From: Isurus oxyrinchus | Lineage: Eukaryota | Assembly (NCBI GenBank): GCA_026770705.1 | Contig: JANJGN010000035.1 | Coordinates: 7,378,001 to 7,442,000 of the forward strand | DNA: 64,000 bases | Reading direction: 5' to 3' | Shown here: positions 1 to 64,000 of the stretch, piece after piece | How the letters are laid out: every line of letters starts with the position of its first letter | Numbering within the stretch: the stretch's first letter is position 1 | Made by a program: the position numbers and the translations under genes | The notes under the pieces: generated by a model | Told to the model about the DNA's origin: nothing | The model's input: the letters and a program-made list of their open reading frames with translations, nothing else | Databases searched by the model: none

Positions 1-29
1 TTCTACAGGGCCCACCTTCGCCAGAAACA

Positions 30-540
30 GACCAAGTTATCCAATAATCTAAGAACCTTCCACCTGCAGCAAACCTAACCCAAGTATTCAACTGCTCTAC
101 TCTGTTATTTAATTGCTCACTAGTACGTCACATTGGGAGTGATCCAGAGATTACAGCCAGGAAGGTCCTGTTTTTCAGTCTACTGCATAACTCATGAATT
201 CTTGCTGGAAAACCTCATCTCTCTTTTTACCTATGTCATGGGTGCCAACTTGTACCATGACCTTTGCCTTATCACCCTCACGTTCAAGATGTCCTGCAGC
301 CATTCAGTGACATCCCGGACCATGGCACCAGAGAGGCAACACACCACCCTGGAGTCACAGTGATGTCCACAGTGGCACCTAACTGTACCGTTGACTATAA
401 AAACCCCTAATAGATTTCTTCTTTCTCTCTTCCTCCCCTCCTCTACAGACAGGCTGTTTGTGGTTCCAGAAGCTTGGCTTTGTCTGCACTCCCTGGAGGA
501 ACCATCACTATCCTCAGCCTTCGAAATGTAATAGCAATTG
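30..540 (-). mobile_element. CR1 LINE ORF1 (SGNH esterase) fragment
   Basis: Minus translation 'CGHHCDSRVVCCLSGAMVRDVTEWLQDIL' matches the CR1 ORF1 esterase motif 'SRMVCCLPGARVRDV'. Boundaries approximate. Confidence 0.75.
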
Positions 541-599
541 GCAAAGTGCTGGTTATCTGCCTTATGATGTGCTCTAGTCAACATGCTGTAGGACTACAC

Positions 600-1265
600 A
601 CTGTGTTATTAGAGACGGCGGCTGGTGCTGGTTGTGGGGTTCAATGCCAGGGTTTTGACGAAGCAATAGTGAAGGCACACAACATTTTTCCAAGCCATGC
701 TAGTCTGCAAACTTGGAGGTAAATTTTCAGTTGGTGATATCCCAATGTATCTGCTGGAATTCACCATGTAGATGGTAGCGGTCGTGGAGTTGGAACATGC
801 TATCTAAGGTGGCTTTCTGAGTTTTTTCAGTGCAACTTATTGATGGTACATATTGCTTCCTCTGTGCTAAGGTGGTGGTGGGAGTGAATGGGAGTACCGA
901 ACAACTGTTTTTTTTTTCATTATTTGACTGTGCCCTCAGCTTCTTGAGATTTATAGGAGCTGCACTCATTAGAGCAGATAGGGCATAGTCAATCAGACTC
1001 CTGGCCTGTGAGTTCTGGTGAGCAACTGGCGTTGAGAAGTCAGGAGGTGAGTTATTCGGATCATGATTCCTAGCCTCTGACATATTCTTGTAGCCACCAT
1101 ATTTAAACCGCTATTCCAGTTCAGTTTCTGGTGAATGATAATCTCAGGATTGTTATTGTGTGAATTCCGGCGAAATTAATGCCATTGAATGTCAAACGGC
1201 CATGGTTAGATGGGTCTGCTGGGTCTTCTGCAATCACCAGCAAACATTCCCACTCCTGATCTTAT
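600..1265 (-). mobile_element. Degraded LINE (CR1/L2-group) ORF2 3' fragment
   Basis: 'ARSLIDYALSALMSAAPINLKKL' resembles the post-RT motif 'RSVMEYSPLAWMSAAPTTLKKL'. Similar to 10100-10600. Confidence 0.65.
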
Positions 1266-1694
1266 TACAGAAGAATGTAAATAGGAGCTACGTTACGAAC
1301 TTCCCATGTTTGAATGCCTGAAGGTACAATAAACAGAGGCCCATTTGGACAGATAGTGATTAAAAGTCAACGATGGGAATCTATTTGCCTATTCAGACAG
1401 AGTATGGAGCTGCGCATTTTACTTGAAATATGCAGCACTAAATAAATGTTTGTACATATAGAACACCTACGCTGAGTTTTCTGACGTTCTCCGTATAATC
1501 TACATATTATAAATCACTCCTGTTTATGATTTATTTTATTTGATTTTTTTTATTCATTTGATTATTTATTTGACAATTAATACCATTTATCCTAATATAT
1601 ATATATATAGCTTATATTTTGTTAAATTAGGAAACGGGCGAAGGAGATTCCCACTTATGTTATTTCAATGTATGGCATTAATAGGAAGACAAAA

Positions 1695-1746
1695 ATGCTT
1701 CAGGAAAGAAACAGCACCACCTGGAATTATAGGCAGGAAGCTGCAG
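1695..1746 (+). CDS. NLR putative first coding exon (MLQERNSTTWNYRQEAA)
   Basis: ATG at 1695, strong donor CAG|GTGAGT at 1746/1747, and phase 1 matches the next exon. Possible acceptor TTAG at 1630. Confidence 0.55.
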
Positions 1747-2775
1747 GTGAGTGTTTACGTGATTTTCTTTATATGATTAAATAGTAATTAGTGATTAAAT
1801 CAACTGTAGTTGAAGTGGAGAATAAATAGTCTGTGATTCTCTCTCCAAGCTTAACCATCACTACATCGACGAACCGACGTTTTCAATATTCATAGTGTAA
1901 ATTCTATTTGCCCTTGTTGCCTCTTTCCTTGGCCATGTGCATTCATGCGTCAAGGAATCTTTATTGTGCTGACTTGGAGTATTTACTCTTCTCTGTTAAA
2001 GGCATCATGGCAATGACATTTTGATGTAAAACATCTTTTCATTAATAATGTGGACCCTTAGGCCTTGGCAGTTCAGTTTATAGTGGAATAATGCAGTTAG
2101 TTCTTCAATTTCATTATATATCAGATTTTCTTACATTATTTATTTTCTGCTGGGGCAAAAAGGCAGGTGTGAAGTCGTTACCTAATGCTACAATATCACA
2201 TGGAAATTGCATTCAAGTCCCTGTTGGAAAAAAAATTGGGAAGCATTAACAATGCTTTTGCCAGCGTTTCACTCCATTTTAAGCAGCCATTTTTTAAACT
2301 TCAAGTTTCCATCAGCTTTACTTGACACAGCATTACAGTCGTTTATTACTCAAAACAATCATTAGTGAATTCACCATCTCATCTGCAACGATATATAAGC
2401 TCTACCAGTTTACTTACACATTCTGCCTGCTATCCGCAATGGTGCACCCTGGTCCCTCCAATGCATGCTCTTCTCTTTAAACTAGCACTTCCTTTACTCC
2501 AGACTCAAAACAATTATCTCATAGCCACACGCTGTATAGTGTTTTTATTGTTACACCTGTTTCTGCTTTCTGCTTACTTAACTTAGACTAAACGTTTTCC
2601 AATGCTTGCTCCATTCCTAACAACTCTACGACAATGATACATCTTTGTATGTTTTTCAGTACACAGAGAGGCTCCACGAGCCATGTCACCGCATTAAATT
2701 ATTTCAAATATCAGTGTTCACGGCGCCCCCGTAGGTGAATTGTAATTTAATTTCTCCTCTTTTTAACTTTTGCAG

Positions 2776-2945
2776 AAAATTCAAATGCTAAAATCTTCCA
2801 GATGCTGGCGGAGTGCACGGATGTTCAATTTCACAGAATTACTTATAGGTACGATCATGAATTAGAACATTCAATTGAAGAATTTGTTGAGGAATTTAGT
2901 CAGTTGCTCACAAGTGCAAAGGTTTTGACTGAAGAAGATTATAAG
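2776..2945 (+). CDS. NLR exon: first half of CARD-like domain (ENSNAKIFQMLAECTDVQFHRITYRYDHELEHSIEEFVEEFSQLLTSAKVLTEEDYK)
   Basis: Polypyrimidine tract plus TGCAG acceptor, AAG|GTAGGT donor and an open frame. Resembles the N-terminal helical domain of shark NLRs. Confidence 0.8.
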
Positions 2946-5900
2946 GTAGGTTAAGTATTGCTGCACATGCATTAAGTGTCAATTGACCCATATTAGGGAC
3001 TGCTTAGAGAGAATATATCCCGCAGAGCCATAAGCTCTACTAAGATCTATACAGTGGCTTTAGAAGCTCCACTAGATGGCAAACATATGTCCAAGCATGA
3101 AGTCACATTTCAGATACAGGGAAAAACCCAAAGCATCTTGGAGTGAAAAGTTGTGGACGGAAATACTTGAAAAGTTTGCAGCATTCAGCGAAAGCATAGC
3201 ACCAGAGAGATACCTGTGGGTAGTTCAAAAGGAGTAACAGACTTCTAATATCATGTGAAGAAATTAACAGCAGGAAACAAAGCAAAATGTCGAAATCAAT
3301 ATACGGTCAAGCCGTTGAAATCCCTTTCTTTCTCTTACAAACAATGACACGTTTCTCTTAAAGCACATGTTGTTAGAAACACTGCAAACTTGGTTCGATT
3401 TATTAAAGATGTCCTCGGAGAATATACAATTCTGACCTTTTATTACTACTTTGATTCTTTGTCATACTTTTCGCGCCAGTGGCCATCACCAAATTCACTG
3501 AAACGTGATTCCTCATTTTCAACTTGTGCAAATTCACTTTCCTGAAGTGTCTTACAACGTTACCAAATTATCAGTCTTACAATTCGGTGACAATGAGTTA
3601 TTTTGATCGAATTCCCTTGGTGCAATCACATACTTCCCTCATTCTTAACAGAGCTCATAAGGTATAAGGGCCATCATTCGAATGTTACTTGACCCATAAT
3701 GACGACTGTTTATCTTGAATATATTCGCAGTATCCTAAATAAGCAAAGTGCCCAAGCGTGTATAGAATTAATGACATGGCATTTCTGCTCGGTGCAAAAC
3801 ATTTCATCTTTGTGATGGCTTTTGGCAGCATTCAGTGAATTAATTTCGTCTGGAATTGTCAACAAATAAATTACAAAAAGAAAAGAACAAAGTACGGCAT
3901 GCAAAGGCACAATATGATAGTTTCGAGGTTGTGCTACTTCCAGCTGTTTCAAGAAGAAATTTTATAGTGTTTGATTTGGATCAGCTCAGTTAATATTACA
4001 CAGTGATGGGTTCCCTTTGCATTTAGCTTATTAAGGAACCGTTGCTAGAATTAAAATAAAATGATTGTTAAAACACAGCTTAAGGAAAACAAATTTCCAA
4101 ACTGAATATTCGGCCACACAGTTGGCACATAGGTGCAAAACAATGAAATTCATCCGGAGAGTCGCTCATTGAGATTAATATTCCCTGTAGCCAGCAATAT
4201 TAGCATCTTTAGGACCGCATTAAAGACACGTGCAAATTATCTCTGCCAAACCTCTTGCAGTTAAGTCAATTCCATTGCTCACATTTAGGAAATCGTTTGG
4301 TTGACTCCGGAATTGGCAGGATATTTCCCATTGATGGTATGCATTAGTCCAAGAGTTAACCAATATTTCATGACTTCGAGGAAAGAAACAAATATATTTT
4401 ATGAAAAATTATATAAGGTAACATTGATAACACATGAATTATGTGCCATCAAACTAACAGCTATGAGATTCCATGAGGCACCTCGTACAAGTAATATATG
4501 CAAATTTCACCAAGTGTAAAAATAAACTGCAGAAAAAAGAAACCTGTCGAAATTATCATACATTCAAGGCCTAGTACTGTTTCTGTATTCTGTCAGAAAA
4601 TTACGTCTTTACAATTATACACAGACTGGCATAAACATTACCAGATGTGTTTTATAAAGACGGCTTCAAAAATAGTTCCTTTCACCTGAGTGAATTGGGC
4701 GTCCACGTAATATTATTGTGGACGTATGTAACTTGACTTTCTGAAGAAAAAAAAACATTATGAATATAACAAAGCATCATTCATAATTAATGCATTATTT
4801 TGTTTGAAGCATCTTCTTTGCATTTGCATCCCGATAGTCACAAACGCCTCCCTAACCCCATTTCATTCGGCATTTTATCCAGAGAATTTTAATTACGCTT
4901 GCTTTATTGTCGTATATGTCTTCTCCTGTGATATCTCTTTGTTGATAATTGCAATTAGCCTTTCTGAGAAACGTCATTCTTCGCTATCACGGTATCCTCT
5001 TTCAACTTTTGTTCAGTCAAATATAGTTGTATCTCTCATATTCCAGACTTTGGCGATGGTCTTGCCACTAGCATTAATAACCTTGTTTTCAGCCATTAAA
5101 CAACAACAACGAATAATATTACAGAAAATGTCACAAATATGCAGAAGATTTGGCGGAATTTCGGGGGAGAGAAACTAGCTCTGAAATATAGCTGTTGGTC
5201 TTAAACCAGAACAAAGCGTGTTGGAAATTAAAAATCGTCAAACATATGAAAAGTGATGGTTAGAGTCGGAGGAGTGGTAGAACTTTGGTTCGGTTGGTGG
5301 CCAGCCCACAAAGTCCTCAACCCGTGAATCAAATATAAAATTAGAGAGACGAAGAAAGATGAATGGTAACGAACGAATTATATAACACAATGTGGTAAAG
5401 TGTGAAAATAAAAGCTCGGCAATTAATAATTCACTATTCCCTGCATTGTTCTTCATGCCAATGCCTGTGGCGATCAGATTCCGCTTGCAAACCCGTTTTT
5501 TATGCTGTTGTTTCCTTTTACTCTCTTGGGTGGCTGTTGCAATGAATGTGAGGTGTAAAGCTTCAATATTATTCATTCTTTTAAGTCATAGTCAAAAGCA
5601 TTCCAACGAAGCGAATATGCTTAGCAGTTACATGCCTATATAATTCATTCGGGTCTCCGTTTATGTAACCTGGCACTCTCTTTACTTGTTTTATTTGTAT
5701 GTTTTCTAATACTTGCATCTGACAGAACTAATTTGAGCATGGATCTCAATTGTGTTATCAATTCGACATCGTTCATGTGTATCTGTATGTTCTGCTTAAA
5801 GTTATCGTTCAAAGCATGGATTTCCAAGTGGCTTTCTGCCCACTGAAACCACTACTCCAATCACAACACTCAGTGCATTCACATTCGTGGACAGCAACCC

Positions 5901-6459
5901 TAATTTAGGATTCACTGCTCCCCTCTATTATTACTGCGCCTAGTGCATTGAAGTTTCATTTTCTTTATCTTGTGCCTCTCGAAATGTTTTGTGCACTTAT
6001 TATTCCTCTATAAGGTTACCCGATGTTTCCAACGGAGTTGCCGAGTTACTTGGAAGATCCCTCAAATTGTTGATATCATTTATTATGCGTAGACACAAAT
6101 CATGAAGGCTCAATTTAAAAGTATACATTTTATTTAGATTGCATCCAGGTGTGATATTGTACCGCTAGGGTTGGATGTTCAGGAAAAAGTTGAGGTCCTT
6201 GAACTGATCTTTGTTGGATGTTTGATCATGTTTCTGAAGCGATGAAAAATGAAGTTTGACAAGGCAAAAATGACAAACTGAACTCCTGTTGGATAGAAGA
6301 ACATTATTTCTTAAGCGCGGGCATTCCAGCACGAGAAATTGCAATGAAATTAATATTAATAAAAATATAAAAGACAAATTTCTAGCCATAGAATAGAAAT
6401 AGAAATGATAATGCACAGAAATAGTCAACTTAGCTTATCGTGCCTGCGATGGCATGCAG

Positions 6460-6800
6460 TCCAATGCCAGATCCTGTCCTACCCTGCAGTTTGTGTCATT
6501 TGTATTCCATATCCAGACACCCATTAAATGAGCTGGGGATTTCTGCCTCTGATGTCCTTTCAGGCAGCGAGTTCCAGGCCACCACAATCCTCTGCGTGAC
6601 AAGAAAAACCGTAATCTTCCCTGCAATTTTGCTACAAATCACGTTAAATATAAACCCCCTACTCAGTCATCCGTGTGCTAAAGTAGAGGCACTTCCCAAG
6701 CACCCTTTCTTGGCTGGCCACAATTCGATATATCTCAATCAAATCTCGGGTCAACATCCTCTCTTCCAAGGACCACCTCATTTCGCACTGCCGAACAAAG
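6460..6800 (-). mobile_element. CR1 LINE 3' fragment
   Basis: 'WSLEERMLTRDLIEIYRIV' corresponds to the CR1 ORF2 C-terminal motif 'FSLERRRLRGDLIEVYKI'. Confidence 0.65.
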
Positions 6801-7144
6801 CTAACACTCTGAACAAACATTTCAAGGCTGTCATAAAATATCCTCATGTGGCTCAGTGACAGATTTTCCTAAATAATTAGCTCCCGTTTGTTACACTTAT
6901 TAAAATCTATGATGCAAATAAAAGGTGCACTCTGTTTTTGTTGTTGTTGAATATGAGTTCTTCTCATTTTTGCAATAGATGTTCATGGTACTGACACATG
7001 TTCTTTAAAAAAAAACTACAAACTCGAACTCTGAGGATTCCTATTATGCATCGTGACGAAGAAAATAAGAACGACAAAGCACCTGTTCCTATTATTGTTC
7101 ACCTTTGTTGACTAATTGTGGGATGGAAACTACGTTTATTACAG

Positions 7145-7316
7145 AGAATCACAAGCTTAGCTGAAAGCCAATCATATAAGGAAGCTTCCAAGCTCAGTTT
7201 GGATATTATACTGGGTAAGAACACTACAGACAAAAGAGTCATGTGGAACATGTTATTTGAACTGCAGCAAAACAAACCCAAACTGAAAACCACCTTGCTG
7301 GAGACAGAACGGACAG
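7145..7316 (+). CDS. NLR exon: second half of CARD-like domain (RITSLAESQSYKEASKLSLDIILGKNTTDKRVMWNMLFELQQNKPKLKTTLLETERTG)
   Basis: TTACAG acceptor, ACAG|GTAATT donor and an open frame (within ORF 7118-7369). The motif 'SKL.L..I..K....RVMW..F......PKL...L.E' is typical of chondrichthyan NLRs. Confidence 0.85.
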
Positions 7317-8399
7317 GTAATTTGACAGAATTAGTTTTTTCACCCAAAATTTGGTCGTGTATAAGATGACATTTGCCTTTCGGTGTTAGGAATTAGGGGC
7401 AAGGCAACGTTGCCTGTTCACGTTGCAATCGAATATTATTAACTGGCCTAAAGCAGGACCTCTGGCTCAGTTCAGCGTGATGGCGATTCATTCTTTAAAA
7501 AGGAAACATTACTTTAATTTCACAGAAGTTTTTTTTAAACTTTTCCCAAAGCTTCATGTGAATCATAGCGTCCACCATAAATAAGTAGGCTTTGAACTGT
7601 AGGGGACGCAACTCTTTCTACGCATGCAGCCATGCTGAATCTAAACGCCCGTCGCAAAAACTTTGAAACCATGCGACCTTCACTCTGCTGCTTCAGCGAA
7701 TGAAAAAATATTTTACTGACACTACGATTGCAATTCCAGATCTGACATTGACATATGCGAACACGTCCTTCAGCGGGGCTCTGGGTGTAGGTTTGGAGCC
7801 GGGGTGTTGGGAGGCAAGCTGCAATGTAGAATGAAAACACCAGCACACTCATAAATCTCGGCCTACGGTGACGAGAATATATCAGACATTAACACAGCAT
7901 CTGCCTCAAGCAGGTGCGACAGCAGCTCTTGCCAAAGATCCAAAAATAAAATTCAAGAAGTGAAGCTGACGCATTGGGAAGAATCAGAGGCATATGAATC
8001 CAGCCTGACATGCAAAGAAAGTTTGTCCTCAAAATTTCAACGGACCTGGTTTACCAATCGAGGGTCCGCATTCTTCAAAAGTCAGAGAGACAGGGTCATT
8101 TATAACTGTACTTCCCCCAAGATACCATGAAAGAGCTGGGTGACCTAATGGAGAACTACAGGAACCATATTAGACTTCGGATAAGCCATTGCTTGAGAAT
8201 TTGAAGATCAATGTAGCACTGTATTTTTACGCATTTTCCACTGAATGTATTTGTCGGGTCTCACGGTCTGCCGTTGTTTGGTGCATCAACCGTTGCCCAA
8301 GGGATGAAATTGGGGTCGTTATGGTAATCCAAAGCTTAGCCAGAGGGCGAAAGAGAATGGAATTATAACGGCAAGTAAAAAAAAGACCGTGGCAGGGAG

Positions 8400-9840
8400 G
8401 GACCGGTAGTCATGTTCCAAGAGTTCTGGAAATGTCCCAGAGGATCGAAAAAATGCCAGTGTAACATTCTTATTCAAAAAAGGAGGGATACACAGGCAAG
8501 TAACTATAGACCAGTTCGCTGAAATTCTGTCATTCCGAAAATGTTCATGTTCATTCTAAATGATACAATATCAAAACACTCAAAAATATATCATACAATC
8601 ATTCAGCGTCAGCTTTGCTTCATGAGGGAGAAACCTTAACTTCCACTTGTTATTAGAATTTTTTGGGGAGTTGTAAGGAGGGTAGATAAAGGAGAACTTG
8701 AAGAAGTGATATACTTGGATTTCCAAAAGTATTTCGATAAGGTAAGACACATAAGGCTACTTAATAAGACAAGAACTCATAGTCTTGTTACTATATTAGG
8801 ATGGACAGAGGATTGACTAACGAATTGAAGACAGAGAATTGGGATAAGCAGGGCACTTTCATAATGGCATATTTTGAATATGGAGTACCACAGGCATCAT
8901 TGCTTGGGACACAGTTACTTAAAATATATGTTAATGACTTGGCTGAGGGGAATGAATTCACGAAGATTCCTGTTGGGACAACATTAAGCGGGACAGCAAT
9001 GGTGAGGTTGACGCAGACATGTTAAGTGAGTGGTCAAAAATCTTGGCAGATAGAATACAACATTGCAATATGTGAGGTGCGCACTTTTGTTGGTAAATCA
9101 GAGGGTCTAGATATTATTTAAATGCAGAAATATTGTAGAAAGTTGCAGCACTCAGAGATTTGGTGTCCTGGGGCATCAATCACAAGAAAGTAGTGTAAAA
9201 TGTAGCAGGTAATATCGGAGGCAAACAGAATGTTGACCTTTATTTCAAAGCGAATGGAATATAGAAACAGAAAAGTATTGCTGCATGACACACGTCACTA
9301 GTTAGACCACCATAGATTCCTATGAACAGTTTTGGTCTGCTTATCTATAGAAAGATATGCTGGCATTGGAAGGATTCCAGTGCATTTTCATTAGTTTGCT
9401 TTCACGTATGGAAGGATTTTCTTATGAGAAACAATTAAGTCGGTTGGGTCTGTACTTAATAGAATTTAGAAGAATGAAAGGAGACATTATTGAAACATAA
9501 TGCATTAATAGGGAGTTGACAGGATAGGGGCTGCGAGGTGGTTTCCACATGTGTGTGAGCCTAACATCAAATGGCATATTCTGAAACTAAGGGTTTGGCT
9601 GTTTAAGGCAGAGATGAGGAGGAACTTCTACTCTTAGAGGGTAGTGAATCTGTATTTTTTTTTCTTTTTTTGCCACATAGAGATGTAAAGGTTCGGTCAA
9701 TAAAAATATCGAAGGCTGAGATAAACAGATCGAAAATCAGGAAGGGAATCAATGGTTATGGAGAAAAGGGAGAATAGTCGAATTTAGGATGACCAGATCA
9801 GCTATGATCTCACTGAATGACGGAGTGACTCGAATGTTCT
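8400..9840 (+). mobile_element. 5'-truncated CR1 LINE (RT and 3' end), degraded
   Basis: 'VPED.K.ASVT.LFKKGG...NYRPV', 'YLDFQKYFDKV', 'GVPQASLLGTQLLKIYVNDL' and a CR1-type 3' UTR. Many stops. Confidence 0.85.
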
Positions 9841-9849
9841 CTTTTTAAA

Positions 9850-11650
9850 ATTCAATCACAGGTTGTGGGATTCGCTGCCTGGGGCAGGCATTTACGGTAT
9901 TTGCCTTTGAGAAGATGGTGGAGAGGTCACTGCTTGAACCGGTGCTAACCATGTGGCTTAGGTACACCATTACTGCTGTTAGGAAAGGAGTTACACGACT
10001 TTTCCCCAGTGACAGTGAAGGAAGAGCGACATATTTCCAAGTCAGCATCGTGATTGAACTGGAAGGGAACTTCCAGGTGGTGATGTTCCAATTTAAGTTC
10101 TGCCCCTGTGGTGCTAGCTGAGAGTGGTCGAGGGCTTGGAAGGTGATGCCTAAAGAGATATGGTGAATCCCTGCAGTGCACCATATAAGTTGTGCACACT
10201 GCTGCTACTATGCATCGGTGTTCAAAGGATTCAATGTTTGTGGATGTGGTGCCAATCAAGGGGACTGAATTGTCCTAAATGGTTCCAACATCATCATCGA
10301 AATGGTAGCTGCAGTCATCCAGACAATTCGGGAGCATTACATGAAGCTCCATACTTGTGCCCTGTAGATGTTGGACACGCGTTGGGGAGTGAGGAGTTGA
10401 GTTAATCGTCGCACGATTTCCAACCCCTGAAATATTCTTGCATCCATAGTGTTTTTTTTTATGGCAAGTACTGTTCAGTTTCAGTAAAATAGGAAATTCC
10501 AGCTTTATGACTGTGGGCGATTTAGTGGTTAAAATGATATTGCACATGAGACGGTATTGTGTTCATGATGTCTTGTTGGAGATGATCATTCCCTGACACT
10601 TGTGTGGCGTGAATGAGAAATGCCACTTGTCAGCCAAAGCCGGAATAGAGTCCCGGTTTATCTGAATTTGGAGATGGAGGACATCAGTGTCTGAGGAATG
10701 CGAATGATGCTGGAAATTGTGCAAGCATCAGCGAACGTCCCCACTTTTTACCTTATGATGGAAGGAAGTTAACTGATAAAGAACCTTATAATGGATAGGC
10801 CTAGGACACTACCTTGAGGAATTTCTGAAGTCATATCCTGGAGCTGAGATGGCTCCCTTCGAACAGTCACAACCATCTTATTTTCTGCTGGGTATGGCTC
10901 CAACTAATGAAGGGCTCCAGCTTGATTCCCATTGACTCCAATTTTGCTACGGCTCCTTGATAACAAACATGGTAAAATTATGCCTTGCTGTCAAGTGAGT
11001 ACTCTTACCTCACCTCGTTTGTTCATCTCTTTTGTCCATTTATTAAGCAAGACTAAAACGTGGTCAGGAGATGACCGGCCTTGGCCTAAGCTAAATGCGT
11101 TGATAGCACTCTTGATGACACTTCCATTTCTTTACTGATGATAGAGAGTTTGTGAAGGGGCGATAAAAGGATGGGCACGAGTTGCACGCCGTTTCTGTAT
11201 ACAGGAAATCCCTGGACAATTTTCCAAATAACCACATAGATTACCATTTGTCTCTGTAGTAGGAGAGCTTGCTTAAGGGCGTGGCAATTTCTGCAGCAGG
11301 AACCTTCAATATCAACCTAGGAATTTTATCAGGACTCATAGTGTTTGCTGCATCCATGCCTTTAGGCATTTCTTGACATCATGCAGTGTTAATCAAATTG
11401 GCAGAAAAAATGGAAACTGTAATGCTGCTGACTTCGCAGGAGGCCGAGATGGAGCACCCAAACGACACCTCTGGCTGAGTAGTGTTACGAATGTTTCAGC
11501 CTCAATGATCACCGATGATCCCATGTCATCCATTATTGAGGATAGGGATATTTGCGGAGCCCCCTCCTACAGTTTGTTTAATTCTCCACAACAACTGACG
11601 ACTGGATGTTTTAAGACTCCAGAGCATATATCCAACCCGTGTTAGTCTGC
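9850..11650 (-). mobile_element. LINE (CR1/L2-group) 3' part: RT and tail; host of a nested CR1 insertion
   Basis: Degenerate RT and post-RT motifs on the minus strand ('ELHVMLPNCLDDCS' region). It continues collinearly at 15935-16830. Confidence 0.75.
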
Positions 11651-11659
11651 TTGCACACA

Positions 11660-14600
11660 AACAGGTGGCTGACCTCATCTTGAGCGTGACACAGCTATAG
11701 TGAGTGTGTGTATTGGCAATTTGATGCACAGTGAAGATTCGGTGTACAGGAGAAGTGGAGCTCTTAGCATGTTTGCTTTTCTATCCCATTTACTGAATCT
11801 TCAGAGAGTACTCTTGACCTGCTGCAGCAGCAGCGGCTATAACAGAAGGTAATCACTGCTAAGTATTGGGTAAGGTGAGGTAATGTGTACTACTTTTATC
11901 ACATATTTAATGGTCGAAATTTGATTCATTGTCTTTATTCTAAAGAAACGAGGATCAAAATATAAGGGCTCTATAGCCATTGGTTTAAAAAGTTTAATGT
12001 AAATCGTACAAGTCATGAAAGGAGAGATCAAAGCCATGATGTGCTACCGGTGCTCCCAGATGAAAACCGGGAAAGTTTGCAAATGCTCGGGACCAGCGTC
12101 TGTGCAGGAAGTGTGTCGCGTTGCACCTTCTGGAAGCTCCGGCTTCACAGCTGGAATGGCGGATGAGGACACTTTGGAGAATCCACAACCTGGGATCATC
12201 ATGGGTAGCATGTTTATAGATGTGGGCACACCACAGCTGAAGGCACCTGCGGAGGAAAGGGCATGACTAACAATCCGGTAGTGCAAAAGAAACAGGCAGG
12301 TAGGTAAGGGGTCCCAAATTGGTAATGTGCCCAAATCAGTATTCCATTTTGAGGCTGTGGAGGGCGCTGGTTCCGCCAGTTCATGCAGACAGAACAAAAC
12401 GTCTGGCACCACAAGCAGCCAGTCATTACAGGAGACCAGGAAGAAAGAAAGAAGCAATAGCAATAGGATATTGTAGAGTCAGGCGAACAGATAGGCGCTT
12501 CTGTGGTCGTCAGTGCGACTTCAGGATGGTTCATTGCCTCCCTGGTGCCAGTGACTGGAGCATCACTGAACGGCTGCAGGGCAACTTGAAATGGGAGGGT
12601 GATGAGGCCGATGTCATGGTACATGATCTTACTAAGGAGGTGGATACAAAGAGAGATGTGGTCTTGCATCAACATTTATGGAGCTAGCTAGCAGAATAAA
12701 AATCAATACCAATCAATTTGTAATCTCTAGATTGTTCTCAGTGCCACGTGACAGCGAGCTCTGAAATGGGGTAATAGCAAAAATGAATATGTTGCACAAA
12801 CGTTGCTGCTCGATGGACGTTTTTAGATTACTGTATCACAGGCACCGTTTCTGTGGGAGTTGGGATCTGCTCAAGGCAGAATCTCTACTTCTGAAGCAGA
12901 GCGGGACTAACATCCTTGCAGGAGATTTTGCTAGTAATGTTCGAAGGAGTTTAGCATAATTCGGCTTTGGGAGGGGGCACAGCATGTTAGCAGAATAGGG
13001 ACAAGTCATAATGCAGAGAAACAGTCAACCTAGTGAGAGTACAGTTGCAATAAATTTCAAGGCAGTGAGGCAAGGCTCGATCGCCTCTACTTTAATGCGA
13101 GGAATATTACAACTAAAATCCATGAGTTAAGGGGGAGAATTGACACGTGGAATTGTGATAAAGTAGGCATCACAGAAACGTGGTTGAGACAACGGCAGGA
13201 TTGGCAGCTCAACATTTTAGGATAATGAATTTATCAGGCGAGACAGGGGAGAGGGTATAAGAGGATTATTGATTGACTGCAGTGAAGACAGATGTTATTT
13301 TGAACGAGGCATCGACCGTAGCTTTGTAGATAAAGCTTAGGAAAAAAAGTGTTAGACGTTTCTTATAGGCCCCCAGATAGTTAGCAAGAAATTGCGGAGC
13401 AAATATGTGCACAGTTTCAGGTGTTGAGTAAGAGCAACAAAAATAGCGTAATTATACTATGTGATTTCAACTGTCCCAACATTAATTGAGATAGAAAGAG
13501 TCTTAAAGTCTTAGATAGGGTTCATTCCTTGAAATGTTTACAGGGGAACATTTTCGGTCAGTATCCAATGGATGCAAAAGGTGGTGGAGCAGTGCTGGAC
13601 CTAATATTGGGTAATGAAGCCAGATATGTGGCTGAGATCGTGATGAGGGAGCATATAAGTGTTAGTGACCACGTCGTTGTACAATTTAAGCTTGTTATGG
13701 ACAAAGAAGTAGACAAGTTCCAAAAATTTTTTTTGGGTTGCAAGAGAGCGAATTTCAGCAAAATAAGGGACGATCTAGCCAATGTTCACTGGAAGGAGCT
13801 CCTTTTCTGGAAACTTACAGATGAACAGCGGGGGGTCTTTCAAAAAGCAAACGGGGAGACTAAAGTCTCAAAATTATCCCTCTAGATGGGTAGGAGGCAT
13901 AAACAAGCCCGGAGAACCATGGATGACCACTGATATGCAGGATACGATGAGAAGGAAATAAGCTTTTTGCAGGTATAAGGGAAACAAATCAGTGGAGGTA
14001 TTAGTGCAGTGCAGAAATTGCAGGGTGGAGCTTAAGAAAGCAATTTGTAGAGCAAAGAGGGGCTATGAGAAACTTCTGGCTGGTAAAGGTAGCGTAATTC
14101 CCAATATATTCTATAAGTATATCAAGTGGAAGAGGATGAGTAGGTAAAGAGTAGGGTCTATTAAAGAGCAAGGGGTAAATTTATGGGTGGAGTCAGAGGA
14201 CATCGGTAGAGATTTGAAGAAATACTTGACATCTGTTTACCCAAGAGAATAAATATGATGGTACTGAACTCATGAGAGAGACTGCGAGGTTCTTGAGCAA
14301 ACTGACAAAGGGAGAGAAAGGAACTGGAGGGGTTGGCAGGCTTCATAGTGGACAAATGTCCACGTCCAAATGATTTGCCTCCCAAACTGCTAAGTGAGTC
14401 AAGGGAGGAAATCGCAGGGGCTGTGGCCAAATTTTTATTTCCAGTATGGCCATGGGGAAGGCGACAGAGGACTGGAACTCAGATACTGTGTTTTCATTAT
14501 TTAAGAACAGTTGTACAGATGAGTGAGGGAACTACATGGCCTTGAGTTTCCCGTCTGTGGTAGGGCAACTTTTGTTGAAAATTCTGAAGGAGACAGTGTA

Positions 14601-15937
14601 CCACCACATGGTGAGGAAAGGTTTTATCAGGGAGATAAAGCATGGCTTTATCAGAGGGAGATCATGTCTAATAAATTTGATTGCATTTTTTTGAGGTGCT
14701 GACAAGTTGTGTAGATGGTGGTAGGGTCGTTAATGGAGCTTGTATAGTTTTCAGCACAACCTTTGACAAGAACACACATGGCAGACTTATAAAGAAAGCA
14801 AATGCGCATGGGATACAGGATAATTTGATAAGTTCGATTCAAAATTGCCTTAGCTGTAGGAGACAGACGGTGATGACAGAAGAATGCTTTAGTGACTGGA
14901 AGCGAGTGCCCAGTGGCATACCTCCTGTATCTGTCTCTATGCCTTCTATTATTATTACTGTAAATAAACGAGATAGATGACTATGTGGCGTTTAGGAATG
15001 GTAAGTTTGCAGACGCCAACAATATTGGCCGGGTTGTTAACAATGAGTTTTGTTCTCTTATTCTGCAGAGAGATATGTGTGGTGGTCAAAAGGGCAGATA
15101 AGTGGCAGATAGAACTTAACTGCAAAAAAAAATTGTGGTGATAATCTTTGGAATCAATACATTTACAAGGAAGTATTCAAGGAACGGCATGACACTAGGG
15201 AGTTCTGAGGGAAAAGGGGGCCTGTGTTTGTGTGTGTGTACATAGATCTCTGAAGGCGAAGGGGCATTTTAATGGTGTGATGAAAAAGGCATATTGGACA
15301 CTTGCCTTTATCAAGTGGGGCATGGATTACAGACGCAGGGAGATCGATTTGGAGTTGCATGGAACCTTGCTGAGGCCACCACGGGGAGTACTGTTTGCAG
15401 TTCTGATAGCCACATTATAGAAAGAATGTGATTAGAGAGAATGGAGTGCAGAGGAGATTAAGTAGGATTTTGCCTGGGAAGAAACATTTAAATTATGAAT
15501 AGAGGATCGATAGACTTGGGTTATTTTCGTTGCAGAAGAGAATACTGTGGGGAGAACTGATCGTGTTGCAGGAGATCAAGAGGGAACTTGGGCAGGGTGG
15601 ATAAGGAGCAGCTGCTCCTTTCAGTTGAAGGCTCAGTCACGAGGGGTAGGTTTTCAACATCAGGGGCAGGAAGTTTCGGGATGAAGTGAGGAAAAAAGAT
15701 TATACCCAGAGGCTGTTGAAGGTATCGAATGCATTCCCTGGGTTTGTGTTGGAGGCGGGTTGACTCACATCCTTTACAATATAATTGGATTAGCACTTGG
15801 CACGTCATATCATTCAATGCTTTGGGCCAATAACTGTTAATTGTGATCAGGTAGGTAGGCCAAGCGTTTCTCAACTCCTGGTTAAGACCGAAGTGCCAAA
15901 GGGCCTCTTCTAAACTCTGTGACACTGTGATTCTGTT
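11660..15937 (+). mobile_element. Near full-length CR1 LINE (5'UTR, ORF1 Zn-finger/esterase, ORF2 APE endonuclease and RT), degraded
   Basis: ORF1 'AIAIGYCRVRRTDRRFCGRQCDFRMVHCLPGASDWSITERLQGNLKWEGDEADVMVH'. APE 'YFNARNI', 'GITETWL' and 'AVLDLILGNE..SDH'. RT 'QGRSCLINL' and 'FADA'. 3' tail ACTCTGTG-ACACTGTG-ATTCTGT (CR1 octamer repeats) at about 15914-15937. Confidence 0.9.
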
Positions 15938-16830
15938 TACCAAGGGCTACTGATGCTGCTTGGCACGCACAGAGTCCTGTGTGATCGCTTCAGTAGGATG
16001 ACAGCTAATTAACACGTATGTCTGGTCCTGCTCAATGCATGTGCTCCACCACCCTTCGCTGAACCACATCTGATTCCCTGCCTTGATGGCTTTGTTAAAG
16101 TGAGGGATATGCTACGCCATGCAGGTACAATTTTCATTTGAATACGATTCTTCTGCTGATGATGGCCCACAGCGCCTCATGGATGCCCAGTCTTGAGTTA
16201 CTAGATGTATTCGAAACCAAACCCATTTCGCAAAGTCGTAGTGCTACACAACATGAATGAATGTATCCTAAATGTGAAGGGGGGACTTTAACTCCGCAAT
16301 TACTATGTGGTTGCTACTCTTACCGATACTGTCATGGGTGGAGGCATCTCCGGCCGGCAGGTTGATGAGATTGAGGTCAAGTATGATTAATTTCCCTCTT
16401 GTTGGTTCCCTCACCACCAGCTGCAGACACATTCTACCACCTATATCATTTAGGACTCGAGCAAATGAGTCAGTAGTGGTGTACTGAGGCACTATTGATG
16501 ACTGACGTTGACGTCGCATACCCTGAGTACATTCACCGCCATTGCCACCCTCAGAGCTCCTCCAATTGATGTTCATCGTGGAGATAGCAATGTTTCATCA
16601 TCTGAGGGATGGTGGTACCTCATAATCAATGCCATATTCCCTTGCACATGTTTGGCCTGGTGCCACGATTCTACATATGGTCTGGAGCCGATGTTGATTT
16701 CAAACATTGTATCTTCCTTCTGCCTGTTTAACACTCAGCCATCACCTCTGCTTGGTCTCCCCTGTCCGTAGGACAGGATATACACAAGGATGATGATGGT
16801 GATGTCAAGGAAATCAATCCCAGTATGTTA
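15935..16830 (-). mobile_element. LINE (CR1/L2-group) endonuclease part; 5' continuation of the element at 9850-11650
   Basis: ORF 16268-16576 'VVREPTRGKLIILDLNLINLPAGDASTHDSIGKSSNH' corresponds to the APE C-terminal motif (PTRG..ILDL....SDH). Confidence 0.8.
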
Positions 16831-16899
16831 CCATGGGCCTCTGGTGACTAGTCCTGCGACAATTCCACCATGCCGTGGTCTACCTCAGCTCCTGCGCTT

Positions 16900-18825
16900 T
16901 ACGGTATTATGGATGGAGAGTAAAAACCTAACAGTAAATCAGCATATACAAAGAGATGTTACAAAGAGAATGGAAGGACAAAACAAAGGACAAGAACCTG
17001 TATCTGAATGCACATAGCATTTGAAACAAAACAGATGAACTGTGATTGTACATTTAATTAAATAATTGTGATCTGATAGCCATCACGGAAACATGATTTC
17101 AAGAAGACAGGGATTGGGACCTCAGTATTGAATGGTATCGGGCAATTAGGAAGCAAAGGAAGTGAATAAATAATGGAAACGTGGTTATACTAAATTACGA
17201 TGATATTAGCTCAGTAGAGAGGGATGATCTAAGTTCAGTAAAACAGGATATGGAAACTGTTTCGGAAGAGAGGAGAAAAGTTAAAGGCAGGAACTCACTT
17301 ATAGGAAGTGTTCTTCCCCCTAACAGCAAGGAAATGGTAGGGTTGTGCAAAAATCAAACACTAAGTTGAGTTTATCAGAAAGGCACGGTGATAATCATTG
17401 AAGATTTTAATTTACATATCGAAGATAAAAGTCAGATGAGCAAAGGTAGTCCAGATGAGGAACACATTGTAGTTTTTCTGGATAGTGTATTCGAAAAGCA
17501 AGTTCTGGAGCCAACCACAGAGTAGGCTTTATTAGGCCTGGTATCTTGCAATGAGGTGTGAATACTTAATAATCTCACAGTGAAGGCGTCCCTATGTAGC
17601 AGGGGGCATAATATGAATGAATTCTATTTACAGTTTGATGGAGAAGGGCCAGAAAGTATGTATTTAACATTAACAAACAATATTATGATGGCATGAAAGC
17701 TGAGATAGCGAAAGCAAATTGGCAAAACAGGTTAACAGATAAGGCAATAGAGATGCAGTGTTTGATACTTAGGGGTCATTTCAGAATTCACAGAATAGGT
17801 GAATTCGAATCAGTAAGAAGATATCCAACGGTAGGAAACACCATCCGTGATTAACTTGAAAGGTTAAATATAGTGTCAAAATTAAGGAAAACGCATATGA
17901 GTGTGGGAAAATACATGGAAGACGATAAGATTGGACAGAATATATGAAACAGCAAAAAATAACAAAGATACAAATAAGAAGGGGAAAATTTGAATATGGT
18001 TGAAAGCTAGCCAGAAATAAAAAAAGACGGTAAGTTAGGATCTTGATAAATATTTTAAATTTTAAAGAGCGAAAAAGAACGGCCTTGGTCCTGTAGCAGA
18101 TCAGTCTGGAAAATTGGTCAAAGAAAACAAGAAGGTTGCAGATGAATTGAACACATGCTTTGCATCAGCTTTCACGGCAGAAGATACAAGTAACGTTGCA
18201 GATGCAGGTAAAAAAAAAAGAAATCAGAACAGGAAATGGAAGTGAGGAGGCAGCCAGGAAGATTACAGTTACCATTGCAGTGGTTCTGAGCAAACTTTTG
18301 GTACTGCAACTGTCAAAGGCACGGGTGTGATGCATTAATCGTGGGTTATAAAAGAACTGTGTAGCAAGATAGTTGATGCATCGTTTTTAATTTTCCAAAT
18401 CTCCCTAGAATTGGGGAAGTACGCTTTAAATTCGAAGATAAAAACGGTAATTCCATGAGTCAAAATGACAGGGAGGCAGAAGTATCAAACTGCAGACCAG
18501 TCACCTTCCCATCAGTCTTCGGAAAAATATTAGAAGTCATTAATAAAGAAGTTATAGCAGGCATCCTGCATCAGCTCAACCTAATCAGGCCGGTTCAGCA
18601 TGGTGTTGTAGTGGGGAAACATTGTTTAACCAACGTACTGGAGTCTTTCAGTAAGTAACATGTGCTGTGAATAAAGTTGAACCTATAGTTGCAAGTGTGC
18701 GATAGGTTATCGACAGAATTTGGGATGCAGGTATTATTTTACAATTAGATCAACCACGATTATATTAAATGTTGAAGCAGCTTTAGGGGCCTTAATGCCC
18801 TACTGTTGCTCATTGATCATATGTT
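16900..18825 (+). mobile_element. CR1 LINE ORF2 (APE and start of RT) with internal deletion to the 3' UTR
   Basis: 'LYLNAHSI', 'AITET', 'DFNLHI' and 'NCRPVTFPSVFGKILE...QHGVVVGKHCLTNVLESF', then an abrupt jump at about 18690 to CR1 3' UTR-like sequence. Confidence 0.8.
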
Positions 18826-18849
18826 GGTAGTTTGTGCCATTAAAGGCAT

Positions 18850-19620
18850 TTCAGCGAATGCATGAGTCTTTATGACGATGCTAACATATGTGCTGAGAGG
18901 GCGAAAACGTTTTGAGTTCCCATTAGATCCATGCTGGTGCATCGACTCCATGTATGCCATCTTTATGAAGTTGCAGCCTTCATATAGGGGAAGTAATTCC
19001 ATTCATTCTGTTTGATCTTTACTTGCGACTGCCAAAATGGCTCCTGTCAGCGTGTGCACTTTTTTGGGCATCCGCAATGATGAGTACACGCTAAACAAGC
19101 ATCTGATAATATAGCTTATCAGGCTAACTGCCCAACCTCATACAGCATCTTCAATCGTTGATCATGGGCATCAGGGTTTACCCACCTGCAACGTGGCCAC
19201 TAAGCTCTATGAAGAACTCAATGCCAATGTAGAGGAGCGTTTCAAAGCCTGTCATTGGCAAGGTGTGAGGCCATCACGCAGACATAGGACTTCTCAAGTC
19301 GAACATCAGCTGTTAGATGGAACTGGTAGAGCCCTTCATTATGTCCCCCGTAAGCGCCCAGTATGTCAAGGTGGTATGCAACGCTCTCAGAATCCTGCAG
19401 AGGAGCGATCATTACTACAATGTGGATATTTGTCAGCGTGATGCCCCCTCTGATGGAAGAAATAAAGAACCAAATGCCAGGGCGTCGTTCATAGAGAGAC
19501 TTCAAGGAAAGTGGCAACGGCTCATAGGATATCTGCAATTGAGCTTCAAGGTGCTCATTTGGAGCCTTTTTTCACAGCCGCCTTAAAAATTGTCCACGCA
19601 TTTCAATACATCTTCATCAC
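18850..19620 (-). mobile_element. Old LINE RT fragment, possibly L1/Tx1 clade
   Basis: 'ISYEPLPLSLKS...GI...RGG' weakly resembles the Tx1/L1 RT region 'AIEPL...GI.RGG...YADD'. Very degraded. Confidence 0.35.
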
Positions 19621-22600
19621 TTAGCTCTTTAGCACGTCGAAAATGACAAACACACTAAGAGTGAGAACGTAAGCTTGCTCTTATCAGATGTAAAAGTGTA
19701 GAGCACTGGAAGAGGCAAATTAGTAATTATACTTTGGTCTTGAATAAGATTCATTCAAGTTTTACCTTGTTCTAAAAGTTTGATTTTATAGCAGATATTG
19801 CAGAATAATGGGCTGTAATGCATGGAAAAAACCGTTACACTGGATGAATTTGACATAGGCTTTAAGGTAATTTAATGTACTTGAAATCTGAAATAAAGGG
19901 CAGTGTCATATTCCATTTCCAAACGCAAGTTAGGAAAAAGCAATTGACCATCCAATGAGATCCAGGCCAGTCATAACTCAAGTGAAAAAGAAATATTCAC
20001 GCAAATTGTTTTCTAAATGCATAGTTTTCCCACAAAAAGTGTTGATGAAATCTAAACTATTCATTTTAATTGTGATATCGAATCTTTACGTTTTGCCTGC
20101 AACGTTATTAATGTGTATAGACCCTTTGCGCCTCGCTCAAGAAATGACATATTTTTGGCGATTTGCTCAAAATTGAGAACTCCGTTTTCGAGAGACAATC
20201 ATTGGTTAAACAAGATTAAAAATGGCGGATTTGTCTTGAATGCTCTGCTACCGCCGCTTACCTTCTATTGTGCGCCCCATTAAAGTTAGAGCAGCAGACC
20301 AAATCACAAACGAGGAGCAATTGCAAGTGGCTGCCAACGTCGGTTTTGCACAGGCTTCGGTTTGGCTGGCAAGCTATCCTGTCCTATTCACTGTTCTGCC
20401 TTTCACGTTACGGCCCAGGGAACGAGGTTGCGATTAAACAGTGTATAAATCGTCCGGATCTGGTTTCTTAACCTCCCTGTACACTTGGCCGGCATTTCAA
20501 TAAGAGGAGTATAATCCTTCAGAAAACTGACAAATTGAATTCAGATAGGCTTCAGTTCCCGATCATACCAAAATGTTTAAAATGGAAGAGGAGCGCGAAA
20601 GGAAACTGCAGAGCATATCGGGATCTGAAACATTGCCTGAAGATGTGTTTTTAATTGTTGGGCAGGAAAGATGCTAGAAGCAGAGATGCAGATCCTGTCG
20701 CTAATTCATGCTGGTTCCGACCGGCTGCGAGAGGTGTATAATACAGTAGAATGACGAGGAACGTGATTACCAAGAGGATATCGAGACTCAGAGAAAAAGT
20801 TAGTGAAGAGAGAATAATTCTCTAAACCTCAAGGATTTCACTTCATCTCAGTTTGTGTCATAAGACAAACACAATAATAGCACACATGAAGCCCAATTAA
20901 ACGACCCGTATAGTACAGAACGGGAGCGCCGATTTTTATGCGGAGCATCTTTTTCTTTTTGGAAATCGCAGTGCTTTTTTAAATGATTTTCTTACATATC
21001 AGAGATTTGTAGTTAACTGGACTCTGCTGGTGAAAAGGTCCACTTTGTTTATCATTATTATGTTTCTAGTCCTATTTCTGAAATGTTGTTTCCTTAATTA
21101 TGGGATAAAGGAACACGAATGTGCAAACTAGTCAGCTCATAAAATTGCGATGGTATCCTATCGATACGTTTACCCTACAGCTCGTGTTGTCGCACAAACA
21201 CACAAAACCATGCAATATGTAACAACACAAGTCGTTTCTAACTGTACGGTGAAAGCCCAAGCTGCCTTCAATTGGCACGAAAGATGAATTGCATAGATGC
21301 TTCCGAATGTGTCAGCCTTTCATTTTGTGCCCAATGGTTCATGTATTTGAATCAGCCGTTCCTAAGAATAAAGTTAATTATGAACCTTGCGTCTTACAGC
21401 GCACGTCGCTAGAAACGGGATACAATTTAGAACCCCGTCCTGACTTGCTAGGAAGGTTACAGGAGAACATGCAACTTCTCGGGTTAAGTGTAGCTTGCTG
21501 ACTTAAGCGAATAACAGAACGGCAGCTGCCAAATATTGTCTATTCGTCAGGCAAACAGAAATGTTAAATAGGCAAAATACAGTAATAGGCTATGTCCAAT
21601 TTAACATCAATCGAAAACTTTACACGCTTCTTGCGAGTTATAAAAACTTATTGAGTTGTGAGATTTTAACAAACTTTCTGTTAACTCAGATCTCGCGTTG
21701 GTCTCCGAAATACAAACAGTCCACAGTTGATGAAAAACATATTCTCGCGGTGTTCATGAATGCACAATTTCACAACGTCTGATATGAAATAGAAACACTT
21801 CAGAAATTCTCAGGATTGCAAAATGTGGTCTGATATAATCACTGGAAAACAACGAATCTTTTACGTTCTGCATCACTGTTATAATTTATTTTTTTTTCAG
21901 ATAATATTTAAGACGTGTTTTTCTGTTTGACTGCTCAAAATGCATTTTATAACTTACAGGGTTCGATTATTTCGCAGTAATGCGAGAACAACACAGAACT
22001 GACTGAGAACAAGACAGAAATGTCCTCAGTTCATCCATGGCGGAATGTATACTCGGAACAGGATTTACAATAATTGTGATATTTTGCTGTTTCAAGCACG
22101 GGAAACGTATTTTCCACCCAATTAAATAAAAGACAGACAGGACCAATGAAGCAGCAGGTACGAACAGTGGCGCAGAATCGTTATTTAAATTTGAAGTACA
22201 CGTCCCATTTCGATCAATTGAAAACAGCAGATTGATGAGCAATGAATAAAGCAGGTGCTGCTGTTTTTAAAGCAATTTTAGTAAACCTGCCAGCAGGCAA
22301 ATCCATGGATAAGAATTAAGAACTGCTATTGAAATAGATTTTAAAACGTGTGTGTTCGGGAGGCGAAGTGGAGAGGTGGGCAGTGGCGTTTGGTGCTATA
22401 TATTTTTAGCATACCGGCTGTATTCGATGAGTTCCATGGGCGGAATAATAGTTGTTTGCTTTTCTCTCAGATAGTTCTTCACCTTTCCACCTGGAGAGTG
22501 ATTGCAAGCACGCAGTAAAGCCGTAATTTTAGACTGCGAGAGTTGAATGGATAATATCAACATTGTCCATGATCCGAAATGCAGAAATAAGTATGCATTT

Positions 22601-23745
22601 ATTCAGATTTTGCATTGCTTAAGAAGTAATCATCCAGGGTTTGTTTTCGAAATGGAGAAAATTATTGCGGGGTTGTGAGCCTAATGCAGAATATAGGCCT
22701 GGACACCAAATTTGTTCAAACCACCCAGTGCAAAAAGCGAAACTTACACCAAATCGCTGCCAACTACGGCTTCTGCTCCAACTACCTGATCGTTTCCAGG
22801 TTATCACAAAACATGACGTTCCAAATCTGGAAGTAGTACTAAAAAACGCTTTATCATTGTTTATATTGCATCAGTAACTAATTCCCCATAGTCCATTGTC
22901 GGAACAATAGCCAAGTTTCCATTTCGATAGTTCAGAGAAAAGGTTGCAGCGCTTGCTCGAACATTAAGCTCTATGGGGAAAAGGGACTTTATTTTTACAC
23001 GTGTTTTTTTCTATACGTTACTAAAGTAGTTAGTTTCCATATATTTCAGTTATATTGATTAAATGTTTAATTTTGCCTGACACTACTTTTACCTCCATTA
23101 ACAACAACTGAGACTCCTCAAAACAAAAAGCTGTCTTACTGATCAAAATTGACTCTTTAATTTACTTTAGTTTGGCGTCAACAATCAGCAGTCTTCGCAA
23201 AATCTGCTTGCTAAGTAATTCTCCCGCAGGTCTTAATTTATTAGATATATTGTCATTGGTTTCTTCTCTCTGTGTTGTAGTGGCTGTTCCGTTTCACAGT
23301 GCATGTAAAATTGAGGGTTTCGATGAGCTTGAAAATGTGGACTAGGAAGGCTTATAGCATAACCTCTGCCAAGAGCTCTCATTAAGATCAGGCGATTTTT
23401 ATTTGTTATGATTGCCTTTCTTAACTTAGAAAGATTCACTACATAAATCCCGTTGCCCCTCCATAAAGTAGCCACAAAACTTAATCCTGCTTCATAAAAT
23501 TCCTTGAAACTTTGGAACAGTTTTACTGATAAGAATAATATAATTTTCCGAGTGATGCCAGGGCAAAAAAAAAACTCGGAATAACTTAAGTTGGTCTCAA
23601 TACACACAAACAGTGAAGTGTTAATTTGTTTCCTTTTGTACTATTTCCCGTCAGTCGTTTGATAGATCAAATGTCAATCTTTGAAGCAGGATGGATGTGC
23701 CAATGAAACACTACCTATATAATGCATGCACTATTTTATTCATAG

Positions 23746-25493
23746 GCTTTAAGCAGAAACAATATATGCGGATAAAAATTAAGACACTGGGAACCCTTGT
23801 CATTGAAGGGACAGGATGCCATAGGGCATGCCTTCAGGCTGAGTGTTACACCAACATGTTGATTGTTGCTCCCCCACCCACTCTCTCCCCTCCCCCACCC
23901 CCGCCCCCGTGAGAGGCAAGAAGTGGAACATGAAGTGAACGACCACCATAGAATTCGTGCAGAAGTACTGAGCAAATAGATTAATAACCTTAAGACATTT
24001 GAACTCCATCAACTTTTTCCCAGCACCTGTTGTAAAACAAGACAGACTTGCACAACAGTGGTAGTTGGCGCTGCCGGGTTTTGGAAAAGTACCCTGATTC
24101 AGAAGATGATCCTGGATTGGGCCAGTTGTAAAATATACAAACAGTTTTCATTTGTTTTTCATTTCAACTTTTCATTCTTAAATTTACAAATTGCCGAACC
24201 ACTCTATCCCACCTGATTATGGATTCCTACCCTCAATTCGATTATCAGTTGGAGCATCAGTGGCAGGAATCCTCAAAACTATTGATCGTGTTTGATGATT
24301 TGGACCGATTCAAGAAAAAAAATAGATTTTGCTGATGCCAAGAGCAGCATAGATCAGCAGAACGATTACTTAGTTCTGGAGTGCTATTGTGAAATGTCAG
24401 AGATTGTATGCTGCCTCATACAAGGGAACATGTTCACAGGATGTTCAGTACTGATCACAACACGCCCGTGACAACTGGAGCTACTTGCAAAAGCAAAGAT
24501 CGATCAAACATTCGGGATTGAGGGATTTGAACCTGATCAATGTTAACAGTATTTTCTCCAATGTTATGGAGATGAGCAATTTACAAGACATATAACCGAA
24601 TACATTGAACAGAATGAGGTATTGTACACATTGTGCTATTACCCTCTGCACTGTTCAGTACTCTCTTCGTTACTACCGTCACATCTGACACAAGGGGTAC
24701 ATCGGAAATCTCTTTTCCACTTGACCAGCACACGGGTGTTATATGCTTACATCACCAGTCTTTTAGAGAGATGCTGCTGTGATCGGCTAATCACTTTTAA
24801 ACATATGTTTCAAATGGGTGAAATGGCCTACAAGGGGATTTGCAACCAAGAAAAAATATTTTTTCATAGCGAGCAGTTAAATCCCCAAGAATCTGGGCTT
24901 TTAAAAGTTATTCCTGCTTTTATGTTGGAGGTTCAAGACGAAGATTGGGGCTGTGTTGCCTACACATTCACTCATTCCATTTTGCAAGAATTTATTGCAG
25001 CAATTATTAAACTTCAAAGAGCAGCTGGAAATGAACTGATCAGCCTTATCAGTGAATGGAACAAGTGCACTGACGACAGATTTATGATATGTTCACGTTT
25101 CCTTGTTGGTCTCTCATCACGAAATTTAATTGATCAGCTTGGAAGCTTTGGCGTAATTAACATTGAAACAGCTTCACCAGTACCGGATTGGCTCAACGAA
25201 AATGTGAAAACACTTCTTCCGAACATGGAAGACGGGAAAATCCAAAGTAGGCTCTTAAAGATGTTCTACTATCTGTTTGAATTTGGAAAAACTGAACTGA
25301 TGGCAGCCGCATTAAAACCGTTGAAGACAATAGCATTCAGACAATTTCATCTCAAATACTCTGACTGTGTGGTTCTGTCAACTGTGCTGATTTATGTGGA
25401 GCGGATTGAAGAGCTGAATTTCGCTGTTTGTTGTATCGAAGCTGTTGTAATCCATCAGATGGAGCTTTTGATACCCAAAGGCAAAGTTCTAAG
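23746..25493 (+). pseudogene. Large NACHT exon (pre-NACHT, NBD, HD1, WH, HD2, first LRR), disrupted
   Basis: CATAG acceptor and AG|GTAACT donor. Motifs: Walker A VVVGAAGFWKST (24067-24090), 'QKMILDWA', Walker B LLIVFDDLDR (about 24279-24308), sensor 'SVLITTRP' and WH 'YTFTHSILQEFIAA'. Stops at 23977, 24469 and 24544; frameshifts at about 23871-23908, about 24188 and 24315-24322. Confidence 0.93.
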
Positions 25494-25929
25494 GTAACTC
25501 ACCAAAATTATTGAATAACATTATAAACAATAAAAGGAGAATGTGATCTCCTAATAGTGAAACCTAAACGTCAACACATCTTACATTGAACGCACAGATA
25601 CGTGCATTCTTTTCTTACAATCTGCTGTGTGAAAGGGAAAGGTTACTATAAGAAAATTGAAGAGACTGTTTGAGTTGTACGTGAGCGCACAGTATCTGTG
25701 TGTTTTTTTCAAAACTAAATGAGATTGAATGTTCGCTACATCATATCTGAATCTGATGCACTTTATAAATAATCTCTGTAGCTGCAGCAGTAAGTCAGAT
25801 ATATTACTTTTTATGGCAATGGCAGATCCATATTTAAGAAAAAGGAAGATGGTTCAAAATGTCGCAAGCCGGTTATCTCAGGTACACAATATTGCCGTAG
25901 GAGCTGCTGAGAATAAAGTCCTTAGGATA

Positions 25930-26860
25930 ATTTCTTTTTCCCTCTGCTTCATCAATGACTTCCCTCCATCATACAGATAGAACTTGAGATGTCAGCTGGT
26001 GATTGTGCTGTGTCCACCAACATTTCATTCTTCAAGGGTGTGGATGTTTTCTGTACCATATTCAGCGAGACCTGCATAAGATAAAATCTTGGGCCTATAA
26101 GCAGCAAAGAACTCGTGCCACAAACATTGCAAAAATTATTGGTTCAAAAAATATAGACGTCTTTTCCATCACTGCATTTCAAGCCATTAAAACTTTAGGG
26201 TAATTATTCACCAGAAACTTAACTGGAACATCCATATAATTATGGTCGACCGAATAGATAACCAGGGGATAGAATATTGTGGCGTGCAGCACACCCGCTG
26301 GCTCGCAAAAAACTTTCCATCATCCACAGTGCTCAGTTCAGGAATGTAATGGAATGTTCGTCAATTGTTCAGATGACGACGACTCACACAATACACAGGA
26401 CGTTCAATCCATCCATCTGTAATTCATATTCGAAACCCAGTAAGCCCTTACCTTGTCGCCCAATTCATCACCTTGAAACATTTACTCCCTTAAACTTCGA
26501 TGGCAAAGTGGCAGCAGAGTGTAACAAATAAAAGATGCACCACAACATCTCGCCTAGCCTCTGCAAACAGTGCCTCCAAATCTCGTGACAGCTTGCAAAC
26601 CAATAGATGCAAACGCCTGGCAAAGCAATACACTACAAGTTCGCCCCGAAGCAACTCATCATTCTAATACGTATTATAAAATATTCCTTTGCTGAATCTT
26701 GCGCCAAAATCCTGCAATTCGCTTTAGCATAGTGTGTACCCCAGCCTCATGGATTTCAAAGTTTGAAGTGAAAGTTTGAACGCCACCTTTTCAATAGAAA
26801 TTATGAATAGGCATTGCGAAAAACATTATGGTTTTGCCACCGATGCTCACATTCCATATC
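25930..26860 (+). mobile_element. LINE (CR1/L2-group) RT 3' half in NLR intron
   Basis: 'CFINDFPPS', a degenerate FADD (TCAGCTGGTGATTGT), 'SAQFRNVMECSSIVQM', and a 3' tail similar to 9858-9900 (minus). Confidence 0.7.
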
Positions 26861-27116
26861 TAGTTGGAGATTTTATTTTTCGGTTTCCCTTTGTCACAGC
26901 CCACTCTTACCTATTTCCAGCGAAATTGCCGTGGTAAACTATGGTAGAATGCAGAGAAGGAAATTACGCATACATTTCACACAATCCGCCTTTCACCACG
27001 TTACATCTAACCGTTTAGTAGGAGCGTTCATATTAACCACTGACATTACAACTGCTACCTTTTCAAGCAAGTACACCCTGTGATCGCCAGTGATTTTACC
27101 AACTGTTTTGCCAGTA

Positions 27117-27167
<51 letters not shown>
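27117..27167. repeat. (TA)n microsatellite
   Basis: Directly visible. Confidence 0.95.
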
Positions 27168-27170
<3 letters not shown>

Positions 27171-27302
27171 CTTAATTTGAATGAAAGAAACACCTTTCGC
27201 ATTGGCTATGCACAAGTATTCCAGGCAAATAGTCAATAGCCAATATTATCTGTATGATGAAATATGACCTATTAGTTTTTGATTTCGTGTTTTTGTGTCT
27301 AG

Positions 27303-27389
27303 AATCAATGACAACAAAATAGGAGATTCGGGTTTGAAATGGATCTCAGCAGTTCTGCAGAAAAGTGACTGAAAAATACAAATGCTGGT
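27303..27389 (+). pseudogene. 87-nt LRR exon (INDNKIGDSGLKWISAVLQKSD*KIQML)
   Basis: TCTAG acceptor, GT|GTAATT donor, phase 2-2 and canonical 87-nt NLR LRR exon size. In-frame TGA at 27370 replaces the expected Cys of 'DCKIQ'. Confidence 0.9.
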
Positions 27390-28682
27390 GTAATTAATTG
27401 AGTTTAAAATATAGAACAGCAAAATTGTACACCCTTCCCCTAGAATTATAACAATTATCAATTAGCAATGCACAGCACATAAGAATTTTGGAATTTCTTC
27501 TAGTAGAAATCATGTACAGATAATGAACATCGACAAAGGGAAAGAAAAATACTTTACCCCTCTTCTAATATCTCTATCTCTCTTTCACTCATTTGCTCCC
27601 CCACTGTCTCTCTGCTTCTCTGTCCTGCCACTCACAGACACATACACACACAATGATTAGACATGGCAGATTATTCGTGTCAGATGTCTCAAATGCATGG
27701 TGAATACTTGAAATAGCTGCCACATTAGCTTTGCAATTCGTATGTTACGTACAGCTCCGTGCTTTGAATTCAGTCCTAATAATTCACTGATATGCATAGT
27801 TCTTTTTTATACAAAATTAAATTTCTATTAATAGAAGAAAACATTTTAAGTAATTAAAAGTTCTGCAAATTACTGCTATACGAACTACTAACACTCTTAA
27901 AAATCTGCCTGCCAATTACACCTCCGTTATGACAATAATCAAGAGATGAATAAATTTAATGATGTTTCAACAGGCAAAGCAACAGGATAGCCTGAACAGG
28001 AATATTCATTTTTTTTTCCCCCAGCTTTGGTTCCTTGATGCATAGAGGCTAGAAGGTTTTTTTTGGTCTGAAAATTCCTTCCCCTCCTTGCACAAAACCT
28101 CATCGCCTTTTCAGAAGTATCTCCGTTTTTTACAGGAAAGCCACTTTTCCAATATGTATTTCCAACTTTACTTTTCTCATAAGATAAATCATTGAAATCA
28201 TTCAAATTATCAATAAATTTTGGGAAGAATACAGATAGTTTTTTCTTTAGCTTGTTAGCCAATGAGTAACATCTTATCATCTCTGTTGAAATTCAGGCTA
28301 ACCTAATTTCTTTATTAATGCAAAAGTTCCACCCAGCTCATATTCTAAAACCTCAGCCATGTTTACGTGCTTACTATTTCAAACCTAGTTTCCCCTTTGA
28401 AGTCTCAAAAATTCCAGACCAGATGCTTCCAATTCAATTATCGCAACCGATCACCCCAGAAACAAACACACACGCACACATGGGCAGACATGGGAGCTAA
28501 CTAAAACCACACAATTAATCCACTTTAAAAAAAACACAGCAATACTATGAAAGTAATTATACTTTCGTAACTCAAACACACAAAGAAACATACAAACGAT
28601 TTTGCAAATTCTAAGTCATTATTTGCAACTTCTATACAGATCAACATGCAACATTAATGTGATCCTTTTTTAGTCATTGCAC

Positions 28683-28874
28683 GTTAAAATCTAATGGTCT
28701 CACAGATGATTCTGTGGAAATGCTGGTTTCCTCTCTGAGAGCAAACTGCTCGTTGGCTGAACTGGATCTGAGGAATGATAATTTGGAATCCGAGCAAGCC
28801 AATCGAGTAACTGACAAATCTGTTCCTGCATTGAATCGCCTCATGCAGAGCAGAGCCGATTTGAAGGAAATCGT
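28683..28874 (+). pseudogene. 192-nt LRR exon (LKSNGLTDDSVEMLVSSLRANCSLAELDLRND...VTDKSVPALNRLMQSRADLKEI)
   Basis: Open LRR frame with GT|GTGAGT donor, phase 2-2. The acceptor reads TTGCAC instead of TTGCAG (mutated). Confidence 0.85.
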
Positions 28875-28992
28875 GTGAGTTCCGTGTTGAAGTATTATTA
28901 ATTAGTTGTTTATCCAACATTTATATATCTTCGTTTTATGTACATTGTAATTGTCTTTTAAACAAAAATGAATTATTTTGTGGAGGGTCGGT

Positions 28993-29017
28993 GGGGGGGG
29001 GGGGGGGGGGGGGGGGG
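28993..29017. repeat. Poly-G tract (25 nt)
   Basis: Directly visible. Confidence 0.95.
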
Positions 29018-29269
29018 ATAGTGCGTCTGGTGCAAGTCAATGGTTTCAATGAGATCTGGAACACTGTTTCCATATTATGCGTTGCAACACATCAAGGCAA
29101 TACGGTAGCTGGAAAAAATATATACCTTGATTCAGGTGACAAATTTGGAATATGAAGTAAAATCCCGTCTGAAGAACGATGGTCTTGAACCTACCAGAAT
29201 GTTGAAAAACAATAACGATCTTGGCATAAATGTCTCTCGTACTGAAATTAATGCTGCGTGGGTTACATT

Positions 29270-29905
29270 TCTTTGGGATTGTTAATTGAATTCAAATTAA
29301 AACAGGGCTCATGGTGCCGCGGGCAGAAGGTGGGTTTCGGGGGCTGGGGACCATGTGTGGTGTTAGGGTCGTCACAGGCAATGAGCAGAGCTCATCTCAA
29401 CTGCTGGTCGGTTGCATATTTGCTCCAAATACACAGTAATGTGGTTGACTCGCAACTGCTGCCTGAAAAATATCAATGAACTAAAGAAGAGGAGGACTGA
29501 TATGGCCGTGTACTGGCAAAGTCAATGGACAGTAATCAAGGTGGCAATGCGAATGAGCACCACGTACCCCATCAAATCAACCCCCACCACCCTCACTGCC
29601 TGCAACCACCCCCACACAACTCTTCACCCTAGGCCCACCAGCCGCCCGTTTAGCCATGATGGTTGTTGTAATTTGAAAACAAGCGACTATTATATGGAAT
29701 TGTAGCCAATGCAGCATTAGTTTCACTACAAGCGGCATGAAGCCATCCTCGATTGTTGCCAAACCCTATCTTGTTTTTTCATTCCGTCTGGGAAGCAAAT
29801 CTGCTATTCTTACCTGGAATAGTCTACATGTGATCCCTTATGCAGAGCAATGTGGACCACTTCAGCAATAAACGGTGCCCTTGACAGTGACGCCCACGTC
29901 GTCCA
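29270..29905 (+). mobile_element. Degraded tRNA-derived SINE pieces (SacSINE1-like)
   Basis: 'cacagtaatgtggttgactc', 'aaaccctatcttg...aaatctgctattcttacctgg...ctacatgtga' and tail 'caataaacggtgcc...gacgcccac', similar to 60320-60530. Confidence 0.5.
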
Positions 29906-29999
29906 GCCGACACTGGAAATTACTTCTCACCAACATCTGATGACTTATGACAAAAAAGAATGGAGTGTTGTACAAACAAAAAAAAATAAATGACAGGTT

Positions 30000-31440
30000 G
30001 ACAGGATTATCCCACTGCAGCAGTCCCGACGTGGAAGACATTTTCCTGTCATGACTTTCACGTCCTATTGAAAGGACAGGGGATCCAAAAAAGTGTCGTA
30101 CTGCATACCATTAGTATGAACATGGATAGATTATCATATGATACCGGCCCCGTGAAGCGACAGCACATCACTACATGGAGACTATCTGAAAACCATTCTA
30201 TAGAAATTGTTGCAGAAAAAATGGCGAAGACCGATCAAAGTTCTGAAGTGCTGCCCAATCCAGTTCCGTATGGCAATTGACATTGAATCAATAACCATAA
30301 ATTAATGGTGTACACATACCCACACCCTCAGTATCTGGTATGAAGGCACATCCATGCCTACTGGCGGCATGGAATTATTCCATCCATCTTCAGCTGGATG
30401 TACGGATCCACCGCCATATTTGAAGTTCCAATCATCCTGCTAAATATGTGGTATTAAGACAACACTTAAAGGCTTGGATGCAGGTAAGGCATTGACAAAA
30501 TTAACGTCGTAGCACTTTAGACTTTGTTTCAGCCAACTACCACAAGCCTAAGTTCACTGTCCATTGCACGTTGTATGCCAAGCAAACTTGTTACCAAAGT
30601 CTGTTAGTTACAGCCTACAAAGTTCCGAGTCTACCTCAGATTACCAATTAAAGGCAAGGCATCAAAAAAAAAAAAGGAACAGGCGTTTCACCCTGCTAGC
30701 ATACATTAGCAACATGAGTGTTAGTTGCCACTAACAGGAATTTGTTGTCAAGACAGAAAAAAAAGCTCCACTTTTCTCACAAAATCATTGCAATTGTAGT
30801 TATGTAGGTCTTACGATCCTTAGACTCGTGGATGATATTTAACAGCATGTTCCTTCTGCTGCTCGGAATGGGCAAAGTACAGACTGTACCCTACCAGCCT
30901 GTACTTGCTAAACTCGTTAAAAAAAACATTCAGCGTTATATGCGATTCAGCAATTGAGCAACATTTGCTAAATAATCTTAACTTGTCTGAAAATTATTCT
31001 GACAATGAGATTAACATTGTAAGTGTGGAGTGCAGCGCGGTACATTTACCTGTGCTGGAAGCTATGCACTTAAATACGCACGGTCCTCTTTCTTGCAGGC
31101 AAAAAGAAGAAGTACACACATTGCACATGTTTCAGCTAAACAAGTTAAGTGGTCGCCAATCACTCCATCACTCCTCAGTGCAATACCATGATGAATCACA
31201 GTCAAGCTGTCTGGTTTAAATTTTAAACGATTCTTGGCAGCTATCTGTATCTCATCATTAACTTGTACATTTTCCAAGGCAACGCATACACTAATCAAAG
31301 TCTACATGCCATCTAATCAGCACTATTTTCTCATAGAGTATAAATACTTGCTACCAATGTCATTAGTATCCTTGTCATTGTCCTGGCAAATACAAGACGA
31401 AAAACTTCGACAACATGTCTTTTTTTCAGCAATACTCTAT
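30000..31440 (+). mobile_element. Old Penelope-like element (RT C-terminus, GIY-YIG C-terminus, pseudo-LTR)
   Basis: ORF 30905 'DSAIEQHLLNN...NYSDNEINIV...LPVLEAMHLNTHGPLSCRQKE' matches a PLE endonuclease end. Decayed hammerhead at 31378-31413. Confidence 0.75.
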
Positions 31441-32543
31441 TTCCGTACAGCAACAACTATTGTTATTCTTGGTCAATATTGTGACAGGGAATGGTTCTAA
31501 TGCACAAATTAATACTGACGCATTTCGGTGGACATATTTTCTAGCCTCCTTGTGTATAGTTTTAAATATATAATATCAACTTGAAACTCAGAATATGAAT
31601 GGGTTTGAAAATCACATATAGAACCTAATATGGCCTCATAGAGGAAGTTCTGTAAAACAATGAGGTTAGGCCTAATAAGTCGCAAGCAAAATGCAGCCAC
31701 CCAAGTACTAGTAAGTGACTTTCCAATGAAGGAAAACACGTCTGCTTGTTGTTGAACTGCATTCTCTTCATCGACCCCTCCATTATCAAAATTCTGCCGG
31801 TTACCATTAAAGAGAAGCTTATCTGAATCAATCTGTAAATAATTTTTCTAAAGTGGAGGCATTTGGCAGGGAATTCTGTATCCAGAAACTCACCACCCAA
31901 TAACACCAATGCCTGCTGCGCATCTAAAAGGCACAGTGTAATAGTATAAAGAATATGCAACCGTATACTGATAAAGTGCAGGAACTGCAATGGAAAAGTT
32001 ACACGCCATGCAGGGAAAAGCATATGGCTTCATTCACACCTAATCCACTCACATAATAATTTGTATCCTCCACCACTGGCGAATAGTTGGTGCGTTGTGC
32101 ACTTTCTACAAGGTTAGTTGCAATGTCTCGCCTGTTCACTTTCCTCCAATGATAACATACCTATAAACTAAAGCTACAGGAGCACTGACATACAGCAGCC
32201 GATCCATCTGCCATTTCCCCTCAAATAAATTCTGAATCCTGATTTTGAATGTATTTGTTCCTTCACTGAAGCCTTGTAAAAACCCCGAAACTCCTTTCAA
32301 AAAGCGCTGTGTGAGTACGTGCTACCACTTGTCTCCGAAGCATTCAACGATGCTTCCCACAAACATCTTACGAAGGGGATTAAGGATGAGTATTAAGAAT
32401 TGCCTTGACAGTAATGCTTCGATAATTTGAGGATCTAGATACAGAAAATCTTTGTGAGCATTTTTTAAAATTTTTATGCTTAGAATTATCGACTCATTAT
32501 TGAAACCTGTAGTCTCTATGATAGTTTTACTTCCTTTTTTCAG

Positions 32544-32631
32544 GTTGAGAGGCAATCATTTCTCAGAAGAAGGGCGGAAAGTTTTGAATTCGGACAAAAA
32601 GTCGGTGCACTTGAATTTAATTATGGAATGA
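32544..32631 (+). pseudogene. Terminal NLR exon (LRGNHFSEEGRKVLNSDKKSVHLNLIME*)
   Basis: Strong acceptor TTCCTTTTTTCAG, phase 2, 'L.GN.FS..G...L' C-cap motif and TGA at 32629-32631. AATAAA downstream at 33039-33044. Confidence 0.85.
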
Positions 32632-34699
32632 ATGTCTACTTATGTTTTGCTTTGCACATATTCTGATTAAATGTTTCATGTGATGACCTCTGGAATGCCT
32701 TTATTGAACAATTGTTGGGGACAAGCTTTTGAGACAAAAACAAATTGTGCAATGAAGGTTAAAAAATACAATTTTCACTTGGCCGTTTCCCGTCTGCATG
32801 GTGCAAACAATTCTCTCTTGCCAGTTGAAAATTCACGAGTAATTCTGTATTTTTGCTGCACTTTTTTCCATCGTTCGAGTTATGACATTTCCCGGTATTG
32901 CTGAACACATTGGCAATGGCACACCTAGCGAATTGAACACTTCGGTTTGGTCAGCAAGCCTGAGCATGATTACCCATCAGCTGACGTTTTCAGTTTACCG
33001 TCCCACAATCAATATACCAGCTACGTCCTCTGCCAGTTAATAAATGAATGTAAGTAAAAGCTGAAGGGATAGCAGTTGATATTTTGATGCCCTGGAACAA
33101 CTTTGTTATCAATCATTTGACGTTATAAAAGTAGGTCCCTAATATTCAGTTAGCACTTAGCGCCATTCCTCGAATATAGCCAAGGGGACAACCTCGTTTG
33201 ATTTTTCAGTGAATTACGATCAGAGAATTAGATTTCAGGTGTCTGGTAAAGCAATTTTGCAACTTCGTATTCAAAAGCGACAATGTTACGACCAGTTCTA
33301 AGGCCCGGAATGAAAATCAATCAAATTCATGTCTGTGCAAGAGACATGGAGTTTCATGCATTCGATTCTTATGATTTAAATTTTTGACACATTACCTTAG
33401 TTTTACCAAGTAATTACAAGACTGCTGATAACTTTGCTGCAGAGCAGTCGAGTTCACCTGAATAATACAGCCCTACAAACTGATCAGTATGTATTTCACT
33501 TAATGAGCTCTGCACCTTTGGGCCTGTTATTTTCCGAATGACACATTAACCTTATGCCAGTGGTGGCTTCCATTGGCACTTTGTGAAAGCAGAAGTGTGC
33601 ATCAAGTGGACTGTGTACACTCAGCACTGCATTATAATGTCAAATTCAACAGTGAACTTTCAAAGTTGAATGCTTGAAAGAAAAGGAAATCATTGATATT
33701 GATGCATTTTTAGGGTAATGTTCTCCCCCTCCCCAAACCCTCTCCAGTTTATGTTAGTACAAATGGCCCCATTTACTGAAGCTGCCAATCACAGCCGTTC
33801 CAATGCGGGTCCCAGAGTGTTACGTTACATAAGAGATCATTCATGCTGTCCTATGAGCGGAAATAATCTCATGATGACCCAGTTCCTACTTACAGCCATG
33901 TGGTTGAGTTTATTAACCCCACCCCCCCCCCCCCCCCGCCCCCCGTGGCCAGTCTTTTACCCCATGCCCGCACGAGGCTCTGAGCTTTCCATTTTTTTCA
34001 ATAAACACTGACAGTTTCCATTGGAAGTCGTTGCTCTGTGTCTTTTGAGCATTCCAGAACTGGGTTCAGTCAACAAAGGCCATTTGTGGGATTCCTTCCT
34101 CTGGAAATGACAGTGCGAAGCATCCTTTGTCCTAAAAGCTGCTAGCCCTCATTTTTTCAACTTGAACAACAGCATTCACCACTTGCTTTCTGCTGGCTAA
34201 CAGTATGAGGCCCCTTCCCTTGCTTACCACAGCAGCTGCTCTCTGTCTTTCCCTCCCTCTCACACACTCTCTCTCTCTCTCAGACGCATTTCACACACAC
34301 ACACAAATTCCCTATCTCCCCAAAGGAACAAATGGTAACACGATTTGTTTTAAGTTATGTAACGTCACAGAAAATATAAATTCAGGAACGACAAAATGTT
34401 ATTTGTGCCAGTGCATCTGTGTCCGCAGGACGGCCAGCGTTAATTACAGCTATTTTAATGTAATCAATTTTCAATCTAATGCATTACTGTGAACATGTTT
34501 TGAACTAGCCCCATGTCTCCAAGAGAACAAATTTGAATGGTCGATTCGACATTCAGAACTAACAGGAGGACAGATACCAATCTCACTATCTCATTTGAAG
34601 TTCACAAAATAGGTGCAGCTTATTCAAAGCAAAGCCTTATTATTCCCATATTTCGAATGACAGTTGCAACCAAGGGTTCAACTTACGACTGTTGGCTTC

Positions 34700-35110
34700 T
34701 CTTTTTCCTAGTCAATCACAGCAAATCATCTGAGGCACTCTGTGGCATATTAGTTTCAATGCGAAGAAGTGTGAAGTGATTCATTCCAGTCAGATGAAAG
34801 TAGAGAGAAAATATGAAAAAAAAAAAGCTTGCAGCTCGAAAGGATGTGCAGGAGCAGAGGAATCGGAGTGTCTAGGCGCTTCAGTCATTGAAGGGGGCCG
34901 GAAAGTTTTAGCCAAGCGTTGATAAAATATGCAGTAAACTAGGTTCGTCAACAGCAGGGGTTACGTTGAATGCATTTGAGTTACATTTTGGCCGTAGCTG
35001 GAGTGTTCAGTCCAGTTCTTGGCTTCACACTTTAGAATGGATATGAGATCATTAACAGAGTGCAGACAAGGTTAACAAAAATGTTTCCAGCGATGACAAA
35101 GTCAGTTAAA
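34700..35110 (+). mobile_element. CR1 ORF2 3' fragment
   Basis: 'FNAKKCEVIH', '..LECSVQFLASHFRMD' and 'RVQTRLTKMFP'. Confidence 0.6.
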
Positions 35111-38100
35111 AGCTCAGGATAATCTCGATGCTCTTGTACTCTATGCCCCTATGAATAAATTTCATGAAACTGCATGCTGTATTAGATGATCTATCTACTT
35201 CACCATCCACGTGCAAAGATCTATGCACATATGCACCCAGATCCTGCTGCTGCTGCACCGCCTAAATAATGTTTCACCTTATTCTGTACTGTCTCTACCT
35301 GTATCCGTTAGTAAACTCTTCTCCAGTTGTTCTTCAGTGTTTATTGTAAGCCTGTTGTTCCAATATCCCTTCGTTATCAAAACTTCCAGCTTATAAATCT
35401 GTCAAGATGATTCAGGCATTTTCACAGCAGCATTACAACAATGAAATTAATTAATGCTGTCTTCTTTTTTTTTTTTAGCAATTTAGCAGCTTTACTTCCC
35501 TTTTCTCACATTACATGACATGGTAAATATTTATAGCACCTGAGCCTTTCTCTCTTAATCTCAATGCTTTCAAAGGATCACTTAATCATTACTCACACAC
35601 TCACAATCCCAGAAAAGAAACTGAATTTCAAATTAATTTCTGTTATAAAAAGTTCAGAAACCTCCAATGATTATCTGCTTCGATATATTTTTATGCATAT
35701 AAACTTTTGAAAGGATATTCCATCACTTAACATCACCAACATTAGGAATCAAAACACACATGTTTTGATCTTCTAGAATTACGAAGCAGAACAGACTGCT
35801 CCTTCTTCGTAAGTTTGCATGTTCTTTTGTAAGGTTACTCTAATATGTTAAAACATAAACAAAAATCCCGCGGATGCTGCAAAGCTGAAGATAAGAAAAA
35901 AAATCAAACAGAAAATGCTGTAGAGACACACAATACCTGGCAGCATCTGTGCAGTTAGAAACCGAGTTACCATTAAGAGAACAAAACACAAGCTTGGCTT
36001 AGAAGACCTCTTACAGAGCCGAAACGTGGGATCAAGAACACATCTCCGCGCAAAAGGCGGGGCCAGCACCTGGAAGTGCATAACAACTCCGTGGCCTGTG
36101 TTCAAACTCAAAACATAATATGCTGATAGATCCAATTGCGAATCGAGGGTGTGTTTGATGCCTAGAGCGGTTGAACAAGTGCTTAAAGGTAGGCTGCCGG
36201 CCTCCGAGATCTTTTGCCGTGAGCCGGAATGTGGTCAGAGCCCCCTTGTATATACCGGTGTCAGGTGACCTCGAAAATGTCTACACTGTGCCGAGTACTG
36301 CAGCATGTTTAAACAGGAGATAATTGCAGTGTTTAAGGTAAGTGTTCATCTGTGTAATTTGTGTTGTAGTCATTTTTTAACAATTGAGCAAAGGTTGCTT
36401 TCTTTTTGACCATTAACTCGTTTCCCCATGTTAAAAGGGAGGAGTTGACTACATGTTGCATGTTTCCCTATAAAGGTGTACACGCCATTTGAACTAATGG
36501 AAAGACATAAGAGAGGGGTCAAACCAACCCCTATATTTAATGATGGAACACAGCGTACCCTCCTCCCTTATCTTCAAACAGACAGAATCATCTAATGCCA
36601 TCAATGCGATCATCTCCAGGGCTTTCCAATCATCTCCCATCAGCGTCAGATGAATTGTCACTAATTTTCTCAAGGATATCCGCTCTCTGGATGGACAGAG
36701 GTTATGAAGGGTGCAGAGGACTACCTTTTTGACGGGGGCACATGATGCAGCGTACTGACATATTCTACTAAACTATCAAGGCAGCTGATTCAAACATTCC
36801 AGACGTGATTGTGTACACTGCAATGGTGCTTCCAAGGTTGTCAAAGTATCTCCACTCTGAATCTACTCTAAATGACGACACATGCCTTTTGAGCCTCATC
36901 TTCAATGTTCATTCCCCACGAGTCACCCACACAGGACATCAGGACTGATGAATAAATCTGGAACCTATGGGTTTTGCAGGATTCGTGACTGCTAACCGGG
37001 TACCCGGTGCCTACTAGCACGATGTTTCATAAATTCTCACAGATCAGCCTAATGTTCAGCGAGTGGAAGATGTTCCTTTTTGTCAAGGTACAGGACTATC
37101 AAGACTGAGCCTCACTGTCGATGCGCACAACGCCAAATATTCACTCTGCCTTGAAACCCCACTGGCTCTTTCGATTTTAAATTGCTTGCCCAATGTGTAA
37201 CAGATGTAATTGCCTACCATTCTAAACACAGCGTCCGAGAAGACCTTTATACAGTGGCATGTAAAAGGCTGTGGTATTCCACTGTGGACTATGCTTGGTG
37301 CATGAAAGGGACCTGTGACAAAGAAGTTCAGCATGGCATACGCTTCGTTGCAGCTGCTTTCCACAGCATCAAACCCACCAACCACAAAACCCTAAGCACT
37401 CCCCCCAAATCTACGCAGTTTGAGAAGATTTCCTAGTTGGCATTTCATAGAATGATGTCTCTATGGATCTTGATAGCCGAACCGTTCTCTTGCATTAAGT
37501 TTGTGAAATTTGCAGATAGCTCGATCTCTGTGGAGGTTGTGTAAGACGTTCTTCTCCCCCGCTGAGGATACTTAGCGGGTCATGACTCTCAGCTCTGGCG
37601 TGGCTCTAGCCGCTTCATGCAGCACCAGTGCATCCTGGACATCCTATTCTGCTCATCTTCATCTCACTCTCCTCTCCCTATTATTCTCACTGCAGGTTGT
37701 TTCACCTTCCGAAACCAAAATGACCATCTCCCTCAACTATGTTTAATCCTGAGGATATGTCCAGGAGCAAATTATTGAAAGCAGCAGAGCATCCTACAGC
37801 CAAGATAAGGCCTCTAGGTCATATGATATTAATATGTTTCCTGCGATCATTGAATGAAGTGCCTCCAGCACTAACAGGTCAAATAATTCCTAAGCTGAGA
37901 CTCAGTGCACTTCTCAGTAATTGAACACACCCCAAAATCATTCTCCTTAAAAATACACATGGCATGAATCTGACTCAATTGTAAAACAACTTTTGTATTG
38001 TTTTATGCCGTCAATTAGGGCGTTGAGGGCCATGGATATACCGTTACTTCAGATTTGCATAACACGATGGGGATTCGATATTTTAAACTCGCCTGTGTGT

Positions 38101-39078
38101 CATCGTATACAGAAGTGGCATGATGGCGTCGGGAATGGTGGCAAAACTCATCACGCCCGATAATGCATCTCGATATGTGCGGAACACTCCTGCTTTGAAA
38201 GTCTATTGTTCTGTCCGTTTACTGTTTCTTTTCCACAGATGGTGCCAGACATCTGCTTATTACGAACATTTTCAGTTTTTTTTTTTAAATCTCATACATG
38301 TTCATTTGTGTGAACGAATATGGGGATATTTCAATTTGAATATGTTAACATATTTTTAAAATTCTGTATACTCTGAACTAATCCAGCAGTTGATGCATTA
38401 TGCATGGCTACTTGATCCATCTTCACCTATGGACACTGTATCTTCCGAACGCGGGCAATGGGCTCCTTCAACTGCTAAATTGTTGCTTCTTAATTTTTAA
38501 CAATCTCCCAACATATGCCATTTGTTCTGGTAACCATAATACATTTGTCTCCAAGGATCATTCATAGCATCCATGCTCTATTTTTCTTACGACCTAAGAG
38601 AAGATCTGTCTCTCCATTTCGTCTATCTCCCTCATTGCAACCAATGATCTGCTCATTATCAAACTTGTTAGCTCTGCCGTTATCTGTGAGTTTGCCAACA
38701 GTGACTTACTGCTACTCGCAATATTGTGAAAACATTCCCAAACTTCCGCCATTATTTCAACAATCCTTTAATAGTATGCTTACCGTCTTGCACATGAGGT
38801 ATTTTGCTCAAAGGTGCGCTATTTCTTTTTGTTCAACATTTTTCCTCAGCAACACCACCCTTTTCTTTCTGTACCCAGTTACAATTTCAGAGATCTTTGG
38901 AAGCACGTAAAGCAATTGTATATCGCTCTAAAATTTAACAAAATTCTGGTTCTTTCCCTTCCTTAAATTTCTGAAATAATTTCTGCACATTTTTCTCAAC
39001 AACGCTTTGGAATTCAGGTCAGCAGAATTGCCCCGTTGATAGTCGCTTCACTAAAAGACCTCAATAAAACGTTAAAAG

Positions 39079-39586
39079 AAAAACAGAATTACCTGGAAAA
39101 ACTCAGCAGGTCTGGCAGCATCGGCGGAGAAGAAAAGAGTTGACATTTCGAGTCCTCATGACCCTTCGACAGAACTTGATTTCGAGTCCAAGAAAGTTTT
39201 GAAATATAAGCTGGTTTAAGGTGTGTGTGTGGGGGGCGGAGAGACAGAGAGAGAGAGAGGTGGTTGTGTAGACAAACAAGCAGTGACAGAAGCAGATCAT
39301 CAAAAGATGTCAGCGACAATGGTACAAAAGAACACATAGGTGTTAAAGTTAAAGTTGGTGATATTATCTAAACGAATGTGCTAATTAAGAATGGACGGTA
39401 GGGCACTCAATGTACAGCTCTAGTGGGGGTGGGGAGAGGATAAAAGATTTTAAAATGTTAAAAAAATAGGTGGGAAAAGAAAAATCTATATAATTTATAG
39501 GGAAAAAAAAGGAAAAAGGGGGAAACAGAAAGGAGGTGGGGATGGGGGAGGTAGCTCACGACCTAAAGTTGTTGAACTCAATATTC
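39079..39586 (-). repeat. PLE pseudo-LTR, left arm of inverted repeat
   Basis: Reverse complement of 41417-41926 with scattered substitutions. The ORF track shows near-identical peptides at 39089-39337(-) and 41666-41914(+). Confidence 0.95.
39138..39176 (-). ncRNA. Minimal type I hammerhead ribozyme motif (variant core; stem III palindrome mutated)
   Basis: Reverse complement reads AGTT-CTGTCGA-A-GGGTC-ATGAG-GACTC-GAAA-T-GTC-AACT. Confidence 0.7.
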
Positions 39587-41416
39587 AGACCAGAAGGCTG
39601 TAAGGTGCCTAATCGGAAGATGAGGTGTTGTTCCTCCAGTTTGCGTTGGGCTTCACTGGAACAATGCAGCAAGCCAAGGACAGACATGTGGGCAAGAGAG
39701 CAGGGTGGACTGTTAAAATGGCAAGCGACAGGGAGGTTTGGGTCATTCTTGCGGACAGACCACAGGTGTTCTGCAAAGCGGTCGCCCAGTTTACGTTTGG
39801 TCTCTCCAATGTAGCGGAGACCACATTGGGAGCAACGAATGCAGTAGACTAAGTTGGGGGAAATGCAAGTGAAATGCTGCTTCACTTGAAAGGAGTGTTT
39901 GGGCCCTTAGACGGTGAGGAGAGAGGAAGTGAAGGGGCAGGTGTTACATCTTTTGCGTGGGCATGGGGTGGTGCCATAGGAGGGGGTTGAGGAGTAGGGG
40001 GTGATGGAGGAGTGGACCAGGGTGTCACGGAGGGAGCGATCCGTACGGAATGCCGATAAGGGGGGTGAAGGGAAGATGTGTTTGGTGGTGGCATCATGCT
40101 GGAGTTGACGGAAATCGCGGAGGATGATCCTTTGAATACGGAGGCTTTTGGGGTGATAAGTAAGGACAAGGGGGACCCTATCATGTTTCTGGGAGGGAGG
40201 AGAAGGCGTGAGGGCAGAGGCGTGGGAGATGGGCCGGACACGGTTGAGGGCCCTGTCAACGACCGTGGGTGGAAAACCAAGGTTAAGGAAGAAGGAGGAC
40301 ATGTCAGAGGAACCGTTTTTGAAGGTAGCATCATCGGAACAGATGCGACGAAGGCGACGGAACTGGGAGAATGGGATGGAGTCCTTACAGGAAGCGGGGT
40401 GTGAGGAGCTGTAGTCGAGGTAGCTGTGGGAGTCGGTGGCTTTGTAAATGATATTGGTGGACAGTCTATCACCAGAGATTGAGACAGAGAGGTCAAAGAA
40501 GGGAAGGGAAGTGTTAGAGATGGACCACGTGAAAATGATGGAGGGGTGGAGATTGGAAGCAAAATTAATAAATTTTTCCAAGTCCCGACGAGAGCATGAA
40601 GCAGCACCGAAGTTATCATCGATGTACCGGAGAAAAAGTTTTGGAAGGGGGCCGGAGTAGGACTGCAACAAGGAATGTCCCACATACGCCATAAAGAGAC
40701 AGGCAAGTTGGGGCCCATGCTGGTACCCATAGCCACACCTTTTATTTGGAGAATGTGAGAGGAGTTGAAGGAGAAATTGTTCAACGTGAGAACAAGTTCA
40801 GCCAGACGGAGGAGAGTAGTGGTGGATGGGGATTGTTCGGGCCTCTGTTCGAGGAAGAAGCTAAGGGCCCTCAGAACATCCTGGTGGGGGATGGAGGTGT
40901 AGAGAGATTGGACGTCCATGGTGAAGAGGAAGCGGTTGGAGCCAGGGAACTGGAAATTGTTGATGTGACGTAAGGTGTCAGAGGAATCACGGATGTAGGT
41001 GGGAAGGGACTGGACAAGGGGAGAGAGAAGGTAGTCAAGATAACGAGAGATGAGTTCTGTGGGGCAGGAGCAAGCTGAGACGATCGGTCTACCGGGGCAG
41101 TTCTGTTTGTGGATTTTGGGTAGGAGATAGAAGCGGGCCGTCCGAGGTTGTGCGACTATCAGGTTGGAAGCTGTGGGAGGGAGATCCCCAGAGGAGATGA
41201 GGTCAGTGACAGTCCTAGAAACAATGGCTTGATGTTCAGTGGTGGGGTCATGGTCCAAGCAGAGGTAGGAGGAAGTGTCTGCGACTTGACGCTCAGCCTC
41301 CGCGAGGTAGAGGTCAGTGCGCCAGACAACAACAGCACCACGCTTGTCAGCGGGTTTGATGACAATGTCAGGGTTGGACCTGAGAGAATGGAGTGCAGTA
41401 AGTTCAGAGAGAGACA
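39556..41416 (-). pseudogene. PLE RT/GIY-YIG ORF with two visible lesions
   Basis: 1-nt deletion at about 40705 (compared with the sister copy at about 62170) and TAA at 39909-39907. Otherwise continuous across ORFs 41258, 40692 and 39885. Confidence 0.9.
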
Positions 41417-41964
41417 GAATATTGAGTTCATCAACTTTAGGTCGTGAGCTCCCTCCCCCATCCCCACCCCCTTTCTGTTTCCCCCTTTTTCCTTTTTTTT
41501 CCCTATAAATTATATAGATTTTTCTTTTCCCACCTATTTTTTAAACATTTTAAAATCTTTTATGCTCCCCCCACCCCCACTAGAGCTGTACCTTGAGTGC
41601 CCTACCATCCATTCTTAATGAGCATATTCGTTTAGATAATATCACCAACTTTAACTTTAACACCTATGTGTTCTTTTGTACCATTGTCACTGACATCTTT
41701 TGATGATCTGCTTCTATCACTGCTTGTTTGTCTACACAACCACCTCTCTCTCTCTCTATCTCTCCGCCCCCCACACACACACCTTAAACCAGCTTATATT
41801 TCAACTCTTTCTTGGACTCGAAATCAAGTTCTTTCGAAGGGTCATGAGGACTCGAAACGTCAACTCTTTTCATCTCCGCCGATGCTGCCAGACCTGCTGA
41901 GTTTTTCCAGGTAATTCTGTTTTTGTTTTGGATTTCCAGCATCCGCAGTTTTTTTTGTTTTTAT
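41417..41964 (+). repeat. PLE pseudo-LTR, inverted right arm
   Basis: Starts GAATATTGAGTTCATCAACTTTAGGTCGTGA (end of the GIY-YIG ORF) in the opposite orientation to the RT it abuts. Confidence 0.95.
41827..41865 (+). ncRNA. Minimal type I hammerhead ribozyme motif (G5 mutated)
   Basis: AGTT-CTTTCGA-A-GGGTC-ATGAG-GACTC-GAAA-C-GTC-AACT. Confidence 0.7.
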
Positions 41965-42639
41965 CTCAATAAAACGTTAATGCCTTGACCAGACACACAA
42001 ACTGACGTTAAACTCTCTAACTTGACTTTGGCTATCGCAGATTTGTGGCATTATTCCTAAATGATGCAACACACATGCAAAATCATTCATCACAGAGAAT
42101 GGTCAATAATTGAATAATAATTGAGAAGATCAAATGCCGGAATCATTATCAACAGTTACTTCACAACCTGTTTAGGCAATCTAAGATTATTTATGACCAA
42201 ATCAAATGTCATTGCTTCTGCGCCTGCTGACGTCAGGCATGCTGACGTCGGGCATCGTGATGTCAAGCAGCGTTCCTGAAGAGATAATACGGCAGGGAGA
42301 TGAGCCTAGAATTCGGCAACCTCCAGTGTAATGTTACTAATTTGCGATGCTTAGGGCACCATTTTACGGCCCATGTCAGGGTACCTGAAGGCACTGGTTT
42401 GTTTTTGAGAACGCAAGGGTAAGAAAAGTGGGAGGATATCCTAACACCTACACATCTGCTCCCAGCTGACTATTATGATGTGGTGGGTAGAAAAGGCGTC
42501 ATCCGTACGCCTACTCATAGGCCGATTGAGTCGCTAATAGAGTCCACTCGAGTGCATGATTATCCCACTGAGGCAATAGCACAAACGATTGGGGGAAAGT
42601 AGAAGGCTGTTGGGCAATGCAGAACTTTAGCAGCTCAAC

Positions 42640-43410
42640 TGAAAGGCGTCAATGAAGTACTGGACAATTCTTTTGGGCACATCTTCACTCTGTCTGCAAG
42701 CAAGACCCACACCTTCATTTTTATTGGCATTTAAACAAACTATGCTGCTCTCATTCCCACATTTCTATCCTTGGCCTTCTGTAATATTCCATTGAAGTCC
42801 AACGCAAAATGGAGGAACAAAACATCACATACTGAACATTCACTATGGAGCCTTCCAGGCTTAAAATTGATTGCAACAAAATCAGACCATGAACTCACTC
42901 CTCTTTCTTCAACGTTTTTAAATTATTTTTTAAATATATTTTGTTTAACTATTTTCAGTTTTATTCATTTATTCAATTTATTCCCTTTTGAAAATTAGTT
43001 TTATATGTTTTGCCTTAACAAAGCTCCACCAGTGTCCAACCCCACCAATGCCATCCGCCTACATCTACCACCAGCAGCACGCACAAAAAAGGGTACTTGT
43101 CACTTATTTTATTCTGTTGTTTAGCAAAATACTGACCATTGTTGCACCATTAACACATTCTAACTTTTAAATTTTATGGCACTATCAACATCTAAATTAG
43201 CCTTCACCACTGCCAATTACACTTACATTGTGCTTTGTGCATTACATCTATGTTAATCTCTCCTCCACGCCCACCTATCGTTCACCTTCAACCTTGCTAT
43301 ACCTGCCCCACCACCAACAACATCCCAAGCCCCGCAACAAGACACCCCATCCCCTCCAACGTTCAATAGTACAAATTGCATCATAATTCTACTTCTCTTT
43401 AGCACGGAAT
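42640..43410 (+). mobile_element. Older PLE remnant (GIY-YIG C-terminus and partial pLTR)
   Basis: 'ttggccttctg...gaagtccaacgcaaaatggaggaacaa...agccttccaggcttaaaattga' is homologous to the reverse complement of 39560-39690. Confidence 0.65.
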
Positions 43411-46400
43411 TTTCATCACGAAAAAAAAAAACAAGGATTTGTAACAGCTGGTCTTTTCCAAGCAGGGACAGTGAAAGCTCGACTAAAAGACACTAGCCAT
43501 GGGAAATGTTCCATCGAGGAGTAATCGAAATTACCAGTGATAAGACGAAATTATGGAACATATCGAGTGACCTCTTCATTCAACGCTATTACCTTTGACT
43601 TTGTTCAGATATACATTTCGGAGCATCAGATGAATGAATTTAGCGCTGGACGGTATGCACATCCTTTTGAACGAATGAGTTTCACCTTTTTTTCTTCAAG
43701 ACCTTGCACTCATAGTATTTCATTGTAGAAACGGTGATAGGGAGGAACTTGACGCGAAATTTGACCAAACACATTGTTTCGCAAAAATTATTTCCTGCTC
43801 TGTGCCTAAACTGCAATAAAAAATCGAGTTTAGAACCACATTGTTGGTTTCGTTTCAGAGATACCAGAAGTTCAATTCAAAACTTTCGCTATCTATAAAC
43901 ATGAATTTCAATGTTCCTGGACTTGGCCCGATGCTACGTTCTTTCCAGTCCTGGAAGTCTACCTAAAAGCCAGCTGGCAGATCTTCGCAAGTTTTAGCCA
44001 TATCTTTCTACAATTTACAAACACCGATTCGGGCATAACATCAGAATTATGGATGCCAGTTCGAAGATGTTACATGTGTCTGTAATGGAGAAGCAGCACT
44101 GCAGCACGGGCCTGTAGCGGCAAAACCGAACTTCATATTTAGTTCATGTTTTAAAAAGCGGACGTCACAATACAGAGAATATGTTCTGAATGAATTGTTT
44201 TTAAGGAATAAATGTAAATATGAAGACTTTATTCAATATTGTTGTTGTAATTTGCAAGGTCAAAACATCTGGTTGTGTCCCAAGCATACAATGCATCAAC
44301 CTACTAAACTAGTTTCCCTATATGCTGCAAGAACATCTGTACCCCTGGATTAAGCTGATAGAGTGAAATATCACACAGATCTCTGAGCATCCAATGATGA
44401 TGTCAATACAGATTTAATCTGGTAGGATGCTGACTTGCTTTGCAAACTCAAAAAATTCTGGCAACATTCCAAGACAATGAGAATCCATAAAGAGACCAGA
44501 CAGCATCGTGTTACCTGCACGGTGAAACTTGCTGTACAGCTGGCAAGATCATCATATACTACCTTGCACTATTCAGCAAAATAATGATATAGAGTTAATT
44601 CCCTCTCCAGATGGCTCCACACCACCACCCCCTCCCCAGCTCTTCTGCACACAACTCTCAATACATCGGGACTTATCAAAGTAGCAGGTTAAAATGCTCA
44701 TATTTAACTCCCCCGTTCTTCTGCATTGCTGTCTTAAGATGATGCAATTTATGTTTTAAGGCCAAATTTATAAATTCAAAACATTGTTTTCAATTCCATT
44801 GTCACATAATCTACAGTTTGCACAGCATCTCTGCCAACTGAGCAATGCCAGTTTTGTGCTGCTATTGCTTTTAAAGATTGCACTGAGGGAGCTATAAGAT
44901 ATTTACGAGAGCAGATTCCCAGAAACAATGCCGGCCAATGGTGTCATCGTGATTCCGTGATTTTGTGCTTGTGCATGTGAGCATGTGAATATGTCCGAGT
45001 GTATGTGTGAGTTTGTGTCTTTGCATGTGAGCAAATGGTTTCACGGAACATGCAAAATGTCTCAGGAGTGTGCGGTTCTTTAAAATTTCCAATATTACTT
45101 CAAATATACCCACAATATGGCAAGGTGTCAGAGCTCTTTCAGCATCATTCACTGGACCAGAGAACTGTCAGGGTTTCTTAGGTATTCAAATTGTTCCTGT
45201 ATCCTGCAAAGATTTTGTCGGGTTTAACAAAATATATTCTAGGGAAAAGGGCACATTTATTTTTTCCTTTGGCATTGGATTTAAAATTGGACTATGGCTT
45301 TAAAAAAAAAAAAAAATCCATGGGAGCGTTTGAAAGACATGTTATCTGGAACAAAACGTGAGAAATCCATGTTGCCACCTCCGAGAACAGAGTGGCCTTT
45401 TTGGACAAAATGGTGCCTGAAAAGAGTCCCAAATAAAAGGAATTACTCAGCAACAATATTTTAATTGGCTCCTGATCATATGGCCAAGTTGTAGTGTAAT
45501 TGCAGTGAGTAACGAGATCCTCGCTTGCAAAGCGAAGTCATATAAAGCCATTCTCCCCTAAGTGAGCAGGATTACAGGTAATCTCCAAGACTTGCTCCGC
45601 TGATTCCTCTGTAAACTGCTCTCTCTGAGAAAGGAAAACCTTTGCTAGACGAAAAGGCGAAATAATCAGCAGCGAAATTTAAAAACAAGTGTTCAACCTG
45701 ACAACAAAACACTGAAAGAGTTGGAAGACCACCTCGTGTCATTAGCAATGGACGACAAGGAACTTGTGATGACATGAATAAAAATCAACCCACATAAATC
45801 CGTACACGTGTTGATGCTACTGACCTGTTTTAGTTCACGTGATTGTGTCTGTGCATTTATGTGTTTCTTTGTGTTTGTGTGTAGAGTTTTAGCAGGGCTA
45901 GACATTACGCCATAGAGTTGTAAGTTCACAGGTCGTATATCTTTATTTTGATGCTGCTTAATGTTAATTTCTTTCATCAATATTAATTTACCCGTTAGGC
46001 TCACACACCTGGTGCTCGGATTCTGTTAATTTAAGTTAAAACGTTAGATGCAATTAGGTTAATATCGTGGTTAATTATGCTTTTCATATTAGTTTCGGAT
46101 CGGGAAACAGTGGGGCTGGAAATTACAACACATCATTCCCAGTGATAATAGATATAGAGTGCTTTAGGATGAACAGGAGCTTGCCAAGATGTATATGGAG
46201 ACCAAAATTACTTCCATTCTGTACATGTAATATAAGTTTTTACGGTGCTGAAATGACATGCCAAGCATTGTGTTCAACTGAAGTTATCAAAGGAAAATAA
46301 AAGGTGTATATGGTACTTCCAGGTTTCTCAGAACCCGCCAGGTTTTTAACATATATGGTGCAAAGGGTGCACTGTGCCTTGTCTCTTGCCATAATCTGGA

Positions 46401-47365
46401 AATGCTCATCCCCAATCTCACCCATTCACACTCTCATGCATTCAGACATACCGAACATTCTTCTCATTCATGTGTCTTCCATTAACTTCACTGAATACCT
46501 TTTGATCTTCAAAATAGAGATAGCCTTCAGAAATGATGAAGTAATGGTGGCAGCATTATATAAACAGCTAATTGATCAGAAAATCAATAGTTCAGGTCAC
46601 ATTTAGTATTTCTATCACATTGAACCGGAAAATAGTGGCATAATATCAAATAACTAATTGTACGAGGAATCTCAACGAACACCTGCAATTGCCTACCTGG
46701 CAGGTTAGTAAAATAAAAGTTGCAGAATTCGAGCCTATTTTCTGCTGATGTACCGATTACATGATATATCTCGGCCTCTTATGATGTCTGTTACCACCAG
46801 TTCTGACCAAATCTAGGAGGTGTCAAGAACTGTCTGAAATCACGTGATAAAGCAAGTGTTAAGGCTCCAAAAAATTAGCTGCAAACCTCGAAACCCTGTC
46901 CCGGTTCAAGTAAACAAATGCATTAACCGACATTGTGGAACATTGATTAGACATTCTTTTTCCATGACAAGCAGGACAAATCCGAACAAGTCAATTTTCG
47001 GCTGAAATATTTAGCAAATGTTATCAGCAACGTCATGAAAATTATCAGCAACAATGCGTTAGAGGGACAATCCCTAAATTCAGCTGATGTTCAGCCAGGA
47101 CTGCAGCGTTATATCATTGCAGGAATTATTGACCTTATTGCAGACTTGGTCTAAGCTTTCACCCAAACTCCGGCATTATATAGCTAAGGTGAGAGTTACT
47201 GGCCCTGATACCAAGGCTGCAGTTGACCTAGAGTGCCTTTAATTGATTGCTATGTTGATATTTTAATTTTAATGAGAATCAGAGCAAAGCGTGCTTGTGG
47301 CTGCAGTCAAGTTTATTACAAAAGGAGAAAAAATGTGATTGTTGAATGAAAATCATCATAACCCC

Positions 47366-47404
47366 TGTTCTGTCGAAGGGTCATGAGGACTCGAAACGTC
47401 AACA
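47366..47404 (+). ncRNA. Minimal type I hammerhead ribozyme motif, most intact copy, in a solo pLTR fragment (47366 to about 47464)
   Basis: TGTT-CTGTCGA-A-GGGTC-ATGAG-GACTC-GAAA-C-GTC-AACA. Stems I and II pair, the ACGT palindrome is intact and there is a GUC cleavage triplet. Confidence 0.75.
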
Positions 47405-49689
47405 CATTTCTTCTCCGCCGATGCTGCCAGACGTGCTGAGTATTTCCAGGTAATTCTGTTTTTATATCATTTCAGTTCTTCTTTGAGCAGATAATGTTGT
47501 CCAACCATTATCGGGAGATTTCGCCTGCCACCTGTCTTACATCTTAATATCAGAACTATAAAATTTGTTGTTCATTGCATCGTGCCCACTACATCAACAT
47601 TCACACAAATTGTAAAGTAGCCCATGCATACAAGCAAAACCACAAACAAATCTGGACATAATTTAGGATTTAGAGGGAAGTAACAAAATATTTCCACACA
47701 GAGTCAGAGAAGTAGGATGTGACAAAAAAAAAAAAATGCCTCAACGTTGCTCCTATTGATGCTGAAATGTATTTCCATCGCTGGTTGGTCGGCCATAACA
47801 TGTCAGCGCATCACCAATAAAAATAAGCTTAACAGGCAAGGTAAATATATAACTCTCTCCACCCTTCCTCCTCCCCCCCAAAAAAAAACAAAAATAAATG
47901 AAACACTGGTCATTTCACACCTTGCCTCTCCAAATCCACCCAAGTCCAAATCACATTTAGCGTTGGAATGACATGATCCCGCATGGCATCATTTCCAAGA
48001 ACTCTCAGGAAAGCTGTTATCATTAAGTGACAAGAAACCCACGTCAGCGACACACCATCTGCAATATTGAACAACTTTCTCCAGCACAATTGTGCCGTGA
48101 CTGCATGGTGCACCTCGACGTACATTTGGAAACATGTAAGATGCCGAAATGTTTCGGGAAAGTGCAACTTATATATGGAGTCCAAAGTGGTTCCGTGCGT
48201 ATCAGGTTTGAGGATTTATCATGAATCTACAGGGTCTGGGTGAGATCCACAGACAATAAGTTCATGAAGACAAAAAGCGATTATATCGTATCATTATCAT
48301 GATAATTGCCTTCGAACCCCATCTACAAGCGTTATGAAACAGAATATGCCACTGGTGCAAGTGTCCTTTTTTTAACTGCAGGAGGACGATAAGAGGCAAT
48401 AATGGAATCTAAATTTTGTTTTTTTGGTGAGCTGAATACAAGGCCGAAATTGTGGAGAGAAGAAAATTGGAAATACTTAAGATGCCAGAATTCTGCTAAT
48501 ATTGAGATCTCGGGAGGTTCAGGTCTGTAGAAGCTCACAGGAATACGAAGGGGTTAGGTTCTACAGGGAGTGGAAACAGGTAATATTCCAAAATTTAGAC
48601 CTGGCTTAAAACAAAATCCAACTTCTGTCAGTGGGCAGAGGGGTGATGGGGTTATTCGGAGTTGGTGAGTCTATTAAAAAGGGCTGCAATTTGCCATGAC
48701 TTCACTTTTATGAAGTTTACCAGCAGGTAGGCCTGCCTGGCGTAGATCAGACACGTGTCGATTTTGTTTTTAATGTCATAGACGAGAATGTTCGTGACAA
48801 GCAAGTTGAGGCAAAGGGGCAATCAACAATGTTGTTTCACTTCAAAATAAGAGGGCTCAATGGTGATGCTGATATGAAATAAGAAGCTCATCCTATGAAC
48901 AATTCTAATAGCAAGGGGTTCACCAGAAGATCATTCTTACAAACAGGTTTGCAATCGATTGGAGGAAAAAAATAAAGCTTATAATGGCATTATAATTCAA
49001 AGACATCTACCTTGTCAATCTTCATTTAGTGGAATCATGCAAGCAAGATTAACTACACAGCGTGCGTTGGTGTTAAAGGAGGTAGTATTTGAAATCATGT
49101 TGGATCAGGAAGAATCATATTGTATTTTTTTTTGGCTACTTCACGGTATATCAGAATTTACTCAGGTTTTTTTATGTCTACACAGTGGATTCAGATCGTG
49201 CCACAAGTGTCTGGGATATCGACGTTTAAAATGACTAGACCGATTATGCAATATATATCAATGTCTTAGTAGATTTTGAGAGAAACCACTTCTTAAGACT
49301 TTCACCAGGTTTTTGTGTTATTTCGCACTGTGTTAGAATTCTTGCAGTTGCTTACCTGGTGGAACAACCTGACAAGTTACAGGGTGATATGCTTAAGTTT
49401 CCTCTTGTGTTAGGAGTTTGCCAGGTTTGTAAAAGTATGAACGATCCCTCACAACTAGTTCATCTCCAACTTAACAGTCTTGCTTTTTTGGCACTGTTTG
49501 AATACGTTTGTTATGTGGGTCGTTATCTAATGCCTTTTAATCATCCGCATATACAACACTACAAGATTGCATACAATAACCTTTACAATTTACTATACCC
49601 TTTTGCTGAATCAAAAGCGATCGGCACCACACCAATGAAAAGGAAACGCCAGGGCATAATACATTTTTAATGAAATTTCACTGTAGCAA

Positions 49690-50790
49690 AACTGTTAAAC
49701 TTTGCCTCTGCTGTTGATGAGGTGCACATGGAATTTCGAAACGAATTCGCTGTAGTACCTCATAAAAGACTTCTGAGAAAATTCATAACTCATGTAACGA
49801 AAGGGGCAAAAGCAGTGTGGATGCAAAATTGGTTGAGCATTAGGAAACAGTGTATAATGGTCAATGTATATTTTTCAGGCCAAAGTAAGGTTTGTCATGG
49901 ATTTTACCAGGCGACTATATTGGGACCCTTGCTTTTCTTGATATATATTAATGATCTAAGCCTTAGTGTGCAGTGACAGTTTTAAAGTTTGCGAAAGAGG
50001 CAAAACTTACAAGCATTGTCAACTATGAGGGGAACAGCCTAGATCGTCAAAATGACATAGACAATTTGGTGCAGTGGGCTGATTTGTGGCAGGTGAAGTT
50101 GAGGCGGTGAAGCGTGAGGTAATTCAATTCGGTAGGAAGAACATAGGGAGGCAATGTTAAATATAGGGTCCTTGTTTCAGGATGTATAGGGTTAGAGAAG
50201 CCTGGATGTATATGTGCATATATCATTGAAGTTGGCAGGAAAGGTGGAGAGAGCAGTTAAAAATAATGCTGGCTATTAATAATCGGGCATAGAGTACAAG
50301 AGTACGGAAGTTAACCTGACCTTATTTAAGCACGATTTAGACCTCAGTCGGAGAATCCTGTACAGTTCTCTCTGCCAAACTACAGAAAGATTGTGATAGC
50401 ATTAGAGAAAGTTCATGAGGGGTCTCGGGGTGGTTTCCAGGGCTGAGAAGCTTGAGTAAGGAAGAAAATGTGGCGAATCGTTGGAGCGGAGAAGGCTAAT
50501 CAAATAATGTATCGCGGTAATCAAAATCATGATGGAGTTGTATAGATTATGCGGAGAAGCTGTTTCGCTCGTGAAGGGTTCGATAACGAGAGGGCAGAGT
50601 TTTAAAGTGATTTGCAAAAGAAGCAATGTGATGTAAGAAAAAAAAATCTTGTAGAGTGTGGCTCGAGTCTCCAATTTTCTGACTGGAATTTTGGTAAAGG
50701 TCACGTTCAATCGAAACATTCAAGAGGGTATTAAATGATTATCTGATTGTCCTTCTGTGATGTAACCATTCTGTGACGCTGTGATTCAAA
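49690..50790 (+). mobile_element. 5'-truncated CR1 LINE (RT C-half and 3' tail)
   Basis: 'VVPHKRLLRK...WMQNWLSIRKQCIMVN...QATILGPLLFLIYINDL'. Tail TTCTGTGA/ATTCTGTG repeats at about 50752-50786. Confidence 0.85.
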
Positions 50791-51149
50791 CACTTTAAAA
50801 CAGGTAGAGGGCCTTTCAAATCAAAATGCTCTTTTCAATGTTTATGCAGCAAAGATATGCTTCACATAGTAACAGTCACTTGCATTAGCTCCTGAACCAA
50901 ACTGGTGCTACATGGAAGCATTATAACTTGAAAAATCTGAGAATGTAGCATCTTTCACTTCCAAAATCAATCATTACGACCGTGGAAGAGCAGACTGCGA
51001 GCTGACATATTCCATCTGAAGTCCTCAGTCACTTTAATCACTGCAAAGGAGCATATCTATGGACGCTAACTAAACATGGTCACTAGGATCCTGAAGTCAC
51101 AAAATTTTCAGTCAACCCCTACTTCGAGTTTTTCAAAATGGCTGCGCAT

Positions 51150-54000
51150 CACTCGCAAAACTGAAATAGAAACAATGCACTTTTTCTATCAACAACTCTC
51201 TAGCCTTCCTGTTTTCATTGCTATGTTGTTCTAACTGAGTCAGACACACACACACACACGTGTGCAAAAACACATAGTGAGACAATGCCTACCCTCCAAT
51301 CAGAGACCGACTTCAACACGAGTATAATTTCGCAGAGTACCCAACTTAAACTTTTATATTAGGAATAACACTTGTTTATTCCTTCTTTAATAAAACTTTC
51401 TCAAAATAAAAGGGTCCATAACTCCAATTAGTGTTCTTTTTTTTTACTTTTTGGTTGGCAGCTCTTCACTCCCAAGGCAAACCAATGAAACATGGGAATC
51501 ACTTGGAAGCTAGCAATGTCATGCTCAAAAATAAAAATAAAATATATTTTCTATGAGAATACTCCGCGGACCATTTTTTTTAAAGGACCTTCAAAGAGAA
51601 GTAAATATATACTTCTTATAACACACCTAAAGTTGTCTATCTCTCGTCCAGAAGAAATAAAATGCCTTACTGAACAAAAGGGTTTGTCTGCAACACTATC
51701 AATATGCAACAAGTCATAACATTATAAACAGCTTGACGACTATCCCACTACATGCTGTAGAGATAACCTAACTCCCACATCACACCACTTTGCTTAACGT
51801 TACAATTAAACTTTGTGAATTGCAAGCTCCATAATGTTTAATTGTAACCAACCAAACAAAATTGACAGGCTTCAAGGTAAACATTACGTGGGTTCTTACA
51901 GATCCAATGATTTGGCAAACAAAACATCTTAAAAATACTGCTTGACACACTTTATTTCAACCGACCAACTAATCTAATTGCCAATTATGTATCGTTTATC
52001 TCGATGTTTATCCAGCTACTGGTTTAACAGTTGTACGTTAGCTTTGTGCTTTCCATGGTTATCTTCTTAATCTACAGTGGGATAGTATTCATGATTGATC
52101 TAATGCACATAACAATATTTGCCTTGGTTACTTTTGCCTTCAGCGATATTAGTAATCCTTGGCAATACATCTGAGCTGGGATGGTGGCTGTTATGAGATG
52201 AAGAAGAAATTCCCTGTCATACTTCTTCATCTCCAGTGACCTCAGCACTTACTCAGTTTTTCTTAAACCCGTACACCACGATGTCACAAGATTTTCATAC
52301 GTGTCTGAGAGCCTTCAGCTTATAAAACATAAGGACTGAAACATTCTGCTAATTCTTCCTTTCAACTCCTAATATCAATATATTTCCCGCTCTGCCATGC
52401 CTTCCCTTCGAGGCGAAGGTCTCTGAAGAACGTGACATCTTAATGAACATCAGAATTGCCGTCAATGACAGCGCCATTCACCCCATTATGGTTGACTGGA
52501 GGATAACATCACCGGCGACTCAATTCCTCTCATGCTGCAATAAGAGTTTCAGGACTTTTGTCCAAGCTGCTTTTTTTCAGCTGAGATTCTCATAATCATT
52601 TTATTCAGTTCATAATTCATCCTAATCACCTCCACTGCAACTATGTAACACTAAAATTGAACTTTGCCCAATCACTTTTTGATAAACTTTGACAATTCCA
52701 CTTTCTGATGTTCTAACGTGCATTCAGGGAATGGCGTTCCTTTCTGCACCTAAAAACGCTAACTTTCGACTCTTTACATTTTATCTCTCCATTCACAATC
52801 AAAACATATATTTCCCTTTCTTCATCATTAATTTTCAAACAATTTGCATGTGCCATGTCTTCATTATTAATTCAGGCTATCTAGCAAATTTTCCAACTGT
52901 CATACCAATTTCTGCCAGAGCCAAATGCACTTAGAACTTAAGAAAAAAACATATATTTGCAGGCTATCTTCTGACACTTCCAACACTTCGTTAGTCATAA
53001 TATCAATTTCAACATCACGTTTAACAAAATCATTATTTGATTTGCTTTTCAAATCACTCAAGAACCTTTGTAAAACTAGAGTTTTAGCCGGATTTTCTGA
53101 CATCACTGCAGGCAACAATAACTAACCGTCAGCCAAATCATTTCGAATAAGGCAACAAACTATCCTATAGGTAAATAACGAACACCTCGACAGAAACAAG
53201 CTAATTAGCATTCCAGTATATCAAATGAACTTCATAGAAATGTCTTTGAAAACAATTCCCAGCGAAATCAATCAATACTTAGTTATGCTGCCTGATTTCC
53301 GTTGCTCTATTTGTGGCAGTTTTACTTGAATGGCTATTATCAGTGCTGGGTTGATCCATTCCTTCAAAGGACTAATAACAACTTTTCTGATTCACGAAAC
53401 AACATTTTTGAGGCATCATCATGAGAAAGGAAATATTTCCTTAATCTCCTAAATATATTCCATCAGCAAACACAGGAAAACATATGGGCTTGTTATAGGC
53501 TTTCCTTCCCCTACGAAGCATTATTCTCTGAAGGGGCATTCCCAAAAGCGCTCACGTGAGAAATTACGATTTTTTTATGGCAGAACTAACGCTTAATAAC
53601 CTTCAAAACAAAATTGTCCAACATACGTTTCACTTAATTAACCAGAGGATGGCTGCTTCCTTAAATTTCCCACGAGTGTCACGAAAACATATAGTTTCCC
53701 TGTGAGTTCCAGAAATGGGGCATTTTTTTTTCTAATATTTGCATGATTGATTTTATTATCGACAGCTGCAATTTTTGCAGCATTATATACTTACATTCTG
53801 TAACTATATCACATATATTTATATTCTTCCAAATGGAAGTTATTCCCACAGGGATACATTTGTTTAACTCTACCACAACAACTAGTTCCCCAAGTTTTTT
53901 TAAAGTCTTGTTCAAAAATCTGTGACATACGCAGTCTGCAAATGTCTACCTCATTTACTCTGGCAAATTTCCCAAGGATTGCATTGTTTTACTCCTTAAA
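51150..54000 (-). mobile_element. Highly decayed Ty3/Gypsy (Gmr1-like) LTR retrotransposon remnant
   Basis: Minus strand order: Zn-knuckle-like 'RETICFR' (about 53690), post-protease 'NDLADG..LPAVMSENP' (about 53090-53150) and integrase Zn-finger-like 'VFLRCFVCQIIG' (about 51905-51940). Boundaries uncertain. Confidence 0.45.
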
Positions 54001-54380
54001 ATTTCAAAACGTTTGTCAGTAATATTGTGGTAGAAAATAATTAGCATTAACCGCAACGTTATTGCACTGTCACAGTCAACTGATTGTTCCTCAAAATGAC
54101 GTGCTTACGCGTTAAAATCTATTCCCATGTTAAAAAAAAACCTGCAGGGGCAGTGTTTTATTTTGTATTTCAGACGATGTTGTCGTTGTTTGCAAAGCCA
54201 ATATTGCTGCTCATCTATAATTACACTTTGCAAAGTTGGTGGTGCACTGCCTTCCTAAAACTTACTCTGAATAAGTAACTTACACAGGCAGAAGGCCTCA
54301 GGAGGTTAATCATCAGCTGGGCAGAAGTGATGTGGAACTATGTAGGCTCGTCACTATCCTTAAGCGCTTTCAGAGTATAC

Positions 54381-54430
<50 letters not shown>
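54381..54430. repeat. Compound (AT)n(AG)n microsatellite
   Basis: Directly visible. Confidence 0.95.
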
Positions 54431-54435
<5 letters not shown>

Positions 54436-57400
54436 GGCACAAGACGGTTAGATAGATAGATATAAATAAATGGAGAGAGAGGTATATATACCTATTCCTA
54501 GTGTAACAAAAAATACAGATACATATCTGAGATGCTTCCCTTTCATCAATCTAATATGTCAGTTGATAATGCTTCAGTGGAGAAGTATTTCAATAAAGTG
54601 TCAATACTGCTGTTGCTGATACTTCTGTTTAAAAATATACAAAGTCTACCTCAATCCTTCCTTTCAAAAATTATATTGTAGACAATGATCAAAAAAAGTA
54701 TAATTTACTCTTGCTGCAATATCCTGTCTTAACAGTTGCAAAATGTCCGCGGACTCAATGGTCATTTCGATGTTAATCATTGTGATCCACTCAGGTGATA
54801 CATTTCAAACGATAGATAAGATGCACTATGCACAGGTCAGCTATTTCGCCATTTAGAGTTGATTTCGGACTCAACATGACTGATGCAATGAGCAAATAAT
54901 TTCCCTTCATAAAAGTGTTACAATCGGCGCACACACTTCACACAGAATACATGTCAGTCTCAGGGGCTCAATGTCCGTTGGGAAAACTTAGCATCTAAGC
55001 CATTTCGGTTTCTGAAAAAGCTAATCTTCCATGCAAAATCTCACTTCCAGAAAATAATATCGATGGTTAGGCTGTACATTCTGTTAAGGTTTTATTTTCT
55101 TTGCTCCTCAGTCGTCTTTAGTGTTATGGTCAAGGTACAAATAACGGATCTGCCAGAAATGTTAAATTTAAATTTACCTTGCAATATCCAGGAGAGCTAT
55201 ACGGCCCGCTGTTGGACAAGGAGCGCATTGTTCTGACCTCGCTGAATGCACACCGGAAGTGTTTTTTTTTCTGTTATGCTATGGAAAGAATAATATAAAA
55301 TTAATGACGTTAGATTTGGAGGTGGCGTTGGGATTGTAAATACCAGTCATTTGATTTGTCACAGAAAGGAAATTGCTTCCTCTCGTAACCCAAAAAATGT
55401 TTCACCAGGGTTTGATGCTCTGAATTAAAATAATCTTAGCCATCAGATCGCGAGCTGAAGCTGTTATGATGCTCATTTCCCGGCTTTTAAAGCTTTCAAA
55501 CACCAGAAAGCAGATCTGTAACTTTTCAAAAAAAATGTCACTGCCGCCAGCAATGCGGAAACTCCACGTGCAAGGAAGTGCACCAAAACCTTATACAAAG
55601 CTAAGGCAGAGCTCTGGTCCACGGATATTATATTTTTGCAAGGGTTAAATTGACACTGACTCATTTGTTAAAACCACACGATATTGAAATCCATGAAAAA
55701 AATACATCAGTCGCCATAAACCAAACATAAGAAGTTGGAGGCCTTTCACATGACTTCGATGCTAGCTTTTGGAAGCCCTAATATTACTGCGTCGAAATCA
55801 ACAGGGTAGGTATACCATTATACCACCTCTCAGTCATCAGCAGAAATGAATCTGTACAGGTATATTGCTTGGCCCTCATCTAAACTGTGCTGTACTATAA
55901 CATCAGAACTGCTGTATCTGTGGCTGTAAAACTCATCCATCTCTACAGGCCAACTTCCATTGGGGAAGTTATTGCTTCTATGTATACTGATAACCTTGCA
56001 GCAGTTTAAGCCTGCTACCCTTAGAAGATTTACACCATTAGATATTTTATTTGGATGCAGGACACTCATGGAACCATAACTGGTATTTTAACGCATTTTG
56101 CCCTGCATGTATTACTTTCTGTCAGCCCTCTGTTATTGTGTTAGTGCAAAAAGGGCGGGTATTGTGATAACCCTCTCCACGTTTTGTGTTTGTGTAAAGT
56201 AAACCATTCCTCTTTGTTTACGTTATATCGAGTGAGCTCTAGGGCTCTAACTAGATGATTGCATCACAGCAGACATATTACGGAAACTACACCACCACTT
56301 CCAAAAGGGCAAGTGTGAAAACATAAAAACATTTCTTCACAGGCGTTTATTGAGAGGGGAATGAGGGGGAGGGTGCAGAAGGTTGATACATTAATCATTC
56401 TCCTGTCCGAAACATAAATTGTGGGCTTGTCCAGGGTAGATCCAATTTGAAATCAACCAGTGTCCAAGTTAAGGTACCATCCAAATTAAAATGAAAGGAG
56501 TTAAGTGGAATTCCAAAAGGGAGAACTCGGTGGTTTTTAGGAATCTCAGGACAGGAAAAGGCACAGCGAGTTATTATTCTAAAAGGTAAGGAAACAATAA
56601 CACCTCATGGCTAAATGCTTGCTCAGCAAGATGATTTAAGATGAAAATATTTGCACCCACTTTGCAAAGATTGATTCTAAGCTGTAGATCTGAAGCTGCA
56701 ATTCCAGTTACCCAGCAAAGTCTAAAGAAACTGATGAAATCTGGCGGTGGTATAACGTCTGTCTATGGCATTACCAATAGAGCAGTTAACAAACAAAATC
56801 AATTACTACTCCGAAGCCACTCCCCTAGCCAATATCAAGATACAAAAGCTTCACATGGAACTTCAGCAAGGAAACAATTAATGGGAAGGTATACCATTTC
56901 CGAAAATTGGAAATGCAGTTAACATTTCCAAGTGAGAGAGTGAAAGAACAGGCATTTCGGTGCTCAGAGGATTCATGCCTTTCTTTGTGGCAGCATCTCC
57001 TATCCCCTTAACACAAAACGACTCTCGGGGGCAATCATGTATACAAAGTACCTCCTCAGGATTAAAGCAGTGATGGGGGTAATTTTTGGCATCTTTCAGA
57101 TAACAGCAGAGCTGTTAAAATGGTCCTAACGTAACTGAATATTTTTAAATCGGGGAAGTTATCAGGGAGAATCCAAAATGCCTATTTTCAGTATTTCAAA
57201 ATTTTGGGTTGCCGAAGCCTGCCTTCCAAAGGTCATATGAGTTAGTCCCAGTGGCCACCAGCAAATAAGGAACTTTTTTAAAATGCTAAAGAAAATCTAC
57301 ACGAGATTTAACGAGTGACAAAATTCACATTTCACCCATCGATAAGAGCCCTAAATATCCCAAGCACATTATAATACTTGCTTGAGCGAGTACTTTTGGT

Positions 57401-58599
57401 AGAATCCAAAATTACCTAACTTCCAACATGCGAAGATACCTAAAGGAGTAGAAAGAATTATCAATGCTAGGAGTGCAAGAGTCAGATCGGATAGTTATGA
57501 TCTTGCATGCAGGGCTTTAAATTCTGGCAGGTCTTTCCCAAACTATAACAATGAGTACTGGAAAAAGAAGGAGAGCTATCCAGTTAGGGCATGGCCAGAG
57601 CAATGAAAAGAGATCCGGAATCCCCAACCCGCACCACCTCCCCCCACCGCCCGCCGCAGCCTAAAACACAAAAGGAGGATTCCAGAAGGCCAGTTTTCCC
57701 ACTTCAGACCCTGCTTCTGCAGATGGCGAAGGAAGGCAATTTGGTGCATAAGTCTTCAAAAGAGATGCGCCCGTATGTTTGCCGAATGCGCAGTGCAGCA
57801 GAGCTACACGTGGCATAAGATTATTCATTAGAGGGCGAGGCCTTATCTATATCGGAGGCTGACAGGCTCTCAGAGAAACTCTGATATTCTATCATTTCAG
57901 GAGAATTGTCCGCATTCCTGATTCAAACTGTGAGCGGATCTGAGGGAACTGCCCCGGGAAACAGGGGCTGGACAGTTGATGATGTTCGAAGGAAAACTAA
58001 ATTTAAACACCGAGGGCACAATGAACCCCAAATTTCCGTGGGTGGTGTTGGGCTAGGGCCTCGGTTTAAGCCTCTCTATGAGGCCCAAATACAGAACGAC
58101 CATGTTTCAGTACTCGTTGCAGTAGGAATTTTCCTTCAGCTAAAGGATGGAGGATGATACTTCCTTTGGGAAGGAGTTGTCTGGCAGCCAGGCGTTAGCC
58201 AGTGAAAGAAGAAAAGCCAAGGCAAAGCAGAAATAATCAGCACTTAGGCACAAATTTGGAGAAGGTCAAGTGTCCCAAAAGGATGGAATAGCACCAATAG
58301 ATACAAAGATATCAGCGCCAGTTTCTGATACAACAAATGGCAGAGACAATTCAATGGGAAAGAAGGCCTTCAGAGTGTTAGATAAAAGGGTTGGGGAATG
58401 GGGTAAGGAATAATGTCATGATGCCAAACGGAAGGTGTAGTAATGCTGGATTACAAATAGTTGCTGAATAAGGGCCGGGAGAAAAACTATATCAGAGAAA
58501 AATGCAAAATTCTGGGCGATACATAATTTTGAATTAGGATTAGAAAAGTAAGAACGGAATGAAAAACCTACACACTTGCCTACATGTTCCGCCATCTTC

Positions 58600-59500
58600 C
58601 ATCTTGTTGCCTAGTCACTTAATCTGAATATGACTTCCCACAGTCTCTCTGTGCGCACCCAAGCTTAGCTCCCCAAATAACTTCGTATCATTAGCAACAT
58701 TCAATGCATTGTTCTCTGTCTCTTCAGCTAAGTCATTAATATTTAGGATGCAATGTGAAATTCAAAGCCACGTGTAAGCCTCCAAATGTATCCTCAGGAA
58801 CCAAAGAGAAACAAACGTATTTGAATCCATGAGCTGCAGATCTTTTGCCCGTTGCCTGATTCAGTCTATGGGTTGTTGTTCCTTAATGGAGGTTAGTTTG
58901 GTAATTTATTAATATTTATAATAGTTGTGATTTGAAGCCACGTCTATAACTAATTTAACCTGTGTAAATTAACAAAATATTTGAACTGGTTAAATGTATA
59001 ACGTCGAGAAATGATGTTCCCATTCCTGAATTTAGATTTACTCCTCAAACATTACATTTGAAATGACAGGATATGACAATTATTTAAAGATTCCTTCTGG
59101 AATTTTTAAATAACTCGTCTATACCAACTCCATCACTCATAGCAATGCTAAAGCCCATGTGTTTTTCGTCTCTGTACATTCCTCTGTTTATTGGTAAAAT
59201 ATAACACCCTAGACAATGATGCATTTTTTGACCTTTTAAACGCGGTGGTTAAGGATCCGTTCGTTACAATATGCAGCATTTTCCCAACGACTGCTGTTAG
59301 CCTAAATGGGCTATAGTTCAGTCTTATTCACTCTGCATTTATTGAAAAGTGTTGTAACATATTCCAACTGCCAATTCAATACCTCCATTCCCCAATCTAA
59401 GTAATTGTCAAAAACTACATTCAACACATCCTCTGTCTCTGCTGCTATCTCAATTATAATTCTAGTGTCTGAGCCATGAAGTCACTCGATGCTTTTTTTT
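58600..59500 (-). mobile_element. Very degraded CR1-like RT fragment
   Basis: Antisense CR1 phrases such as 'aagtcattaatattta' and 'actgctgttagcctaaatgggctatagttc' (NYxP.SLT) and 'gtgttgtaacatattccaactgccaattc'. Confidence 0.45.
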
Positions 59501-59963
59501 CGAATTTCATTATTTTAAGTTCCACAAATAAGTTTTTTTCTGTGACAGTTCCTCCTGCCACCTGCATCTAAGAGGTCAACGGTTTCCTTAACTATTCAAT
59601 TCCTGTTCATATGCTTCTAAAATATGTTGTGAACTGTTGTTATATTTTCAGATGGTTTACTGTCATATTCCATTATTTTTTTCAGTTTTTATTGACATTT
59701 CAGTGACGGCATTATGAGTTCAAAATGACTTTCAATCTTTAGATTTCTACCAGTTTTGCTAAATTATGAGCATATTATTCTAAGACGATACTATTCTTAA
59801 GAATCTGAAGAAACACAAATATTATATCCAACTGAGCTTCTGCTTGTCTTGCAATGTATTTTTATCCAAACTGTCATTATTACTTATTTGCCTCCACTGT
59901 TCATTTACTTCCGTACCACTCAATCACAACATTCCCCAGTTCTTCCTTCATGCTTACGTCATT

Positions 59964-60113
59964 NNNNNNNNNNNNNNNNNNNNNNNNNNNNNNNNNNNNN
60001 NNNNNNNNNNNNNNNNNNNNNNNNNNNNNNNNNNNNNNNNNNNNNNNNNNNNNNNNNNNNNNNNNNNNNNNNNNNNNNNNNNNNNNNNNNNNNNNNNNNN
60101 NNNNNNNNNNNNN
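59964..60113. other. Assembly gap (150 N)
   Basis: Run of N. Confidence 1.
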
Positions 60114-60319
60114 TTTGAAGTTAACTTAGAATTCAGTTTCCTTCCAATTATTATTTTCCAATTGGCCGTTTGTTCCCTCATTTCCTAATTAACCATGCTT
60201 TATTAAAACATACTACATAAAATATAGCTTTATCCTTAAAGTATTACATCAGGCATTGCTCCTCGAAAATAAAAAAAAATATCTACGAACCTGGCCTTTA
60301 GATTGGTCCTGTCAATGGG

Positions 60320-60530
60320 CCAGGCAGTGGCAAGGAGGCGATGTTGGTCGACCAGTAATCGAGCTATGGGCAGAAATCCTCGTCGGACCCAGGTACAAAT
60401 GGTGAAATTTAAATTCCAAAGCAATCTATAAATAAACGTGCAGTGATGAATCGTCCATCAAACCATTATCAAGTGTCATAAAACCTATCTGGTTCGCTGT
60501 CCTCTCTGGATGGAAAGCAGCCATCCTTTT
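60320..60530 (+). mobile_element. tRNA-derived SINE (SacSINE1/DeuSINE-like), degraded
   Basis: Head GGCAGTGGC..., then 'atggtgaaatttaaattc' and 'aaaccattatcaagtgtcataaaacctatctggttcgct...gccatcctt', resembling the shark SINE body as recalled. Confidence 0.6.
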
Positions 60531-60533
60531 TTC

Positions 60534-60568
60534 ATCTTTGTCGGCCTTTTGGCGAGATCATCCATAGT
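60534..60568 (+). pseudogene. U2 snRNA 5' fragment
   Basis: ATCTTTGTCGGCCTTTTGGC-GAGATCATCCATAGT compared with U2 ATCGCTTCTCGGCCTTTTGGCTAAGATCAAGTGTAGT. Confidence 0.55.
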
Positions 60569-61830
60569 CAGATGTCAGCTTCCACGTATACACTGAGGAA
60601 AATCGTTAACACTCCCCTGCCTTTTTCAGACGTCATGACCAACGAATGCGTTCGTGTGCCTCAACTTCTTTTGGATTGGTCCTTCTTTAAAATTAGAAAG
60701 GTTTTGCAGTAGTTTGCCATTGCCTTCTTCAATGTGGCTGACCAGACATCACAACCTTTCAAAGATGCCATCAGGCATATTTGAAGGAGTACATAATGAT
60801 TATCCATTTGCTTGGCTACCTTATGATCGCATCTTCCATGGCTATCAAATCCTGAAGTGGAATTTTAAAGCACAACTTCCGCCCCAAAATAGGGACGCTA
60901 CTGAAATGCAATAAGTCCTCTGCAAGACACATTGCACTTCAACATTGGTCTATTTATCCTTTCACTCGTCCTGTACTCTCAGACACCTGTAACGTCAGGT
61001 TGCTTTTAGCATTTAACCTGCTGTCAATACGCCATTCACAAAGTTTTATTCCTTGTTTTTTGAGCAATTATATACACCAAAGTCAAATAAGCCTTTTTTT
61101 TCTTAACAAAGCTGCGCTCATTTTTTCAGGCTGTAATAGGCAAGGTAGATGGGGTAAATGCAACGCAATTAGTCTGAATTGACTGTCTACAATACAATAA
61201 GGTAAAACGTCGGGAATTTGTAAAGAATAAAGTTGTGAAATTTGGATTGTATACCAGTTTTGGCAGTTGGTCAACGGCTACAGTATTTGATCGTGCATAT
61301 TGGTAATGGCATGATCCTGTTTCAGTCTGTGGGAGTTTCCAACCTCAGACCATATCAAAGACCTCTATATAGCCTATGGTCGTATCAAAATTTGAAAATT
61401 GTGGCGCATTAGACAAAAGCTTTGCAGAAATCCACGGATGTTGCAAGTGCGTTTGTTTGTGTGCACTACAAATAAGCATTACCGCTGACAATTTCTCGTG
61501 CGTGCTTGTGCAGGTGTTTTTTTTTTTGAATGGAGTTACATTGGACGTTTAATCCGACTGGATTTCTGCACTTAACGTCTGCGCTATATATTTTATGCTG
61601 AGCGGACTTTGAAATTCTGGAATTTCCTTTCAATATGATGTCGTTGGTTTAATGTCTCCATGCTCCCATGGGAGAGGGAGCAAGCCATTACAAAATATGG
61701 TTATCTTGGGAAACGTGTCTCAAAATTGGAAAAAAAAAAATAGGATATGGTAAAGACCATCTGAGCTGAAAAAGGCGACGTCAGTAAAGTGATTAGTTCC
61801 CTTGTTCTGAAAGAGAACAGGTTATAAATA

Positions 61831-62740
61831 CTCGTTATCTTGACTCCCTTCTCTCTCCCCTTGTCCAGTCCCTTCCCACCTACATACGTGATTCCTCTGA
61901 CACCTTACGTCACATCAACAATTTCCAGTTCCCTGGCTCCAACTGCTTCCTCTTCACCATGGACGTCCAATTCCTCTACACCTCCATCCCCCACCAGGAT
62001 GGTCTGAGGGCCCTTAGCTTCTTCCTCGAACAGAGGCCCGAACAATCCCCATCCACCACTACTCTCCTCCGTCTGGCTGAACTTGTTCTCACGTTGAACA
62101 ATTTCTCCTTCAATTCCTCTCACTTTCTCCAAATAAAATGTGTGGCTATGGGTACCCGCATGGGCTCCAGCTATGCCTGTCTCTTTATGGGGTATGTGGA
62201 ACATTCCTTGTTGCAGTCCTACTCCGGCCCCCTTCCACAACTTTTTCTCCGGTACATCGATGATTACTTCGGTGCTGCTTCATGCTCTCGTCAGGACTTG
62301 GAAAAATTTATTAATTTTGCTTCCAATCTCCACCCCTCCATCATTTTCACGTGGTCCATCTCTGACACTTCCCTTCCCTTCCTTGACCTCTCTGTCTCAA
62401 TCTCTGGTGATAGACTGTCCACCAATATCCATTACAAACCCACCGACTCCCACAGCTACCTCGACTACAGTTCCTCACACCCCGCTTCCTGTAAGGACTC
62501 CATCCCATTCTTCCAGTTCCTTCGCCTTCGTCGCATCTGTTCCGATGATGCTACCTTCAAAAACGGTTCCTCTGACATGTCCTCCTTCTTCCTTAACCGA
62601 TGTTTTCCACCCACGATCGTTGACAGGACCCTCAACCGTGTCCGGCCCATCTCCCGTGCATCCACACTCACGCCTTCTCCTCCCTCCCAGAAACATGATA
62701 GGTTCCCCCTTGTCCTCACTTATCAGCCCACCAGCCTCCA
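61831..62740 (+). mobile_element. Internal RT fragment of the same young PLE family (open ORF 61959-62771)
   Basis: Near-identical to the reverse complement of about 40140-41048, including MDVQFLYTSIPH and RYIDDYFG. No pLTR or GIY-YIG. Confidence 0.92.
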
Positions 62741-62754
62741 CATGCAGAAGAGTA

Positions 62755-63378
62755 AATTCAGGGAAGTGTGAGTGAAATATTGCTTCACTTGAAAGGAATC
62801 TTTGGGCATTTGGACAATGAGGACGTTGGAAGTAAAGGGGGAAATGTTGCACCTTCTGCGGTTGCAAGGGAAGTATCCATCGGAACGTGCTTTGGAGTAG
62901 GGGCTGATGGAGCAGTGGACCAGCGAGTCCCGCGGGCAACATTCCCTGCAGCATGCTGCCAAGGGGCTTTAACAGAAGATGTGTTTTGTATTGGCATCAT
63001 GCTGGATTTGGCAGTAATGGCAAAGTGTGAAGCTTTGAATGCGGAGGCTGGTGGGGTGATATATGTTGACAAGGGGGACCATATCATTGTTCTGGTAGCG
63101 AGAGGAAGGTGTGAGGGCTGATGCACGGGAGACAGGCTGGGCACGGATGAGGGCCCTGTAATCGACAGTGGGTTGAAAATCTCAGTTAAGGAAGAAGGAA
63201 GACATGTCGGAGGAATTGCTTTTGGAAGTGGCATAAATGGAACAGATGTGATGGAAGCGATGGAATAGAGGGAACTGGATGAAGTGCTTACAGGAAGCTG
63301 GTTGTGAGGAGCTGTAGTCAAGGTAGCTGTGGGAGCTGCTAGGTTTGTAGTGAATATTGGTGGGCAATCTATCAACAA
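62755..63378 (-). mobile_element. Older, diverged PLE fragment (RT C-terminus and Cys linker)
   Basis: 'TNIHYKPSSSHSYLDYSSSQPASCKHFIQF' and 'FPCNRRRCNISPFTS...FQVKQYFT'. Confidence 0.85.
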
Positions 63379-64000
63379 AAAATATGCTGACCTATCTCAA
63401 ACTTGTTGTCCTTGCACCTTATGCTCCTCTAAATAAAACGCATTGCATTGCACTATTCATTCAATGAGTAGTGAACCATTTCTCCCTTCAACATCTTTAT
63501 TGATTGACATGACATAGCTCCAAGTTTCTCTGCTCCTGTATTTAGAAATATACTATTCATTGAGATTCCCATTTAGCATGCTTTCTTCCAAATGATCTAC
63601 TTAACAACTGTATGCATTATTATTTATCTGTCGCTTGACATCTCTTGAACCAGCCGAGTTGTCTCAATTTGAAAGAGGTAATTAATGTTCTTCACAATCT
63701 AAAATGCTTCCAAGTTGTGGCCCATTGACCTCAGTCTCAGTTTTGAATATGTGTTTGTATTTTCTACTGAGACCTGATAGTCTTTGGGAAAACCAAAATT
63801 AATTGCCCAGACTTATTTTTTTTTTTCTCAGGCGAAGGTGAGCTGTAGATAAATTTTCATATTCTAACCCTGACTTCGGCAATCCCACTATATGCCGTCA
63901 TTATGACCCAGCCAATGGTCTTTGATAGCTGTTCAAACCCTAGAAGGAGACTTGAAACAACCTGAATTTCTTTCAGCTCTAGCTTCTGGCACGCAGGAAA

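Follow-up and report, generated by a model that had tools for sequence, protein, structure and literature searches.

The short insertion and its hammerhead motif

The window, i.e. the whole stretch of 64,000 nucleotides that was analysed, contains at 47366–47464 a short solo insertion, which the original prediction described as a minimal hammerhead ribozyme followed by the 3' end of a PLE pseudo-LTR (pLTR). Its sequence, its coordinates and the hammerhead reading at 47366–47404 are correct, and the origin from a PLE could be confirmed as the insert at 47367–47463 shows 94–95% identity to both pLTR arms. The assignment as a minimal type I hammerhead also holds, with its stems, the extra base, the palindromic positions 15.2–16.2 and the lack of a stem III. 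The homology to the pLTR does begin at stem I as proposed, but at 47367 (GTT) and not at 47366, and the first T of 'TGTT' is therefore located outside the homology. This T is probably flank or junction filler, judging from the family sequence. The individual parts, numbered according to the hammerhead consensus, are as follows:

47367–47463 (+): solo copy of the pLTR 3' end, 97 nt, with the untailed 'short' 3' end
47366–47369 (+): stem I, 5' strand, TGTT; the family base at 47366 is A
47370–47376 (+): core C3-U4-G5-U6-C7-G8-A9 (CTGTCGA), with U6 at 47373 in place of the canonical A6
47377 (+): extra A between positions 9 and 10.1, as usual in the PLE minimal hammerheads described in PMC4209133
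47378–47392 (+): stem II, 5 bp including one G·U, with a 5-nt loop; predicted in all three folds
47393–47400 (+): G12-A13-A14-A15.1, the palindromic ACGU that replaces stem III, and C17 (GAAA-C-GTC)
after 47400 (+): predicted cut
47401–47404 (+): stem I, 3' strand, AACA; T>A at 47404 is a private mutation

The 97-nt copy carries four private substitutions including the one at 47404, and the longest word common to its two flanks is 5 nt, so that no clear target-site duplication is visible. As for the flagged copy, it is a dead stub of the ordinary kind.

Stem I reads TGTT/AACA in this copy and AGTT/AACT in the pLTR arms, and this double change had been interpreted as covariation. The interpretation failed in four genome-wide counts and in an inspection of all copies with the double change. 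As exact 39-mers, AGTT/AACT occurs 52,044 times, TGTT/AACT 1,189 times, AGTT/AACA 183 times and TGTT/AACA 10 times, the flagged copy being one of these 10. This is a small excess over the 4.2 copies expected under independence (odds ratio 2.4, p = 0.012), and 99% of the TGTT copies as well as 95% of the AACA copies are mismatched. Four of the 10 copies break off right after AAC, which makes their final A part of the flank, and all flanks of the 10 are unrelated, with none in common. In the 30 TGTT/AACT loci that were inspected the T is found at the 5' junction. What looked like a double change is made up of one junction base and one point mutation.

The motif had been seen in two copies; it is indeed repeated, but the window contains three of them, at 39142–39172 (−), 41831–41861 (+) and 47370–47400 (+), with 0 matches in 100 shuffles. 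All three possess T6, and private changes are present in the copy at 41831 (G5>T) and in the copy at 39172 (C15.2>T). No Rfam hammerhead match was obtained in the window at E ≤ 1. Two of the three hammerheads belong to a single truncated PLE insertion, composed of a minus-strand body with its pLTR and an inverted tailed arm:

39060–39075: 16-bp target-site duplication, left copy, flanking the truncated PLE insertion
39076–39586 (−): 3' pLTR of the insertion, with the hammerhead at 39142–39172 and an untailed end
39556–41416 (−): RT/GIY-YIG reading frame, 5'-truncated and frameshifted, of the same protein family as the intact L135 frame (see below)
41417–41964 (+): inverted pLTR arm with tail and the hammerhead at 41831–41861
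41965–41980: 16-bp target-site duplication, right copy

A second fragment of the same PLE body is located in inverted orientation at 61797–63396 (94–96% identity to 40128–41047), where it is joined head-to-head to an older PLE fragment of about 79% identity.

The parent element and the fixed U6

When any base is allowed at positions 6 and 7, the motif has 78,939 exact matches in the genome (4.98 Gb, roughly 5 Gb), and only 138 of them possess A6; U6 is therefore the state of the family and not a result of decay. The proposed fixation of A6→U is thus valid family-wide, and a hand count of the first 100 of the 78,939 matches gave 98 T6 and 2 C6. A sister motif pattern is present in 4,482 exact copies, and position 6 in the first 100 matches listed is occupied by A in 41, U in 53, C in 4 and G in 2 cases, again counted by hand. 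Compared to the core consensus CUGANGA...GAAA...UH every position agrees except position 6, and the further features of PLE minimal hammerheads are all present (stem I, stem II with G10.1-C11.1, an extra base after A9, the palindromic 15.2–16.2 and no stem III).

An intact member of the family was found at locus L135:

L135:6883–9660 (−): 917-aa PLE frame without interruption, flanked on both sides by U6 pLTRs, with RT and GIY-YIG

The frame matches RVT_1 (E 1.3e-5) and GIY-YIG (E 8.7e-4), both under the curated Pfam cut-off, and the second U6 hammerhead follows 3,324 nt beyond the first. As in endonuclease-bearing PLEs, L135 has a single ORF with an RT and then a C-terminal GIY-YIG, and the pLTRs are direct or inverted, with an optional tail of 30–40 nt and frequent 5' truncation. 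Two L135 frames have a C-x4-C-x2-C linker, which falls under the CX2-5CxxC linker between RT and endonuclease given for the Neptune clade in PMC8557442. Because L135 holds the 917-aa frame, the CX4CxxC linker and two U6 hammerheads, the U6 family is autonomous and Neptune-like, and the open state of the frame, read from its sequence, is a sign of recent PLE activity.

A tree built from 72 of 119 grouped copies (134 columns; unrooted and poorly resolved) shows a chain from A6 over older U6 to young U6 subfamilies. That A6 is ancestral rests on the canonical consensus and on more distant copies, of which three have A6 and one has G6. In contigs assembled from four public runs of four organisms A at position 6 never reached 10%, which is a weak hint that U6 is common to relatives.

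Where the copies begin

For an analysis of the 5' ends we collected 194 young copies (101 + 93) from contig C1 by exact anchors 3' of the hammerhead, comprising nearly all of the first 100 matches of one anchor, about 90 of 100 of the other and some bystanders, and 94 older copies from the same contig by an exact 3' anchor. As the anchors are located on the 3' side, the choice of copies asked nothing of the hammerhead motif; where both arms of an insertion are included in these samples, they do not count as independent. Relative to C3, 75 of the 194 young copies start at −12 to +10, 15 at +11 or later, 24 at −60 to −13, and the remaining 80 extend beyond that. The mode of this hotspot is −3, the first base of stem I (p = 7e-24 against a uniform distribution), and the 5' ends of the short copies are thus non-random as suggested. 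The same is seen for non-inverted young copies, with 27 at the hotspot, 2 at +11 or later and 12 at −60 to −13 (p = 1.6e-9, mode −3/−2). At +30 to +34, where the cut is predicted, only one of the 194 copies starts. The hotspot is weaker in the older copies (18 of 94; non-inverted 10 versus 9 and 9, p = 0.06), and their cut site is nearly empty, with one doubtful case. 5' ends defined by cleavage were therefore rejected for the young U6 copies and for the older subfamilies. A cleaved template should give rise to a particular inverted junction, which occurs 42 times, and one hotspot junction geometry alone gives 900 strand hits, most of them palindromic, so that the number of loci is about half of this.

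The hotspot spans 23 nt, and part of it, the peak at −10, follows a microhomology of 5 nt that belongs to the youngest subfamily. Members of this subfamily (e.g. window 39176–39195 (−)) carry GGACTCGAA a second time, immediately before stem I, resulting in a quasi-palindrome that is used at many inversion junctions. Starts at the hotspot also occur in elements running on into the ORF (L070, L122); here the 5' part of the ORF directly abuts a stub that begins at the hotspot, the arrangement that template jumps would produce. Splicing as a cause of the hotspot was rejected after inspection, as the hotspot copies have no upstream exon in common. In older subfamilies a pyrimidine tract and an AG are found just before the core, and the 5' strand of stem I reads YYAGTTC, which we take to resemble the initiator consensus. 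This initiator-like word is poorer in the youngest subfamily.

Constraint on the U6 hammerhead

In order to compare subfamilies, 126 copies were picked by flank anchors and clustered on their flanks, leaving out 7–20 copies in small clusters depending on the cut. Clusters with a U6 majority differ from each other at N7, at two bases of loop II, at H17 (U/C) and at 10.2 (A-U/G·U). These five changes, on which the whole test rests, affect 4 of 7 free positions versus 1 of 31 constrained ones (p = 0.002). With the most stringent cut a further difference appears at 15.2 (a CpG) in one small cluster, giving 2 of 31 (p = 0.006). Of the flank columns 19 of 36 differ between U6 clusters, with gaps counted per column. 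An earlier test with copies picked by the hammerhead pattern, which is partly circular, led to the same result. Since the changes are confined to free or pair-keeping positions, the fold of the U6 hammerhead is still under selection, which lends indirect support to the proposed continued function but is no proof of cutting. In folding of the monomer stem II alone is reliable, and the dimer showed no double hammerhead, a result that is uninformative where cores are tertiary.

By analogy with other hammerheads the U6 variant would be a slow, dimer- or protein-dependent ribozyme, a reading that we prefer narrowly over no cutting at all. The natural A6C hammerhead of phage Bcep176 is described as having low but detectable activity (kobs <0.1 per minute, PMC3088659), and a comprehensive mutational scan found little activity for mutants of the CUGA turn (PMC9901934). 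This second result also fits the opposite reading, to which we give considerable but not the greater credence: with U6 the ribozyme would have lost its catalytic activity, its fold would be retained for binding a protein or as an internal promoter, and the family would prosper without any cleavage. Such a family would explain the absence of cleaved-template ends, and it would have parallels in the anole element, where hammerhead mutants were without effect on insertion in vitro (PMC11167929), and in the Naiads, which are reported as very prolific without a hammerhead (PMC8557442). The activity of the A6C hammerhead speaks against it, as do the changes that arose after U6, since they sit where a working hammerhead is free, including U/C at H17. 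Moreover, ends at the cut are missing from the A6 subfamilies too, apart from one doubtful case among 94 older copies, and the absence therefore does not single out U6.

Origin of the short copies

We consider it likely that the 97-bp insert is a short end copy of the autonomous PLE, made from uncleaved RNA and reaching from an internal RT start to the 5' edge of the hammerhead. For the anole element it has been described that RT starts internally at two adjacent sites, which define the tail, that both strands are primed, and that the hammerhead cuts only with protein, is dispensable for insertion and leaves no RNA ends at the cut (PMC11167929). By analogy, target-primed reverse transcription would begin here at two internal sites, about 95 and 130 nt after C3. 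Use of the start near the RNA 5' end would copy 100–140 nt until run-off near stem I and yield solo stubs, and priming of both strands would yield hairpin pairs. The hotspot would then correspond to the transcription start and thus the RNA 5' end, and the fold of the U6 hammerhead would be selected, yet cutting would not make the template ends. An internal initiator-type promoter has been reported for Drosophila Penelope (PMC2377424).

Two types of 3' ends, about 35 nt apart, were found among the copies, and for 81 of the 194 arms an inverted copy lies at most 0.5 kb away. Of the short head-to-head pairs, 83 of 90 have a tail on exactly one arm, in agreement with the two RT starts and the priming of both strands described in PMC11167929. 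Solo hotspot copies make up 27 of the 194 sampled arms. An exact flank word of at least 8 nt is shared in 17 of 37 solo hotspot copies versus 17 of 1,332 mismatched pairs, so judging from their flanks these copies often carry target-site duplications. Hairpin insertions of 200–300 bp, consisting of two head-to-head stubs, are very common on contig C1 (e.g. L081, L101 and L127).

The main rival to this run-off model is an ordinary truncation hotspot that has nothing to do with an RNA 5' end, at which enzyme fall-off, cDNA fold-back or microhomology joining takes place at the structured or protein-bound hammerhead within a longer RNA. The width of the hotspot, the short filler at the junctions, the GAACT/AGTTC quasi-palindrome at the commonest inverted junctions and the fact that inversion junctions account for 48 of the 75 hotspot ends all point in this direction. 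We nevertheless regard it as unlikely, as non-inverted copies have the same hotspot, ORF-bearing copies start there too, and a stall would be expected first inside or 3' of stem II, where few ends are located (the 15 of 194 at +11 or later).

The original prediction had also raised the possibility of a non-autonomous retrozyme-like unit, spreading via self-cleaved or circular RNA. Short copies are very common and carry target-site duplications, but this reading is largely refuted and very improbable: only 5 of the 194 arms have an anchor match on the same strand in the 0.5 kb upstream, and none of these is an array, copies end away from the cut, intact U6 elements exist, the short copies share subfamily bases with the long ones and differ among themselves at both ends, the lone motif has no partner for a dimer, and there is no TGTT/AACA lineage. 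Animal non-LTR retrozymes as described in PMC7229834 and 10.64898/2026.07.22.740005 resemble the 97-nt unit in being short, non-coding, hammerhead-bearing and related to PLE pLTRs; they are, however, tandem, with mostly canonical type I hammerheads and circular RNA, whereas copies of the 97-nt unit are scattered, singly or head-to-head, and their hammerhead is minimal.

Comparison with known systems

Much of what is described here is shared with the minimal hammerheads of metazoan PLEs as presented by Cervera and De la Pena (2014, PMC4209133), namely the lack of stem III, the palindromic 15.2/16.2, the extra base between 9 and 10.1, G10.1-C11.1, a stem I of 4 bp, the location in the pLTR and the predominance of single or opposite-strand copies from truncated elements. 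The extra A, which had been put forward as a peculiarity of this family, is described there as conserved and is not new. In contrast, the core variant named in that work is U3-A8 and not U6, and the roughly 79,000 exact copies found here are well above the 4,000–9,000 given for vertebrates.

With Poseidon PAc from Anolis carolinensis (Frangieh et al. 2024, PMC11167929) the family shares two 3' end types 30–40 nt apart, head-to-head arms and no sign of cleaved templates. It differs in its ORF start (171 nt after C3 versus at stem II in PAc), in the Neptune-type CX4CxxC linker and in U6, and the available part of that paper makes no mention of a 5'-end hotspot at stem I for PAc. A natural substitution of position 6 is shared with the Bcep176 hammerhead (Perreault et al. 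2011, PMC3088659), which is described as a single phage case with C6, while here U6 is the fixed state of an animal retroelement present in many copies, whose hammerhead fold is minimal and of the dimer type. No report of an A6U hammerhead or of a 5'-end hotspot at stem I was found in those parts of the hammerhead and PLE literature that the search covered; variants of position 6 may be listed in Lunse et al. 2017 (PMC5785218) and Hammann et al. 2012.

PLE hammerheads cut poorly in vitro. In the one reconstituted PLE system the hammerhead was found to be dispensable for insertion (PMC11167929). In the family described here a core substitution that is expected to slow cutting is fixed in the most successful family of the genome with the rest of the fold under constraint, and the copy ends place the start of the template at stem I and not at the cut. 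A more speculative and, taken as a whole, rather improbable scenario is that in a vertebrate Penelope lineage transcription begins with the first base of the hammerhead and that A6U has turned the ribozyme down, all other core bases being kept, so that capped, uncleaved RNA would persist as template; 'strong-stop' cDNAs running off from the 5' start site would then seed tens of thousands of insertions of 100–140 bp and their hairpins. Since the genome contains sister subfamilies with A6 and with U6, a natural comparison of what Penelope hammerheads are for is readily at hand.

The 3' part of the pLTR also contains a donor-like CAG/GTAATT at window 47446–47455 (+). Together with the pyrimidine tract and AG before the core in older subfamilies it would bound an exon of about 82 nt, and such an exon could be taken up in host introns. 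Elsewhere in the window, at 24547–25497 (+), there is an open frame of 316 aa with a match to NLRC4_HD2 (E 1.9e-5, below the cut-off) and a GT donor-like site just before its stop, which by its sequence is likely an exon of a host NLR-type gene.
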